Assembly: GCF_036507355.1 (NCBI RefSeq)
Contig: NZ_AP027877.1
DNA: 64,000 nt
Reading direction: 5' to 3' (one strand)
Source: Escherichia coli
GTDB taxonomy: Bacteria > Pseudomonadota > Gammaproteobacteria > Enterobacterales > Enterobacteriaceae
Within the stretch, counting starts at the first letter, position 1; each line of letters starts with the position of its first letter. The notes beneath the pieces are model-generated. The model had not been told where the DNA came from, searched no databases, and was given only the letters and a program-made list of their open reading frames with translations. This document shows, one piece after another, positions 1-64,000 of this stretch. The position numbers were made by a program, and so were the translations under genes.

Positions 1-11123: not shown

Positions 11124-11873
11124 AATCATCATTCATGTATCAGGAAGAGTTAAGGGTACAAGGGGTACTCGATGGCGGTCTATATTTCATGACTAACGCC
11201 ATTTAAAGGAAGAAGTGCGGTGGGTGGTTTCGAATGAGGGCTGGTGTTTTGGTACGTGGCACGCCACTGCAATGTATTTATCCATCAGTACTCATTCAAA
11301 AGTACCTGGAAAAAATGCCCGCTATGCCAAGCGGGCAAATTGCTTACATGTGGAATTAAGTAATTAACGATAAAGCCAGAGTATTATCATTTATTATACC
11401 CATTCATTTAATCAGGTTAATTACTCAAATCACTGAACTATTCTCTGTTCGCTCACTGATGATGAGTGAGTACCACAACCAATGTATTAGAACAATGCCG
11501 TAGAGTAAGGATGAAATGTCTCTACCACACCTTAAACATCTACTACTGACTAGAACACCCGCCGCAGGTAGATGAGTTTTGTGAGCGTTACAGGAGCGTG
11601 GCTATGCTCATTAACCAACGCTATTGAGATATAAATTTCTAACACTTGAAAAACGATTTTCACTAATAAATTATAACGGGTGTTTTTTATCATACAGCGA
11701 AATAACTTTTTGTTTATTAAATTTAACATTCTTGTGCTAATTTAATTAAAAAGTCCATGCGTAGCATGTGAAGCAGTTAATGCCAGCAATTGTCTCAAAT
11801 GAGCGATTTTTTATAGTGACAAACAATAATAACATTAAAAATAGCCATGTAGACATTAACTGAGGAATAGACA

Positions 11874-13223
11874 ATGTTAATTAATAAAAGCAACGGATTT
11901 AACGCTAGCGCAGTTTTGGGTAGTGGAAATTATAATGAAAATAAATCTTCTAAACACATGGAGCTACTAGCTCATAGTATTGTAAAATTAATTTGTAAGG
12001 AAGCTGCATCAGAGACGTATCGCGGTGCTCTTGAAACTTTACAAAAAATGATGTCTGAATGTAAATATAAAGAAGGCAACGCCTTTGTCATTATGGGTGC
12101 TGGAGGGCAATTAAAACGTATTAAATATGATGTTGATGAAAATAAATTAAAAATATTCAACATATACTTTGATAATAATTACGAGGTAGTTACTGATGGT
12201 GAGCCTGACGTAGTATGTTTAAGCAAGCAGGTCTGGGAAAATCTTCTCATTAAATTAAAACCGGAGATTAAAGAAAATGTGTTTTCTGAAAATAACAAAT
12301 TATCGAGAGAAAATAATGTTGATCAGTATGTTCAATCCGCTAAAAGAAATGAACAGGCCCTTTTCGATAATATAATAAAAAGTGATTTTCATGTTGCTTC
12401 ACTTCAGCCAGGTAGAACACGTAGTGTTATTTCAGAAACGCCGCCAAATGACTGTATGGAATCACGTAATTCATATGAAAACCAAATAGATGAGATTTCA
12501 TCTTTGTCAGAGTCAAAGGAACACCCTATAGATATTCAAGAAAAAACAGATGCGTTTGTGAATGAGTTCAAGGGGATATTATTTGATCAAAATGGAAGGT
12601 CTTCAGAGTTTCTACTTAATTTTTATGAATGTTGCTATGTGTTTTTACCAAGAGCGCAGCCTCAGGATAAAATCGAAAGCTATAATTCAGCACTGCAAGC
12701 TTTTTCCATCTTTTGTTCATCTACGTTGACACATAATAATATAGGCTTTGATTTCAAATTATTTCCAGAAGTCAAGCTGTCTGGAGAACATCTTGAAACG
12801 GTATTCAAATACAAAAATGGCGATGATGTCCGGGAGATAGCCAAAATTAACATTTCTCTCCAAAAAGAAGAGGGTGGTTTATATAATTTACGTGGATTGG
12901 ATTTTAAGGGATGCTTCTTTTCTGGACAGAACTTCAGTAACTATGATATTCAATACGTGAACTGGGGAACGTCATTGTTTGATGTTGATACTCCGTGTAT
13001 TTTTAATACGCCTGCTAACAATGAGAGTTATGAAAAATCATTAAAACCTGTAAGCGAAAACGGTTTAAATGGAGTCTTATCTGATCGTATTAAAAAAATA
13101 AAAATGATCACGGGTGTGGCACCATTCGATGATATTTTATTTATGGATGATGACTTTGATGATAACTCCCCTGAGGATGGTCCCGTTGAGAATATTCCTG
13201 TTATGAATAGTCCTCTTGTATAA
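11874..13223 (+). CDS. Hypothetical protein, 449 aa, AT-rich orphan (ypjB/ypjC-like by position)
   Basis: Intact ORF with GAGGAA RBS 6 nt upstream of ATG; Ser/Asn-rich N-terminus without signal peptide; pentapeptide-repeat-like stretch NLRGLDFKGCFFSGQNFSNYDIQYVNWGTSLFDV; acidic C-terminus. Confidence 0.65.
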   Translation: MLINKSNGFNASAVLGSGNYNENKSSKHMELLAHSIVKLICKEAASETYRGALETLQKMMSECKYKEGNAFVIMGAGGQLKRIKYDVDENKLKIFNIYFDNNYEVVTDGEPDVVCLSKQVWENLLIKLKPEIKENVFSENNKLSRENNVDQYVQSAKRNEQALFDNIIKSDFHVASLQPGRTRSVISETPPNDCMESRNSYENQIDEISSLSESKEHPIDIQEKTDAFVNEFKGILFDQNGRSSEFLLNFYECCYVFLPRAQPQDKIESYNSALQAFSIFCSSTLTHNNIGFDFKLFPEVKLSGEHLETVFKYKNGDDVREIAKINISLQKEEGGLYNLRGLDFKGCFFSGQNFSNYDIQYVNWGTSLFDVDTPCIFNTPANNESYEKSLKPVSENGLNGVLSDRIKKIKMITGVAPFDDILFMDDDFDDNSPEDGPVENIPVMNSPLV

Positions 13224-13580
13224 AGTTCTAAAAGCAGTTTTCAATGATAAATAAATGGCTATTTTTACGAAGAGATAATAACGTAGATTGAAACAATATG
13301 TATTATTGATTGAGTAAATGGGATTATTCTTCACACTACATCCATTTTAGTGTCACTACCAAAGAAAAAGGGGCTACGTTTTCATGTAACCCCTTGATTT
13401 ATTTGGTGGGCTGGCAGTGACTGAATTGGTGCTGTAATTGGTTGAAATATTTCATCTAATGTCTGGTTCAACTTTCCTTAGCTGCCTGAAAGTTTTTTGA
13501 TCTCACCCAGTAATAACAGCGTTACGGTGCACCACGCCTGACTGAAGAACTGCGTGCTCAGGGTTACCACTTCAACGTAA

Positions 13581-13820
13581 AACCGTGGCAGGAGGTCCGG
13601 ACTGAAAAAACTGCTCAGGACATCATCGGCAGGGAACGCACTGCTAGTCTGTAAACTGAACCGACTGGGGCGCAGTATGTGGCATCTTGTCGTGCTGTTG
13701 GAGGAGCTGTGCGAACGTGGTATTAACTTTCGTGCTCTGGCCCAATCTATATTTGCCCAACAATGGGGGGACGAATGCTGTAAAAGTAAAACAATCTGCG
13801 ATCTCAAAGTTATTGTGTGA
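13581..13820 (+). pseudogene. Internal fragment of a resolvase/invertase-type serine recombinase (pinH-like remnant)
   Basis: Open frame ...[36 protein letters not shown]... matches the conserved serine-recombinase catalytic-domain core; N-terminal Ser region and C-terminal HTH absent. Confidence 0.5.
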
Positions 13821-14158
13821 TTTTTATGTGAGCAGAAGATATTCATCAGAAACGATTATGTAAATCATTTTATTTTGCCAACGGCCTCATTGTCGAAAGA
13901 AAAGAATACGCCCGTGTTTCCTGAATAGATTGACTTTTTTATCTAACCACACTTCAGCGCACTGCGTTTAAAAAATGCCTCATTCTTATGCGGAATATCA
14001 TCATTTCATCATGATGTCTTTGATGAGCGGTGAACACAATACACTTGCGCTGTCTCTTCAGGATGAATCCCCTGGTCTGGTGCCTGTGGGCTGATGTTGC
14101 AGCAAAGCTAAGGTCGCTTAAACGCTACTCAGTATTCACTTTTCAGAGGATGAAATTT

Positions 14159-15653
14159 ATGAACAGGACCAGTCCCTATTATTTTCGCCGCTCAGTACTT
14201 TCCTTATTGATATCTACCTTAATATATGCCCAGCCCGGGATGGCGGCCTTCACTACTAATGTTATTGGTGTGGTAAACGATGAGACTGTAGATGGCAACC
14301 AACGAGTAGATGAACGAGGTACAACAAATAACACTCATATTATCAACCATGGCCGGCAGGAGGTCTATGGTGGGATATCTAATAGTAGTATTATTGAAAC
14401 TGGTGGCGAGCAACTAGTATCAATCCATGCCGATATTAACGGGCAAGCTAATAATACAACCATTAATGGAGGCAGACAGTCAATTGAGTACGGAGGAATT
14501 TCTACTAGCACGATAATCGAAAGTGGCAATCAATATGTTCATAAAGGTGGTACCAGCAATGACACGACAATTAAGGGCGGTACTTCACGCATAGAGGGGG
14601 GGACTGCAAATGGAACAATCATTGATGGTGGTAGCCAACAAGTAACAACTCAGGGGCATGTTGACGGTACAACGATAAATAAGTCTGGCTCTCAGGACGT
14701 AGTACAAGGAAGTCTGGCAACGAACACAACCATAAATGGTGGTCGACAGTATGTTGAACAGAGCACAGTAGAAACAACAACCATTAAAAATGGCGGTGAG
14801 CAAAGAGTATATGAGAGCCGTGCGCTGGACACGACGATTGAAGGCGGAACTCAGTCTCTGAATAGTAAGTCAACGGCAAAAAATACACAGATCTATTCTG
14901 GTGGCACGCAAATTGTTGATAACACCAGCTCCTCGGATGTTATTGAAGTTTATTCCGGTGGCGTGCTTGATGTTAGTGGTGGTACGGCAACAAATGTTAC
15001 CCAGCACGATGGTGCAATTTTAAAAACTAACACTAACGGTACGACGGTGAGCGGTACGAATAGTGAAGGTGCATTCTCCATCCACAATCACGTGGCAGAC
15101 AATGTGTTGCTGGAAAACGGTGGTCATTTAGACATAAACGCATATGGTTCGGCAAACAAGACGATTATTAAAGATAAAGGAACAATGTCAGTTTTAACCA
15201 ATGCTAAAGCTGATGCGACCCGAATAGATAATGGCGGGGTTATGGATGTTGCAGGAAACGCGACAAATACCATAATTAATGGTGGCACACAGAATATTAA
15301 TAATTATGGCATAGCCACAGGCACCAATATCAACAGCGGAACGCAAAATATCAAAAGCGGCGGGAAAGCTGACACAACAATTATATCCTCCGGGAGCCGG
15401 CAGGTTGTTGAGAAAGATGGTACGGCAATTGGCAGCAATATTAGCGCCGGAGGCTCGCTGATTGTCTATACCGGCGGTATTGCACATGGGGTTAACCAGG
15501 AGACGGGCAGTGCTTTAGTTGCCAACACGGGTGCAGGGACTGATATCGAAGGATACAACAAGCTCTCTCACTTCACTATTACCGGAGGGGAGGCTAATTA
15601 TGTTGTGCTGGAAAACGCTGGCTCATTAACAGTCGTCACTGGTTCCCGGGCAG
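14159..15653 (+). pseudogene. 5' portion of an AIDA-I/Ag43-type autotransporter adhesin (ypjA-like); signal peptide plus repetitive passenger, truncated by IS1
   Basis: GAGGA RBS, start MNRTSPYYFRRSVLSLLISTLIYAQPGMA (signal peptide); ~19-aa repeats of the type NGGxQxVxxGGxAxxTTI; frame runs into IS1 at 15654 with no beta-barrel domain. Confidence 0.75.
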
Positions 15654-15708
15654 GGTGATGCTGCCAACTTACTGATTTAGTGTATGATGGTGTTTTTGAG
15701 GTGCTCCA

Positions 15709-15984
15709 GTGGCTTCTGTTTCTATCAGCTGTCCCTCCTGTTCAGCTACTGACGGGGTGGTGCGTAACGGCAAAAGCACCGCCGGACATCAGCGCTATCT
15801 CTGCTCTCACTGCCGTAAAACATGGCAACTGCAGTTCACTTACACCGCTTCTCAACCCGGTACGCACCAGAAAATCATTGATATGGCCATGAATGGCGTT
15901 GGATGCCGGGCAACAGCCCGCATTATGGGCGTTGGCCTCAACACGATTTTACGTCACTTAAAAAACTCAGGCCGCAGTCGGTAA
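15709..15984 (+). CDS. insA: IS1 InsA
   Basis: Protein identical to the InsA at 8363-8638. Confidence 0.95.
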
Positions 15985-16406
15985 CCTCGCGCATACAGCC
16001 GGGCAGTGACGTCATCGTCTGCGCGGAAATGGACGAACAGTGGGGCTATGTCGGGGCTAAATCGCGCCAGCGCTGGCTGTTTTACGCGTATGACAGGCTC
16101 CGGAAGACGGTTGTTGCGCACGTATTCGGTGAACGCACGATGGCGACGCTGGGGCGTCTTATGAGCCTGCTGTCACCCTTTGACGTGGTGATATGGATGA
16201 CGGATGGCTGGCCGCTGTATGAATCCCGCCTGAAGGGAAAGCTGCACGTAATCAGCAAGCGATATACGCAGCGAATTGAGCGGCATAACCTGAATCTGAG
16301 GCAGCACCTGGCACGGCTGGGACGGAAGTCGCTGTCGTTCTCAAAATCGGTGGAGCTGCATGACAAAGTCATCGGGCATTATCTGAACATAAAACACTAT
16401 CAATAA
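15903..16406 (+). CDS. insB: IS1 InsB reading frame
   Basis: Protein identical to the InsB at 8557-9060. Confidence 0.93.
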
Positions 16407-16421
16407 GTTGGAGTCATTACC

Positions 16422-17239
16422 GAGGTTTTGTTATATATGTTGTTTCCAATATATTTTTCATTTGTCAAAATTTGATGTATTTTTGCACGAGTCCATAATG
16501 TTCCATTTTCTGCAGGTATGTTCTGTTCATTTAATCTCTCAGCAATAATGAATTCTGGGACGTTATTATCTATAAAGAGATCATATATTCTATTTACAAT
16601 TTTTATTTCATTTTTTGGTCCCGGAATTAATATTACCCTATCTGTTTGAATACTCTTTCTTTTGCGGAAACTCAATATTTCTTTAGCTATGCCATTTTCG
16701 TCTACTAAAAGACGTCTCAGCCCATAACCAGCCATACCGCCTTGATGATAACCAAGCTTTATTAAATTTACTTGCCCTATAAATACCTTTTCAGATAGAT
16801 TCCTGCTGTGATATGCAGCACTAGATCTTTTTATATTCAGTATAACAGAGGACTCTAAAGGGAAATCTTTAGTGGGTATAGGTTCGGAACAATATATAAG
16901 ATCTACACCATTTCTCTCAAATAGAAAGGAATAATATGCCGCTTCATCACTATTTTGAAAACGACCAAAACGGCTCACATCATAAAATAATACAGCCTGT
17001 ATATCTATTTTCTTTTGTTCTACATCGCTAAGTAACTGCTGCAAAGAATGCCTGCCTACGATACTGACTCCGCTCTTACCTGCATCATCGTAGGTATAAG
17101 CGATTTCCATATTGTTCTTTTCAGCATAATCTTTGATATATTCGGACTGATTATGTAAAGAATATTGCTGATGGTCGGTAGACATCCTCAAGTACTGCGC
17201 GACCCTAACTCTATGATTTTTTTCATTTTCGCTAGCCAT
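16422..17239 (-). pseudogene. Large serine recombinase, N-terminal ~270 aa; 3' end removed at the IS1 junction
   Basis: MASENEKNHRVRVAQYLRMSTDHQQYSLHNQSEYIKDYAEKNNMEIAYTYDDAGKSG... (catalytic Ser motif), ...LWTRAKIHQILTNEKYIGNNIYNK recombinase domain; ORF continues a few codons into IS1; AT-rich. Confidence 0.7.
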
Positions 17240-17521
17240 GCACGAAACCTCATGGATGATTCAATACAATGTAGTGGATAAAATTGATCAAATTTTAACC
17301 GAATTCAACTGTTTTATCATTGATTAGAGCGAATTTGGTAGATCTTCGAGGTGTATGATAATCGAGAAGAGATGTGAATTATTTAGCTGATATGACCGAC
17401 AGCTTTCGTTATGTGGACTCAATGTCCCCATTTGTAAATGGCTATGCTTAGTCCACATAGGTTAATGGTGTGATTATTAATTCTTTAACTAAATCAAGAT
17501 AGTTAATCCATCATGGGAGAG

Positions 17522-18751
17522 TTATGCGGCAATAACTTTGCATTTTTGAGACGAAACATAGTCACTCCACCATTGCATGAGAACCACCCGTTCAGTGAGA
17601 TACTCTGCACGATTGTAGGCTGCAATTATTTCATCTTTCTTCGAGTGGGCAAGGGCGGCTTCTAAGACATCAGTCCTAAACTTGCCAGACTCCTCAGCAG
17701 CCGTTCTAGCAATGGATCGCATACCGTGAGCTACAAGCTCACCTCCGAAACCCATACGGATTATGGCCGCATTAGCTGTTTGTTCATGCATGTGATTGAG
17801 TGGAGCTTTGATACTGGGGAACACCCACTCTCTATGCCCGCTGATGACTTTCATTAAATCCAAAACTCGCAAAGCTTCTTTGCTCAGTGGAACTTTGTGA
17901 GGCTTCTTCATTTTCATAAACTCCGCCGGGATGTTCCACATGCCAGTTTCAATATCAATATCTGACCATCTTGTGCGAACAGCTTCACCTGGGCGAACCC
18001 ATGTGAGAAGTTGCCACTCAATCAGTAGCCTTGTTTCCAAACGGATAGAAGCATTGTTTAGAGCAACCAAGAAGCGAGGGAGTTCGGAAGGGGGTAATGC
18101 TGGCATATTCTGTTTTTTTGGCTTGCTGAACCGTTGCCCCAGGTTGTCTGCCGGGTTGAATTCTATGAGTTCTTCTGTTGCTGCATAGCGGAAAATTTCA
18201 TTCAGGCGGGATATGATGCGGCGAAGTGTTTCAAGGACACCTCGTTTTTCTATGGGTTCTAAATGCTGTTTAAGCATTTTAGGGCGAATCTCCTTAATTG
18301 GGGTATCACCCAATGTGGAAAAGATATTTCTCTCTAGGCTTCGCCAGATGTCGTTAGCATGATCTTGGGAGATGCCTGACGTTTTGACTTTCTCATCAAG
18401 CCACTTCTTGGCTACTGCTTGAAATGTATGTTCCGTGGCATCTTTCAGTGCATTGGCTTTTTGGTTGTTATGAACTTGGGGGTCTATACCATTTGTAAGC
18501 AACGACAAGTATTCATCACGTAAAGCTCGTGCCTTCGCAAGTGTAAGGTGAGGATAGGTTCCTAAGCTCACCTTAGTTCGCTTTTTGGTCACAGGCACTG
18601 CATATCTGAAATACCAATTTTTCTTCCCTCCCTTCGCCAGGGGAGCGATTCGCAACAGCAAACCATCGCCGTCAAAAAGGTTAACCTCTTTTTCGGCAGG
18701 TTTGGTGCTTTTGATTTCAGTGTCAGTGAGCTTCTTAGCGATTTTGGCCAT
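17522..18751 (-). CDS. P4-type tyrosine integrase (phage/island integrase), ~409 aa
   Basis: ORF 17522-18832; start placed at ATG 18749-18751 (MAKIAKKLTDTEIKSTKP...) with GAGGG RBS; N-terminal arm-binding-like region and C-terminal catalytic region (...HGMRSIARTAAEESG...); adjacent to ssrA 3' end. Confidence 0.85.
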   Translation of the reverse strand: MAKIAKKLTDTEIKSTKPAEKEVNLFDGDGLLLRIAPLAKGGKKNWYFRYAVPVTKKRTKVSLGTYPHLTLAKARALRDEYLSLLTNGIDPQVHNNQKANALKDATEHTFQAVAKKWLDEKVKTSGISQDHANDIWRSLERNIFSTLGDTPIKEIRPKMLKQHLEPIEKRGVLETLRRIISRLNEIFRYAATEELIEFNPADNLGQRFSKPKKQNMPALPPSELPRFLVALNNASIRLETRLLIEWQLLTWVRPGEAVRTRWSDIDIETGMWNIPAEFMKMKKPHKVPLSKEALRVLDLMKVISGHREWVFPSIKAPLNHMHEQTANAAIIRMGFGGELVAHGMRSIARTAAEESGKFRTDVLEAALAHSKKDEIIAAYNRAEYLTERVVLMQWWSDYVSSQKCKVIAA

Positions 18752-18850
18752 GTTTGGGACCCTCGATTTTAGGACCCATCTTCGTGGGTCCCATTCAGGG
18801 TGCCATAACTCGTAGTTCTCAGCAATTCTCACTAGACTACAATAGACGTA

Positions 18851-18882
18851 AAAAAGCCCGCAGAGCTTGTGCTGTGCGGGCT
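18851..18882 (-). terminator. Rho-independent terminator downstream of ssrA
   Basis: Minus strand reads gcccgcacagc-loop-gctctgcgggc followed by TTTTT. Confidence 0.7.
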
Positions 18883-18917
18883 TAGTAGACTTTACTGAAC
18901 TTCAGTACATCAATATT

Positions 18918-19280
18918 TGGTGGAGCTGGCGGGAGTTGAACCCGCGTCCGAAATTCCTACATCCTCGGTACTACATGCTTAGTCAGTCTTTACATTCGCT
19001 TGCCAGCTGCGGACGGACACGCCACTAACAAACTAGCCTGATTAAGTTTTAACGCTTCAACCCCAGGCAGGGCTTCCACGCGATCTCTTTTGGGTTTGAC
19101 CTCTCTTGATCCCCGTCCTAAGAGCGGAGGCTAGGGAGAGAGGGCTCTAAGCAGGTTATTAAGCTGCTAAAGCGTAGTTTTCGTCGTTTGCGACTATTTT
19201 TTGCGGCTTTTTACGAGGCCAACCGCCCCTCGGCATGCACCTTGGGTTTCGCAAATCCCGTCGAATCCAGAATCAGCCCC
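18918..19280 (-). ncRNA. ssrA: tmRNA (SsrA), 363 nt
   Basis: Reverse complement begins GGGGCTGATTCTGGATTCGACGGGATTTGCG and ends ...GTTCAACTCCCGCCAGCTCCACCA; tag-peptide reading frame region present. Confidence 0.97.
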
Positions 19281-19494
19281 AATGTGTAAAGGTAAGTATA
19301 CCAGATTTATGAGCGCCATGACCAGCCTCAATGGCGTTATCGTTAAAGATTTAGCACCCATGTAGCCTGATTTTTATTCGATTAAGCAATGGAATGGCAA
19401 CATTTGTGTCGGATGTGATAACCAATAAGATGTTCATTCGCGCCGCCGGAGAGGGAGGCGCGGTGAGGAACTGGTCAATAATTGGAGTGCAGGT

Positions 19495-19977
19495 TTAACG
19501 GTGGGCGTTTTTCATGATACGCGCTTTATCCACCTGCCATTCGCGCTCTTTGATATCTGAACGTTTATCGTGCTGTTTCTTACCTTTGGCGACGCCGATT
19601 TTCACTTTGCACCAGGCATTTTTCCAGTACAGGGAGAGCGCCACTACGGTATAGCCTTCTCGATTGACGCGACCGTACAATGAGTCCAGTTCGCGCTGGT
19701 TGAGAAGTAACTTGCGGGTACGGGTAGGATCGCACACCACATGCGTGGAGGCCACGGCCATTGGCGTGATGTTAGCGCCAAACAGAAATGCCTCTCCGTC
19801 ACGCAGAAGGACGTAGCTGTCGCTGATATTGGCTTTTCCTGCGCGCAGGGATTTAACTTCCCAGCCTTGCAGGGCAAGTCCCGCTTCGAACTCTTCTTCG
19901 ATAAAGTATTCGTGACGGGCGCGCTTGTTAAGCGCGATGGTCGCTGAACCAGGTTTATGTGCTTTTTTCTTCGTCAT
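19495..19977 (-). CDS. smpB: SsrA-binding protein SmpB, 160 aa
   Basis: [48 protein letters not shown]... Confidence 0.95.
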
Positions 19978-20108
19978 AAGCGTCGTGAATCATCGGTAAT
20001 CTGAAATCGAAAACACCCCATATCAATCCTGCGGGGGACAAGGCTCTATCTTAGCATGAACCCGATGTTACCCAGCGCCGGGATAGCGTTTTTTTTACAG
20101 CAGGATAA

Positions 20109-20585
20109 ATGATATTATTTGTTGGATTTTTGTTGATGGAAATTGTTATGCCTCAGATTAGCCGGACCGCACTGGTACCCTACAGCGCGGAGCAAATGTA
20201 TCAGTTAGTGAATGACGTTCAGTCTTATCCTCAGTTTTTGCCGGGTTGTACCGGAAGTCGGATTCTGGAGTCCACTCCTGGGCAGATGACTGCGGCGGTA
20301 GATGTCTCTAAGGCTGGGATCAGCAAAACGTTTACTACCCGCAACCAGTTGACCAGTAACCAAAGTATTCTTATGAATCTGGTGGATGGGCCGTTCAAGA
20401 AATTGATCGGTGGATGGAAGTTTACGCCGCTGAGCCAGGAGGCGTGTCGTATCGAGTTTCATCTCGACTTTGAGTTTACCAATAAGTTGATTGAACTCGC
20501 CTTTGGCCGCGTGTTTAAAGAGCTGGCGGCTAATATGGTCCAGGCTTTTACGGTTCGTGCGAAAGAGGTTTACAGTGCCAGGTAA
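20109..20585 (+). CDS. ratA: Ribosome-association toxin RatA (SRPBCC/PasT family)
   Basis: ...[34 protein letters not shown]...; exact start uncertain (ATG 20109 or internal ATG). Confidence 0.85.
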
Positions 20586-20865
20586 AATTGCCGTTGAGGT
20601 GGCTTATGCGCTACCTGAGAAGCAGTACCTGCAGCGCGTGACGCTGCAGGAGGGCGCGACGGTTGAAGAAGCTATTCGCGCCAGTGGTTTGCTGGAATTG
20701 CGGACCGATATCGATTTAACTAAAAACAAAGTCGGCATTTACAGCCGTCCGGCAAAACTAAGCGATAGTGTGCATGATGGCGATCGGGTGGAGATTTATC
20801 GCCCTCTCATTGCCGATCCGAAAGAGCTTCGCAGGCAACGAGCAGAAAAATCAGCGAATAAATAA
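20575..20865 (+). CDS. ratB: RatB (RnfH-family small protein), 96 aa, GTG start overlapping ratA stop
   Basis: GTG 20575; (M)[47 protein letters not shown]... Confidence 0.8.
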
Positions 20866-20874
20866 CGGACAGAA

Positions 20875-20902
20875 AAAGGTGCTCATTGAGCACCTTTTTT
20901 AA
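20875..20902. terminator. Bidirectional rho-independent terminator between ratB and bamE
   Basis: aaaaaggtgctc-attg-agcacctttttt: perfect stem with A-run and T-run. Confidence 0.8.
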
Positions 20903-20925
20903 CGTCTTTGAGAGCAACTTTACTA

Positions 20926-33514: not shown

Positions 33515-33608
33515 AAATATGGATTGAAAACTTTACTTTATGTGTTATCGTTACGTCATCCTCGCTGAGGATCAACTATCGCAAACGAGCATAAACAGGA
33601 TCGCCATC

Positions 33609-34679
33609 ATGCAAAAAGACGCGCTGAATAACGTACATATTACCGACGAACAGGTTTTAATGACTCCGGAACAACTGAAGGCCGCTTTTCCATTGAGCCT
33701 GCAACAAGAAGCCCAGATTGCTGACTCGCGTAAAACCATTTCAGATATTATCGCCGGGCGCGATCCTCGTCTGCTGGTAGTATGTGGTCCTTGTTCCATT
33801 CATGATCCGGAAACTGCTCTGGAATATGCTCGTCGATTTAAAGCCCTTGCCGCAGAGGTCAGCGATAGCCTCTATCTGGTAATGCGCGTCTATTTTGAAA
33901 AACCCCGTACCACTGTCGGCTGGAAAGGGTTAATTAACGATCCCCATATGGATGGCTCTTTTGATGTAGAAGCCGGGCTGCAGATCGCGCGTAAATTGCT
34001 GCTTGAGCTGGTGAATATGGGACTGCCACTGGCGACGGAAGCGTTAGATCCGAATAGCCCGCAATACCTGGGCGATCTGTTTAGCTGGTCAGCCATTGGT
34101 GCTCGTACAACGGAATCGCAAACTCACCGTGAAATGGCCTCCGGGCTTTCCATGCCGGTTGGTTTTAAAAACGGCACCGATGGCAGTCTGGCAACGGCAA
34201 TTAACGCTATGCGCGCCGCCGCCCAGCCGCACCGTTTTGTTGGCATTAACCAGGCAGGGCAGGTTGCGTTGCTACAAACTCAGGGGAATCCGGACGGGCA
34301 TGTCATCCTGCGCGGTGGTAAAGCGCCGAACTATAGCCCTGCGGATGTTGCGCAATGTGAAAAAGAGATGGAACAGGCGGGACTGCGCCCGTCTCTGATG
34401 GTAGATTGCAGCCACGGTAATTCCAATAAAGATTATCGCCGTCAGCCTGCGGTGGCAGAATCCGTGGTTGCTCAAATCAAAGATGGCAATCGCTCAATTA
34501 TTGGTCTGATGATCGAAAGTAATATCCACGAGGGCAATCAGTCTTCCGAGCAACCGCGCAGTGAAATGAAATACGGTGTATCCGTAACCGATGCCTGCAT
34601 TAGCTGGGAAATGACCGATGCCTTGCTGCGTGAAATTCATCAGGATCTGAACGGGCAGCTGACGGCTCGCGTGGCTTAA
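33609..34679 (+). CDS. aroF: DAHP synthase, Tyr-sensitive, 356 aa
   Basis: ATG 33609; [42 protein letters not shown]... Confidence 0.93.
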
Positions 34680-34689
34680 GAGGTTTATT

Positions 34690-35811
34690 ATGGTTGCTGA
34701 ATTGACCGCATTACGCGATCAAATTGATGAAGTCGATAAAGCGCTGCTGAATTTATTAGCGAAGCGTCTGGAACTGGTTGCTGAAGTGGGCGAGGTGAAA
34801 AGCCGCTTTGGACTGCCTATTTATGTTCCGGAGCGCGAGGCATCTATGTTGGCCTCGCGTCGTGCAGAGGCGGAAGCTCTGGGTGTACCGCCAGATCTGA
34901 TTGAGGATGTTTTGCGTCGGGTGATGCGTGAATCTTACTCCAGTGAAAACGACAAAGGGTTTAAAACGCTTTGTCCTGCGTTACGCCCGGTAGTTATCGT
35001 TGGCGGCGGCGGTCAGATGGGACGTCTGTTCGAGAAGATGCTGACACTCTCGGGTTATCAGGTGCGGATTCTGGAGCAACATGACTGGGATCGAGCGGCT
35101 GATATTGTTGCCGATGCCGGAATGGTGATTGTTAGTGTGCCAATCCACGTTACTGAGCAAGTTATCGGCAAATTACCGCCTTTACCGAAAGATTGTATTC
35201 TGGTTGATCTGGCATCAGTGAAAAATGGACCGTTACAGGCCATGCTGGCGGCGCACGATGGCCCGGTACTGGGGTTACACCCAATGTTTGGTCCGGACAG
35301 CGGTAGCCTGGCAAAGCAAGTGGTGGTCTGGTGTGATGGACGTAAGCCGGAAGCATACCAATGGTTTCTGGAGCAAATTCAGGTCTGGGGCGCTCGGTTG
35401 CATCGTATTAGCGCCGTCGAGCACGATCAGAATATGGCGTTTATTCAGGCACTGCGCCACTTTGCTACTTTTGCTTACGGGCTGCACCTGGCAGAAGAAA
35501 ATGTTCAGCTTGAGCAACTTCTGGCGCTCTCTTCGCCGATTTACCGCCTTGAGCTGGCGATGGTCGGGCGACTGTTTGCTCAGGATCCGCAGCTTTATGC
35601 CGACATCATTATGTCGTCAGAGCGTAATCTGGCGTTAATCAAACGTTACTATAAGCGTTTCGGCGAGGCGATTGAGTTGCTGGAGCAGGGCGATAAGCAG
35701 GCGTTTATTGACAGTTTCCGCAAGGTGGAGCACTGGTTCGGCGATTACGCACAGCGTTTTCAGAGTGAAAGCCGCGTGTTATTGCGTCAGGCGAATGACA
35801 ATCGCCAGTAA
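34690..35811 (+). CDS. tyrA: T-protein: chorismate mutase / prephenate dehydrogenase, 373 aa
   Basis: [51 protein letters not shown]... Confidence 0.95.
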
Positions 35812-35817
35812 TAATCC

Positions 35818-35846
35818 AGTGCCGGATGATTCACATCATCCGGCAC
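35818..35846. terminator. Bidirectional terminator between convergent tyrA and pheA
   Basis: agtgccggatgat-tcacatc-atccggcac hairpin followed by cttttcatc. Confidence 0.7.
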
Positions 35847-35853
35847 CTTTTCA

Positions 35854-37014
35854 TCAGGTTGGATCAACAGGCACTACGTTCTCACTTGGGTAACAGCCCA
35901 ATACCTTCATTGAACGGGTGATTTCCCCTAACTCTTTCAATGCTTTTTGCATTTCCGCTGATTCAAGATTGGCCTGAATATCCAGATAAAACATCTCTTC
36001 CCATGGATTACCGTGAATCGGGCGTGATTCCAGACGGGTCATAATCAGATTGTGGTTGCGCAGTACCAGCAACGCTTCAACCAGCGCACCGGCTTGTTGC
36101 CCGGTCGCCATTAACAACGTCGTTTTCGCCGGAACCTGATCAGACACGTTAATGGCTTTACGCGCCAACACCACAAATCGGGTGAAGTTTTGTCGCTGAT
36201 TCGCTTCAATACGCTCCAGTACCTGCAAACCGTACAAAGTGCCGCCAGCTTCGCTTCCCAACGCAGCAACATACGGTGATTTTGCCTGTGCAACCTTTTC
36301 CATTGCCGCAGACGTACTTTCGGTATATTCAATCTTCCAGTGCGGATAACGATTAAGGAATTTGCTGCATTGCTGGAATGGCTGCGGATGGCTGTAGACC
36401 GTATTGATGGTGGATAAATCAGTAGTGCCAGAGACCAACAAACAATGGTCGATAGTTAACGTCATCTCGCCAACAATCGACAAGCTGGTATGTTGCAGCA
36501 GATCGTAAACGTCATTTATGGCACCGGAGCTGGTATTTTCAATCGGTACGACGGCATAGTCGGCCTGGCCGGTTTCCACCTGATTAAAAATATCGGCAAA
36601 TTTGGCGCAGCCACTTTCAATGAATTGCTCAAAGTGACGGGCAGCATACTGGCGCGCCGCAAGATGGGAATAAGAACCTTTGGGGCCGAGAAAAGCGATG
36701 CGTGCTGAGTGCGGATTAATTTTATTGAGATGTTGCTGGAGCAAAGCCTGCTGAGTTAATACGGAATCTTCAATGATGAGCTGGAACAGGCGAGTAATGT
36801 AATGGGCGTCCAGATGGTGCGCTTTACCGAGCGTAATTAATCTTTCCAGTAAATCGCGTTCACGATCAATATCACGTACCGGGCGATGCGAGAGCAGTTT
36901 GGCTTTTCCCACCTCGACGGCCAGTTCGCGCCGCTCTGAGAGTAATGCTAATAATTTTTCATCCAGCGCGCTGATTTTCTCTCGCAGCGCCAGTAACGGG
37001 TTTTCCGATGTCAT
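35854..37014 (-). CDS. pheA: P-protein: chorismate mutase / prephenate dehydratase, 386 aa
   Basis: [48 protein letters not shown]... Confidence 0.95.
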
Positions 37015-37036
37015 AGTGTTGCCTTTTTGTTATCAA

Positions 37037-37066
37037 TAAAAAAGGCCCCCCGATTTGGGAGGCCTT
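37037..37066 (-). terminator. pheA attenuator terminator hairpin
   Basis: Minus strand: aaggcctccc-aaatc-gggggg cc followed by TTTTTT, between pheL and pheA. Confidence 0.75.
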
Positions 37067-37112
37067 ATTGTTCGTCTTCGCATTCTGTTTCACACGACGA
37101 AACGCCTCCCAT

Positions 37113-37160
37113 TCAGGGGAAGGTAAAAAAGAATGCGAAGAAAAACGGTGTGTGTTTCAT
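37113..37160 (-). CDS. pheL: pheA leader peptide, 15 aa (MKHTPFFFAFFFTFP)
   Basis: Minus-strand ATG 37158-37160 to TGA 37113-37115; seven Phe codons. Confidence 0.85.
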   Translation of the reverse strand: MKHTPFFFAFFFTFP

Positions 37161-37263
37161 GTTTGTTTCCTTAAGTGACTTTAGTACAGTACCCGTACTG
37201 TTTTCACGCTGTCAACAAAAAACGCGCCCGAAGGCGCGTTGGCGATACACTCAATATAAAGGA

Positions 37264-37659
<396 letters not shown>

Positions 37660-37852
37660 TCAAAATGTGTGATGGAAATCTCATAATTTTGTCACTTTTT
37701 GTCAACGAATCTTTTTTGTGAGAAATCGCAGGAAGAGGTGTTTTTTTACTTGAGGAATATCTCAAAGCGAGCCATATTTGATGAGATCGATAGTGACTAA
37801 ATCGCTTCAGTTTCACAACTAACAGAATAAAAAAACGGCAGCTCAAGGGCTG

Positions 37853-39278
37853 TAATGCCGATCAGTTAAGGATCAGTTGACCGATCCAGTGGCTGTGTAA
37901 GAATCCGGAAACGCTCACTCGTTTCCGGATTTTTTTATGCACATTGGACAGGCTCTTGATCTGGTATCCCGTTACGATTCTCTGCGTAACCCACTGACTT
38001 CTCTGGGGGATTACCTCGACCCCGAACTCATCTCTCGTTGCCTTGCCGAATCAGGTACTGTAACGCTACGCAAGCGCCGTCTTCCCCTCGAAATGATGGT
38101 CTGGTGTATTGTTGGCATGGCGCTTGAGCGTAAAGAACCTCTTCACCAGATTGTGAATCGCCTGGACATCATGCTGCCGGGCAATCGCCCCTTCGTTGCC
38201 CCCAGTGCTGTTATTCAGGCCCGCCAGCGCCTGGGAAGTGAGGCTGTCCGCCGCGTGTTCACGAAAACAGCGCAGCTCTGGCATAACGCCACGCCGCATC
38301 CGCACTGGTGCGGCCTGACCCTGCTGGCCATCGATGGTGTGTTCTGGCGCACACCGGATACACCAGAGAACGATGCAGCCTTCCCTCGCCAGACACATGC
38401 CGGGACCCCGGCGCTCTACCCGCAGGTCAAAATGGTCTGCCAGATGGAACTGACCAGCCATCTGCTGACGGCTGCAGCCTTCGGCACGATGAAGAACAGC
38501 GAAAATGAGCTTGCTGAGCAACTTATAGAACAAACCGGCGATAACACTCTGACGTTAATGGATAAAGGTTATTACTCACTGGGATTGTTAAATGCCTGGA
38601 GCCTGGCGGGAGAACACCGCCACTGGATGATCCCTCTCAGAAAGGGAGCGCAATATGAAGAGATCAGAAAACTGGGTAAAGGCGATCATCTGGTGAAGCT
38701 GAAAACCAGCCCGCAGGCACGAAAAAAGTGGCCGGGACTGGGAAATGAGGTGACAGCCCGCCTGCTGACCGTGACGCGCAAAGGAAAAGTCTGCCATCTG
38801 CTGACGTCGATGACGGACGCCATGCGCTTCCCCGGAGGAGAAATGGCGGATCTGTACAGTCATCGCTGGGAAATCGAACTGGGATACAGGGAGATAAAAC
38901 AGACGATGCAACTGAGCAGGCTGACGCTGAGAAGTAAAAAGCCTGAGCTTGTGGAGCAAGAGCTGTGGGGTGTCTTACTGGCTTATAATCTGGTGAGATA
39001 TCAGATGATTAAAATGGCGGAACATCTGAAAGGTTACTGGCCAAATCAACTGAGCTTCTCAGAATCATGCGGAATGGTGATGAGAATGCTGATGATATTG
39101 CAGGGCGCTTCATCGGGACGTATACCGGAGCTGATGCGCGATCTTGCAAGTATGGGACAACTTGTGAAATTACCGACAAGAAGGGAAAGGGCCTTCCCGA
39201 GAGTGGTAAAGGAGAGGCCCTGGAAATACCCCACAGCCCCGAAAAAGAGCCAGTCAGTTGCTTAACTGACTGGCATTA
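37853..39278 (+). mobile_element. IS4 insertion sequence (1426 bp) flanked by a 12-14 bp direct repeat cagctcaagggctg
   Basis: Imperfect terminal inverted repeats TAATGCCGATCAGTTAAG... (37853-) and ...CTTAACTGACTGGCATTA (-39278); direct repeat at 37839-37852 and 39279-39292. Confidence 0.9.
37937..39265 (+). CDS. insG: IS4 transposase (DDE), 442 aa
   Basis: [63 protein letters not shown]... Confidence 0.92.
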
Positions 39279-39315
39279 CAGCTCAAGGGCTGCCGTTTTG
39301 TGTTTCAGGTTTCTG

Positions 39316-40053
39316 TTATGTATTGCTGCTGTTTGCGGCGATGATTTTCGCTACTTTTTCAGCTTGCGCATTCATCTGCATCTGACGGTATGCATTTTCC
39401 ATCAGCGGCAGCGCATCACGCGTAGCCTGGGTATCCGGGTAGTCGCGCAACATGCCTTCTACGCGGTTAACGACGGCAACCCATGCGCCACGTTCTGTAT
39501 AGTACTCGGCCACGGAGTATTCATATTTCGCCAGACGATCTTTCAGGAATACCAGACGTTTGGTGGCATCGGTGGTGTACTGACTGTTTGGATAGCCGCG
39601 CACCAGTTTGGAAAAGTCACTAAACGCAGCTCGTGCATGTTGAGGATCGCGATCGCTACGGTCAACGCCAAAGAACCCTTGCAGCGCACTGTCATCCAGC
39701 GCCATATTGGTCAGGCCACGCATGTACATGACATAATCGATATTCGGATGGGTCGGGTTAAGGCGAATAAAACGATCGATGGCAGCCTGCGCTAACGGCA
39801 AATCGGCGTTTTTATAGTAGGCGTAGATGAGATCCAGCTGTACCTGCTGCGAATACGGACCAAACGGATAGCGATTATCTAACGCTTCCAGTTGCGTTAT
39901 TGCCTGTCTCCAGTTACCGTCCTGCAGCTTTTGTTGTGCAGTCGCGTAAATTTCATTTGGCGGATTATCAGGTACTTCTTCCTTTGACCCCGAGCAACCC
40001 GCCAAAAACAGGCTTAGTGTGGCGGCTGCCACCAGATATTTCATGCGCGTCAT
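39316..40053 (-). CDS. bamD: Outer membrane protein assembly factor BamD (TPR lipoprotein), 245 aa
   Basis: [50 protein letters not shown]... Confidence 0.95.
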
Positions 40054-40187
40054 GACGTTTTGACTTTCCTCAAAATGTAATACGGGAGATTCTCTGTTCC
40101 TGCTCCCGGTTAAGACCAGCTACAATAGCACACTATATTAAACGGCAAAGCCGTAAAACCCCAACGATAAACGAAGAAGCAGTATAT

Positions 40188-41168
40188 ATGGCACAACGAG
40201 TACAGCTCACTGCAACGGTGTCCGAAAACCAACTCGGTCAACGCTTAGATCAGGCTTTGGCCGAAATGTTCCCGGATTATTCACGTTCGCGAATAAAAGA
40301 ATGGATCCTCGACCAGCGCGTGCTGGTTAACGGCAAACTTTGTGATAAGCCGAAAGAAAAAGTATTGGGTGGCGAGCAGGTTGCCATCAACGCAGAGATT
40401 GAAGAAGAAGCGCGTTTTGAACCGCAGGATATCCCGCTGGATATCGTCTATGAAGATGAAGACATCATCGTCATTAATAAACCGCGCGACCTGGTGGTTC
40501 ATCCTGGCGCGGGTAACCCGGATGGCACGGTACTGAATGCGTTGCTTCATTATTATCCGCCTATTGCCGATGTACCGCGTGCGGGCATCGTCCATCGTCT
40601 GGATAAAGACACCACTGGCCTGATGGTTGTGGCAAAAACCGTTCCGGCTCAGACGCGTTTAGTCGAATCTTTGCAAAGGCGTGAAATTACTCGTGAGTAC
40701 GAAGCGGTGGCGATTGGTCATATGACCGCTGGCGGTACGGTGGATGAGCCAATCAGTCGCCACCCGACCAAACGTACTCACATGGCGGTGCATCCGATGG
40801 GTAAACCAGCGGTGACTCACTATCGCATCATGGAACACTTCCGTGTGCACACGCGTCTGCGGTTGCGTCTGGAAACTGGACGTACGCACCAGATCCGCGT
40901 GCATATGGCCCATATCACTCATCCGCTGGTGGGCGATCCGGTTTATGGTGGCCGTCCGCGTCCGCCAAAAGGTGCTTCGGAAGCGTTTATCTCCACGCTG
41001 CGTAAGTTTGACCGCCAGGCGCTTCATGCAACCATGCTGCGTCTTTATCACCCGATCTCCGGCATCGAAATGGAATGGCATGCGCCTATTCCACAAGATA
41101 TGGTGGAGCTGATTGAGGCGATGCGTGCCGATTTCGAAGAACATAAGGATGAAGTGGACTGGTTATGA
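40188..41168 (+). CDS. rluD: 23S rRNA pseudouridine synthase RluD, 326 aa
   Basis: MAQRVQLTATVSENQLGQRLDQALAEMFPDYSRSRIKEWILDQRVLVNG... Confidence 0.95.
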   Translation: MAQRVQLTATVSENQLGQRLDQALAEMFPDYSRSRIKEWILDQRVLVNGKLCDKPKEKVLGGEQVAINAEIEEEARFEPQDIPLDIVYEDEDIIVINKPRDLVVHPGAGNPDGTVLNALLHYYPPIADVPRAGIVHRLDKDTTGLMVVAKTVPAQTRLVESLQRREITREYEAVAIGHMTAGGTVDEPISRHPTKRTHMAVHPMGKPAVTHYRIMEHFRVHTRLRLRLETGRTHQIRVHMAHITHPLVGDPVYGGRPRPPKGASEAFISTLRKFDRQALHATMLRLYHPISGIEMEWHAPIPQDMVELIEAMRADFEEHKDEVDWL

Positions 41169-41896
41169 GTAAGCTGATTGTCCCGCAGTGGCCGCTGCCA
41201 AAAGGTGTTGCGGCTTGTAGCTCTACTCGTATCGGCGGCGTGAGCTTGCCCCCGTATGACTCGCTCAACCTCGGTGCCCATTGTGGCGATAACCCGGATC
41301 ACGTTGAGGAGAATCGCAAGCGACTTTTTGCTGCGGGCAATTTGCCTTCTAAACCGGTCTGGCTTGAGCAGGTACACGGCAAAGATGTGCTTAAGCTTAC
41401 TGGCGAACCTTATGCCTCAAAACGAGCAGATGCCTCTTATAGCAATACGCCTGGCACGGTTTGCGCAGTGATGACTGCCGACTGCCTCCCTGTGCTGTTT
41501 TGCAATCGAGCGGGAACGGAAGTCGCCGCCGCTCATGCTGGCTGGCGTGGACTGTGCGCAGGCGTGCTGGAAGAGACAGTTTCCTGTTTTGCTGATAATC
41601 CGGAAAATATTCTCGCCTGGTTAGGGCCGGCAATTGGTCCACGCGCGTTCGAAGTGGGGGCGGAGGTTCGCGAGGCGTTTATGGCAGCAGACGCCAAAGC
41701 GAGTACAGCTTTCATTCAGCATGGTGATAAGTATCTGGCGGATATTTATCTGCTTGCCCGGCAGCGTCTGGCGAGCGTTGGTGTTGAACAAATTTTCGGC
41801 GGCGACCGTTGTACATATACGGAAAATGAGACTTTCTTCTCTTATCGTCGCGACAAGACCACCGGGCGTATGGCAAGTTTCATTTGGCTGATATAA
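41165..41896 (+). CDS. yfiH: YfiH/PgeF (DUF152 family), 243 aa; start overlaps rluD stop
   Basis: MSKLIVPQWPLPKGVAACSSTRIGGVSLPPYDSLNLGAHCGDNPDHVEENRKRL... Confidence 0.9.
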   Translation: MSKLIVPQWPLPKGVAACSSTRIGGVSLPPYDSLNLGAHCGDNPDHVEENRKRLFAAGNLPSKPVWLEQVHGKDVLKLTGEPYASKRADASYSNTPGTVCAVMTADCLPVLFCNRAGTEVAAAHAGWRGLCAGVLEETVSCFADNPENILAWLGPAIGPRAFEVGAEVREAFMAADAKASTAFIQHGDKYLADIYLLARQRLASVGVEQIFGGDRCTYTENETFFSYRRDKTTGRMASFIWLI

Positions 41897-41958
41897 CCTA
41901 AAGAATCAAGACGATCCGGTACGCGTGATTTTCTTTTCACATTAATCTGGTCAATAAC

Positions 41959-41987
41959 CTTGAATAATTGAGGGATGACCTCATTTA
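41959..41987 (+). promoter_or_regulatory. Sigma-32 heat-shock promoter of clpB
   Basis: CTTGAAT (41959-41965) and CCTCATTTA (41979-41987). Confidence 0.6.
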
Positions 41988-42025
41988 ATCTCCAGTAGCA
42001 ACTTTGATCCGTTATGGGAGGAGTT

Positions 42026-44599
42026 ATGCGTCTGGATCGTCTTACTAATAAATTCCAGCTTGCTCTTGCCGATGCCCAATCACTTGCACTCGGGCACGAC
42101 AACCAATTTATCGAACCACTTCATTTAATGAGCGCCCTGCTGAATCAGGAAGGGGGTTCGGTTAGTCCTTTATTAACATCCGCTGGCATAAATGCTGGCC
42201 AGTTGCGCACAGATATCAATCAGGCATTAAATCGTTTACCGCAGGTTGAAGGTACTGGTGGTGATGTCCAGCCATCACAGGATCTGGTGCGCGTTCTTAA
42301 TCTTTGCGACAAGCTGGCGCAAAAACGTGGTGATAACTTTATCTCGTCAGAACTGTTCGTTCTGGCGGCACTTGAGTCTCGCGGCACGCTGGCCGACATC
42401 CTGAAAGCAGCAGGGGCGACCACCGCCAACATTACTCAAGCGATTGAACAAATGCGTGGAGGTGAAAGCGTGAACGATCAAGGTGCTGAAGACCAACGTC
42501 AGGCTTTGAAAAAATATACCATCGACCTTACCGAACGAGCCGAACAGGGCAAACTCGATCCGGTGATTGGTCGTGATGAAGAAATTCGCCGTACCATTCA
42601 GGTGCTGCAACGTCGTACTAAAAATAACCCGGTACTGATTGGTGAACCCGGCGTCGGTAAAACTGCCATCGTTGAAGGTCTGGCGCAGCGTATTATCAAC
42701 GGCGAAGTGCCGGAAGGGTTGAAAGGCCGCCGCGTACTGGCGCTGGATATGGGCGCGCTGGTGGCTGGGGCGAAATATCGCGGTGAGTTTGAAGAACGTT
42801 TAAAAGGCGTGCTTAACGATCTTGCCAAACAGGAAGGCAACGTCATCCTGTTTATCGACGAATTACATACCATGGTCGGCGCGGGTAAAGCCGATGGCGC
42901 AATGGACGCCGGAAACATGCTGAAACCGGCGCTGGCGCGTGGTGAATTGCACTGCGTAGGTGCCACGACGCTTGACGAATATCGCCAGTACATCGAAAAA
43001 GATGCTGCGCTGGAACGTCGTTTCCAGAAAGTGTTTGTTGCCGAGCCTTCTGTTGAAGATACCATTGCGATTCTGCGTGGCCTGAAAGAACGTTACGAAT
43101 TGCACCACCATGTGCAAATTACTGACCCGGCAATTGTTGCAGCGGCGACGTTGTCTCATCGCTACATTGCTGACCGTCAGCTGCCGGATAAAGCCATCGA
43201 CCTGATCGATGAAGCAGCATCCAGCATTCGTATGCAGATTGACTCAAAACCAGAAGAACTCGACCGACTCGATCGCCGTATCATCCAGCTCAAACTGGAA
43301 CAACAGGCGTTAATGAAAGAGTCTGATGAAGCCAGTAAAAAACGTCTGGATATGCTCAACGAAGAACTGAGCGACAAAGAACGTCAGTACTCCGAGTTAG
43401 AAGAAGAGTGGAAAGCAGAGAAGGCATCGCTTTCTGGTACGCAGACCATTAAAGCGGAACTGGAACAGGCGAAAATCGCTATTGAACAGGCTCGCCGTGT
43501 GGGTGACCTGGCGCGGATGTCTGAACTGCAATACGGCAAAATCCCGGAACTGGAAAAGCAACTGGAAGCCGCAACGCAGCTCGAAGGCAAAACTATGCGT
43601 CTGTTGCGTAATAAAGTGACCGACGCCGAAATTGCTGAAGTGCTGGCGCGTTGGACGGGGATTCCGGTTTCTCGCATGATGGAAAGCGAGCGCGAAAAAC
43701 TGCTGCGTATGGAGCAAGAACTGCACCATCGCGTAATTGGTCAGAACGAAGCGGTTGATGCGGTATCTAACGCTATTCGTCGTAGCCGTGCGGGGCTGGC
43801 GGATCCAAATCGCCCGATTGGTTCATTCCTGTTCCTCGGCCCAACTGGTGTGGGGAAAACTGAGCTTTGTAAGGCGCTGGCGAACTTTATGTTTGATAGC
43901 GACGAGGCGATGGTCCGTATCGATATGTCCGAGTTTATGGAGAAACACTCGGTGTCTCGTCTGGTTGGTGCGCCTCCGGGATATGTCGGTTATGAAGAAG
44001 GTGGCTACCTGACCGAAGCTGTGCGTCGTCGTCCGTATTCCGTCATCCTGCTGGATGAAGTGGAAAAAGCGCATCCGGATGTCTTCAATATTCTGTTGCA
44101 GGTACTGGATGATGGGCGTCTGACTGACGGGCAGGGGAGAACGGTCGACTTCCGTAATACGGTTGTCATTATGACCTCTAACCTCGGTTCCGATCTGATT
44201 CAGGAACGCTTCGGTGAACTGGATTATGCGCACATGAAAGAGCTGGTGCTCGGTGTGGTTAGCCATAACTTCCGTCCGGAATTCATTAACCGTATCGATG
44301 AAGTGGTGGTCTTCCATCCGCTGGGTGAACAGCACATTGCGTCGATTGCGCAGATTCAGTTGAAACGTCTGTATAAACGTCTGGAAGAACGTGGTTATGA
44401 AATCCACATTTCTGACGAGGCGCTGAAACTGCTGAGCGAGAACGGTTACGATCCGGTCTATGGTGCACGTCCTCTGAAACGTGCAATTCAGCAGCAGATC
44501 GAAAACCCGCTGGCACAGCAAATACTGTCTGGTGAATTGGTTCCGGGTAAAGTGATTCGCCTGGAAGTTAATGAAGACCGGATTGTCGCCGTCCAGTAA
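42026..44599 (+). CDS. clpB: Chaperone/disaggregase ClpB (AAA+), 857 aa
   Basis: ATG 42026; [44 protein letters not shown]...; two Walker A motifs GEPGVGKT and GPTGVGKT. Confidence 0.96.
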
Positions 44600-44604
44600 A
44601 TGAT

Positions 44605-44632
44605 AAAACGAGCCCTTCGGGGCTCGTTTTTG
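44605..44632 (+). terminator. Rho-independent terminator of clpB
   Basis: acgagccc-ttcg-gggctcgt followed by TTTTT. Confidence 0.8.
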
Positions 44633-44713
44633 TCTATAAGTTAGACGGAAAAGACTATATTTAAGATGTTTTGCCTGAAAAGTGAGCGAACGATAAAGTT
44701 TTTATATTTTTCG

Positions 44714-44742
44714 CTTGTCAGGCCGGAATAACTCCCTATAAT
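44714..44742 (+). promoter_or_regulatory. rRNA operon promoter P1 (with upstream A/T-rich UP element)
   Basis: TTGTCA (44714-44719), 17-nt spacer, TATAAT (44737-44742), then gcgccacc discriminator. Confidence 0.85.
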
Positions 44743-44832
44743 GCGCCACCACTGACACGGAACAACGGCAAACACGCCGCCGGGTCAGCGGGGTTCTCCT
44801 GAGAATTCCGGCAGAGAAGGCAAAAATAAATG

Positions 44833-44861
44833 CTTGACTCTGTAGCGGGAAAGCGTATTAT
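44833..44861 (+). promoter_or_regulatory. rRNA operon promoter P2
   Basis: TTGACT (44833-44838) and TATTAT (~44856-44861). Confidence 0.75.
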
Positions 44862-45042
44862 GCACACCCCGCGCCGCTGAGAAAAAGCGAAGCGGCACTG
44901 CTCTTTAACAATTTATCAGACAATCTGTGTGGGCACTCGAAGATACGGATTCTTAACGTCGCAAGACGAAAAATGAATACCAAGTCTCAAGAGTGAACAC
45001 GTAATTCATTACGAAGTTTAATTCTTTGAGCATCAAACTTTT

Positions 45043-46584
<1,542 letters not shown>

Positions 46585-46669
46585 CCTTAAAGAAGCGTTC
46601 TTTGTAGTGCTCACACAGATTGTCTGATAGAAAGTGAAAAGCAAGGCGTCTTGCGAAGCAGACTGATAC

Positions 46670-46745
46670 GTCCCCTTCGTCTAGAGGCCCAGGACACCGC
46701 CCTTTCACGGCGGTAACAGGGGTTCGAATCCCCTAGGGGACGCCA
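46670..46745 (+). tRNA. gltW: tRNA-Glu (anticodon UUC) in the 16S-23S spacer
   Basis: gtccccttcgtctagaggcccaggacaccgcccTTTCAcggcggtaacaggggttcgaatcccctaggggacgcca. Confidence 0.95.
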
Positions 46746-46938
46746 CTTGCTGGTTTGTGAGTGAAAGTCGCCGACCTTAATATCTCAAAACTCATCTTCG
46801 GGTGATGTTTGAGATATTTGCTCTTTAAAAATCTGGATCAAGCTGAAAATTGAAACACTGAACAACGAGAGTTGTTCGTGAGTCTCTCAAATTTTCGCAA
46901 CACGATGATGAATCGAAAGAAACATCTTCGGGTTGTGA

Positions 46939-49841
<2,903 letters not shown>

Positions 49842-49933
49842 ACAACGCCGAAGCTGTTTTGGCGGATGAGAGAAGATTTTCAGCCTGATACAGATTAAAT
49901 CAGAACGCAGAAGCGGTCTGATAAAACAGAATT

Positions 49934-50053
49934 TGCCTGGCGGCCGTAGCGCGGTGGTCCCACCTGACCCCATGCCGAACTCAGAAGTGAAACGCCGTAG
50001 CGCCGATGGTAGTGTGGGGTCTCCCCATGCGAGAGTAGGGAACTGCCAGGCAT
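49934..50053 (+). rRNA. rrfG: 5S ribosomal RNA, 120 nt
   Basis: TGCCTGGCGGCCGTAGCGCGGTGGTCCCACCTGACCCCATGCCGAACTCAGAAGTG...AACTGCCAGGCAT. Confidence 0.98.
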
Positions 50054-50065
50054 CAAATAAAGCGA

Positions 50066-50093
50066 AAGGCCATCCTGACGGATGGCCTTTTTG
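50066..50093 (+). terminator. rRNA operon terminator hairpin
   Basis: aaaggccatcc-tgac-ggatggccttttt. Confidence 0.85.
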
Positions 50094-50375
50094 CATTGGC
50101 GCAGAAAAAAATGCCTGATGCGACGCTGCGCGTCTTATACTCCCACATATGCCAGATTGAGCAACGGATACGGTTTCCCCAACTTGCCTACTTCCATACG
50201 TGTCCTCCTTACCAGATATTTATCCTTAAGCTCCTCAATAACCATTTTCCTGCTAACTAAATTCATGGTTAAGGTTGCATAATGATACGCAACAAATGTA
50301 TAACATTTTCTTTACAAAAAGAAATAAACAAAAGCGACCGACAAAAGCATCGGATTACGGCAGGAGACTAATGGC

Positions 50376-51674
50376 ATGGCTGAAAGTACTGTAACGGCAG
50401 ACAGCAAACTGACAAGTAGTGATACTCGTCGCCGCATTTGGGCGATTGTGGGGGCCTCTTCAGGTAATCTGGTCGAGTGGTTCGATTTCTATGTCTACTC
50501 GTTCTGTTCACTCTACTTTGCCCACATCTTCTTCCCTTCCGGGAACACGACGACTCAACTACTACAAACAGCAGGTGTTTTTGCTGCGGGATTCCTGATG
50601 CGCCCAATAGGCGGTTGGCTATTTGGCCGCATAGCCGATAAACATGGTCGCAAAAAATCGATGCTGCTATCGGTGTGTATGATGTGTTTCGGCTCACTGG
50701 TAATCGCCTGTTTGCCTGGTTATGAAACAATCGGTACGTGGGCTCCGGCATTATTGCTTCTCGCGCGTTTATTTCAGGGATTATCCGTTGGCGGAGAATA
50801 TGGCACCAGCGCCACCTATATGAGTGAAGTTGCCGTTGAAGGGCGCAAAGGTTTTTACGCATCATTTCAGTATGTGACGTTGATCGGCGGACAACTGCTA
50901 GCCCTACTGGTTGTCGTGGTTTTACAACACACCATGGAAGACGCTGCACTCAGAGAGTGGGGATGGCGTATTCCTTTCGCGTTAGGAGCTGTGTTAGCTG
51001 TTGTGGCGTTGTGGTTACGTCGTCAGTTAGATGAAACTTCGCAACAAGAAACGCGCGCTTTAAAAGAAGCTGGATCTCTGAAAGGATTATGGCGCAATCG
51101 CCGTGCATTCATCATGGTTCTCGGTTTTACCGCTGCGGGCTCCCTTTGTTTCTATACCTTCACCACTTATATGCAGAAGTATCTGGTAAATACTGCGGGA
51201 ATGCATGCCAACGTGGCGAGTGGCATTATGACTGCCGCATTGTTTGTATTCATGCTTATTCAACCACTCATTGGCGCGCTGTCGGATAAGATTGGTCGCC
51301 GTACCTCAATGTTATGTTTCGGTTCGCTGGCAGCCATTTTTACCGTTCCTATTCTCTCAGCATTGCAAAACGTTTCCTCGTCTTATGCCGCTTTTGGTCT
51401 GGTGATGTGTGCCCTGCTGATAGTGAGTTTTTATACATCAATCAGTGGAATACTGAAGGCTGAGATGTTCCCGGCACAGGTTCGCGCATTAGGCGTTGGT
51501 CTGTCATATGCGGTCGCTAATGCTATATTTGGTGGTTCGGCGGAGTACGTAGCGTTGTCGCTGAAATCAATAGGAATGGAAACAGCCTTCTTCTGGTATG
51601 TGACCTTGATGGCCGTGGTGGCGTTTCTGGTTTCTTTGATGCTACATCGCAAAGGGAAGGGGATGCGTCTTTAG
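50376..51674 (+). CDS. kgtP: Alpha-ketoglutarate permease (MFS), 432 aa
   Basis: [54 protein letters not shown]... Confidence 0.95.
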
Positions 51675-51994
51675 TGACGGGTCAGTTGCCAGACGGTATA
51701 GCCGGTGCTTGCACCGGCGACATCCCAGGCCAAATCCTTCCAGCTCCAGCCGCTCCCTTCGGGGCGGCTATCCCAAAGCTCTTTTGACGCCCCCAAACTG
51801 ACAGAGAACATCAATCCAAACATGGCACTGCGATCCCGGCTCATCCCCTGATGCTGTGAATATTCATTTCCGGCGGCGGAAAGCATCGCCGAGGCGATAA
51901 AGTGTTGAGCTTTATCCTGTCCGCTCCAGCTATCGTTAGCCATATGGCTGCATCCAGAAAGTAACAATAGCGAACAGACAAAAAGAATACGCAA
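51671..51994 (-). CDS. yfiM: Lipoprotein YfiM, ~107 aa, probable TTG start
   Basis: ORF 51671-52015; the first ATG lies inside the pssA terminator hairpin, so start placed at TTG 51992-51994 after GGAGG RBS; (M)[22 protein letters not shown]... lipobox. Confidence 0.7.
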
Positions 51995-52003
51995 AACGTG
52001 GCC

Positions 52004-52035
52004 TCCAAAAAACAAACCCCGTACAGGACGGGGTT
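52004..52035 (-). terminator. Rho-independent terminator of pssA
   Basis: Minus strand: aaccccgt-cctgt-acggggtt followed by tgtttttt. Confidence 0.75.
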
Positions 52036-52039
52036 GTGA

Positions 52040-53395
52040 TTACAGGATGCGGCTAATTAATCGGTCGATGCGGATACGGCGCAAACGGCGGATGAGTTTA
52101 CGAACCTTCACCGGATAATCGGCAATACTTTGCAGATCGCGATAGTGCTTAACGATGGTGGTATGCTCGCGGATCAGCTCCAGTTCTTTCTCTCGCTGCG
52201 GCGCAAGCTCCAGTTGTGGATCGTGGATCAAAATGGCGTTTTCCAGATCCAGACGCCAGGCGCGCGGGTTCAGGTTATTACCGGTGATCAACATCCACTT
52301 ATCATCAACCCACATCCCTTTTAGGTGATAGGTGTTGTCGTCATCTTTCCATAACCGAACCACAAGCTGGTCAGTATTGACGTAATACTGCAAACGGCTC
52401 AGGAAACGACGCAGATTGATCTCATAGAGATAAGGCAATGCGCCAATTATCTTGAAAGGTTCATCTTCCGGAATGTAGAAGTCGTTCGCGGTTTTATCAC
52501 CAACAATAATTTCGACCTTTTTCCCTTCGCGCAGCAACTGGATAATATTGCGCACAAGGATTGCTGGCAGGTTGAAGTATGGCGTACAGATGGTTAGTTT
52601 CTGCTCGGCACAAGGCATAAGATGGAAAATGGTCTTGTTCAACAGACTCGATTTCCCCAGCCCCACTAGCGGCGTTACGGAAAGCTGATCGTTGTCGGCA
52701 TCGCCCTGGAAATGATAAGCGGCATCACGCAGCTCCTGGCGGAACAGACGAATATCGTTCTTGATTTCCGGGCTTTTTGGCCGATTAACATCATCCAGAC
52801 GATTAACGCCGCGGCCATTCATAATATTCTGTGTAACCCATTCAAACATAATGTCTGACATCTTACGGTTACGGATAAGATGATAACGGTCGTAGCGATA
52901 TTTATCGTGCTGATGCAGGTAAACATCGTTCAGGCTGGCACCGCTATAAAGTACGCTATCGTCGATGATAAAGCCTTTAAAGTGCAGAACACCAAGGGCT
53001 TCACGGGTATTGATTGGAACGCCATAAACCGGAACATCTACGCCCGGATTTTCCTGCGCCATGCGGCAGTACCAGTCAGCGTTAGTGTTAGATGCCGCAG
53101 CGCCAATGCGTCCACGTTGTGCACGATGCCAGTCGACCAGCACCCGCACATCCAGTTCCGGACGCTGCCTTTTAGCTTCATACAACGCGTTCAGAATGCC
53201 TTTGCCACCGTCATCCTGTTCGAGATACAGGGCGACAATGCAAATGCGCTGCTTCGCGCTGGCTATTTTTTCCAGCAGCGTCTCCCGGAAGTCGGCGGGA
53301 GCGTAAAAGAAATCGACATCATCAACTGATTGAGAAATCTTGGGTAGTTGGGCAAGGTGTTGTTGATGTTTATTACGCTTAAATTTTGACAACAT
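52040..53395 (-). CDS. pssA: CDP-diacylglycerol-serine O-phosphatidyltransferase (PLD-type), 451 aa
   Basis: MLSKFKRNKHQQHLAQLPKISQSVDDVDFFYAPADFRETLLEKIASAKQR...; two HKD-like motifs. Confidence 0.94.
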   Translation of the reverse strand: MLSKFKRNKHQQHLAQLPKISQSVDDVDFFYAPADFRETLLEKIASAKQRICIVALYLEQDDGGKGILNALYEAKRQRPELDVRVLVDWHRAQRGRIGAAASNTNADWYCRMAQENPGVDVPVYGVPINTREALGVLHFKGFIIDDSVLYSGASLNDVYLHQHDKYRYDRYHLIRNRKMSDIMFEWVTQNIMNGRGVNRLDDVNRPKSPEIKNDIRLFRQELRDAAYHFQGDADNDQLSVTPLVGLGKSSLLNKTIFHLMPCAEQKLTICTPYFNLPAILVRNIIQLLREGKKVEIIVGDKTANDFYIPEDEPFKIIGALPYLYEINLRRFLSRLQYYVNTDQLVVRLWKDDDNTYHLKGMWVDDKWMLITGNNLNPRAWRLDLENAILIHDPQLELAPQREKELELIREHTTIVKHYRDLQSIADYPVKVRKLIRRLRRIRIDRLISRIL

Positions 53396-53508
53396 CACAG
53401 TGCATTTCTTCTCTGTTCATTGAAGGGTCCTCTGTGCAATGCAGACGACATAAGCGGGCAATAATAACACCAGTCCCGATTAAGTGGTCAACATTTCCAG
53501 TACCTTAC

Positions 53509-56169
53509 TCATGATTCCTCGCGTTGGGCAAGATTTAGCGTAAGCCCAACGATCCCCTCTTCGAGCTGGATATCAACGTTAAACCCGAGCTTGCGGGCCA
53601 GCGCCACCATGCCACGATTATTTGGCATCGTAATACCATTCAGACGTTGTAGTCCGTGATCTCGCGTATAGGTAATCAACTTTTCCATTAAGCGTCGACC
53701 TAAGCCTAACCCTTTGAGATCCGAGCGAACCAGCACGGCAAATTCGGCATCGATGTTATCAGGGTCGGAGATCGCACGCGTGACGCCGAGGATCTCTTCC
53801 GTTTGATCAATACGTCGTACCGCTACAAACGCCATTTCCCGATCGTAGTCGATCTGCGTCATGTTGGCTAAATCTTCATGGGTAAATTCGTTGATCTCGC
53901 TAAAGTAGCGGTAATAAAGATCTTCTTTGGTGACTCGCGAAATGAATTGCTGAAGTTGTGGCTCATCTTCTGGCAAAATCGGGCGGAACAAGCAGCGTTC
54001 ACCGTTTTTCAATTCTACCCATTCTTCCAGCTGATGCGGATAAGGGCGCACTGCCAGCCGACTCTCGTTATCGCCTTCAAACGGCGCGATATCCAGCGTG
54101 ACATCCAGCGCGGTAAATTCACTGCCAGAAGCCAGCAAAGGATGAATATCCAGACGCTGAATTTCCGGGCAATCGACAATCAAGTTGGAAACCTGCACCA
54201 GAAGCTGGCTCAAGCCTGCAACATCCAATGGGCGTAGCGCACTGCGCGCACGAATCTTTTTACTTTTGATCCCCTGAATAACCAGATAACGGGCCAGGTT
54301 CATATTCAGCGGCGGCAGTGCGACGACGGCTTGATCTTCAGGACGCCACTCCACACCGCCTTCACCCAGCATGATCAACGGCCCAAAAACTGGATCGTGC
54401 TCAACCACAACCCGCAACTCCTGAGCGCCAGCACGGTTAGCCATACTTTGCACCAACAGGCCGTGGACCCGCGCCTGCGGCCAGGTCATTTTTACGCGAT
54501 CGAAAATAGCGTTTGCCGCTTGCTGGACTTCATTGGCTGTACGCAGGTACAGCATGACGCCCTGAACTTCCGATTTATGTGGAATATCCGGCGAACGCAA
54601 TTTCAGCGCCACCGGATAACCAATCTGTTCGGCAATATGCACCGCTTCGGTGCTATCACTGGCAATCCAGGTAGGGAGCGTATTCATGCCATACGCTTGC
54701 AGGATGGGCTGAACTTCATGGGTATCGAGCGACGTAGCCCCTTCGGCAATCGCCTGTTGCAACAGAAGATGCGCTTTTGCGGTATTGGAAGTCAGATTGC
54801 TGGGCAACGCCGGCGTTTCGCGTAGTTGCTTCTGATTACGCCGGTACTCCACCATATGCATAAAAGCAGTGATGGTTCCTTCCGGGGTACGGTAGGTCGG
54901 CAGCCCGGCTTCGCTGAATAAACGTCGTGCCTCTTGCGAGGAGTGCTCGCCGCACCAGTTCGTCAGCAGAGAAACATACTTGCTGCGGGGATGATGCTTT
55001 ACCGCTTCAATTAATGCTTGCGCACTTTCTGTTGCGGGAGCAGCGGCGCTGGGCGAATGAATAACCATCAGCGCATCAAAATCCTGGCTATGGAGCAGAA
55101 TGTCCAGCGTTTTGACATAATGCTCGCTGCTGGCGTCATCGCGCAGATCGAGCGGGTTAGAGATTGCCACATGTCCTGGCAGTGCATCGCGCAGTTTCTT
55201 GCAGGTTTCTTCGCTTAGTGTTGCCAGCTTGCCATTGCGTGACCATAAGGCATCCAGCGCCAGCGCGGCAGGCGCAGCACCGTTGCTGATAATCATCAAC
55301 CGGTCGCCACGCAGCGGGCGCATATGGCTAAGGGTTTCTACCGCCGAAAACAGTTCGTGGGTGTCCTGTACCCGCAACAAACCGGCACGCTGAATAGCCG
55401 CATCCCACGCCGGATCCATTCCTGCCGTGGTGTTCAACAGACGTTGAGCCGCCGGGCTACGTCCGCTTTTAATCACCAGAATCGGTTTATTGCGCGAGGC
55501 ACTACGGGCCGCCGAAACAAAGCGTCGCGCGTCGCTTAACTGTTCGAGATAGAGCAGGATGGCGCTGGTTTTACTGTCGCGCGCCAGATAGTCGAGCAAT
55601 TCATCAACGTCGATATCCAGGCTGTCGCCGAGCGCAATAAAGTAGGAAAAGCCCATCTCACGCTGTTGCGCCCAGTCGAGGATGGTGTTGGAGACGGCAG
55701 CCGATTGCGAAATAAACGCCAGCTTGCCGCGTTTAATCGGCACAGGCGAAAAGCTGGCATTCAGACCTTGCCAGGGAGCCAGTAAACCCAGACTGTTTGG
55801 TCCAAGCAGGCGCATGTTATGGCGCAGGGCGCAGGCGCGGAGATCTTCGTGTTGCGATGCCGGGGCGGAAAGAATAATGCAGGTTTTACAGCCTTTCTCG
55901 CCGAGCTCTTCCAGAAGAGCAAGATTACGGCTGGCATTGGTACATAAAACCGCAAGGTCGGGTGTAAAGGGCAAGCTGGCAATATCCGGCCAGGCCAACA
56001 CACCCAACACCGCTTTCCAGGCTGGCGTCACCGGGAGTACCGGTCCGTTAAAGCCTCCCGCCAGCAGGTTACGCATCATCAGGTAACCTGCGCGATTGGG
56101 TTTCATCGACGCGCCAATTACCGCTATCGATTTTGGTCGCAGTAGTGCTTCCAGTCCTCGCTGACTCAT
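53509..56169 (-). CDS. patZ: Protein lysine acetyltransferase PatZ/Pka (NDP-forming acyl-CoA synthetase-like + GNAT), 886 aa
   Basis: MSQRGLEALLRPKSIAVIGASMKPNRAGYLMMRNLLAGGFNGPVLPVTP...; C-terminal GNAT region. Confidence 0.94.
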   Translation of the reverse strand: MSQRGLEALLRPKSIAVIGASMKPNRAGYLMMRNLLAGGFNGPVLPVTPAWKAVLGVLAWPDIASLPFTPDLAVLCTNASRNLALLEELGEKGCKTCIILSAPASQHEDLRACALRHNMRLLGPNSLGLLAPWQGLNASFSPVPIKRGKLAFISQSAAVSNTILDWAQQREMGFSYFIALGDSLDIDVDELLDYLARDSKTSAILLYLEQLSDARRFVSAARSASRNKPILVIKSGRSPAAQRLLNTTAGMDPAWDAAIQRAGLLRVQDTHELFSAVETLSHMRPLRGDRLMIISNGAAPAALALDALWSRNGKLATLSEETCKKLRDALPGHVAISNPLDLRDDASSEHYVKTLDILLHSQDFDALMVIHSPSAAAPATESAQALIEAVKHHPRSKYVSLLTNWCGEHSSQEARRLFSEAGLPTYRTPEGTITAFMHMVEYRRNQKQLRETPALPSNLTSNTAKAHLLLQQAIAEGATSLDTHEVQPILQAYGMNTLPTWIASDSTEAVHIAEQIGYPVALKLRSPDIPHKSEVQGVMLYLRTANEVQQAANAIFDRVKMTWPQARVHGLLVQSMANRAGAQELRVVVEHDPVFGPLIMLGEGGVEWRPEDQAVVALPPLNMNLARYLVIQGIKSKKIRARSALRPLDVAGLSQLLVQVSNLIVDCPEIQRLDIHPLLASGSEFTALDVTLDIAPFEGDNESRLAVRPYPHQLEEWVELKNGERCLFRPILPEDEPQLQQFISRVTKEDLYYRYFSEINEFTHEDLANMTQIDYDREMAFVAVRRIDQTEEILGVTRAISDPDNIDAEFAVLVRSDLKGLGLGRRLMEKLITYTRDHGLQRLNGITMPNNRGMVALARKLGFNVDIQLEEGIVGLTLNLAQREES

Positions 56170-56200
56170 ACCGGTCTCCCGCAGAAGTGACCGAATGATT

Positions 56201-56899
56201 TTAAACGCTTTCTAACTGTTCTGCTGTGATGCTACCCAGATGTTGCGTTTTTCCTGCCAGATAGCGTGTTTTAAAGCGGGTAAAATGCTCGCCTAACCCT
56301 GCTGCCGCCCCGGTATCGCCGGCCATATCTAACAGTGCGATGGCTACCTCGGCAGTACAATATTGGCCTTCAGCCTGGGCTTCACGCAGGCGATAGGCAG
56401 AAAGCCGGGAAAGATCGACGGAAATGACGGGAAGATTATCCAGATACGGACTTTTACGAAACATCTTGCGAGCTTCCGGCCAGGTACCATCGAGCATGAT
56501 AAACAGCGGTGGCTTACCGGCAGGTGGTGTGAAGATCACTTCCCGTTGCTCATCAGCATATGAGGCGGGAAAGACCACCATTGGCTGATAGTTCGGGTTT
56601 TGTACCAGATCCAGCAAATCTTGCGAGGGTTCGGTACGCGACCATTGAAACGCAACGGTATCAGGCAAAATATCAGCAATCAGACGCCCGGTATTACTGG
56701 GCTTCATTGGCTCGGTGTCAAACATCAACAAACAAAAGCGGCTTTTTGCTTCCACTGGCGTGATCGTTGAACAGAGACATAATTTCTCTGGTAATAGACA
56801 GCGTTGGCAACGACGAACGCGATTACCGCGGGCAAGAAAAGGACGTGTTGCGCGCGCAATACGCTCGGCGCGTAACTGGAGAACAGCGTTTTCGGTCAT
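56201..56899 (-). CDS. yfiP: DTW-domain tRNA aminocarboxypropyltransferase (YfiP/TapT), 232 aa
   Basis: Start placed at ATG 56897-56899: MTENAVLQLRAERIARATRPFLARGNRVRRCQRCLLPEKLCLC... Confidence 0.88.
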   Translation of the reverse strand: MTENAVLQLRAERIARATRPFLARGNRVRRCQRCLLPEKLCLCSTITPVEAKSRFCLLMFDTEPMKPSNTGRLIADILPDTVAFQWSRTEPSQDLLDLVQNPNYQPMVVFPASYADEQREVIFTPPAGKPPLFIMLDGTWPEARKMFRKSPYLDNLPVISVDLSRLSAYRLREAQAEGQYCTAEVAIALLDMAGDTGAAAGLGEHFTRFKTRYLAGKTQHLGSITAEQLESV

Positions 56900-56967
56900 A
56901 AGAGAGCGTCGAAAAAACGCCATTGTCGCAGAGGAGAAAACGGGGCACAAGATGCGCCCCGGTAAGA

Positions 56968-57387
56968 TTAAAGAGATTCGTTCAGCCAGCTATCGAACGG
57001 CGCTTTCGGCACTGCGCCATTAAGCATGTCGACAACCTGACCGTTTTTGAAAATCATGATCGTCGGAATACTGCGAATACCAAAGCGGCTGCTTAATTCA
57101 CGTTCAGCTTCGGTATTCACTTTCACAAAGCGCACTTTACCGCTACGCTCTTGCGCGACATCTTCAAAAATTGGTGCGAAATTACGGCAAGGGCCGCACC
57201 ACGGTGCCCAGAAGTCGATCACCACAGGTAGATCATCTTTCAGCAATTTGTCGAGCGTTTCACCGGTCGCATTAATCACCTCTCCGTCAAACAAGTCGTG
57301 ACCGCAGCGTCCGCATTTTGCCGCATCTTCGATCCGATCGTCGGGAATGCGATTGATGGCCTGACAATGGGTACAAACGGTATTCAT
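56968..57387 (-). CDS. trxC: Thioredoxin 2 (N-terminal zinc finger + thioredoxin fold), 139 aa
   Basis: [35 protein letters not shown]...WAPWCGPC active site. Confidence 0.96.
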
Positions 57388-57593
57388 AACTAACCTCGGG
57401 ATGAGTAAGGAGACTTATCGGCAACGACGCCGGTATGTTTCTAATATGTTACATATTATCGGGGACATTGTTCCAGACAACAATCTGTTTTATTCAATAG
57501 GTATGATAGTCGCAGGCTTTGGTACGAAATCATGGCGAACCGCGCGCACTTCGGGTAATCTGCGCGCTTCGCGCAGCGCTGGTGGAGAAAAGC

Positions 57594-58631
57594 ATGAACG
57601 ATGAAATGAAAGGTAAAAGCGGCAAGGTCAAAGTGATGTATGTCCGCAGTGATGATGATTCTGATAAACGTACCCACAACCCGCGTACCGGGAAAGGGGG
57701 CGGGCGTCCAGGAAAATCTCGTGCTGACGGTGGCCGTCGCCCCGCCCGCGATGACAAACAGAGTCAGCCCCGTGACCGCAAGTGGGAGGATTCGCCGTGG
57801 CGCACGGTTTCCCGCGCGCCGGGTGATGAGACGCCGGAAAAGGCCGATCACGGTGGCATCAGTGGTAAAAGTTTTATTGATCCAGAAGTTTTGCGTCGTC
57901 AGCGTGCGGAAGAAACCCGCGTCTACGGCGAAAATGCATGTCAGGCACTGTTCCAGAGCCGTCCGGAAGCGATTGTTCGCGCCTGGTTTATCCAGAGCGT
58001 AACGCCACGTTTTAAAGAAGCCTTGCGCTGGATGGCGGCAAACCGCAAAGCGTACCATGTGGTGGATGAAGCGGAATTGACAAAAGCGTCAGGCACGGAA
58101 CATCACGGCGGCGTTTGCTTCCTGATCAAAAAGCGTAATGGCACAACCGTGCAGCAGTGGGTAAGCCAGGCAGGTGCGCAGGATTGCGTTCTGGCACTGG
58201 AAAACGAATCTAACCCGCATAACCTGGGTGGCATGATGCGCAGCTGCGCGCACTTCGGCGTGAAAGGCGTTGTGGTGCAGGATGCGGCACTGCTGGAGTC
58301 GGGTGCGGCTATCCGTACCGCAGAAGGCGGCGCAGAGCACGTTCAGCCGATTACTGGCGACAACATTGTTAACGTGCTGGATGATTTCCGTCAGGCGGGT
58401 TACACCGTAGTGACAACTTCCAGCGAGCAGGGTAAACCGCTGTTCAAAACCAGTCTGCCAGCGAAAATGGTACTGGTGCTGGGTCAGGAATATGAAGGGT
58501 TACCGGATGCCGCACGCGATCCGAACGATCTGCGCGTGAAGATTGATGGTACTGGCAACGTTGCCGGGCTGAATATCTCTGTCGCAACCGGCGTTCTTCT
58601 TGGCGAATGGTGGCGTCAGAATAAAGCCTGA
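57594..58631 (+). CDS. yfiF: SpoU-family RNA 2'-O-methyltransferase YfiF, 345 aa
   Basis: ATG 57594; [47 protein letters not shown]... basic N-terminus then SpoU methylase domain. Confidence 0.88.
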
Positions 58632-58678
58632 TAAATCAGCCGGGTGGCAACTCTGCCATCCGGCATTTTCCCGCAAAT

Positions 58679-59368
58679 TTACTCACTCTCTGCCGGTAAT
58701 ACTGGCATCCAGTCAATCGGCGTCTCGCCATGTTGTTCCAGCCACTGATTTGCCAGCACAAAATGGTTGCAGCCAAAGAATCCACGATGAGCCGAAAGCG
58801 GCGACGGATGCGGTGCTTTCAGTACATGATGGCGTTGCTTATCTATAATCGCCCCTTTCTTTTGCGCATGCGATCCCCACAACAAAAACACCACGCCTTC
58901 GCGATGCTGGTTAATCAGGCTGATCACTTTATCGGTGAAGGTTTCCCAGCCGAGGCTGGCGTGGGAATGCGCCTGACCTGCGCGTACCGTCAACACAGTA
59001 TTGAGTAGCAGAACGCCCTGACGCGCCCAGCTTTCAAGATAACCATGATTAGGGCGGGTGAAGCCCGGAATAGTATTTTCCAGCTCTTTATACATATTCA
59101 GCAGTGACGGAGGAGTGGCGATTCCGGGGCGAACGGAAAATGCCAGCCCATGCGCCTGTCCCGGTCCGTGATAAGGATCCTGGCCGAGAATCACCACTTT
59201 AACGTCACCCAACTCGGTAAAGCGGAACGTGTTAAAGACATCTTTTTGTGGTGGATAGATAGTGACGCCGGACTGCCGCTCGCTGGCGACGGTCTGAAGG
59301 GTATTAAGAAAATAGGGTTGCTGCTTCTCTTCAGCCAGCACGTCATGCCAGGTTAATTCGTTAGCCAT
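58679..59368 (-). CDS. ung: Uracil-DNA glycosylase, 229 aa
   Basis: [79 protein letters not shown]... Confidence 0.96.
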
Positions 59369-59672
59369 CTCGCTCTCCTGCGAATCTTCAATCCGCCTAG
59401 CTTAACTGCTTCTTTCTACAGAACAAAGTCATGCTCATTTTTTAGACTTAAACGAGTGCAAAAAAATGTAAATTGGTAAAATTTCACACCCGCATAAGTT
59501 GATGTAAAACAATAAAATCCATTTGCGACCACAATCGATGTGTGGTTTTTATTGATTTAAATCAAAGAATCAAGGGTGTTTGAGGAGTATATATACACTC
59601 AAGCAACAATGGTTTTACCAATTGGCCGCGACAGGCTGAACAAATCAAATAATTTTGCCGGGGAGGCATCAC

Positions 59673-60056
59673 ATGATTACAGGTATCCAGATTACTAAAG
59701 CCGCTAACGACGATCTGCTGAACTCTTTCTGGCTGCTGGACAGCGAAAAAGGCGAAGCGCGTTGCATCGTTGCAAAAGCAGGTTATGCAGAAGATGAAGT
59801 GGTTGCAGTAAGCAAACTGGGTGACATTGAATACCGTGAAGTTCCAGTAGAAGTGAAACCAGAAGTTCGCGTTGAAGGTGGTCAACACCTGAACGTTAAC
59901 GTTCTGCGTCGTGAAACTCTGGAAGATGCAGTTAAGCATCCGGAAAAATATCCGCAGCTGACCATCCGTGTATCCGGTTATGCAGTTCGCTTTAACTCTC
60001 TGACTCCGGAACAGCAGCGCGACGTTATCGCTCGTACCTTTACTGAAAGCCTGTAA
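59673..60056 (+). CDS. grcA: Autonomous glycyl radical cofactor GrcA, 127 aa
   Basis: ATG 59673; [42 protein letters not shown]...[12 protein letters not shown] glycyl-radical motif. Confidence 0.95.
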
Positions 60057-60078
60057 GGCTTAAGTAGCAAGTTACTAA

Positions 60079-60108
60079 GCGGAAGAGGGCGACCTCTTCC
60101 GCTTTTTT
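60079..60108 (+). terminator. Rho-independent terminator of grcA
   Basis: gcggaagagg-gcga-cctcttccgc followed by TTTTTTT. Confidence 0.8.
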
Positions 60109-60111
60109 TCA

Positions 60112-60699
60112 TTAATAGAAAATGCGTACCACGCAATAGATCAACAGCAGCGCCAGCACGATATTTAACTGGCGACCATACTGGCGAAACAATCGCTGAA
60201 ACAGATGCCCCGCCAGCGCCCAGCACACATTACCAAACGTCCCAATCATTGCCAACAAAACGCTGACGCCAACTATCCAGCTTAACGCCTGTGTTTGCGG
60301 CAGAATAAATGTCGACAGTGCCGTAACACCGTACAAAATGATTTTGACGTTCACAAACTGCAAAGCAAAGCTGGCCCAAAAACTGATTGGTTTTGTCTGA
60401 AGCCCGTCTTCCTTTGTTGGACTGGTAGCGATTTTCCACGCCAGCCAGACAATATATGCCGCCCCCGCCCAACTCAACAGATGCACAGCTGCCGGGTCGA
60501 TAACAGCCAGTGAAAACGAAATGCCCGCACACAGCAACATGACGATTAAAAATCCCAGACTCATCCCTGCCAGCACGCGGGTACTCTGACGAAATCCGTG
60601 CGTTGTGGCTGAGCTAAGGGCGAGAATATTGTTCGGTCCTGGCGTCATGGCGGTAATCAGGGTGTAAGTCCAAAAAGCACTTAAAAGGGTCGGTGTCAC
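60112..60699 (-). CDS. eamB: Cysteine/O-acetylserine exporter (LysE/RhtB family), 195 aa
   Basis: MTPTLLSAFWTYTLITAMTPGPNNILALSSATTHGFRQSTRVLAGMSLGFLIV... Confidence 0.92.
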   Translation of the reverse strand: MTPTLLSAFWTYTLITAMTPGPNNILALSSATTHGFRQSTRVLAGMSLGFLIVMLLCAGISFSLAVIDPAAVHLLSWAGAAYIVWLAWKIATSPTKEDGLQTKPISFWASFALQFVNVKIILYGVTALSTFILPQTQALSWIVGVSVLLAMIGTFGNVCWALAGHLFQRLFRQYGRQLNIVLALLLIYCVVRIFY

Positions 60700-60801
60700 T
60701 TGTTATCTCCTCTGTTTTGGTAGACAGTACCCGACACGGAACATTTAAAAAAATGAATGTTTTTACATTCTAAATTCGATATTTTCGATAGGTTTGGGGT
60801 T

Positions 60802-61683
60802 ATGGATCTGCGCCGTTTTATTACGCTTAAAACCGTGGTGGAAGAGGGTTCCTTTTTGCGAGCTTCGCAAAAATTGTGCTGTACACAATCGACGGTGACT
60901 TTTCATATTCAGCAGCTTGAGCAGGAGTTCTCGGTACAGTTATTTGAGAAAATTGGCCGACGGATGTGCCTCACTCGCGAAGGTAAAAAGCTGCTGCCGC
61001 ACATTTATGAACTCACCAGAGTGATGGATACCCTTCGTGAGGCTGCCAAAAAGGAGTCGGATCCGGACGGGGAACTACGCGTTGTTTCGGGCGAAACGTT
61101 GCTCTCTTACCGAATGCCGCAGGTGTTGCAGCGTTTTCGGCAACGTGCCCCAAAAGTGCGTTTATCGTTGCAGTCGCTGAACTGTTACGTGATCCGTGAT
61201 GCGCTACTGAATGATGAGGCCGATGTTGGCGTCTTTTATCGTGTAGGGAATGATGATGCTCTGAATCGACGAGAGTTGGGTGAACAATCACTGGTGCTGG
61301 TGGCTTCACCGCAAATTGCAGATGTCGATTTTACTGAGCCGGGAAGACATAACGCCTGTAGCTTTATTATCAACGAACCGCAATGTGTCTTTCGGCAGAT
61401 CTTTGAAAGCACATTGCGCCAGCGGCGGAGCACGGTGGAAAACACCATTGAGCTGTTAAGCATTGAAAGTATCAAACGTTGTGTCGCGGCGAATATCGGT
61501 GTCAGTTACTTGCCCCACTTTGCGGTGGAAAAAGAGCTTGAGAGCGGAGAATTAATTGAATTGCCTTTTGGCGAACAGTCGCAGACCATTACGGCAATGT
61601 GCGCACATCATGCTGGAAAAGCGGTTAGCCCGGCGATGCACATTTTTATTCAGTGTGTTGAAGATTGTTTTTTGCCGGGATAA
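60802..61683 (+). CDS. yfiE: LysR-family transcriptional regulator YfiE, 293 aa
   Basis: ATG 60802; MDLRRFITLKTVVEEGSFLRASQKLCCTQSTVTFHIQQLEQEF... N-terminal HTH. Confidence 0.9.
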   Translation: MDLRRFITLKTVVEEGSFLRASQKLCCTQSTVTFHIQQLEQEFSVQLFEKIGRRMCLTREGKKLLPHIYELTRVMDTLREAAKKESDPDGELRVVSGETLLSYRMPQVLQRFRQRAPKVRLSLQSLNCYVIRDALLNDEADVGVFYRVGNDDALNRRELGEQSLVLVASPQIADVDFTEPGRHNACSFIINEPQCVFRQIFESTLRQRRSTVENTIELLSIESIKRCVAANIGVSYLPHFAVEKELESGELIELPFGEQSQTITAMCAHHAGKAVSPAMHIFIQCVEDCFLPG

Positions 61684-61686
61684 AAA

Positions 61687-61712
61687 TAATGCCGGGCTTA
61701 AACCCGGCATTG
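61687..61712. terminator. Bidirectional hairpin between yfiE and srmB
   Basis: atgccgggc-ttaaa-cccggcat with flanking A/T. Confidence 0.6.
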
Positions 61713-61715
61713 AGA

Positions 61716-64000: not shown

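What the first reader, a model, noticed from the sequence alone, without database searches (positions are those of the whole stretch)
11124..11873. 750-bp AT-rich ORF-free spacer between tRNA-Ile2 and the orphan ORF
No ORF of 60 codons or more on either strand, strongly AT-rich, containing a near-palindrome (ctcactgatgatgagtgag, ~11444-11462) and a stem-loop (gcccgct-atgcca-agcgggc, ~11319-11341). tRNA 3' flanks are common integration sites, so this could hold a relic attachment site, an H-NS-silenced promoter for the orphan ORF, or a small RNA.
Basis: seen in the sequence. Interest (0 to 1): 0.25.

Follow-up and report, generated by a model that had tools for sequence, protein, structure and literature searches.

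The report
ileY–ypjCB spacer hiding candidate sRNA
This gap is the ordinary intergenic region between the rare-isoleucine tRNA gene ileY and the gene ypjCB that E. coli K-12 also has, not a relic integration site, but its left half holds a 68-base stretch on the opposite strand, almost unchanged between E. coli and E. albertii, that looks like an unannotated small RNA gene.

Summary
The interval exists as described. It has no ORF of 60 codons or more and is 36.9% G+C against 49.6% for the window. The two hairpins sit 2-8 bases from the stated coordinates.

It is the native ileY–ypjC(B) spacer: present in 3113 of 5426 complete E. coli genomes (92-99.5% identity), in K-12 at 96.8%, and never annotated.

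The relic attachment site is rejected. The window has no repeat of the tRNA 3' end. In strains that carry an island at ileY, a 47-base partial tRNA copy sits directly in front of this same spacer, so the spacer is native flank.

The H-NS-silenced promoter idea has published K-12 support: RpoD holoenzyme and H-NS binding in vitro.

The spacer has two modules.
- **11124–~11437** travels with ileY and is shared with E. albertii.
- **~11438–11873** is the AT-rich, highly polymorphic ypjCB upstream region.

In the first module, minus strand 11377→11310 has a conserved GATAAT -10 box, then a body 67/68 identical to E. albertii (flanks 72-83%), then an 8-bp terminator hairpin with six U. I read this as a candidate 68-nt sRNA (probability about 0.45-0.5).

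No transcript evidence exists. K-12 and O157 carry a stem mismatch, and K-12 Term-seq shows no 3' end there.

The parts
11048..11123 (+). ileY, tRNA-Ile2 (anticodon CAT)
   Evidence: ARAGORN; Rfam tRNA 71.6 bits; the orthologue is annotated tRNA-Ile in RefSeq.
11077..11123 (.). 3' 47 nt of the tRNA. In other strains integrative elements use this as their attachment core. It is not duplicated in this window.
   Evidence: Matches in strains 4FM, 14EC017 and MB22 start at w11077, next to an integrase gene. No repeat in the window.
11124..11211 (+). ileY 3' trailer. Fast-evolving, with no intrinsic terminator on this strand. Zone of Rho-dependent termination of ileY read-through (K-12 data).
   Evidence: Only 38% of aligned columns are identical to E. 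albertii, with insertions. No plus-strand terminator-like site. Adams et al. 2021: Rho termination region at K-12 2785734(-), about w11151, Rho score 3.6.
11212..11309 (-). C-rich, G-poor tract downstream of the minus-strand terminator. Probable Rho-dependent back-up terminator that keeps minus-strand transcripts out of ileY.
   Evidence: Minus strand has C 30.6% and G 18.4%. Adams et al. 2021: 'orphan' Rho termination region at K-12 2785647(+), about w11238 on the minus strand, Rho score 3.9. 83% identical to E. albertii.
11310..11377 (-). Candidate 68-nt small RNA: GGCUUUAUCGUUAAUUACUUAAUUCCACAUGUAAGCAAUUUGCCCGCUUGGCAUAGCGGGCAUUUUUU
   Evidence: 67/68 identical to E. albertii, while flanks are 83% and 72%. 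One segregating site in 58 unique E. coli alleles. Folds to -17.7 kcal/mol with the terminator hairpin. No Rfam family.
11316..11337 (-). Intrinsic terminator hairpin (UGCCCGCU-UGGCAU-AGCGGGCA), followed by U6 at 11315..11310.
   Evidence: Terminator scan. The same motif occurs in E. albertii. 7 of 8 pairs never vary; the eighth is a C.A mismatch in K-12- and O157-type alleles.
11383..11388 (-). -10 hexamer GATAAT, conserved in all E. coli alleles and in E. albertii. Predicted start is G11377 or G11376.
   Evidence: The five bases between it and the conserved body (11382..11378) vary between the two species.
11393..11420 (-). Second, overlapping promoter-like site TTAACC-16-TATAAT. It also contains ATTAAA (11412..11407), the -35 for GATAAT at 18-nt spacing.
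   Evidence: Promoter scan, 10 of 12 matches. TATAAT is CATGAT in divergent E. coli alleles and TACAAA in E. albertii, so it is not conserved. E. albertii has ATTACA-18-GATAAT.
11438..11873 (+). ypjCB upstream module: AT-rich, highly polymorphic, with no counterpart in E. albertii. Published as H-NS-bound in K-12.
   Evidence: Homology to E. albertii ends near 11438. Diversity is 0.05-0.10, against 0.012-0.024 for 11221-11420. H-NS mark in Shimada 2014.
11452..11470 (.).
   Evidence: Position. Chance level. The stem is broken in O157 and altered in other alleles, and the element is absent in E. albertii.
11790..11817 (+). Promoter-like site TTGTCT-16-TATAGT, the most plausible ypjCB promoter. 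A GAGGA ribosome-binding site lies at 11862-11866.
   Evidence: Promoter scan. Nearly invariant across 10 alleles. Consensus match only; no experimental support.
11874..13223 (+). The 'orphan ORF': intact ypjCB (YpjCB family, DUF5507 + DUF5508). Split into the pseudogenes ypjC/ypjB in K-12.
   Evidence: NCBIfam NF050179, 924 bits against a cut-off of 650. Pfam PF17612 and PF17621. RefSeq annotation.

Best explanation
The 750 bp are the native ileY–ypjCB intergenic region, built from two modules with different histories.

**Module 1 (11124 to about 11437)** belongs to the ygaQ–ileY unit and is shared with Escherichia albertii.
- It starts with the ileY trailer. ileY read-through stops there through Rho rather than at a hairpin (shown in K-12 by others).
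- Convergent with ileY, on the minus strand, lies a small transcription unit. It has a weak sigma-70 promoter (ATTAAA-18-GATAAT, overlapped in this strain by TTAACC-16-TATAAT) and a predicted start at G11377/11376.
- The body is about 40 nt of unstructured A/U-rich RNA, followed by an 8-bp G+C-rich hairpin and six U. That gives an RNA of about 68 nt.
- I infer that this is a trans-acting base-pairing small RNA of the usual enterobacterial kind. Its target is unknown.
- Whatever reads through its terminator is stopped by Rho in the C-rich tract 11309..11212 before it reaches ileY.

**Module 2 (about 11438 to 11873)** is the AT-rich, H-NS-bound regulatory region of ypjCB. The likeliest promoter is at 11790-11817.

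**Shown here:** sequence anatomy, distribution, conservation pattern and absence of an att repeat.
**Taken from the literature on K-12:** RNA polymerase and H-NS binding, and Rho dependence.
**Inferred:** that the 68-nt unit is transcribed and acts as an sRNA.
For: Identity of the region:
- 3113 of 5426 E. coli genomes carry it, including K-12 at 96.8%.

Two modules:
- Homology to E. albertii covers only about w11212-11437.
- E. coli diversity jumps from 0.012-0.024 to 0.05-0.10 at about 11420-11450.

sRNA-like unit:
- The minus strand has a canonical terminator, and the same motif is present in E. albertii.
- Identity to E. albertii is 67/68, against 83% and 72% in the flanks. The neighbouring YgaQ protein is only 60% identical.
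- Conservation starts at the predicted +1 and ends just past the U-tract (at 11308). The 5 nt between the -10 box and +1, and the bases beyond the U-tract, differ.
- 58 unique E. coli alleles show 1 segregating site in 68 nt, against 12-15% in the adjacent flanks.
- It is single-copy and absent from plasmids and phages.

Published K-12 data:
- RpoD holoenzyme binds this spacer in vitro, and the authors' predicted hexamers fall at w11384-11412.
- K-12 shows strand-specific reads on this strand, with a bicyclomycin-sensitive stop about 70 nt past the hairpin.
- That fits read-through of the K-12 hairpin, which is 6.2 kcal/mol weaker.
Against: - No transcript has been shown. K-12 Term-seq (three conditions) lists no 3' end at 27855xx other than the tRNA end. 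Other 5'- and 3'-end supplements I could search had nothing.
- The only common polymorphism (C11320T) affects about two-thirds of carrier genomes. It gives a C.A mismatch in the minus-strand hairpin but a G.U pair on the plus strand, which points weakly to the other strand or to decay.
- There is no covariation: 7 of 8 pairs never vary.
- The -35 is weak, and the perfect TATAAT is not conserved.
- No complementarity above shuffled controls to the translation-initiation regions of neighbouring genes.
- The metagenome alleles and the E. albertii homologue were found with an exact 24-mer from inside the element, which inflates its apparent conservation. Without those 24 nt it is still 43/44.
- Only two species carry the block, so conservation depth is shallow.
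Confidence: 0.5

Rival explanations
1. The conserved hairpin region is only an insulator. It is a one-way intrinsic terminator, backed up by Rho, that stops spurious or H-NS-leaky antisense transcription coming from the AT-rich ypjCB side (or from ykgMO in E. albertii) before it collides with ileY. No separate small RNA has a function.
For: - The terminator faces the tRNA and is followed by a C-rich tract where K-12 shows Rho-dependent termination.
- In E. albertii the ykgM-ykgO operon reads toward it from about 340 nt away and has no obvious terminator of its own.
- Many E. coli tolerate a weakened hairpin.
Against: - A terminator needs only the hairpin and U-tract. Here the 40 nt upstream of the hairpin are equally invariant, and conservation begins exactly downstream of a conserved -10 box.
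- The upstream sequences that would supply the transcripts are unrelated in the two species.
Confidence: 0.2
2. The conserved 68 bp act on the plus strand or at the DNA level. Possibilities are a structured part of a long ileY 3' trailer, or a protein-binding site such as an H-NS nucleation site (the sequence TCGTTAATTA resembles the published TCGATAAATT motif; that motif is recalled from memory).
For: - The common C11320T change keeps a G.U pair on the plus strand but not on the minus strand.
- The spacer is marked as H-NS-bound in K-12.
- K-12 shows Rho-sensitive read-through from ileY on the plus strand.
Against: - On the plus strand the hairpin is followed by AAATTGCTT, so it is not a terminator.
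- No plus-strand model explains the sharp boundaries.
- Protein-binding sites are rarely invariant over 68 bp.
- The plus-strand 41-codon ORF is not under protein-level constraint.
Confidence: 0.1
3. Nothing functional beyond an ordinary spacer. The near-identity with E. albertii would be a short recombination patch or chance, and the promoter and terminator look-alikes are what AT-rich DNA supplies.
For: - No expression evidence.
- Promoter-like sites are not enriched: 7 against 4.1 +/- 2.3 in shuffles.
- Low diversity of 11221-11420 is similar to that of the ygaQ upstream region.
- Ascertainment bias from the 24-mer search.
Against: - 43/44 identity outside the search word, against about 78% in the flanks, has a probability of about 2e-4 under the flank rate (my calculation).
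- The boundaries coincide with the predicted +1 and the end of the U-tract in both species.
Confidence: 0.12
4. Relic attachment site of an island integrated at ileY.
For: - ileY is used as an integration site in other strains.
- The whole ygaQ–ileY–ypjCB block is accessory and low in G+C.
Against: - No repeat of the tRNA 3' end anywhere in the window.
- No integrase lies next to the spacer.
- In island-bearing strains the attR copy lies in front of this same spacer.
Confidence: 0.02
5. A small protein gene: the 41-codon plus-strand ORF 11234-11359, or the 59-codon minus-strand ORF 11729-11550.
For: - The 41-codon ORF is open in all 10 E. coli alleles and in E. albertii.
- PGAP calls a 94-aa extension of this frame in island-bearing strains.
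Against: - Against E. albertii, 9 codon changes are non-synonymous and 2 synonymous.
- The longer frame runs out of the tRNA and is stopped by TAA at 11204-11206 in this window.
- The 59-codon ORF is broken in 8 of 10 alleles.
- No family match.
Confidence: 0.03

Closest known systems
E. coli K-12 ileY–ypjC intergenic region (about 2,785,012–2,785,761 in U00096.3)
   Same: Same locus at 96.8% identity with the same neighbours. Published features are in vitro RpoD holoenzyme binding with an H-NS site (PMC3946193) and Rho termination regions on both strands (PMC7815308).
   Different: - Here ypjCB is intact, whereas K-12 has an internal stop.
- The minus-strand hairpin is perfect here, whereas K-12 has C11320T, which costs 6.2 kcal/mol.
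- A TAA at 11204-11206 closes the long plus-strand frame here.
- Two IS1 copies bracket the block here.
Enterobacterial trans-acting sRNA genes with their own promoter and a Rho-independent terminator, including those on accessory DNA such as Esr41 on SpLE1 in EHEC (PMC5286369)
   Same: - Size of about 70 nt.
- Single-stranded A/U-rich 5' part, then a G+C-rich hairpin and a U-tract.
- Located in an AT-rich accessory region.
- Conservation confined to the transcript.
   Different: - No transcript, Hfq binding or target has been shown.
- It is not Esr41, which lies on the ter island SpLE1.
- No Rfam family matches.
- The U-tract has only six U.
tRNA-linked genomic islands with attL/attR repeats of the tRNA 3' end
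   Same: ileY is such a target in other strains. The duplicated core is the last 47 nt.
   Different: This window has no island at ileY, no repeat, and no integrase next to the spacer.
Tandem intrinsic plus Rho-dependent terminators that protect convergent genes
   Same: A hairpin with U6 is followed by a C-rich tract with bicyclomycin-sensitive termination in K-12.
   Different: The sequence upstream of the hairpin is conserved as well, which a terminator alone does not need.

Membership tests
Trans-acting bacterial sRNA gene (own promoter plus intrinsic terminator) | Rho-independent terminator (G+C-rich hairpin followed by a U-tract) at the 3' end | tested here: met
   8-bp stem with 6 G-C pairs, a 6-nt loop and U6 on the minus strand at 11337..11310. 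The same motif occurs in E. albertii. It is weakened by a C.A mismatch in K-12- and O157-type alleles.
Trans-acting bacterial sRNA gene (own promoter plus intrinsic terminator) | Own promoter at the right distance upstream | tested here: inconclusive
   - The -10 box GATAAT (11388..11383) is conserved in both species.
- The -35 is weak (ATTAAA in E. coli, ATTACA in E. albertii) at 18-nt spacing.
- The stronger TTAACC-16-TATAAT is not conserved.
- RpoD holoenzyme binds the spacer in vitro in K-12, but the strand is not resolved.
Trans-acting bacterial sRNA gene (own promoter plus intrinsic terminator) | A discrete transcript is detected | tested here: inconclusive
   Only published K-12 tables could be consulted.
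- Term-seq shows no 3' end at the hairpin.
- Reads exist on that strand, with a Rho-dependent stop about 70 nt downstream.
- K-12 carries the weakened hairpin.
- No data exist for a strain with the intact allele.
Trans-acting bacterial sRNA gene (own promoter plus intrinsic terminator) | Sequence conservation confined to the transcribed part | tested here: met
   67/68 identity against E. albertii, with flanks at 83% and 72%. One segregating site in 58 E. coli alleles. Caveat: the homologues were found with a 24-mer from inside the element.
Trans-acting bacterial sRNA gene (own promoter plus intrinsic terminator) | Base-pairing target, and chaperone (Hfq or ProQ) binding | not testable with these tools
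   Only neighbouring genes could be tried. Duplex energies with the ygaQ, ypjCB, ykgM and ykgO initiation regions are no better than those of shuffled seeds.
Any described RNA family (Rfam 15) | Match to a covariance model at or near the gathering score | tested here: not met
   Only the tRNA passes. Over 11308-11380 the best hits are Trp_leader at 16.6 bits (cut-off 41) and a toxic sRNA family at 14.9 bits (cut-off 50), both at E of 4.7 or more.
Relic att site of a tRNA-integrated island | Direct repeat of the tRNA 3' end bounding the island | tested here: not met
   A 25-mer with up to 3 mismatches matches only itself. There are no exact 12-mers, and 10-11-mers occur at chance frequency.
Relic att site of a tRNA-integrated island | Integrase or other mobility gene adjacent to the tRNA | tested here: not met
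   The tRNA is followed directly by the spacer and ypjCB. Strains that do have an island show an integrase and attR upstream of the spacer.
H-NS-silenced xenogeneic promoter region | AT-rich relative to the genome and in accessory DNA | tested here: met
   29-34% G+C right of 11500, against 49.6% for the window. The block is absent from about 43% of E. coli genomes.
H-NS-silenced xenogeneic promoter region | H-NS occupancy, and derepression in an hns mutant | not testable with these tools
   Literature only. An H-NS site was found by Genomic SELEX in the K-12 ypjC<ileY spacer (PMC3946193). No expression test was found.
Small protein gene or type I toxin | ORF kept open with mainly synonymous change | tested here: not met
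   The 41-codon ORF has 9 non-synonymous and 2 synonymous codon changes against E. albertii. The 59-codon ORF is broken in most alleles. Neither matches any family.

The most novel reading that the evidence does not exclude
An unannotated small RNA gene of about 68 nt, restricted to Escherichia, lies convergent with ileY (window 11377→11310, minus strand; K-12 about 2,785,508–2,785,575, plus strand). It is intact in this strain, in about one-third of E. coli carriers and in E. albertii. K-12 and O157 carry a terminator-weakening point mutation, which could explain why screens based on those strains never reported it.
Probability: 0.45. Interest if true: 0.45.

Novelty: new member of a known kind. 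Interest (0 to 1): 0.3.

Why it matters
Most of the finding is routine. It is a known K-12 intergenic region in an accessory, H-NS-bound block, and the attachment-site idea can be dropped.

The small RNA is the only part worth following.
- If real, it would add one more regulator to the best-studied bacterium.
- It would also show how a catalogue built on K-12 can miss a gene because the reference strain carries a damaged allele.
- It sits beside a rare-codon tRNA and, in E. albertii, beside the zinc-regulated ykgMO genes, which suggests conditions to test.

The interest is modest. sRNAs of this type are common, and no target or phenotype is in sight.

Tried and rejected
- **Repeats of the tRNA 3' end**: none, so the att relic is rejected.
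- **Small ORFs on both strands in 10 alleles and in E. albertii**: not conserved as proteins. PGAP's 94-aa 'hypothetical protein' in island-bearing strains is a frame running out of the tRNA remnant.
- **Rfam** at E up to 10 on 2 kb, and at gathering score on the whole window: nothing but the tRNA in the interval.
- **Covariation in the hairpin**: none; the sequences are too similar.
- **Plasmid and phage collections**: the element is chromosomal only. The three 'plasmid' hits are mislabelled chromosomes.
- **Protein-guided scan of species-representative genomes with YpjCB**: only two contaminant contigs, so no context outside E. coli was gained.
- **YgaQ homologue search**: only E. coli and E. 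albertii, plus relatives at 32-34% identity, so deeper conservation cannot be tested.
- **Complementarity of the candidate's 5' part to neighbouring initiation regions**: no better than shuffles.
- **Esr41 as a possible identity**: it lies on SpLE1, a different locus.
- **Literature searches** for ypjC/ileY and for the sequence itself: no sRNA report.
- **Supplement searches for K-12 5' or 3' ends** in Cappable-seq, SMRT-Cappable-seq, TRS and sRNAscanner: nothing held for these coordinates. The Rend-seq annotation paper and Melamed et al. 2016 (RIL-seq) have no supplementary files held as text. Thomason et al. 2015 is not held.
- **Special conservation of the whole left half**: rejected. Its diversity equals that of the ygaQ upstream region. 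Only the 68-nt core stands out.

Full report
**What is there**

- ARAGORN finds tRNA(CAT) at 11048-11123 on the plus strand. RefSeq annotates the orthologue as tRNA-Ile, so this is ileY.
- The next long ORF is 11874-13223 (449 aa).
- Between them the longest ORF on either strand is 59 aa.
- The interval is 36.9% G+C against 49.6% for the window. The composition is uneven: 40.3% for 11124-11500 and 29.2% for 11600-11873.
The near-palindrome is at 11452-11470, so the stated coordinates are off by 2-8 bases.
- The palindrome has only a 6-bp stem, which shuffled sequence supplies about as often.

**Identity of the region**

- The 750 bp match 3113 of 5426 complete E. coli genomes at 92-99.5% identity, always on the chromosome, with no annotated feature. 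K-12 MG1655 matches at 96.8%.
- The neighbours are the same as in K-12: gabP-gabT-gabD-lhgO-glaH-ygaQ, ileY, the spacer, ypjC/ypjB, a pinH remnant and ypjA.
- The 'orphan ORF' is an intact YpjCB-family protein (NCBIfam NF050179, 924 bits; Pfam DUF5507 + DUF5508). In K-12 it is a pseudogene.
- The whole ygaQ–ileY–ypjCB block is accessory. About 43% of genomes match only the tRNA paralogue. In strain K-15KW01 other island DNA follows glaH.

**Attachment-site idea**

- No copy of the tRNA 3' end exists elsewhere in the window. A 25-mer with up to 3 mismatches matches only itself, and short exact words occur at chance frequency.
- ileY is nevertheless a real integration site (PMC8193136).
- In strains 4FM, 14EC017 and MB22 a tyrosine integrase gene and a 47-nt partial tRNA copy, starting in the anticodon loop, lie immediately in front of this same spacer and ypjCB.
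- Elements therefore insert between the tRNA and the spacer. The spacer is native flank, not a relic.

**Published K-12 data**

- Shimada et al. 2014 (PMC3946193) list the ypjC<ileY spacer among those that bind RpoD holoenzyme alone in Genomic SELEX, and mark it as containing an H-NS site.
- Their predicted hexamers, printed as TTATCA-18-TTTAAT, match w11384-11412 with a 17-nt spacer. That is 460 bp upstream of the ORF.
- Adams et al. 2021 (PMC7815308) report two bicyclomycin-sensitive termination regions here.
  - 2785734(-) lies 28 nt past the mature ileY end (about w11151).
  - An 'orphan' one at 2785647(+) corresponds to about w11238 on the window's minus strand.
- Their Term-seq table has only the mature tRNA end in this interval.
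- I derived the coordinate conversion from their 3'-end sequence for ileY. A1 shows no indels between K-12 and the window in this stretch.

**Two modules**

- In ten E. coli alleles spanning the identity range, pairwise diversity is 0.012-0.024 for 11221-11420. It rises to 0.05-0.10 for 11421-11864 and reaches 0.29 inside ypjCB.
- A metagenome scan with a 24-mer from the invariant part returned 72 loci.
- Two of them, plus ten genome loci fetched through a shared YkgM protein, are E. albertii.
  - Their YgaQ homologue is named E. albertii by NCBI and is only 60% identical to the E. coli protein.
  - The gene order there is smpB-ssrA-ykgR-ykgM-ykgO, the homologous segment, ileY, ygaQ. There is no ypjCB.
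- Homology to the window runs only from about 11212 to about 11437.
- The left part of the spacer therefore belongs to the ileY unit, and the right part to ypjCB.

**The conserved core**

Identity to E. albertii by segment:

| Segment | Identity |
|---|---|
| tRNA | 72/76 |
| 11124-11211 | 38%, with insertions |
| 11212-11309 | 83% |
| 11310-11377 | 67/68 |
| 11378-11437 | 72% |
| beyond 11438 | unrelated |

- Among 58 unique E. coli alleles, 1 site of 68 varies in 11310-11377, against 12-15% in the adjacent flanks.
- Read on the minus strand, the features run in this order:
  - ATTAAA (ATTACA in E. albertii), an 18-nt spacer, then GATAAT;
  - five bases that differ between the species;
  - an invariant run starting at GG (11377/11376);
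  - the hairpin UGCCCGCU-UGGCAU-AGCGGGCA, six U, and divergence again from 11307.
- The one interspecies difference is in the hairpin loop.
- The scan tool independently calls the terminator in both species.
- This arrangement and these boundaries are what an sRNA gene looks like.
- The 24-mer used for the search lies inside the element. Outside it the identity is still 43/44, which I estimate at about 2e-4 under the flank rate.

**Evidence against the sRNA reading**

- No transcript has been shown.
- K-12 and O157 carry C11320T, which puts a C.A mismatch in the middle of the minus-strand stem. Folding energy falls from -17.7 to -11.5 kcal/mol.
- Over 11296-11390, 1020 genomes are identical to the window and 2067 differ. 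Most of the listed ones differ by a single base, as K-12 does.
- On the plus strand the same change would be a G.U pair, a weak hint toward the other strand.
- Alternatively, the weakened hairpin explains two K-12 observations: no Term-seq end at the hairpin, and a Rho-dependent stop about 70 nt further on in a tract with C 30.6% and G 18.4%.
- There is no covariation, no Rfam match, no paper containing the sequence, and no better-than-random pairing with neighbouring initiation regions.

**Other readings tested**

- The plus-strand 41-codon ORF (11234-11359) is open everywhere. Against E. albertii it shows 9 non-synonymous and 2 synonymous codon changes.
- Its longer form runs out of the tRNA and is closed by a TAA in this window.
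- The 59-codon minus-strand ORF is broken in most alleles.
- On the plus strand the hairpin lacks a U-tract, so it cannot be ileY's terminator. This agrees with the Rho dependence seen in K-12.

**The right half**

- 11438-11873 is AT-rich, polymorphic and specific to ypjCB-bearing genomes.
- The best plus-strand promoter-like site close to the gene is TTGTCT-16-TATAGT at 11790-11817. It is nearly invariant across alleles and is followed by GAGGA at 11862-11866.
- That H-NS silences it is an inference from composition and from the K-12 SELEX mark.

**Verdict**

The H-NS-bound promoter has indirect published support. The small RNA gains a specific, testable candidate at 11377→11310 on the minus strand.
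- I put about even odds on that candidate being a real transcript with a function. Interest is 0.3.

Noticed in passing
window 8363-9060 and 15709-16406: Two IS1 copies (91-aa InsA and 167-aa InsB ORFs), in the same orientation, bracket the segment holding truncated ygaQ (497 of about 749 aa), ileY, the spacer, ypjCB and truncated ypjA (542 aa against about 1526 in K-12). This composite-transposon-like arrangement could delete or move the block.
   Followed up: partly
window 11874-13223, especially 12065-12500: ypjCB is intact here but a pseudogene in K-12. It is extremely polymorphic among E. coli, with pairwise diversity up to 0.29 and length variants of 449-492 aa, far above its neighbours. 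A published study reports a mild biofilm-colonisation phenotype for the K-12 ypjC mutant (PMC3646849).
   Followed up: partly
window 11053 and 11114 (tRNA acceptor stem): The ileY acceptor-stem pair 6-67 is U-A in K-12, U.G in this window and C-G in E. albertii. This looks like a compensatory series caught at its intermediate step.
   Followed up: no
L020 1853-2256; L090-L099: In E. albertii the zinc-regulated paralogues ykgR, ykgM (L31B) and ykgO (L36B) lie between ssrA and ileY and read toward the conserved element. ykgO has no obvious terminator of its own, so a read-through or 3'-derived form of the RNA is possible there.
   Followed up: partly
window 11322 (K-12 2,785,563): A G-to-A change at 19% frequency in one gallium-evolved K-12 population falls in the stem of the same hairpin (PMC6928379). 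It is probably neutral, but it is a second hit in this stem.
   Followed up: no
L014 980-1264; L015 980-1264: In island-bearing strains PGAP annotates a 94-aa 'hypothetical protein' (WP_001347906.1). It starts at the attR junction at the edge of the partial tRNA copy and runs through the spacer to w11359. It is almost certainly a spurious call.
   Followed up: yes
L013 (strain CP61_Sichuan), break at about w11289: An IS3-family element is inserted about 20 nt beyond the minus-strand terminator, and the DNA beyond it is different. This shows the locus tolerates disruption just outside the conserved core.
   Followed up: no
window 1780-2037 (-); 41907-42045 (+); 37036-37161 (-): Elsewhere in the window are three tandem naRNA4 (REP-type) copies, the sRNA RyfD, the Phe leader, an rRNA operon with tRNA-Glu, and ssrA at 18918-19280 with a 436-aa ORF beside it (probably an integrase, not checked). 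All are ordinary E. coli or Shigella chromosome content.
   Followed up: no
L003 (strain 20AR0354): Here only the first 46 bp after ileY remain and are joined to a P2-like prophage remnant next to ssrA. This is a deletion that removes the spacer and ypjCB–ypjA.
   Followed up: no

Follow-up and report, generated by a model that had tools for sequence, protein, structure and literature searches.

The window analysed here is a 64,000-nucleotide stretch of Escherichia coli DNA (assembly GCF_036507355.1, contig NZ_AP027877.1), in which the genes gabD, lhgO, glaH, an alpha-amylase-like gene, ileY and ypjCB are followed by a short mobile-element fragment and then by ypjA. The features on which the analysis turns are the following, all positions being those of the window.

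11874 to 13223, plus strand: ypjCB, which had been called an orphan ORF (NCBIfam Ecoli_YpjCB, E 1.2e-278).
13335 to 13403, minus strand: relic of a Fels-2/SopEPhi-type (P2-like) attP P' arm, including an intrinsic terminator at 13368-13395.
13404 to 13504, minus strand: CP4-57-type attR-like island end, composed of the 12-nt ssrA 3' terminus without T357 (GCCAGCCCACCA, 13404-13415) and an island arm.
13505 to 13589, plus strand: internal fragment of IS3 orfB, 85 bp, corresponding to nt 468-553 of the IS3 transposase coding sequence with a 1-nt deletion.
13581 to 13820, plus strand: open frame equivalent to pinH (b2648), 79 codons plus stop, mapping to K-12 2783065..2783304 on the minus strand.
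13590 to 13775, plus strand: piece of a Din-family (Pin/Gin/Hin) invertase gene, ~186 bp covering about codons 41-100 of ~185.
13776 to 14149, plus strand: ypjA upstream module, with a truncated ymgJ-like ORF, a 39-aa ORF and the ypjA leader.
14150 to 15653, plus strand: 5' third of the autotransporter gene ypjA (NCBIfam Ag43/AIDA-I matches), cut by an IS1 at 15654-16421.

Judged by its sequence and position, the segment 13581-13820 is the K-12 pseudogene pinH, a correspondence that the preliminary description had proposed from position and that nucleotide identity now bears out. In the K-12 MG1655 RefSeq record pinH (b2648) lies at 2783065..2783304 on the minus strand, flanked by ypjA and ypjB, and the neighbours in the window are the same, with ypjA on one side and ypjB/C and ileY on the other. 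Across ~520 bp around pinH the window and K-12 differ at three positions, and over the invertase-derived piece 185 of 186 nucleotides are the same (99.5%). While locus, boundaries and neighbours are thus shared, the window differs from K-12 in that its ypjA is cut by IS1 and in that the island closest to ssrA carries a P4-type integrase and a large serine recombinase, where K-12 has CP4-57. In strain EC1515 the PGAP annotation labels the counterpart of 13584-13751 a 'recombinase family protein', incomplete and missing both its N-terminus and its C-terminus, and a partial recombinase pseudogene is marked at the same spot in other strains too. Because the locus is listed in the K-12 RefSeq record and as a PGAP pseudogene elsewhere, what was found is an already catalogued pseudogene. 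The same composite occurs in ~3000 of 5426 complete E. coli genomes (about 55%), deep lineages included. In the literature searched, no discussion of pinH or b2648 was found.

The frame that drew attention to the locus had been described as ~80 codons long, containing the conserved core of resolvase/invertase enzymes and lying within a span of 13517-13820. It is open from 13581 to 13817 (79 codons, with the stop codon at 13818-13820) and contains KLNRLGRSMWHLVVLLEELCERGINFRAL at 13653-13739. The span itself needs to be divided: 13517-13589 belongs to the IS3 piece, which starts at 13505, and the recombinase DNA occupies 13590-13775. The 79-residue translation matched the Pfam Resolvase family (PF00239) with an E-value of 1.2e-9 and a score of 38.9 bits, where the curated cut-off is 23.3 bits, over profile positions 48-103 of 145. 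It also matched the Gin invertase (PDB 3uj3/4m6f; E 1.7e-12, Gin residues 39-95 of 193), and the match to gamma-delta resolvase (residues 45-97) was weaker than that to Gin. The tblastn comparison with invertases that had been suggested as a check gave significant matches among phage and plasmid records, with E-values from 6e-16 to ~1e-16, to annotated DNA invertases (Fels-2, SEN8, hin and pinE); these always spanned query residues 3-55, the central ~53 residues. The nearest DNA relative of the fragment was pinE of an intact e14-like prophage, with 85.7% identity, and nt 124-270 of K-12 pinE aligned with it at 83.7% identity over 147 ungapped nucleotides.

The fragment retains little more than the middle of such a gene. 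A 4-nt deletion after 13741 breaks the frame of the invertase piece, which is in frame only up to that point; an extra G lies in the G-run near 13766-13771, recognisable invertase similarity runs on to ~13771, and DNA homology ends at 13775, beyond the frameshifting deletion. Given this deletion and the layout of the module border, the open frame's final ~26 codons (AQSIFAQQWGDECCKSKTICDLKVIV) are not in-frame recombinase sequence: this tail consists of frameshifted recombinase remnant to 13775 and of the ypjA upstream module from ~13776. The preliminary description had held that both the N-terminal serine region and the C-terminal helix-turn-helix were missing, which was borne out. The region of the nucleophile serine (Ser9/Ser10) is absent, the protein match beginning only at profile position 48 or Gin residue 39; DNA homology to pinE begins at ~nt 121, the gene's 5' ~120 nt are missing, from the part of invertase genes that carries a Fis-bound recombinational enhancer, and the sequence upstream is IS3. 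At the other end the E-helix and the C-terminal helix-turn-helix are absent, the match ending at Gin residue 95 of 193. Within the part that remains, the catalytic cluster D-R-x-x-R is not intact, as KLDRLGRS reads KLNRLGRS in both the window and K-12 and KLNLLGRS in the ST69 lineage.

Directly upstream, a peptide of 22 residues read from 13517, in a frame other than that of pinH, had been thought reminiscent of IS3-family transposases. This resemblance proved genuine, since in a pairwise blastn comparison 77 of 86 nucleotides (90%) are identical to IS3; likewise, thousands of annotated IS3 copies match at ~89.5% identity (E 6e-22). The Pfam HTH_21 match of the peptide stayed below threshold (E 3.6e-4) because the IS3 piece is short. 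Unlike IS3 itself, the scrap is an internal part only and cannot transpose: it has no terminal inverted repeats, no orfA/orfB with a frameshift site, no DDE domain and no target duplication, and its flanks are an unrelated island arm on one side and the invertase piece on the other. The invertase piece in turn abuts the IS3 scrap at its left edge and the ypjA upstream module at its right edge. Each of the three junctions falls within the genes from which the pieces came, so that no IS3 end, no invertase start and no invertase end survives.

Set beside the Din-family invertases (e14 pinE, Mu Gin, Salmonella Hin, P1 Cin and those of Fels-2 and P2-like phages), the fragment shows clear homology over the central catalytic segment, with the common block ...LVVxKLxRLGRS...ELxERGINFRxL. 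In contrast to them, it keeps only ~60 of ~185 codons, is frameshifted, lacks the nucleophile serine, the E-helix and the helix-turn-helix, has Asn in place of the conserved Asp, and is accompanied by neither an invertible segment nor crossover sites. It is homologous to Hin/Gin/Cin/Pin and to IS3, and it is a functional member of neither family.

A scan for the IS3-invertase junction in one genome per species returned two matches; as exact matches were required, absence outside E. coli is weak evidence. One lies in an assembly of Terrisporobacter mayombei DSM 6539 (L009, a 539-bp contig, 95-98% identical to window 13570-14108) and the other in the Planococcaceae metagenome-assembled genome UBA3370 (L010, a 2799-bp contig, 95-98% identical to window 11078-13876). 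Both are E. coli DNA in unrelated assemblies, where contamination or mis-binning most likely placed it. In K-12 stretch L003, pinE of e14 (1686-2240) and ymgJ-ycgI (15265-15908) are only ~13 kb apart, and in the window the corresponding pieces, pinH and the ymgJ-like module, lie side by side without a gap, by coincidence perhaps or as the trace of an old rearrangement.

The 280 bp that separate ypjCB from the IS3 scrap hold attachment-site relics, at which the K-12 RefSeq record carries no annotation (the K-12 core is at 2783470-2783481). About 90 bp left of the pinH fragment lies the attR-like end. Its core, on the reverse strand, reads GCCAGCCCACCA, compared with GCCAGCTCCACCA in true ssrA, and has the same T357-less form as the ssrA end in K-12 psaA. 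The excision of CP4-57 was reported to delete exactly T357 of ssrA (PMC10107115). The stretch 13403-13479, which takes in the adjoining arm, aligned with the right end of K-12 CP4-57 and with psaA at 74% identity over 77 ungapped nucleotides, including ACCAATTCAGnCnCnGCCAGCCCACCAA (window, ACCAATTCAGTCACTGCCAGCCCACCAA; K-12, ACCAATTCAGACTCCGCCAGCCCACCAA); this similarity is modest, and its E-value of 2e-9 refers to a small pairwise database. The ssrA-like piece is oriented as is true ssrA at 18918-19280.

On the other side of the core, 13342-13415 shares 90.7% identity over 75 nt with the point in E. coli ACN001 where ssrA meets a prophage, and an equally good match comes from the annotated attP of Fels-2, SopEPhi and RE2010. 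ACN001 carries a complete P2/Fels-2-like prophage bounded by a perfect 49-nt repeat, made up of the last 45 nt of ssrA and AATA, so that the flank that matches is the P' arm of the phage itself, terminator included. The relic thus resembles the CP4-57 attR and psaA in having a T357-less ssrA 3' terminus followed by an arm like the CP4-57 right end, and it resembles a Fels-2-type attP in that its other side is the Fels-2 P' arm with terminator, in the register of real ssrA-prophage junctions. Unlike either, it is a hybrid of two elements' arms, far from true ssrA and with no adjacent integrase. In ST69 (L007) and CB6886 (L006), ~25 nt corresponding to window 13400-13425 have the ssrA-like core replaced by the unrelated CTGCGCTGTGATTTACTGAGTTTA, with both flanks still homologous to the window. 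A chimeric query composed of the ypjCB 3' end, the Fels-2 arm and true ssrA, designed as an empty site in which ssrA joins directly to the Fels-2 arm and ypjCB, was matched by none of the 5426 genomes; the segment from ypjA to pinH is accordingly never seen as a cleanly absent unit.

The proximity of a Fels-2-type arm raises the question of whether the invertase piece came from the same phage, as a remnant of the tail-fibre invertase of a Fels-2-like (P2-family) prophage rather than as cargo of a CP4-57-type island. The arm at 13335-13403 lies 190 bp from the fragment, ssrA prophages of Fels-2 type do carry an invertase (in ACN001, for example, at 8841-9407 of stretch L005), the Fels-2 and SEN8 invertases are the best phage matches to the fragment by protein (73.6% identity), and the orientation of the fragment relative to the ssrA-like piece is that seen in ACN001. 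Against this, relative to the att core the fragment is found towards the ssrA body and the ACN001 prophage body on the opposite side, so that a simple internal deletion cannot yield the observed order, and at the DNA level e14-type pinE (83.7-85.7%) is a somewhat nearer relative of the fragment than a P2-like prophage invertase (80.3%). We consider this source possible, with odds clearly against it, and favour debris of a CP4-57-family island.

The preliminary description was right to see scars of older mobile elements here; it had also called the site tRNA-linked, by implication at ileY, and here a correction is needed, as the att relics at 13335-13504 are of ssrA (tmRNA) type. That the scars nonetheless mark an integration site at ileY, unrelated to ssrA, is doubtful and less probable than a Fels-2 source. 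The tRNA gene stands 2.4 kb left of the fragments in a stretch of low G+C that runs throughout from ~7000 to 19000, and ileY, ypjCB, pinH and ypjA occur together in the genomes inspected; however, neither an ileY-derived repeat nor an integrase was seen near the fragments, the flanks of ileY matched phages over the tRNA alone, and the sole attachment-site relics beside the fragments are the Fels-2 attP arm and the T357-less CP4-57-type attR, both of ssrA type.

The history of substitution in the fragment bears on whether it has been retained for a function. The form shared by the window and K-12 differs from that of ST69 (CB6886), a deep branch of E. coli, at 16 of 152 aligned nucleotides, distributed 6/5/5 over the codon positions, and nearly all of these differences are nonsynonymous. 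When they were polarised against functional pin genes, 8 changes were derived in the window lineage and 5 in ST69, with 3 left unassigned. The D-to-N change is common to both lineages; in ST69 the catalytic motif has also changed from R to L, and a stop codon has arisen in frame. Between lineages the fragment is 88.7% identical, compared with ~94-95% for the IS3 scrap and the ypjA upstream module; the att-relic segments further left, at 84-87%, have diverged as much as the fragment or more. Substitutions blind to codon position, altered catalytic residues and an extra stop together form a pattern that, read from these alignments, is one of neutral decay.

Nearby sites on which a recombinase might act were likewise not found. 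It had been suggested that inverted repeats around the fragment could be relic recombination sites, an idea that received no support: a consensus for hix/gix-type crossover sites, which in invertase systems are inverted 26-bp sequences on either side of the invertible segment, gave no match at up to 3 mismatches in the whole 64-kb window, and a scan of 13000-14400 for inverted repeats returned only short, imperfect pairs at chance level. With no nucleophile region, no E-helix and no helix-turn-helix, with Asp changed to Asn, a frameshift and no crossover sites nearby, the fragment cannot recombine DNA.

A role of another kind might be imagined, the fragment being kept as a 47-aa peptide, as a partial subunit that interferes with resident Pin enzymes, or as a regulatory part of ypjA. 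That it has persisted in deep lineages and in about 55% of the complete E. coli genomes, and that an ATG-initiated 47-aa ORF starts at 13677, could be read in this way. We regard such retention as highly improbable, as substitutions ignore codon position, both lineages alter conserved residues, the same frame ends early at a stop in ST69, and divergence between lineages is 11% in the fragment versus 5-6% in the IS3 scrap and the ypjA upstream module. Moreover, no Rfam family matched within 13000-14300 at E-values up to 1, no promoter-like signal on the plus strand exceeded shuffled expectation (the promoter-like hits lie on the opposite strand), and linkage to ypjCB and ypjA would explain the persistence. 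Finally, the notion that the resemblance to serine recombinases arose by chance in an accidental open frame, for which short length is the sole support, can be dismissed in the face of E-values between 1e-9 and 1e-16, obtained in three independent comparisons (Pfam, tblastn and Gin), and of a 147-nt alignment to pinE in which 84-86% of the nucleotides are identical.

Taken together, the results lead us to place roughly 90% probability on the reading that pinH is an inert composite of invertase and IS3 sequence, drifting neutrally; as debris it probably lies within the distal end of an ssrA island of the CP4-57 family. To account for its structure, we propose that an IS3 copy once lay in or beside a Din-family invertase gene and that deletions then stripped both ends of both genes, as the internal junctions indicate. 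The remnant has been drifting since before its carrier lineages within E. coli split, and it probably persisted through its linkage to ypjCB and ypjA.

For the island as a whole, a nested history can be envisaged. A Fels-2-like prophage would first have occupied ssrA; a CP4-57-family island carrying ypjA would then have entered the reconstituted ssrA, leaving a distal end in the order island arm, core, Fels-2 arm; and the Fels-2-like body would subsequently have been lost. Later ssrA islands, CP4-57 in K-12 and here one with a P4-type integrase and an IS1-truncated large serine recombinase, may have pushed the join at 13335-13504 further from ssrA, in which case the middle island would hold the IS3 and invertase scraps as debris, a short way in from its distal end. 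This island model is weakened by the lack of an empty site, by the replaced core in ST69 and by the modest similarity of the arm (74% over 77 nt). An article by Williams from 2003, 'Traffic at the tmRNA gene', may describe tandem ssrA islands in K-12.

The confirmation that pinH is inert mobile-element debris carries little biological weight. Its use lies in annotation, where exact limits can now be given for the IS3 scrap (13505-13589) and for the invertase scrap (13590-13775), followed by the ypjA upstream module. The hybrid relic would in turn give relative ages: the segment from ypjA to pinH would be an old ssrA island, and the Fels-2-like prophage on which it was stacked would be older still. 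It illustrates the tandem build-up of islands at tmRNA genes. We also considered whether the unannotated hybrid site at 13335-13504 could serve as a usable secondary attR for IntA-type integrases, which strikes us as a long shot. Were it so, a larger segment comprising the ssrA-proximal island, ypjA and pinH would occasionally be excised, leaving an ssrA that lacks T357 and has acquired a terminator of Fels-2 origin, and a junction reading 'ssrA ... GCCAGCCCACCAAATAAATCAAGGGGTTAC'. The switch of ribosome rescue by CP4-57 excision would then gain a second, larger deletion that removes an adhesin gene.

Several observations concern the surroundings of the fragment. The stretch from ~7000 to 19000 has a uniformly low G+C content (30-45%) except for the IS1 copies. 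The tRNA gene at 11048-11123 was called tRNA-Met (CAT) by ARAGORN, and the identical K-12 gene is annotated in RefSeq as ileY, tRNA-Ile(CAU); anticodon-based callers cannot tell the two apart. An antisense ORF encoding 122 aa at 13478-13846 on the minus strand had no NCBIfam match and was treated as spurious. Immediately right of the invertase piece, 13774-14129 is 88.8% identical over 356 nt to the paralogous ymgJ-ycgI region near minE in K-12. The ymgJ-like ORF upstream of ypjA stops after 11 codons (13831-13863), and the 39-aa ORF at 13975-14094, annotated as a hypothetical protein, is conserved at both paralogous loci.

Full-length ypjA comprises 4569 nt in EC1515. In the window ypjA breaks off at 15653, after its 5' third, against a complete 768-bp IS1 (15654-16421) whose ends are visible in the sequence itself, and this IS1 connects it to the 279 N-terminal codons of a large serine recombinase (16400-17239, minus strand). 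Such an arrangement suggests that an IS1-mediated deletion removed the rest of ypjA, the rest of the serine recombinase gene and the DNA between them. The ssrA-proximal island (16400-18832) begins with a P4-type integrase (17522-18832, minus strand), and the large serine recombinase, which is CcrB-like, comes next; ACN001 has the same order of integrase and serine recombinase after its Fels-2-like prophage, and this arrangement differs from K-12 CP4-57. A second IS1 transposase ORF lies at 8557-9060, inside the alpha-amylase-like (ygaQ) region.

Follow-up and report, generated by a model that had tools for sequence, protein, structure and literature searches.

The 64,000-nucleotide stretch of Escherichia coli DNA analysed here (the window; NCBI RefSeq assembly GCF_036507355.1, contig NZ_AP027877.1) carries two copies of IS1, and the second of them raises the question of how an element without a target-site duplication came to lie between the 5' parts of two truncated genes. 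A preliminary description of the locus attributed this arrangement to an IS1-mediated adjacent deletion or to recombination between IS1 copies. To answer the question, the element, its two flanks, the missing interval and the same locus in other E. coli genomes are considered in turn.

The element and the two genes at its ends

IS1 copy 2 (positions 15654–16421, + strand) is a complete element of 768 bp. IRL (15654–15676, + strand) and IRR (16399–16421, − strand) show 0 mismatches to the canonical imperfect 23-bp terminal inverted repeats, for which we used GGTGATGCTGCCAACTTACTGAT / GGTAATGACTCCAACTTATTGAT, sequences that we take to be the IS1 ends; 100 shuffles gave 0 matches to these ends. 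In agreement with this, an E. coli AF43 copy that is 100% identical bears the RefSeq label "IS1A family", and IS1 copies in relatives bear the label "programmed frameshift". Both insA (15709–15984) and insB (15903–16406) are open reading frames, and the A6C −1 frameshift site (AAAAAAC) lies at 15960–15966. Length, terminal repeats and the insA/insB' organisation with the A6C site are all those of the IS1 family, and with its ends intact and both frames open the element is active-looking. The 9-mers that flank it, CCCGGGCAG (15645–15653) and GAGGTTTTG (16422–16430), are mismatched, as the preliminary description had stated. The junction regions (25 flanking plus 8 IS bases per side) share no k-mer of 5 or more bases, so that shifting the IS1 ends rescues no duplication. 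Copy 2 is therefore an IS1 element without the 8–9-bp duplication that defines a simple IS1 insertion, as is expected if a deletion came after the insertion.

IS1 copy 1 (8308–9075, + strand; ends at 8308–8330 and 9053–9075) serves as an internal control. It is a simple insertion in a ygaQ-like alpha-amylase gene and is flanked on both sides by an 8/9-bp duplication, ATATTTTG(G) (8300–8307 and 9076–9083). Copies 1 and 2 are 100% identical in sequence and lie in direct orientation 6.6 kb apart. An exchange of flanks between them is ruled out because the flanks of copy 1 match each other. The copy 1 junction, when used as a lineage marker, found no match.

The gene to the left of copy 2 is the 5' remnant of ypjA/ehaD (14159–15653, + strand, 499 codons), identified by a profile match and by RefSeq labels in relatives as an autotransporter of the AIDA-I/Ag43 type with passenger repeats (TIGR04415). 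The remnant corresponds to nucleotides 1–1774 of the intact gene, which is 4575 nt long, less 285 bp lost from within, and its stop codon TGA (15656–15658) comes from the IS1 end; the claim that IS1 cuts the autotransporter is borne out by intact homologues, which run beyond this point. The β-barrel (TIGR01414), which spans residues 1081–1524 of intact YpjA, is deleted in the window, indicating that this copy is a pseudogene of the type Va autotransporter YpjA/EhaD. Two features of this flank had been overlooked. One is an in-frame deletion of 285 bp (95 codons), whose scar at 15605–15615 (+ strand) lies between two copies of GTGCTGGAAAA and which ends 38 bp to the left of IS1. The 38 bp from the scar to IS1 are exactly ypjA nucleotides 1737–1774 (38/38 bases at an offset of +285), and the 285-bp offset recurs against six intact or partial ypjA alleles. 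Among the best matches none is contiguous across the scar, and the top-ranked genomes all retain the 285 bp. The other is that ypjA is a chromosomal gene adjoining the distal attachment (att) site of the neighbouring genomic island and is not part of the island cargo. Strains 100416 and PapM-32-1, which match the left flank most closely, have an intact ypjA but other occupants at ssrA, and so shed no light on the sequence of steps.

To the right of copy 2, a large serine recombinase gene survives only in its 5' part (16422–17239, − strand), with 818 of 1557 nt and 272 codons left of the 518 residues of the intact homologue, in good accord with the earlier estimate of a cut after about 270 residues. 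The reading frame enters IS1 for 6 codons and stops at 16400. In the intact homologue, the Resolvase domain (PF00239) covers residues 14–152 (1.4e-21) and the Recombinase domain (PF07508) residues 210–312 (1.1e-21), and the cut falls inside the latter. The catalytic motif YLRMSTDHQ is present in the window copy, and the C-terminal region is missing from it. A PF13408 match for a C-terminal zinc ribbon and coiled coil was absent from the intact homologue at E ≤ 10, and this region may be divergent. Among NCBIfam families CcrB comes closest, although far under its cut-off. The G+C content of the recombinase side is 32–38%. Since the intact homologues of both genes extend far beyond the junctions, neither gene ends naturally at IS1, which disposes of the objection that natural gene ends might account for the arrangement. 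On the evidence of their sequences, both genes are shown to be dead in the window.

The ssrA island and the extent of the loss

The recombinase remnant belongs to a genomic island inserted at ssrA. Next to it lies an intact P4-type tyrosine integrase gene (PRK09692; 17522–18832, − strand), labelled WP_001062342.1, whose DNA is 100% identical to that of strains E3, TKEC21-59 and E308. It is followed by ssrA, the tmRNA gene (18918–19280, − strand), the 3' end of which is the proximal att site of the island. The att repeat, located by comparison with an empty site, is 16 bp long. A long att repeat was rejected, as an exact comparison with a 12-bp minimum found no repeat common to the ypjA-distal end and ssrA in the segments first compared. 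The island occurs in 654 of 5,426 complete E. coli genomes; CP4-57 in K-12 is another E. coli genomic island integrated at ssrA. In strains MRE162 and ZYB62, the island is mobilizable and carries the integrase, the serine recombinase and two ParB genes. The window has the same layout, with the ssrA 3' end, the P4-type integrase, the island and ypjA past the distal end. Unlike those islands, it has kept just the integrase and the 272 recombinase codons. The window lacks the distal copy of the 16-bp att repeat and all of the cargo, and so the island is a fixed remnant rather than a mobile element; with a single att site, it can no longer excise.

The preliminary description had suggested that aligning both flanks to intact ypjA and an intact ssrA island would size the missing interval. 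Strain MRE162, in which ypjA is intact and the ssrA island measures 20.45 kb, was used as the intact reference. Both flanks map on MRE162 collinearly and in the same orientation, the remainder of the window is collinear with it as well, and the window lacks 20,913 bp that lie there between ypjA nucleotide 1774 and recombinase nucleotide 818. The missing interval includes 2.8 kb of the 3' part of ypjA with the β-barrel, the distal att repeat with a spacer, the island cargo (a relaxase gene, ankyrin genes, defence-type genes and the two ParB genes) and the 3' half of the recombinase gene. These are precisely the parts that had been proposed to be lost, so that the deletion itself, by whichever of the two suggested routes, is well founded in the mapping, and no alternative duplication was found. 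As a result, the 5' third of ypjA is fused to the 5' half of the recombinase gene with IS1 between them. The figure of 20,913 bp presumes an MRE162-like island; the ZYB62 island has an integrase 100% identical to that of the window but other cargo (type I R-M), and so the true loss may be nearer 24 kb.

IS1 at the same locus in other E. coli

IS1 lies against the same recombinase/integrase remnant in at least 35 genomes, of about 650 with the island. It is in + orientation in 21 genomes and in − orientation in 14, and the variants are 90–100% identical to that of the window. The first ten loci had all been +, because the queries had joined same-strand pieces only; reversed IS1 was then searched. 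The numbers in the two orientations and the range of identity rule out the idea of one ancestral resident IS1 that eroded both ways in all strains. A single ancestral IS1 is kept only for the near-clonal pairs described below. Nineteen IS1 copies from 18 sequenced strains give 13 different deletion-type junction pairs. At the sampled loci, all six gap-free copies (copy 1 of the window and five others) have an 8–9-bp duplication, whereas none of the 13 copies with a gap of 5–29 kb has one, indicating that loss of the duplication tracks deletion. IS1 has thus eroded the ssrA/ypjA locus independently many times in E. coli, a point that had been overlooked earlier.

Two near-clonal pairs indicate that adjacent deletion operates at this locus. 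Strains AH21 and MDK6L1 are 99.98% identical over about 15 kb and have IS1 and the left junction in common, and AH21 has lost a further 2,482 bp relative to MDK6L1, starting exactly from the right end of IS1. Strains E3 and E308 have the same IS1 (1 mismatch) and flanks 99.9% identical, with one-sided losses on opposite sides of IS1. The IS1 variants of these pairs are 98.3–98.4% identical to that of the window, and the pairs are analogies for the window, not its ancestors.

Other strains have simple insertions in the two genes. AF43, FORC_081 and NCTC9080 carry IS1 in ypjA in + orientation with 9-bp duplications, at nucleotides 193–201, 1925–1933 and 2845–2853, and GENOMIC22-004 carries it in the recombinase gene, also in + orientation, at nucleotides 435–443 with a 9-bp duplication. 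FORC_081 was rejected as an IS1 deletion junction, being really such a simple insertion with a separate IS-less deletion 298 bp further on. Strains 600 and EC556 have a ygaQ'–IS1–rec' structure. At one and the same base, EC556 and PSJ-23 carry IS1 variants that differ from each other and point in opposite directions, and the glaH–ygaQ spacer has four left junctions within 85 bp. IS1 prefers AT-rich DNA. It is conceivable, although doubtful, that the AT-rich recombinase/ParB end is a true IS1 hot spot, where repeated arrival and two-sided adjacent deletion would regularly strip and immobilise the island, often together with ypjA, ypjCB, ileY and ygaQ. Such a pattern could reflect target-site preference combined with selection against the cargo rather than neutral decay.

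The junctions of the window itself belong to none of these strains. Probes of 300 bp over the junctions were run against the 5,426 complete E. coli genomes, and exact 38–39-mers over them against GTDB representative genomes and JGI metagenomes; the reciprocals of the two junctions are IRR followed by CCCGGGCAG and TTGATACG, and GAGGTTTTG followed by IRL. Neither window junction is present in these collections, which are without Shigella genomes, and at neither position does any strain in them carry an IS1 flanked by a duplication of its own. An exact-sequence lookup of the ypjA'–IS1 and rec'–IS1 fusion reading frames returned no record. The source lineage appears to be unsampled in those collections.

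Origin of the deletion and its meaning

The deletion of about 21 kb anchored at IS1 copy 2 probably, although by no means securely, arose by adjacent deletion. By this mechanism, IS1 would first have landed somewhere in the interval from ypjA to the recombinase gene, after which one or two rounds of intramolecular replicative transposition would have directed one of its ends at DNA close by. Such an adjacent deletion would each time remove the DNA from the IS end to the new target, with the IS kept and no duplication left. The window has the features of IS1-promoted adjacent deletions: the deletion starts exactly at the IS end, a complete IS1 is kept, the 9-bp duplication is missing and the flanks are collinear, and near-clonal strains display nested stepwise growth at the same locus. 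Further support comes from the intact ends and open insA and insB of copy 2, and from the AT-rich recombinase side, given the preference of IS1 for such DNA. The classical gal-region deletions were reportedly promoted by IS1 (Reif and Saedler, 1975), and Turlan and Chandler are said to have described intramolecular rearrangements of IS1 in 1995. Unlike the classical IS1 deletions, that of the window is found in a natural isolate without an available ancestor, and its end points are common to no other sequenced strain.

Homologous recombination that deletes the DNA between direct IS copies is documented for evolution lines of E. coli and for Shigella genomes rich in IS elements, and it is a possible, if less probable, origin here. 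In that case, RecA would have recombined direct IS1 copies at ypjA nucleotide 1774 and recombinase nucleotide 818, excising a circle of about 21 kb and leaving a hybrid IS1. The product in the window, one IS1 between flanks from two sites and no duplication, is the same as that of adjacent deletion, and, the IS1 copies being identical, a hybrid would be unrecognisable as such and gives no positive evidence for recombination. The simple insertions in ypjA and in the recombinase gene of other strains are of the precursor type and in the right orientation, and many genomes that carry IS1 at the locus have at least about 40 IS1-matching places each, an ample substrate. Moreover, recombination between the two identical direct copies of the window would give the ygaQ'–IS1–rec' structure of strains 600 and EC556. 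Against this stands the need for two insertions and a crossover, where adjacent deletion needs one insertion and one or two transposase events. The two-IS1 precursor was not found for the window sites, IS1 being present at either required site in 0 of 5,426 genomes, and the one-sided losses in the near-clonal pairs would demand an extra IS1 insertion each time. Published work on IS-associated rearrangements also mentions recombinational loss of the DNA between direct IS copies, finds that missing duplications commonly result from adjacent deletions or inter-IS recombination, and reports that IS-adjacent deletions often enlarge stepwise (PMC11708052). Adjacent deletion is thus somewhat favoured over recombination between IS1 copies.

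It is improbable that IS1 arrived and deleted the interval in one step, by joining its ends to two distant targets on looped DNA or sister chromosomes. Neither window junction is seen as a simple insertion, which suits such a route, and IS arrivals with large rearrangements and without duplications are on record, the route having been proposed for IS5 and IS481 (PMC11708052). However, those cases belong to other IS families, all 14 IS-plus-deletion events in long-term evolution lines were an insertion followed by an adjacent deletion (PMC11708052), and the window sequence has no feature that distinguishes a single step. An assembly artefact, in which two IS1 copies flanking an intact interval were collapsed into one, is more improbable still. 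A multicopy element of 768 bp is a classic cause of misjoins, and the junctions and fusion reading frames are on record in no collection searched, but two IS1 copies are present within 64 kb of otherwise collinear DNA, suggesting that the data resolved the repeat. Structures of exactly this type occur in many E. coli genomes that were finished independently, and the loss of 285 bp from ypjA close by is in keeping with a gene that is truly dead. A simple insertion with a decayed duplication, or natural gene ends, found no support and is ruled out, as the flanks are 20.9 kb apart in MRE162 and share no 5-mer, and the intact ypjA of 4575 nt and recombinase gene of 1557 nt run past the junctions.

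At the level of the strain, the YpjA/EhaD adhesin has been inactivated, and the ssrA island has been stripped of its cargo and can no longer excise. Lying as it now does between two identical direct IS1 copies, the ileY–ypjCB–ypjA' segment is exposed to a next deletion. The window case is a routine IS1-associated deletion, of an already known kind of IS-driven genome erosion; it is a further instance of reductive evolution driven by IS elements and opens no new question. The comparative series at the locus, with simple insertions, one-sided nested deletions and both orientations of IS1, provides a tidy natural illustration of this reductive process.

IS1 copy 2 and the genes on either side of it

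Canonical 23-bp IS1 ends occur in the window as two pairs without mismatches, and never in shuffled sequence. These terminal-repeat matches delimit two plus-strand elements, copy 1 (8308-9075) and copy 2 (15654-16421), which are both 768 bp long and identical in sequence. Copy 2 has open insA (15709-15984, plus strand) and insB (15903-16406, plus strand) frames with an A6C frameshift motif at 15960-15966 (plus strand); it is a full member of IS1, and the only hallmark that fails is that of a simple insertion. Its flanking 9-mers are CCCGGGCAG on the left and GAGGTTTTG on the right, exactly as in the preliminary description, and no 5-mer in the window is common to both junction regions, so that shifting the IS1 ends yields no target duplication. 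Copy 1, bounded on both sides by ATATTTTG(G) within a ygaQ-like alpha-amylase gene, is an ordinary simple insertion and an internal control for copy 2.

The left open reading frame encodes an AIDA-I/Ag43-type autotransporter with strand-loop-strand repeats, and its homologues are named ypjA, "adhesin-like autotransporter YpjA/EhaD", in RefSeq. Intact ypjA alleles have 4575 nt, with the beta-barrel at residues 1081-1524. The remnant, ypjA', starts at 14159 and is broken at the equivalent of nt 1774, leaving 499 passenger codons and a stop codon supplied by copy 2. The right open reading frame, on the minus strand, bears the serine-recombinase motif YLRMSTDHQ, and its intact homologue of 518 aa contains Pfam Resolvase (aa 14-152) and Recombinase (aa 210-312) domains. 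The remnant, rec' (minus strand), keeps 818 nt (272 codons), breaks inside the Recombinase domain and continues in frame six codons into IS1. The lengths of the intact genes exclude natural gene ends at copy 2, and the unmatched 9-mers and the two breaks confirm the earlier observation of an element without target duplication between two truncated genes. An intact P4-type tyrosine integrase gene (17522-18832) and, beyond it, ssrA (18918-19280) are also present.

The final 38 bp left of copy 2 do not continue the ypjA sequence before them but match ypjA 285 bp onward, at 38 of 38 bases. The switch point is the 11-bp repeat GTGCTGGAAAA at 15605-15615, and the 285-bp (95-codon) deletion is in-frame, lies between two GTGCTGGAAAA repeats and ends 38 bp before IS1 (15605-15653). 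The offset recurs against all alleles compared, and of 2,806 genomes those with the best matches lack the deletion, every one of them retaining the 285 bp. An origin in IS1 end chemistry is rejected, and the lesion is read as slippage between passenger repeats in an already dead gene or as a private allele.

Extent of the loss and relatives of the window

In E. coli MRE162, the undisturbed order is ileY, ypjCB, a pinH fragment, ypjA, a 20.45-kb island and ssrA. The island contains DUF6387 and HTH genes, a relaxase gene, ankyrin genes, NACHT and RelA/SpoT genes, two ParB genes, the recombinase and the integrase. In HS30-1 the site is unoccupied, ypjA abutting ssrA. Set against this empty site, the island proves to be bounded by a 16-bp direct repeat, one copy at each end, and ypjA is therefore chromosomal DNA adjoining the island and not island cargo. 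The left flank of copy 2 ends at position 12101 of the MRE162 locus and the right flank begins at 33015 in the same orientation, the remainder of the window being collinear with MRE162 from 3056 to 37237. Relative to MRE162, 20,913 bp are absent: 17.9 kb of the island, 2.8 kb of ypjA and, between them, the spacer, which carries the distal att repeat. The proposed reading as an IS1-associated deletion is thus upheld, and a decayed duplication is excluded by the lack of a common 5-mer and by the distance between the flanks on MRE162. The window integrase is 100% identical to that of a second island variant, most complete in ZYB62, in which a type I restriction-modification system replaces the NACHT genes. 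The true loss could therefore be nearer 24 kb.

The intact ssrA island (MRE162 locus, 15075-35524; ZYB62 locus, about 19700-43466) is a mobilizable element with a conserved core of integrase, serine recombinase, two ParB genes and a relaxase. Its cargo is variable and defence-like, with NACHT and RelA/SpoT genes in MRE162 and type I restriction-modification, ankyrin and nearby SIR2 genes in ZYB62. In ZYB62, where the window's island variant is near-intact, an internally deleted plus-strand IS1 of about 735 bp without duplication lies between hsdR and an ankyrin gene (30298-31032 of that locus) and may exemplify an IS1 resident in the island.

Among 5,426 complete E. coli genomes, none matched the copy 2 junction probes contiguously, the exact junction strings had no match in representative-genome or metagenome collections, and neither fusion protein had a record. 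The copy 1 junction is likewise unique to the window. The core side, from ssrA to recN, shows about 99.2% identity with E. coli, and the ileY-ypjCB side is 95-96.5% identical to most strains and 99.1% to Gambian isolate 100416, which has an intact ypjA. The window thus appears to represent a lineage (E. coli or Shigella) outside the collections searched. By segment, the gab/ygaQ/ileY/ypjCB/ypjA side (3056-15615) shows 95-96.5% identity to MRE162 and most E. coli and 99.1% to 100416, and the ssrA-to-pheA side (16422-37237) shows 98.5-99.3%; this step points to mosaic recombination with a boundary at the ssrA hot spot. The window ypjCB (11874-13223) is an intact 449-codon frame with a full-length NF050179 match; for many strains RefSeq annotates this gene as a pseudogene interrupted by a stop codon. 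The tRNA at 11048-11123 is Met(CAT) according to ARAGORN and tRNA-Ile (ileY type) in the annotation of relatives.

IS1 at this locus across E. coli

The island module of recombinase and ParB genes is found in 654 of 5,426 genomes, and many strains have a truncated recombinase or ParB gene with IS1 directly adjoining it. A forward query recovered 21 genomes and a reversed-IS1 query 14, and the copies are 90 to 100% identical to that of the window. A single ancient resident IS1, to which the first ten examples, all on the plus strand, had pointed, is rejected, since that uniformity reflected same-strand query bias. Both orientations and the spread of identity show that IS1 arrived many times independently. 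When 19 copies were mapped onto MRE162 coordinates, an 8-9-bp duplication was found in all six copies without a gap (window copy 1, two in AF43, and those of FORC_081, NCTC9080 and GENOMIC22-004, the last a simple insertion within the recombinase gene) and in none of the 13 with a 5-29-kb gap.

In FORC_081 (4918-5220 of its locus), a distinct deletion lies 298 bp right of the simple IS1 insertion in ypjA; it spans about 3 kb and fuses ypjA to the island HTH gene with no IS at the junction. In the loci of EC556 (7383-8150) and PSJ-23 (9001-9768), IS1 meets the recombinase gene at one identical base (nt 1029, flank ATCAATGAT). The two elements have opposite orientations and belong to distinct variants, with 93.4% and 99.7% identity to the window IS1; the shared site reflects either a hot spot for insertion or a replacement that is unexplained. 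Four strains (Z226-5, HS30-1, AR_0085 and PSJ-23) have independent IS1 deletion junctions in an 85-bp stretch of the glaH-ygaQ intergenic spacer (MRE162 locus, 4227-4311), which suggests that this spacer is a preferred IS1 target.

Route of the deletion

The deletion at copy 2 is shown by sequence comparison; as to its route, we infer that transposase-driven adjacent deletion is favoured, because of two near-clonal pairs at the same locus and of published evolution lines. AH21 and MDK6L1 are 99.98% identical over about 15 kb and have a common IS1 and left junction, and AH21 lacks a further 2,482 bp that start precisely where IS1 ends on the right. E3 and E308 have a common IS1 with losses on its opposite sides. 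Such IS-anchored one-sided loss is how transposase-driven adjacent deletion behaves and matches the stepwise growth of IS-adjacent deletions in evolution lines (PMC11708052). A single IS1 would have inserted within the ypjA-to-recombinase interval, and one or two intramolecular transposition events from it would have followed. The less likely alternative is that an IS1 in ypjA and a second one in the recombinase gene recombined through RecA; the product would be identical, both precursor types are known from other strains and are suitably oriented, and the window already holds two identical direct copies poised for such an event. One-step insertion with deletion and assembly collapse are minor possibilities.

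Copies 1 and 2 (8308-9075 and 15654-16421) bracket 6.6 kb in direct orientation, comprising the ygaQ 5' part, ileY, ypjCB, the pinH fragment and ypjA'; if the two copies recombined, the product would be ygaQ'-IS1-rec', a structure present in strains 600 and EC556.

The copy 2 locus is a textbook IS1-associated deletion, unsurprising to a specialist, and its significance lies in the failure of the simple-insertion hallmark. To the preliminary description the analysis adds how large the loss is and what it comprises, the missing island att site, the 285-bp lesion and the recurrent erosion of the locus. The common base in EC556 and PSJ-23 and the four left junctions in the glaH-ygaQ spacer hint at a mildly novel reading, that the recombinase end of the ssrA island may be a true IS1 hot spot.

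What the first reader, a model, noticed from the sequence alone, without database searches (positions are those of the whole stretch)
14159..15653. Autotransporter adhesin reduced to signal peptide plus ~500 aa of repetitive passenger
The ORF has a typical autotransporter signal peptide and tandem ~19-aa AIDA-type repeats (…NGGRQSIEYGGISTSTIIESG… repeated many times) but stops where IS1 begins, with no autochaperone or beta-barrel translocator. It cannot be exported as an autotransporter. If expressed it would be a periplasmic repeat protein, but it is more likely a dead gene. The nucleotide repeats are also a substrate for slippage.
Basis: partly seen in the sequence, partly recalled or inferred. 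Interest (0 to 1): 0.35.

Follow-up and report, generated by a model that had tools for sequence, protein, structure and literature searches.

The report
IS1-truncated ypjA/ehaD adhesin pseudogene
This is the front third of a well-known E. coli surface-adhesin gene (ypjA/ehaD) that was cut off by an IS1 mobile element and lost the part needed to reach the cell surface, so it is an ordinary dead gene remnant.

Summary
An ORF runs from the ATG at 14159 to a TGA at 15656-15658 (499 aa). It encodes a Sec signal peptide and degenerate 18-19-aa AIDA-type repeats, and it ends exactly where a complete 768-bp IS1 (15654-16421) begins. The stop codon lies inside the IS1 terminal repeat.

The gene is the 5' part of ypjA/ehaD. 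It shows 94% aa and 97-98% nt identity to residues 1-486 of a 1524-aa full-length allele, in the conserved ileY-ypjCB-pinH'-ypjA-ssrA setting. Missing are about 930 residues: further AIDA repeats, the pertactin-type autochaperone region and the beta-barrel. None of these is encoded elsewhere in the window.

This IS1 copy has no target-site duplication, and its other side abuts a half-deleted serine recombinase of an ssrA island. The truncation was therefore an IS1-associated deletion, not a simple insertion.

One new detail is that the remnant also carries a 285-bp (95-aa) in-frame deletion, with its crossover in an 11-nt microhomology between two diverged repeat units.

The "slippage-prone nucleotide repeats" remark is only weakly supported, because there are no DNA tandem repeats. 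ypjA is accessory and often broken by IS elements across E. coli. This is ordinary and of low interest.

The parts
14159..15653 (+). ypjA/ehaD 5' remnant (ypjA'). It corresponds to codons 1-486 of the reference, then codons ~582-591. It encodes the signal peptide and about 470 aa of AIDA-type beta-helix passenger.
   Evidence: BLASTP gives 468/498 identical to residues 1-496 of the 1524-aa YpjA of HS30-1. Nucleotide identity to E. coli ypjA is 97-98%. Pfam AIDA in 6 stretches.
14159..14245 (+). Predicted Sec signal peptide (29 aa, cleavage after GMA)
   Evidence: Inspection of the translation. No ESPR domain found. No predictor was run, so this is an inference.
15605..15615 (+). Crossover zone (GTGCTGGAAAA) of a 285-bp in-frame deletion within ypjA'
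   Evidence: The window equals the upstream repeat copy through 15615 and the copy 285 bp downstream from 15605 onward. This holds in three reference alleles.
15654..16421 (+). Complete IS1 (768 bp; insA 15709-15984, insB' 15903-16406). Its left inverted repeat supplies the stop codon 15656-15658. No target-site duplication.
   Evidence: Inverted-repeat match. 0/768 mismatches to the IS1 at 8308. Flanks are GTTCCCGGGCAG and GAGGTTTTGTTA. 99.3-99.6% identical to IS1A in reference genomes.
16400..17239 (-). Truncated large serine recombinase of an ssrA-integrated island. 273 of 518 codons remain, followed by a 6-codon read-through into IS1.
   Evidence: Pfam Resolvase and Recombinase. 273-aa identical prefix with the 518-aa protein of strain ST540.
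17522..18832 (-). P4-type tyrosine integrase of the same ssrA island
   Evidence: Pfam Arm-DNA-bind_3, Phage_int_M and Phage_integrase. 100% nt identity to many E. coli genomes.
18918..19280 (-). ssrA (tmRNA), the island's integration site and the conserved right-hand neighbour of ypjA
   Evidence: ARAGORN. Synteny in HS30-1, where ypjA ends 160 bp from ssrA.
13584..13751 (+). pinH-like recombinase fragment upstream of ypjA (conserved synteny marker)
   Evidence: Coordinates were transferred from the RefSeq annotation of L002 7072-7239 through the collinear alignment. Not tested independently.

Best explanation
The ORF is a non-functional remnant of the chromosomal type Va autotransporter adhesin gene ypjA/ehaD.

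In the ancestral arrangement, a ~4.6-kb ypjA lay between ypjCB/pinH' and an island integrated at ssrA. An IS1-associated deletion fused ypjA at reference codon 591 to codon 273 of the island's serine recombinase. The deletion arose either by intramolecular IS1 transposition or by recombination between two direct IS1 copies. It removed 2.8 kb of ypjA (further AIDA repeats, the pertactin-type autochaperone, the linker and the 12-stranded barrel) together with most of the island.

Separately, a 285-bp in-frame deletion removed 95 aa, about five beta-helix rungs, between two diverged repeat units at an 11-nt microhomology. The order of the two events is unknown.

The promoter-proximal region, start codon and signal peptide are intact, so some transcription and Sec export are possible. 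Without a covalently linked barrel, however, the passenger cannot cross the outer membrane. By analogy with other secretion-incompetent autotransporter species, the product would be degraded in the periplasm by DegP.

Shown: gene identity, truncation point, missing domains, lack of target duplication, and the internal deletion. Inferred: the deletion mechanism, the expression state and the fate of the product.
For: Identity and synteny:
- 94% aa identity to residues 1-496 of full-length YpjA.
- 97-98% nt identity to ypjA annotated 'adhesin-like autotransporter YpjA/EhaD'.
- Flanking tRNA-Ile(CAT), ypjCB, pinH' and ssrA match the E. coli references.

Missing domains:
- The full-length protein has Pertactin at 1055-1177 and the Autotransporter barrel at 1263-1502.
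- The window ORF has the AIDA domain only.
- No barrel or pertactin sequence occurs elsewhere in the window.

IS1 deletion:
- IS1 at 15654-16421 has no target-site duplication. The sequence-identical IS1 at 8308 has the 8-bp duplication ATATTTTG.
- The right flank is a recombinase cut at codon 273 of 518.

Internal deletion:
-.

The locus is prone to such events:
- Independent IS1, IS3 or IS5 disruptions or deletions appear in XJ34, TKEC21-59, AF43, ST540, CFSAN061772 and MLI110.
- RefSeq flags 3'-truncated ypjA copies as pseudogenes.
- Only 2441 of 5426 genomes hold at least 80% of the gene, while 2760 hold the 5' 1.75 kb.

Fate of the product:
- Secretion-incompetent autotransporter species are degraded by periplasmic DegP (PMC5802855).
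Against: - Nothing shows that the remnant is silent. The upstream region is collinear with intact alleles, and the ORF has no internal stops or frameshifts over 499 codons.
- dN/dS against the closest allele is 0.40 on only 26 differences. That neither shows nor excludes relaxed constraint.
- Only 64 kb of the genome is visible, so a second ypjA copy or a separate barrel elsewhere in the genome cannot be excluded.
- The consensus promoter scan found no convincing sigma-70 site on the + strand upstream. That is uninformative either way.
Confidence: 0.93

Rival explanations
1. The truncated gene is expressed and yields a stable periplasmic, or leaked, beta-helical repeat protein. That protein has some residual or new role, for example perturbing the envelope or titrating chaperones.
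For: The start codon, ribosome-binding site, signal peptide and 499-codon ORF are intact, and the upstream region is conserved. The sequence matches solved Ag43 and TibA beta-helices, which can fold autonomously in vitro.
Against: Autotransporter beta-helices normally fold from the C-terminal autochaperone end, which is missing (PMC5767081). Secretion-incompetent species are cleared by DegP. The single-sequence AF2 model is of low confidence, with mean pLDDT 54. The same gene is truncated at many different points in other genomes, so no particular fragment is selected for. No other database sequence shares this junction.
Confidence: 0.04
2. The structure is an assembly artefact. A full-length ypjA would have been collapsed or mis-joined at IS1 and at the internal repeats.
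For: IS copies and repetitive passengers are classic sources of misassembly. The exact IS1 junction and the 285-bp deletion allele were not found in 5426 E. coli genomes, the GTDB representatives or metagenome contigs.
Against: A mis-join would have to explain both IS1 flanks, each reading cleanly into a different truncated gene in a locus where real IS1 deletions are seen in many finished genomes. The internal deletion has only 11 nt of homology, with about 25-40% divergence around it, which is too little for repeat collapse. The deletion is exactly in frame.
Confidence: 0.03

Closest known systems
YpjA/EhaD of E. coli (K-12 ypjA; EHEC O157:H7 ehaD), a type Va autotransporter adhesin linked to adhesion and biofilm formation
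   Same: This is an orthologous gene at the orthologous locus. Identity is 94-98% over the first ~486 codons, with the same start and signal peptide and the same AIDA-type repeats. Reviews place YpjA in the biofilm-forming adhesin group with Ag43, AIDA-I and TibA (PMC9289746; PMC3796261).
   Different: The last ~930 residues are missing, including the pertactin/autochaperone region and the beta-barrel. A 95-aa internal deletion is present, and the gene ends in an IS1-encoded stop.
Annotated ypjA pseudogenes in other E. coli genomes (for example XJ34 KFZ60_RS05595 'missing C-terminus'; AF43, where ypjA is split by IS1)
   Same: The same gene is inactivated by loss or interruption of its 3' part, often through IS1, in the same ileY-ssrA interval.
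   Different: The breakpoint differs. AF43's IS1 lies about 160 bp further downstream and is a simple interruption that keeps the 3' half. XJ34 keeps 2214 bp. No other genome searched shares this junction or the 285-bp deletion.
Self-associating autotransporters Ag43, AIDA-I and TibA
   Same: Same repeat type (PF16168 and the TIGR04415 strand-loop-strand unit). Sequence matches to the solved beta-helix passengers 7KO9, 7KOH, 4KH3 and 4Q1Q at E 1e-26 to 1e-35.
   Different: Far below the NCBIfam equivalog cut-offs: 195 bits against 1200 for Ag43, and 136 against 1200 for AIDA-I. About 30-38% identity. No ESPR signal extension.

Membership tests
Classical (type Va) autotransporter | N-terminal Sec signal peptide | tested here: met
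   Charged n-region (R3, R10, R11), 13-residue hydrophobic core, and G-M-A at -3/-1 before A30. This was judged by inspection of the translation, as no dedicated predictor was available.
Classical (type Va) autotransporter | Passenger domain (beta-helical repeat stalk) | tested here: met
   PF16168 AIDA at 203.7 bits in 6 stretches. Matches to solved Ag43 and TibA passengers. The AF2 model is all-beta but of low confidence, pLDDT 54.
Classical (type Va) autotransporter | Autochaperone / pertactin-type junction region at the C-terminal end of the passenger | tested here: not met
   PF03212 is present at 1055-1177 of the full-length reference. It is absent from the window ORF and from the whole window.
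Classical (type Va) autotransporter | C-terminal 12-stranded beta-barrel translocator (PF03797 / TIGR01414) | tested here: not met
   Present at 1263-1502 of the reference. Absent from the ORF. A tblastn search with reference residues 1051-1524 against the window gives only E >= 7.
ypjA/ehaD orthologue (as a gene remnant) | High sequence identity to ypjA and conserved position between ileY-ypjCB-pinH' and ssrA | tested here: met
   97-98% nt and 94% aa identity. Synteny.
Ag43/Cah or AIDA-I proper | Score above the NCBIfam equivalog cut-off (1200 bits) | tested here: not met
   194.8 and 136 bits. The full-length YpjA also fails, at 343 and 258 bits.
IS1 element | 768 bp, terminal inverted repeats, insA and insB' with the A6C frameshift site | tested here: met
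   Inverted-repeat match. ORFs of 91 and 167 aa. TTAAAAAAC at ~15958. 99.3-99.6% identical to annotated IS1A.
Simple IS1 insertion | 8-9-bp direct target-site duplication flanking the element | tested here: not met
   Flanks are CCCGGGCAG and GAGGTTTTG. The control IS1 at 8308 has ATATTTTG on both sides.

The most novel reading that the evidence does not exclude
The barrel-less, 95-aa-shortened YpjA fragment is made, exported by Sec and persists as a folded periplasmic or released beta-helix with a function of its own. Alternatively, the in-frame five-rung deletion arose before the IS1 event, as a functional length variant of the adhesin. That would show microhomology-driven rung-number variation in SAAT-type passengers.
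Probability: 0.03. Interest if true: 0.4.

Novelty: already known. Interest (0 to 1): 0.08.

Why it matters
It matters little. It is one more example of IS1-driven decay of an accessory adhesin gene, in a chromosomal interval (ileY-ssrA) that is rearranged by IS elements in many E. coli genomes.

Practical points:
- The ORF should be annotated as a ypjA pseudogene, not as an adhesin.
- Adhesin or virulence-gene typing tools that score the 5' part of ypjA would wrongly count this strain as ypjA-positive.
- The IS1 junction and the 285-bp deletion are lineage-specific markers, not seen in any collection searched.

Tried and rejected
- The source genome and other carriers of the same allele could not be found. 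The IS1 junction gave nothing in 5426 E. coli genomes, GTDB representative genomes or metagenome contigs. The deletion junction gave nothing in E. coli genomes or metagenome contigs.
- Exact-protein look-ups all came back 'not on record'. These covered the 499-aa and 502-aa ORF versions, the recombinase remnant and YpjCB.
- The search for homologous proteins was swamped by repeat-sharing fragments and returned no near-identical full-length hits, so it was not used further.
- The single-sequence AlphaFold model was too poor for a fold search (pLDDT 54), and none was run.
- The GTG at 14030 (542-aa ORF) and the ATG at 14150 were rejected as starts. The annotated ATG at 14159 fits better, because its spacing to AGAGGA is right and it agrees with RefSeq.
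- dN/dS of 0.40 on 26 differences is uninformative.
- Roux et al. 2005 (PMC545717), the primary ypjA paper, is not held. It is cited only through reviews.
- The promoter scan gave nothing above shuffle expectation.

Full report
**What is in the sequence**

An ORF on the + strand runs from the ATG at 14159 to a TGA at 15656-15658, giving 499 aa. The longest mechanical ORF starts at a GTG at 14030. The ATG at 14159 is the better start, for two reasons. It sits 10 nt downstream of AGAGGA, and it corresponds exactly to the RefSeq start of ypjA in E. coli HS30-1 (L002:7647).

From 15654 to 16421 lies a complete 768-bp IS1. It has its left inverted repeat GGTGATGCTGCCAACTTACTGAT, insA, insB' and the A6C frameshift site. 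The stop codon of the ORF lies inside that inverted repeat.

**Signal peptide and repeats**

The N-terminus, MNRTSPYYFRRSVLSLLISTLIYAQPGMA|AFTT, has the three regions of a standard Sec signal peptide, with a small-residue -3/-1 motif. This judgement is by inspection, since no predictor was available. It is an ordinary 29-aa signal, not the extended ESPR-type signal typical of many large autotransporters. Pfam PF13018 is not detected here, although it is present in Ag43-like hits.

The mature part is repetitive at the protein level:
- Pfam AIDA (PF16168) scores 203.7 bits in six stretches.
- The TIGR04415 strand-loop-strand repeat scores 149 bits in seven stretches.
- BLOSUM autocorrelation peaks at lags 18 and 19 (z 8.5 and 6.2 against 200 shuffles), with harmonics at 36, 54, 72 and 90.

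The units are degenerate, with about 18% identity at the repeat lag. At DNA level Tandem Repeats Finder reports nothing even at minimum score 30. The best DNA lag identity is 36%, and direct repeats are short and 65-85% alike.

**What gene it is**

Megablast against 5426 complete E. coli genomes identifies the region as ypjA, annotated 'adhesin-like autotransporter YpjA/EhaD', at 97-98% nt identity. BLASTP against the 1524-aa YpjA of HS30-1 gives 468/498 identities over reference residues 1-496.

That full-length protein carries ten AIDA stretches, a Pertactin domain (PF03212) at 1055-1177, a proline-rich linker and the autotransporter barrel (PF03797, TIGR01414) at 1263-1502.

The neighbourhood is the conserved one: tRNA-Ile(CAT) at 11048, ypjCB at 11874-13223, a pinH-like fragment, ypjA and, further right, ssrA at 18918-19280. 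Core genes to the right are about 99% identical to E. coli, so the window comes from E. coli or Shigella. The exact strain is not in any collection I could search.

**What is missing**

The ORF has neither a pertactin/autochaperone region nor a barrel. A tblastn search with reference residues 1051-1524 against all six frames of the window finds nothing better than E = 7. The rest of the genome is not visible.

**How the truncation arose**

The window holds two IS1 copies that are identical in sequence (0/768 mismatches).
- The copy at 8308-9075 sits inside an alpha-amylase-family gene and is flanked by an 8-bp target-site duplication, ATATTTTG. It is a simple insertion.
- The copy at 15654-16421 has unrelated flanks...CCCGGGCAG and GAGGTTTTG....

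To the right of the second copy is not ypjA but the 5' 273 codons of a 518-codon large serine recombinase. That remnant reads six codons into IS1. Next come a P4-type integrase and ssrA.

In strain ST540 the same integrase and recombinase (100% nt identity) belong to an ssrA island that continues with two ParB genes and a type I restriction-modification system. The IS1 therefore marks a deletion that removed the 3' 2.8 kb of ypjA together with most of that island. Intramolecular IS1 transposition and recombination between two direct IS1 copies would give the same product. The sequence cannot tell them apart, so the mechanism is an inference.

**A second lesion**

The collinear alignment to full-length alleles stops at window 15615. 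The last 38-49 nt before IS1 match perfectly a position 285 bp further downstream in the reference gene. Base-by-base comparison with three alleles (XJ34, HS30-1, AF43) shows two things. The window equals the upstream repeat unit through 15615 (56/56), and it equals the downstream unit from 15605 (49/49 in two alleles, 48/49 in AF43). The units share only the 11 nt GTGCTGGAAAA and diverge strongly on either side.

This is a 285-bp, 95-aa in-frame deletion of about five beta-helix rungs, formed at a microhomology between two '...N-x-V-L-E-N-x-G-x-L-T-V-V...' units. It means the IS1 junction corresponds to reference codon 591, not 499.

None of about 2750 E. coli genomes that carry this part of ypjA has the deletion. 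All top hits need two pieces spanning 409 bp for the 124-bp query. Metagenome contigs do not have it either. The event was illegitimate recombination between distant diverged units, not slippage in a tandem array.

**How ordinary it is**

ypjA is an accessory and frequently damaged gene. Only 2441 of 5426 complete genomes hold at least 80% of it, and 2760 hold the 5' 1.75 kb. So roughly 300 genomes have a 5' remnant comparable to this one. Most of the rest match only through the barrel of a paralogue.

RefSeq marks several copies as pseudogenes:
- XJ34: 'missing C-terminus', 2214 bp left.
- AF43 and relatives: ypjA split by IS1 about 160 bp downstream of this junction.
- MLI110: interrupted by IS5.

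The ileY-ssrA interval carries independent IS1-associated deletions in TKEC21-59, ST540 and CFSAN061772, each with a different breakpoint.

**Likely fate of the product**

YpjA/EhaD is grouped with the biofilm-forming, self-associating adhesins Ag43, AIDA-I and TibA. Reviews report that it promotes adhesion and biofilm formation (PMC9289746; PMC3796261; PMC12547504). Its autochaperone has been catalogued (PMC5767081).

Type Va secretion requires the passenger to be covalently linked to its own barrel. Secretion-incompetent autotransporter species are degraded by periplasmic DegP (PMC5802855). The upstream region and start are intact, so a transcript and a Sec-exported 470-aa fragment are possible. 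The fragment could not reach the surface and would most likely be degraded. That step is an inference.

dN/dS against the closest allele is 0.40 on 26 differences, which is uninformative. The single-sequence AlphaFold model is all-beta with short regular strands but of low confidence (pLDDT 54). I did not run a fold search. Sequence matches to the solved Ag43 and TibA passengers (E 1e-26 to 1e-35) are the better evidence for a beta-helix.

**Verdict**

- The signal peptide is a plain Sec signal.
- The IS1 event was a deletion rather than an insertion.
- There are no DNA tandem repeats, but there is one microhomology deletion.

This is a ypjA pseudogene of a kind already annotated in many genomes. 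Only the particular breakpoints are new. Interest is low.

Noticed in passing
window 8308-9075 (+), within the ORFs at 7811-8284 and 8995-10488 (-): A second IS1, sequence-identical to the one at 15654, interrupts an alpha-amylase-family glycosyl hydrolase gene. It has a clean 8-bp target-site duplication, ATATTTTG. Other E. coli genomes carry IS1 at different sites in or next to this gene.
   Followed up: partly
window 37853-39278 (+): A 1426-bp IS4 lies between raiA and bamD. It has a 442-aa transposase (Pfam Nterm_IS4 and DDE_Tnp_1). The reference sequence overlaps by about 14 bp at the two junctions, consistent with a target duplication.
   Followed up: partly
window 15605-15615: ypjA' carries a 285-bp in-frame deletion (95 aa, about five rungs) at the 11-nt microhomology GTGCTGGAAAA. 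It was not found in any E. coli complete genome or metagenome contig searched.
   Followed up: yes
window 16400-18832 (-): This is the remnant of an ssrA-integrated island: a P4-type integrase plus a large serine recombinase cut at codon 273 of 518. In ST540 and CFSAN061772 the same island continues with two ParB-family genes and, in ST540, a type I restriction-modification system. In every genome inspected its far end is truncated by IS1.
   Followed up: partly
window 11874-13223 (+): ypjCB is intact here (449 aa, DUF5507 and DUF5508). In several E. coli genomes it is split, truncated or interrupted by an IS element. Its function is unknown, and the region is very AT-rich (GC 0.33-0.36).
   Followed up: no
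window 2093-8310 versus 16422-37852: The gabDTP-lhgO-glaH (csiD) region is only about 96% identical to E. coli references, whereas the core genes right of ssrA are about 99% identical. This suggests a divergent or recombined allele block on the left side.
   Followed up: no
window ~44600-50370: This stretch has no ORF of at least 150 aa and contains tRNA-Glu(TTC) at 46670-46745. That is consistent with an rRNA operon but was not checked with Rfam.
   Followed up: no
window 13975-14094 (+): A 39-codon ORF lies just upstream of ypjA. RefSeq annotates it as a conserved 'hypothetical protein' (WP_001120794.1) in other genomes. It lies in the presumed ypjA promoter/leader region.
   Followed up: no

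What the first reader, a model, noticed from the sequence alone, without database searches (positions are those of the whole stretch)
16422..18917. Decayed tmRNA-associated island: intact P4-type integrase plus truncated large serine recombinase
A full-length tyrosine integrase with a good RBS sits directly downstream of the ssrA 3' end and terminator, the classic integration site for P4-like elements. The next gene is an AT-rich large serine recombinase cut by IS1. No cargo genes and no second attachment site remain in the window, so the integrase is probably stranded. The equivalent K-12 position holds the much larger CP4-57 element, so this strain carries a different or heavily reduced island. 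A tyrosine integrase next to a large serine recombinase is an uncommon pairing worth comparing with intact relatives.
Basis: partly seen in the sequence, partly recalled or inferred. Interest (0 to 1): 0.45.

Follow-up and report, generated by a model that had tools for sequence, protein, structure and literature searches.

The report
IS1-truncated mobilizable island at ssrA
This is the dead stump of a common enterobacterial mobile island inserted at the tmRNA gene: its integrase gene is intact, but an IS1-linked deletion removed the rest, so it is an ordinary case of island decay.

Summary
Directly 3' of ssrA (18918-19280, minus strand) lie an island-borne terminator and an intact 409-aa P4-type tyrosine integrase. 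Next comes the first 273 codons of a 518-aa large serine recombinase (LSR), fused to an IS1 (15654-16421).

The other IS1 flank is the chromosomal autotransporter gene ypjA, also truncated, and the IS1 has no target-site duplication. A deletion therefore removed the distal island, its attR and about 3 kb of ypjA.

Relatives show the parent. It is a roughly 28-kb integrative mobilizable element with a conserved int-LSR-ParB-ParB core, variable restriction or defence cargo, a MobA/VirD2 relaxase and AlpA. Its attR is TTTGGTGGGCTGGCG.

The int+LSR pair occurs in 590 of 5426 complete E. coli genomes, including E. coli B derivatives. It also occurs at 96% identity or more in five other enterobacterial genera, so the pairing is not rare. 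Independent IS-mediated truncations of the same island are frequent.

The integrase is almost certainly stranded. The only unexplored aspect is the LSR plus two-ParB trio. It is conserved on plasmids, a Tn7-like transposon and islands across Proteobacteria, and its function is unknown. The window keeps only a dead fragment of it.

The parts
18918..19280 (-). ssrA (tmRNA) gene, the integration target. Its last ~14 nt (18918-31; the shared block TTTGGTGGAGCTGGCG spans 18916-18931 on the + strand) form the attL core.
   Evidence: ARAGORN and Rfam RF00023 at 295.8 bits. Homology to the empty-site strain GYB01 ends exactly at the ssrA 3' end (alignment A1).
18854..18883 (-). Island-borne rho-independent terminator that now terminates ssrA.
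   Evidence: Inverted repeat I6 with 13-nt arms followed by a T-run. The sequence is absent from the empty site and conserved in the Salmonella and E. coli copies of the island.
17522..18751 (-). Intact P4-type tyrosine integrase, 409 aa.
   Evidence: Pfam Arm-DNA-bind_3, Phage_int_M and Phage_integrase. NCBIfam PRK09692 at 444.6 bits against a cut-off of 434, scored on the identical protein. 100% identical to WP_001062342.1. RPGE, HGMR and AAY motifs are visible in the sequence.
17240..17521 (.). int-LSR intergenic region with an imperfect 24-nt inverted repeat at 17410-17459. Role unknown.
   Evidence: the repeat finder I1. The region is part of the block that is over 98% conserved between genera.
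16422..17239 (-). 5' 273 codons of a 518-aa large serine recombinase, now a pseudogene. The ORF runs on to 16400 through 6 IS1-encoded codons.
   Evidence: Pfam Resolvase 14-152 plus Recombinase 210-273, covering 64 of 102 profile positions. Identical to WP_025297248.1 up to residue 273.
15654..16421 (+). IS1 (768 bp; insA 15709-15984, insB' 15903-16406) forming the deletion junction. It has no target-site duplication.
   Evidence: 100% identical to the second copy at 8308-9075. Flanks are CCCGGGCAG and GAGGTTTTG. The other copy has an 8-bp duplication, ATATTTTG.
14159..15653 (+). 5' 498 codons of the chromosomal autotransporter adhesin gene ypjA/ehaD, cut by the same IS1. It is not part of the island.
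   Evidence: Pfam AIDA, 9.7e-61. 90.8% identical to K-12 YpjA residues 1-498. In the empty-site strain GYB01 ypjA abuts ssrA. The breakpoint corresponds to K-12 locus L037 position 26448.
13402..13416 (-). Relic att-like fragment (TTTGGTGGGCTGGCA on the + strand) with an adjacent terminator-like hairpin at 13370-13393. It is probably the outer end of an older ssrA island (ypjA-pinH'), not of this element.
   Evidence: It contains the same 12-mer as the attR of relatives and K-12 psaA. It occurs once in the window and at the orthologous place in GYB01, AH21 and K-12.

Best explanation
The region is the integrase-proximal stump of an integrative mobilizable element (IME).

The element once integrated by tyrosine-integrase recombination into the 3' end of ssrA. 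In doing so it supplied a new ssrA 3' flank and terminator.

The intact element has four parts:
- a conserved int-LSR-ParB-ParB core;
- a variable restriction or defence cargo;
- a mobilization block with a MobA/VirD2 relaxase, a NikA-like protein and AlpA;
- a distal attR carrying a displaced ssrA-like 14-mer.

In this strain an IS1 sits at a deletion junction. The deletion arose either by intramolecular IS1 transposition (adjacent deletion) or by recombination between two direct IS1 copies. It removed everything from LSR codon 274 to roughly codon 593 (K-12 numbering) of the neighbouring chromosomal gene ypjA. Against a ZYB62-like ancestor that is about 26 kb of island, the attR, and about 3 kb of chromosome.

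What remains is an intact and possibly expressed integrase with an attL but no partner site, plus a dead LSR fragment lacking its DNA-binding C-terminal half. The stump can no longer excise or transfer.

Shown here: the anatomy, the identities, the empty site, the relatives and the missing duplication. Inferred: the order and mechanism of the IS1 events, and the loss of mobility.
For: Anatomy and domains are established. Int is 100% identical and LSR residues 1-273 are 100% identical to full-length RefSeq proteins.

IS1 has no target duplication, while the second IS1 does.

The empty-site strain GYB01 has ssrA directly abutting the ypjA 3' end. Homology with the window breaks at the ssrA 3' end. 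Because the ypjA 3' part is missing from the window, attR must be missing too.

Relatives define the parent:
- ZYB62 has a 28.2-kb element with type I RM, a relaxase (PF03432, 1.6e-22), AlpA, SIR2 and an attR TTTGGTGGGCTGGCG at L036 15211-15224.
- The same attR is found in Salmonella next to fljA.
- K-12 psaA has the same core variant.
- Cargo varies beyond a shared breakpoint.

Independent IS truncations of the same island occur in ST540, CFSAN061772, TB06052, strain 20-16, an E. coli B derivative and AH21. A simple IS1 insertion in the LSR gene occurs in GENOMIC22-004.
Against: Neither IS1 junction occurs in any of 5426 RefSeq complete E. coli genomes. There is therefore no independent assembly confirming the join.

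The cargo of this strain's own ancestor is unknown. The deletion size is extrapolated from ZYB62.

The att-like relic at 13402-13416 has the same core as functional attR sites, so residual recombination cannot be formally excluded.

Expression and activity of the integrase were not tested.
Confidence: 0.9

Rival explanations
1. Assembly artefact. The genome really has two IS1 copies, one in ypjA and one in the LSR gene, flanking an intact segment of island cargo, attR and ypjA 3' end. A short-read assembler collapsed them into one.
For: The window holds two 100% identical IS1 copies. The junctions are unique among 5426 complete genomes. A relative with the same LhgO allele has a contig that ends inside ypjA.
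Against: The two flanks are collinear neighbours in the right orientation for a simple deletion. Equivalent deletions are present in finished genomes such as AH21, T7Express and ST540. The window is a 64-kb contiguous sequence that reads through a second IS1 and a complete rRNA operon, which suggests a finished assembly.
Confidence: 0.05
2. The stump is still mobile. Int recombines attL at ssrA with the att-like relic at 13402-13416 and excises a roughly 5.5-kb circle containing int, LSR', IS1, ypjA' and pinH'.
For: The relic shares the exact core GCCAGCCCACCAA with the attR of ZYB62 and Salmonella and with K-12 psaA. Int is intact.
Against: The relic is present in strains that lack this island altogether, such as GYB01 and K-12. 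Its island-side flank shows no similarity to the IME's distal arm (alignment A2), which is where arm-type sites for an integrase with an arm-binding domain would be expected. The AlpA excision factor is deleted.
Confidence: 0.03
3. The IS1 is a simple insertion into the LSR gene and the island never carried more than int and LSR.
For: Simple IS1 insertions in this gene do occur, as in GENOMIC22-004.
Against: There is no target-site duplication. The other flank is ypjA, not the LSR 3' half. All relatives continue with ParB-ParB and cargo.
Confidence: 0.01

Closest known systems
CP4-57 cryptic prophage of E. coli K-12 (IntA, AlpA, attR = psaA)
   Same: Same integration site at the 3' end of ssrA. 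Same integrase architecture (P4 type, NCBIfam PRK09692). An AlpA regulator is present in intact relatives. The attR core variant GCCAGCCCACCA is the same.
   Different: Int is only 48% identical to IntA. The gene content is unrelated: LSR-ParB-ParB, relaxase and RM instead of CP4-57 genes. The window copy lacks attR, AlpA and all cargo.
Integrative mobilizable elements (IMEs) as reviewed in PMC5704250. From memory, SGI1 and GIsul2 also combine a tyrosine integrase with a resolvase gene, resG.
   Same: Intact relatives have a tyrosine integrase, an AlpA-type RDF or regulator, a MobA/VirD2 relaxase with a NikA-like accessory protein, no mating-pore genes, and ParB-type proteins. The review lists ParB-type proteins as a possible maintenance function.
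   Different: I found no published name for this ssrA family. Transfer has not been demonstrated. The window copy has lost every mobilization gene.
Large serine integrases and transposases: TP901-1 Int, SPbeta SprA/YokA, TnpX, Ccr of SCCmec
   Same: N-terminal resolvase catalytic domain plus a recombinase domain. These are the best PDB and NCBIfam matches.
   Different: The matches are weak: CcrB scores 63 bits against a cut-off of 900. Here the LSR is not the element's integrase, because a tyrosine integrase sits at the att site. It is always followed by two ParB/RepB paralogues. The window copy is truncated at residue 273.
IS1-mediated adjacent deletions (classical IS1 behaviour, from established knowledge)
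   Same: A single IS1 at a junction between two formerly separated sequences, with no target duplication and an AT-rich target.
   Different: Nothing unusual. Only the particular end points are new.

Membership tests
P4-type tyrosine-integrase island in a tRNA/tmRNA gene | Tyrosine recombinase with an arm-binding N-domain, a central domain and a catalytic domain with the R..HxxR..Y residues. | tested here: met
   Pfam hits to all three domains. PRK09692 scores above its cut-off. RPGE, HGMR and AAY are present in the sequence.
P4-type tyrosine-integrase island in a tRNA/tmRNA gene | Integrase gene adjacent to the target gene, whose 3' end and downstream flank are supplied by the island. | tested here: met
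   Homology to the empty site stops at the ssrA 3' end. The terminator at 18854-18883 is island sequence.
P4-type tyrosine-integrase island in a tRNA/tmRNA gene | A displaced target-gene fragment (attR) at the far end. | tested here: not met
   The window has no attR for this element. The region that would hold it is deleted. The feature is met in relatives ZYB62 and Salmonella.
P4-type tyrosine-integrase island in a tRNA/tmRNA gene | Excision and integration activity. | not testable with these tools
   Needs PCR for attP and attB or a genetic assay.
Integrative mobilizable element (IME) | Own relaxase and oriT without a conjugative pore. | tested here: not met
   No relaxase is present in the window. 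In relatives PF03432 scores 1.6e-22 and a weak NikA-like hit is found. oriT was not identified.
Large serine recombinase | Resolvase catalytic domain with a serine nucleophile (YxRxSxxxQ). | tested here: met
   PF00239 at 2.5e-22. YLRMSTDHQ is present at residues 16-24.
Large serine recombinase | Complete recombinase domain plus a C-terminal DNA-binding, zinc-ribbon or coiled-coil region. | tested here: not met
   The window copy stops at residue 273 of 518. In full-length relatives only the Recombinase domain is detected by Pfam, with no Zn_ribbon_recom hit.
IS1 | 768-bp element with terminal inverted repeats and insA/insB' ORFs. | tested here: met
   99-100% identical to annotated IS1A copies.
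IS1 | Target-site duplication of 8-9 bp, as expected for a simple insertion. | tested here: not met
   The flanks differ, which is the signature of a deletion or recombination junction.
Known anti-phage defence systems (PADLOC) | An HMM match of the LSR or ParB proteins to a catalogued system. | tested here: not met
   No hits apart from a ParB_N-driven match to an MTase model.

The most novel reading that the evidence does not exclude
The truncated recombinase is a fragment of an uncharacterised three-gene module: a large serine recombinase followed by two distinct ParB/RepB-like paralogues, with overlapping genes.

The module travels as a unit across Proteobacteria:
- the ssrA IME of six enterobacterial genera;
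- Xenorhabdus;
- Agrobacterium pAtC58;
- a Piscinibacter plasmid, where it follows Tn7-like tnsA, tnsB, tniB and tniQ;
- a faecal contig;
- one record in which the two ParB paralogues are fused.

It often sits next to AbiE or other defence genes, and it lies just before the point where island cargo begins to vary. It could be a new maintenance, cargo-exchange or anti-MGE system rather than a routine resolvase-plus-partition pair.
Probability: 0.3. Interest if true: 0.55.

Novelty: new member of a known kind. Interest (0 to 1): 0.2.

Why it matters
For this window it matters little. It is one more example of how IS1 erodes islands at the tmRNA hotspot, leaving an orphan integrase and also inactivating the neighbouring adhesin gene ypjA.

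The comparison does give three useful by-products.
1. It delimits a widespread, apparently unnamed ssrA IME family that carries interchangeable restriction and defence cargo. The family is present in about 11% of complete E. coli genomes and in common laboratory B strains.
2. It shows that the attR signature GCCAGCCCACCA recurs at CP4-57, at this IME and at an older relic. The 'empty' E. coli site therefore looks like a fossil tandem array.
3. It flags the conserved LSR-ParB-ParB trio as an unstudied module. BL21-type strains carry int-LSR-ParB-ParB intact, so it could be tested easily there.

Tried and rejected
- Searching the window for the ssrA 3' 24-mer at up to 3 mismatches found only ssrA itself. 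A looser 14-mer search with indels found only the old relic at 13402-13416.
- Exact-sequence look-ups of the chimeric LSR' ORF and of the 449-aa YpjCB found nothing. The source genome was not identified. The closest alleles are GenBank BED21279/BED21280 and GCA_905398585.1.
- No RefSeq complete E. coli shares either junction.
- The single genome-contig scan with one protein returned only two close relatives.
- PADLOC gave no hit for LSR, ParB1 or Int, and only a ParB_N-driven hit to a type II methyltransferase model for ParB2.
- Four literature searches found no description of this island or of the trio. Williams 2003, 'Traffic at the tmRNA gene', is not held in the library.
- I looked for cassette-type repeats at both ends of the variable cargo as evidence of LSR-mediated exchange. 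Only one inverted-repeat cluster was found, at the core-proximal boundary, and there was no partner. The cassette idea therefore remains unsupported.
- I first took the Klebsiella L034 island to end at GH43/MFS genes, but found no attR there, so I did not use it to define the element.
Full report
**1. What is in the window**

The window runs in the reverse of K-12 orientation. smpB (19495-19977) and the tmRNA gene ssrA (18918-19280) are on the minus strand.

Immediately 3' of ssrA is a strong hairpin with a T-run at 18854-18883. Next is a 409-aa ORF at 17522-18751 (minus strand). It has Arm-DNA-bind_3, Phage_int_M and Phage_integrase domains. It is 100% identical to RefSeq WP_001062342.1. That same protein scores above the NCBIfam cut-off for the P4/CP4-57-type integrase model PRK09692. 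A GAGG lies 8 nt upstream of the ATG.

After a 282-bp spacer comes an AT-rich ORF at 16400-17239 (minus strand; 34-36% GC). It has a Resolvase domain and the first 64 positions of the Recombinase domain. Its residues 1-273 are identical to a 518-aa 'recombinase family protein'. The last six residues and the stop come from IS1.

IS1 occupies exactly 15654-16421 (768 bp). It is 100% identical to a second copy at 8308-9075.

**2.

The other flank of this IS1 is not island DNA. It is the first 498 codons of the chromosomal autotransporter gene ypjA/ehaD at 14159-15653 (Pfam AIDA 9.7e-61; 90.8% identical to K-12 YpjA).

The IS1 has no target-site duplication: the flanks are CCCGGGCAG and GAGGTTTTG. 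The copy in ygaQ has an 8-bp duplication, ATATTTTG.

In strain GYB01 the ssrA site is empty and ssrA directly abuts the 3' end of ypjA. Alignment of the window with that empty site loses homology exactly at the ssrA 3' end. It follows that the terminator downstream of ssrA is island-borne. It also follows that the attR of any island at this site must lie between the island cargo and the ypjA 3' end. That whole interval is absent from the window. The deletion therefore runs from LSR codon 274 to about codon 593 of ypjA in K-12 numbering. The window's ypjA allele also has a 285-bp repeat contraction.

The low-GC DNA from 7230 to 15653 is not island cargo. It is the ordinary E. coli backbone: ygaQ, ileY (which ARAGORN calls tRNA-Met CAT), ypjCB, the pinH remnant and ypjA. 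The same genes are seen in K-12.

**3. The parent element**

Of 5426 complete RefSeq E. coli genomes, 590 carry at least 80% of the int+LSR' segment, mostly at 99% identity or more.

In all relatives examined the LSR is followed by two overlapping ParB/RepB-like genes of 298 aa each. The most complete E. coli copy I found is in strain ZYB62. Its gene order is:
- ssrA, int, LSR, ParB, ParB
- type I RM (hsdMSR) and an IS1
- ankyrin-repeat proteins
- a NikA-like protein and a MobA/VirD2 relaxase (PF03432, 1.6e-22)
- small ORFs, AlpA (2.3e-20), DUF6387, an ankyrin protein and SIR2
- the sequence TTTGGTGGGCTGGCG (L036 15211-15224), followed by a second P4-type integrase that belongs to a second island

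That 14-15-mer is the ssrA 3' end with one base missing. It is identical to the attR of the same element in Salmonella, where the island lies between ssrA and fljA. It also has the same core as K-12's annotated psaA, the attR of CP4-57.

The element is thus a roughly 28-kb integrative mobilizable element. Beyond a shared breakpoint about 0.8 kb past the second ParB gene, the cargo differs:
- type I RM in E. coli
- a UvrA-like ATPase with two ThiF proteins in Enterobacter and Klebsiella
- Mrr plus ScoMcrA-like HNH proteins in another Klebsiella
- no inserted restriction or defence genes in Salmonella, where the ankyrin and mobilization block follows directly

The LSR is at least 96% identical across E. 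coli, Salmonella, Klebsiella, Enterobacter, Citrobacter and Cronobacter. The int-to-ParB core is 98-99% identical in nucleotide sequence between E. coli, Salmonella and the other fetched copies. This implies recent intergeneric transfer.

The tmRNA locus is a recognised hotspot for diverse mobile elements and defence cargo in E. coli (hotspot #9 in PMC10121019).

**4. Decay is recurrent**

Most E. coli copies I opened are cut at the distal side by an IS:
- ST540: IS1, then ileY
- CFSAN061772: IS1, then a ypjC fragment
- TB06052: IS3, then ileY
- strain 20-16: IS2/IS3, then ygaQ
- an E. coli B derivative, T7Express: IS1, then glaH
- AH21: IS1B joining ypjA codon 414 to LSR codon 31, a close analogue of the window

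GENOMIC22-004 has a simple IS1 insertion at about codon 148 of the LSR gene. The window's two junctions are not found contiguously in any of these genomes. It is therefore an independent event of a common kind.

**5. Mechanism**

I commit to the following sequence.
1. The IME integrated at ssrA by Int-mediated recombination. This is shown by the attL structure and by relatives.
2. IS1 inserted in the AT-rich LSR gene or in ypjA. This is inferred; IS1 hits this gene repeatedly.
3. Either intramolecular IS1 transposition or recombination between two direct IS1 copies deleted the interval. This is inferred from the single IS1 without a duplication and from the collinear flanks.
4. The stump is immobile because attR, AlpA, the relaxase and the distal arm are gone. 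This is inferred.

Against a ZYB62-like ancestor the loss is about 25.7 kb of island, the attR and about 3.0 kb of ypjA.

The integrase is intact. It could still act in trans on related incoming elements, and tandem arrays at this site are common. That possibility is untested.

**6. Rival explanations**

An IS1-collapse misassembly cannot be excluded from sequence alone. It is unlikely, given the collinear flanks and the equivalent finished-genome cases.

Residual excision through the att-like relic at 13402-13416 is conceivable, because the core is identical. However, the relic is present in strains without this island, its flank does not resemble the IME distal arm, and AlpA is missing.

**7. 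Comparison with known systems and novelty**

The closest named element is CP4-57. It has the same site, the same integrase type and the same attR core, but only 48% Int identity and unrelated cargo.

By class the parent is an IME (PMC5704250). The LSR resembles large serine integrases such as TP901-1, SprA and TnpX, and Ccr only weakly.

The 'uncommon pairing' remark is not borne out, because the pair is fixed in a very common island. I found no paper that names this island. I therefore file the window feature as a new, decayed member of a known kind.

**8. The one open thread**

The LSR is always part of a trio with two distinct ParB/RepB paralogues. ParB1 has CGQGRxEA in place of ParB's GERRxRA. 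ParB2 has DGHxRxEA.

The trio recurs at 42-58% identity in the following places:
- Xenorhabdus, next to AbiEi/AbiEii
- Agrobacterium pAtC58, next to DUF6088/AbiEii and Fic
- a Piscinibacter plasmid, directly after Tn7-like tnsA, tnsB, tniB and tniQ
- a faecal 'phage' contig
- a plasmid record where the two ParB paralogues are fused into one 594-aa protein

It has no PADLOC match.

The simplest reading is a multimer-resolution plus partition or maintenance module for the excised element. A more novel role, such as cargo exchange or anti-MGE defence, is not excluded. The window retains only a dead N-terminal fragment of it, so this does not raise the score of the finding itself.

Noticed in passing
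window 13402-13416 (hairpin at 13370-13393); also L002 18405, L003 10405 and K-12 L037 28971: An att-like relic, TTTGGTGGGCTGGCA, lies between ypjCB and the pinH remnant. It is the ssrA 3' end with one base missing, followed in ssrA sense by a terminator-like hairpin. It carries the same 12-mer as K-12 psaA and the IME attR. This suggests that the 'backbone' ypjA-pinH' segment is itself a fossil ssrA island.
   Followed up: partly
window 8308-9075: A second, 100% identical IS1 in the same orientation is inserted in the ygaQ alpha-amylase pseudogene, with an 8-bp target duplication ATATTTTG. It is a simple insertion. A relative with the same LhgO allele (L038) has ygaQ uninterrupted.
   Followed up: yes
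window 6000-15615 versus 18917-20000: The glaH-ypjA side is only 95.7-98.1% identical to any RefSeq complete E. coli. The ssrA-smpB side is 99.3-99.8% identical. The two flanks of the hotspot therefore have different histories. The source genome was not identified; the exact GlaH and LhgO alleles occur in GenBank BED21280/BED21279 and in a Shigella boydii UniRef entry.
   Followed up: partly
window 11874-13223: ypjC and ypjB form one intact 449-aa ORF (DUF5507+DUF5508, 'YpjCB'). K-12 has two split genes, and several of the other E. coli records opened annotate an internal stop.
   Followed up: no
window 15590-15653 versus K-12 L037 26448-26511: The last roughly 40-64 nt of the truncated ypjA match 285 bp further along the K-12 and GYB01 gene than the preceding sequence does. 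This indicates an in-frame 95-codon contraction of the AIDA repeats in this allele.
   Followed up: partly
L008 12499-12565 (same cluster in L001 16709-16771, L036 37664-37726, L030 14047-14109): A cluster of three copies of GAGAAGCAAGGGC (one forward, two inverted) lies in the 0.8-kb non-coding stretch after the second ParB gene. It sits about 20 bp before the point where cargo begins to differ between genera. It is a candidate ParB or LSR binding site.
   Followed up: partly
L043 (pAtC58), L044 (Piscinibacter plasmid), L025 (Xenorhabdus), L045, L046: The LSR-ParB-ParB trio is conserved outside the ssrA island. It is found next to AbiE toxin-antitoxin genes, as apparent cargo of a Tn7-like transposon, and once with the two ParB paralogues fused into a 594-aa protein.
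   Followed up: partly
L036 1-15006 (ZYB62) and L020 2274-3515: A second island with its own 413-aa P4-type integrase lies in tandem beyond the IME attR. That integrase is 48.6% identical to the window Int. In Salmonella L022 only about 120 bp of such a second element survives next to fljA.
   Followed up: no
window 11048-11123: ARAGORN calls this gene tRNA-Met(CAT). The orthologous gene is annotated ileY, tRNA-Ile(CAU), in K-12 and other RefSeq genomes.
   Followed up: yes
window 1780-2037: Three tandem naRNA4 (CssrE, REP-type) elements lie in the gabP-gabT intergenic region (Rfam, 66-77 bits).
   Followed up: no

Follow-up and report, generated by a model that had tools for sequence, protein, structure and literature searches.

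IS4 within the predicted bamD terminator of Escherichia coli: a recurrent target site with a 14-bp duplication

In the window analyzed here, a stretch of 64,000 nucleotides of Escherichia coli DNA (contig NZ_AP027877.1), a complete copy of IS4 lies directly downstream of the essential gene bamD, inside what appears to have been its transcription terminator. This raises the question of why the element is found at this position and what its presence there means for the transcription of bamD and of raiA, the next gene downstream on the same strand. The answer that we consider likely is that IS4 transposed into a target of the type that it prefers, that the spacing of this target set the length of the duplication, that the same site has been hit repeatedly in the species, that transcription from bamD would now terminate in the end of IS4 itself, and that the insertion is near-neutral.

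IS4 and the terminator that it divides

The element is 1,426 bp long, has the termini TAATGCC...GGCATTA and carries imperfect terminal inverted repeats of 18 bp (Table 1). The same termini and the same length recur in about 45 further IS4 copies at 15 genomic sites, so the ends of the element are not in doubt; a sequence-only reading of this locus had suggested such a comparison as a check, and it returned the ends as they had been read. Nucleotide identity to RefSeq-annotated copies, labeled there as "IS4-like element IS4 family transposase / insG," was 99.0-99.8%, corresponding to 3-14 differences in 1,426 bp. The sole ORF of IS4 is intact and encodes a transposase of 442 aa with the Pfam domains Nterm_IS4 (PF13006, E = 3e-33) and DDE_Tnp_1 (PF01609, E = 1.4e-31). 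The substitutions T387I and P393S in this protein are private to the window copy among all copies compared, and the exact protein had no record in a collection of 15 billion proteins. At window position 37920 (IS4 position 68), the copy carries a C in place of the T of the commoner E. coli allele; the C makes the left-end hairpin perfectly paired and removes the upstream TTG start that is used by the 448-aa RefSeq form of the transposase. The element is a simple transposition product of the classical insertion sequence IS4, acting as expected.

Table 1. Features of the bamD-raiA locus, in window coordinates
Feature	Coordinates	Strand	Evidence or description
Phe leader (pheL attenuator)	37036..37161	-	RF01859, 132 bits; between raiA and pheA, as expected there
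raiA (ribosome-associated inhibitor A)	37264..37605	-	Pfam Ribosomal_S30AE, E = 7.5e-23; raiA in matching RefSeq loci
Left outer target arm	37829..37838		AAAAAAA-CGG, A-tract plus 3 bp outside the duplication; on the minus strand, U7 tail of the former bamD terminator
Target-site duplication, left copy	37839..37852		CAGCTCAAGGGCTG, exact 14-bp repeat
IS4	37853..39278	+	Complete element
IS4 left terminal inverted repeat, 18 bp	37853..37870	+	16/18 match to right end
Promoter-like site, TTGACC-16-AAGAAT with TG	37877..37904	+	Consensus scan
Left-end inward hairpin	37902..37936	+	Folding; 12-bp stem plus T-run
Transposase ORF	37937..39265	+	
Private substitutions in the transposase	39096 and 39113 (IS4 positions 1244 and 1261)		Allele comparison
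Right-end inward hairpin	39239..39274	-	11-bp stem 39274..39249, 4-nt loop, then UCUUUUUCGG
IS4 right terminal inverted repeat, 18 bp	39261..39278	+	
Target-site duplication, right copy	39279..39292		
Right outer target arm	39293..39299		CCG-TTTT; on the minus strand, upstream stem arm of the former bamD terminator
bamD (yfiO)	39316..40053	-	Pfam YfiO, E = 5.8e-88

The direct repeat CAGCTCAAGGGCTG that flanks IS4 is perfect, exactly 14 bp long and not extendable in either direction, and the probability of a chance 14-bp match at two fixed positions is about 4^-14. Joining the flanks with a single copy of the repeat gives AAAAAAACGGCAGC-TCAAGG-GCTGCCGTTTTGTG, and the site rebuilt in this way is 100% identical over 511 nt to the uninterrupted bamD-raiA spacers of several other E. 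coli strains. The site is contiguous in 5,016 of the 5,426 complete E. coli genomes. On the minus strand, the strand of bamD, the rebuilt site holds a GC-rich stem of 8 bp (11 bp with its A-U extension) followed by U7, and this stem starts, with its upstream arm, 19 nt past the bamD stop codon. The folding energy was -14 to -18 kcal/mol (z = -5.3), and none of 200 shuffled sequences folded as well. The rebuilt site thus has the textbook shape of a predicted intrinsic terminator. With IS4 present, each side retains a residual stem of only 4 bp and -3.2 kcal/mol, and because of this the native bamD terminator is destroyed by the insertion. The sequence-only reading had placed IS4 within the bamD stem-loop, with the terminator rebuilt by removal of the element and one repeat, and had described the stem arms as parted and the T-run as moved away, all of which our results bear out; a distance of 1.44 kb now separates the upstream arm from the bamD U-tract (complementary to 37829-37835). 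That reading had also asked for a check of the element ends on account of the 14-bp duplication, which proved genuine.

IS4 duplications are usually quoted as 11-13 bp. The range tabulated for the IS4 subgroup is 10-13 bp (PMC2266710, Table 1), and the duplication at bamD lies one bp past it. Since 14 bp was also found in every other occupied long-loop bamD allele that we examined, the length is reproducible, and it widens the quoted descriptive range as a minor addition.

The bamD coding sequence is intact, with 23 nt between its stop codon (39316-39318) and the right copy of the duplication. A search of Rfam found no RNA family within IS4 or the bamD-raiA spacer. The part of the window from 39293 to 64000, which includes an rRNA operon, clpB, patZ and pssA, had its best match among the 5,426 complete E. 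coli genomes at 99.2% over 24.7 kb.

Transcription out of bamD

A transcript leaving bamD passes through 23 nt of its old 3' UTR and the 14 nt of the duplication and then enters the right end of IS4. The first structure that it meets starts 5 nt inside the element, a hairpin on the minus strand with a stem of 11 bp and -17.5 kcal/mol followed by the interrupted U-tract UCUUUUUC. This hairpin shares sequence with both the right inverted repeat and the stop codon of the transposase gene, was the best terminator-like match on the minus strand in our scan and forms in both contexts that were folded. Rough d-scores, calculated with a formula of the d'Aubenton-Carafa type and serving only to rank the hairpins, were about 1 (borderline) for the right-end hairpin, about 36 for the native bamD terminator and about 14 for the raiA terminator.

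A second inward hairpin, predicted to be a stronger terminator, is present at the left end. On the plus strand, it folds at -24.1 kcal/mol in context (z = -7.1), and the hairpin alone (37902-37931 plus the T-run) folds at -16.8 kcal/mol, with a T-rich tail and a rough d-score of 11-28. It sits between the start codon of the transposase gene and the promoter-like site, a candidate for the transposase promoter, whose -10 hexamer overlaps the left arm of the hairpin, so that only transcripts from outside the element would carry the hairpin in full. Such a layout would stop incoming read-through yet spare the transcripts that begin inside IS4.

In the orientation found in the window, most bamD transcripts would stop at the right-end hairpin and its U-rich tract, about 30-45 nt inside IS4. 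This would lengthen the 3' UTR of bamD slightly, give rise to little RNA antisense to the transposase gene and leave raiA unaffected. Long untranslated antisense RNA is a typical substrate of Rho, which would curb any antisense RNA arising from read-through. The raiA ATG is 233 bp from the insertion, a distance from which the promoter region of raiA is presumably intact. A scan for consensus promoters found no promoter-like sites on the minus strand between bamD and raiA. Read-through from bamD that is partial, or even substantial, is possible, because the U-tract of the right-end hairpin is interrupted and its score is about 1 compared to about 36 for the native terminator.

The sequence-only reading had expected bamD transcripts to enter IS4, in antisense to the transposase, and to continue toward raiA. 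Its first half stands, since these transcripts must enter IS4; the continuation is not supported in that form, as the 11-bp right-end hairpin is met first. Taken to its full extent, this alternative holds that loss of the terminator lets bamD transcription through IS4 and into raiA, with a change in raiA expression and a transposase gene damped by antisense RNA, and we regard it as unlikely. The native terminator is certainly disrupted, the replacement at the right end is borderline with its interrupted U-tract, and the left-end hairpin lacks a U-tail on the minus strand. The orientation in the window is also the rarer one, found in 69 genomes compared to 318 for the other, which would fit a mild cost. 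However, the relevant strand does carry a hairpin of -17.5 kcal/mol with a U-rich tail just inside IS4, the next 1.4 kb would be transcribed as untranslated antisense RNA of the kind that Rho typically acts on, and any RNA that read through would encounter another hairpin ahead of the raiA region. Moreover, 69 genomes from a range of hosts, with several IS4 alleles, retain the window orientation, and a serious disturbance beside an essential gene is hard to reconcile with such persistence. The reading in which bamD transcription ends in the right end of IS4 is preferred, and the insertion is probably nearly harmless. A near-neutral insertion would account for its persistence in many lineages.

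Target choice and recurrence at bamD

The target of IS4 was examined at 15 distinct sites, with copies gathered by exact-protein look-ups and their junctions extracted; the S43 IS4 allele and cluster members contributed only three further sites. The duplication was 11 bp at two sites, the bamE terminator among them, 12 bp at eight sites, 13 bp at four sites as well as in a short-loop allele of the bamD target, and 14 bp at the bamD site only. When 24 half-sites were anchored at the cut, AAA occupied positions -6 to -4 in 20-23 of the 24, position -3 was C in 16/24, positions -2 and -1 were G or C, and C was found at +1 in 20/24 and at +4 in 18/24. The half-site consensus is AAAACSS|C, and the two half-sites at bamD read AAAAAAACGG|C and AAAACGG|C. 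The spacing between the tracts was N17-N20 in the 15-site sample, and the length of the duplication equals the distance from A-tract to T-tract minus about 6 bp. At bamD, the tracts are 20 bp apart, exactly AAA-N20-TTT, and the duplication is therefore 14 bp.

The mechanism suggested by these junctions is that IS4 picks an A-tract and a T-tract separated by 11-14 bp with about 3 bp more on either side, and that it cuts 3 bp in from either tract. What determines the duplication length would then be how far apart the half-sites lie, as opposed to a stagger of constant size. In nature, this pattern occurs most often in intrinsic terminators that work in both directions, with an A-run, a GC stem and a T-run. 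Of the 15 sites, ten folded at -14 kcal/mol or below, and 2.9% of random 41-nt windows taken from the window analyzed here reached -15 kcal/mol. The ten strong hairpins resemble the terminators of adhE/tdk, opgH/yceK, aroA, mug/rpoD, bamE and others. A hairpin is lacking at four sites, namely L040, with 0 kcal/mol, and L050, L035 and chaA/ldr, which fold weakly; these retain an A-tract at a distance of 3 bp from at least one of their cuts. Some half-sites deviate from the 3-bp offset. Because of these deviations and the sites without a hairpin, the target rule is to be seen as a tendency only.

In Shigella flexneri (L048/L049), IS4 is inserted in the hairpin downstream of bamE, the gene of a second Bam lipoprotein, with a duplication of 11 bp, and in Shigella dysenteriae (L050), the gene sbcD is interrupted by IS4 at a site without a hairpin, with a duplication of 12 bp.

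An alternative to the recognition of sequence is that IS4 reads DNA structure, a cruciform or hairpin extruded at terminators, and that its cuts are measured from the stem. The prevalence of strong hairpins (10/15) agrees with this, as does the fact that at most hairpin sites the duplication consists of 4 bp of stem, the loop and another 4 bp of stem, and at bamD the duplication follows the loop length (13 versus 14 bp). The palindromic nature of the duplication is confounded, as pairs of A-tracts and T-tracts in genomes are for the most part terminators. A general rule measured from the structure, by which the duplication equals the loop plus 8 bp, was dropped since the non-hairpin sites follow the A-tract offset. 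The use of the sites L040, L050, L035 and chaA/ldr makes recognition of structure distinctly improbable. We favor recognition of half-sites by their sequence, because the sites without a hairpin retain the A-tract 3 bp from the cut.

The sequence-only reading did not include the recurrence of the bamD site as a preferred target. IS4 was present there in the window orientation in 69 of 5,426 complete E. coli genomes and in the opposite orientation, with the transposase gene co-directional with bamD, in 318, together 387 genomes or about 7%. These counts ignore kinship, and most of the 387 occupied genomes could stem from few events; near-identical genomes are present among those listed, such as the CH423/425/458 strains and two assemblies of NCTC86. 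In a number of the genomes with the opposite orientation, the copy at bamD is the sole IS4. The 14-bp duplication and the cut positions are the same for both orientations, several different IS4 alleles were found at the site, and both flank haplotypes (A or G at window position 37823) were seen with both orientations. The target in IAI39 has a loop with 1 nt fewer, and IS4, here in the plus orientation, is flanked by a 13-bp duplication, CAGCTCAAGGCTG. The shorter target together with the shorter duplication means that the cuts were made at the same positions relative to the arms. ATCC 11775, Nissle 1917 and other genomes carry this short-loop allele, at 100% identity, without IS4. Based on these configurations, at least three of the insertions at the bamD site arose independently, and probably more. 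It is very improbable that the site is no hotspot and that one or two ancient insertions were spread by vertical descent and homologous recombination in the flanks: although the counted genomes are phylogenetically non-independent, many of them near-identical, and IS4 alleles could become homogenized through gene conversion from other copies, recombination in the flanks does not interconvert the three configurations (plus with 14 bp, minus with 14 bp and plus with 13 bp in the short-loop allele), both flank haplotypes pair with both orientations, and the adhE/tdk and opgH/yceK terminators are likewise occupied in both orientations.

The bias of 318:69 between the orientations may reflect selection or merely clonal sampling, and the window orientation could be mildly disfavored. 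In the commoner orientation, bamD transcription meets the stronger predicted terminator at the left end of IS4. Other observations concern the fate of the copies at this site. In E. coli strain 104 (L006), the IS4 at bamD is frameshifted by one additional base, has an altered end and is annotated as a pseudogene, so IS4 copies decay in place. Two loci (L028 and L029, at about 1400-2900) have IS4 with an adhE terminator half-site on the left, a bamD half-site on the right and flanks that form no matching duplication; such junctions are the signature of recombination, by inversion or translocation, between IS4 copies at adhE/tdk and bamD/raiA. A literature search for IS4 at bamD/raiA found no reports.

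Significance and relation to known systems

For this genome the insertion matters little, in that the end of an insertion sequence has taken the place of an essential gene's terminator, the coding sequence was not affected and only a minor effect is probable. Beyond this genome, the results provide a simple rule for the length of the IS4 duplication and show terminators to be natural targets of the element. The bamD-raiA spacer is a recurrent IS4 site that could serve in typing and is also a source of IS4-mediated rearrangements, the adhE|IS4|bamD junctions being an example. Annotators of 3' ends and operons in IS4-bearing strains should expect IS4 ends in place of terminators. It is possible, and we suggest it tentatively, that IS4 is a terminator-seeking element that brings terminators of its own: its transposase would anchor on two A/T-tract half-sites with a spacing variable by at least 4 bp, the duplication of 11-14 bp would reflect the geometry of the target, terminators working in both directions would be its favored targets, the inward terminators at its ends would replace the one that it splits, the insertion would be near-neutral, and bamD would serve as a landing pad in about 7% of the genomes.

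IS4 itself and the kind of target that it prefers are already known. The bamD terminator as a hotspot, the 14-bp duplication, the tracking of half-site spacing by duplication length and the predicted terminators at the ends are minor additions. The element in the window agrees with IS4, the founder of the IS4 family and a member of its IS4 subgroup (insG in K-12), in length, in termini and in a transposase with Nterm_IS4 and DDE_Tnp_1 domains, and differs from it in having a duplication of 14 bp and, in the transposase, the private substitutions T387I and P393S. In 1984, Mayaux et al. reportedly found IS4 within the pheS,T attenuator, at its terminator, and proposed AAA-N20-TTT as the target consensus. 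The type of target is shared with the bamD site, an intrinsic terminator hairpin between A and T runs. In contrast to that consensus, the spacing at the sites examined here is not fixed and ranges from N17 to N20, and the length of the duplication varies with it. The target arms at bamD also agree with the IS4 subgroup, for which a strong specificity for the arms is reported (PMC2266710). Our literature search on IS4 with hairpins or terminators, AAAN20TTT, the pheST attenuator and terminator-targeting insertion sequences returned nothing specific.

Protection against transcription from outside is a feature of IS10 and IS50, where it works by sequestering the ribosome-binding site. IS4 likewise has an inward hairpin with a T-run between its left end and the transposase ATG, but in contrast to the sequestration in IS10 and IS50, the IS4 structure is read here as a putative terminator. 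With respect to target choice, group IIC introns insert after intrinsic terminators, and IS1397 and ISKpn1 target REP/BIME sequences. Like IS4, all of these enter intergenic hairpin motifs, which spares genes and creates recurrent hotspots. The routes differ, in that group IIC introns retrohome on single-stranded DNA stem-loops and IS1397 and ISKpn1 use IS3-family transposases in the loops of REP elements, whereas IS4 is of the DDE cut-and-paste type and makes a duplication of 11-14 bp that covers the loop and the inner stem.
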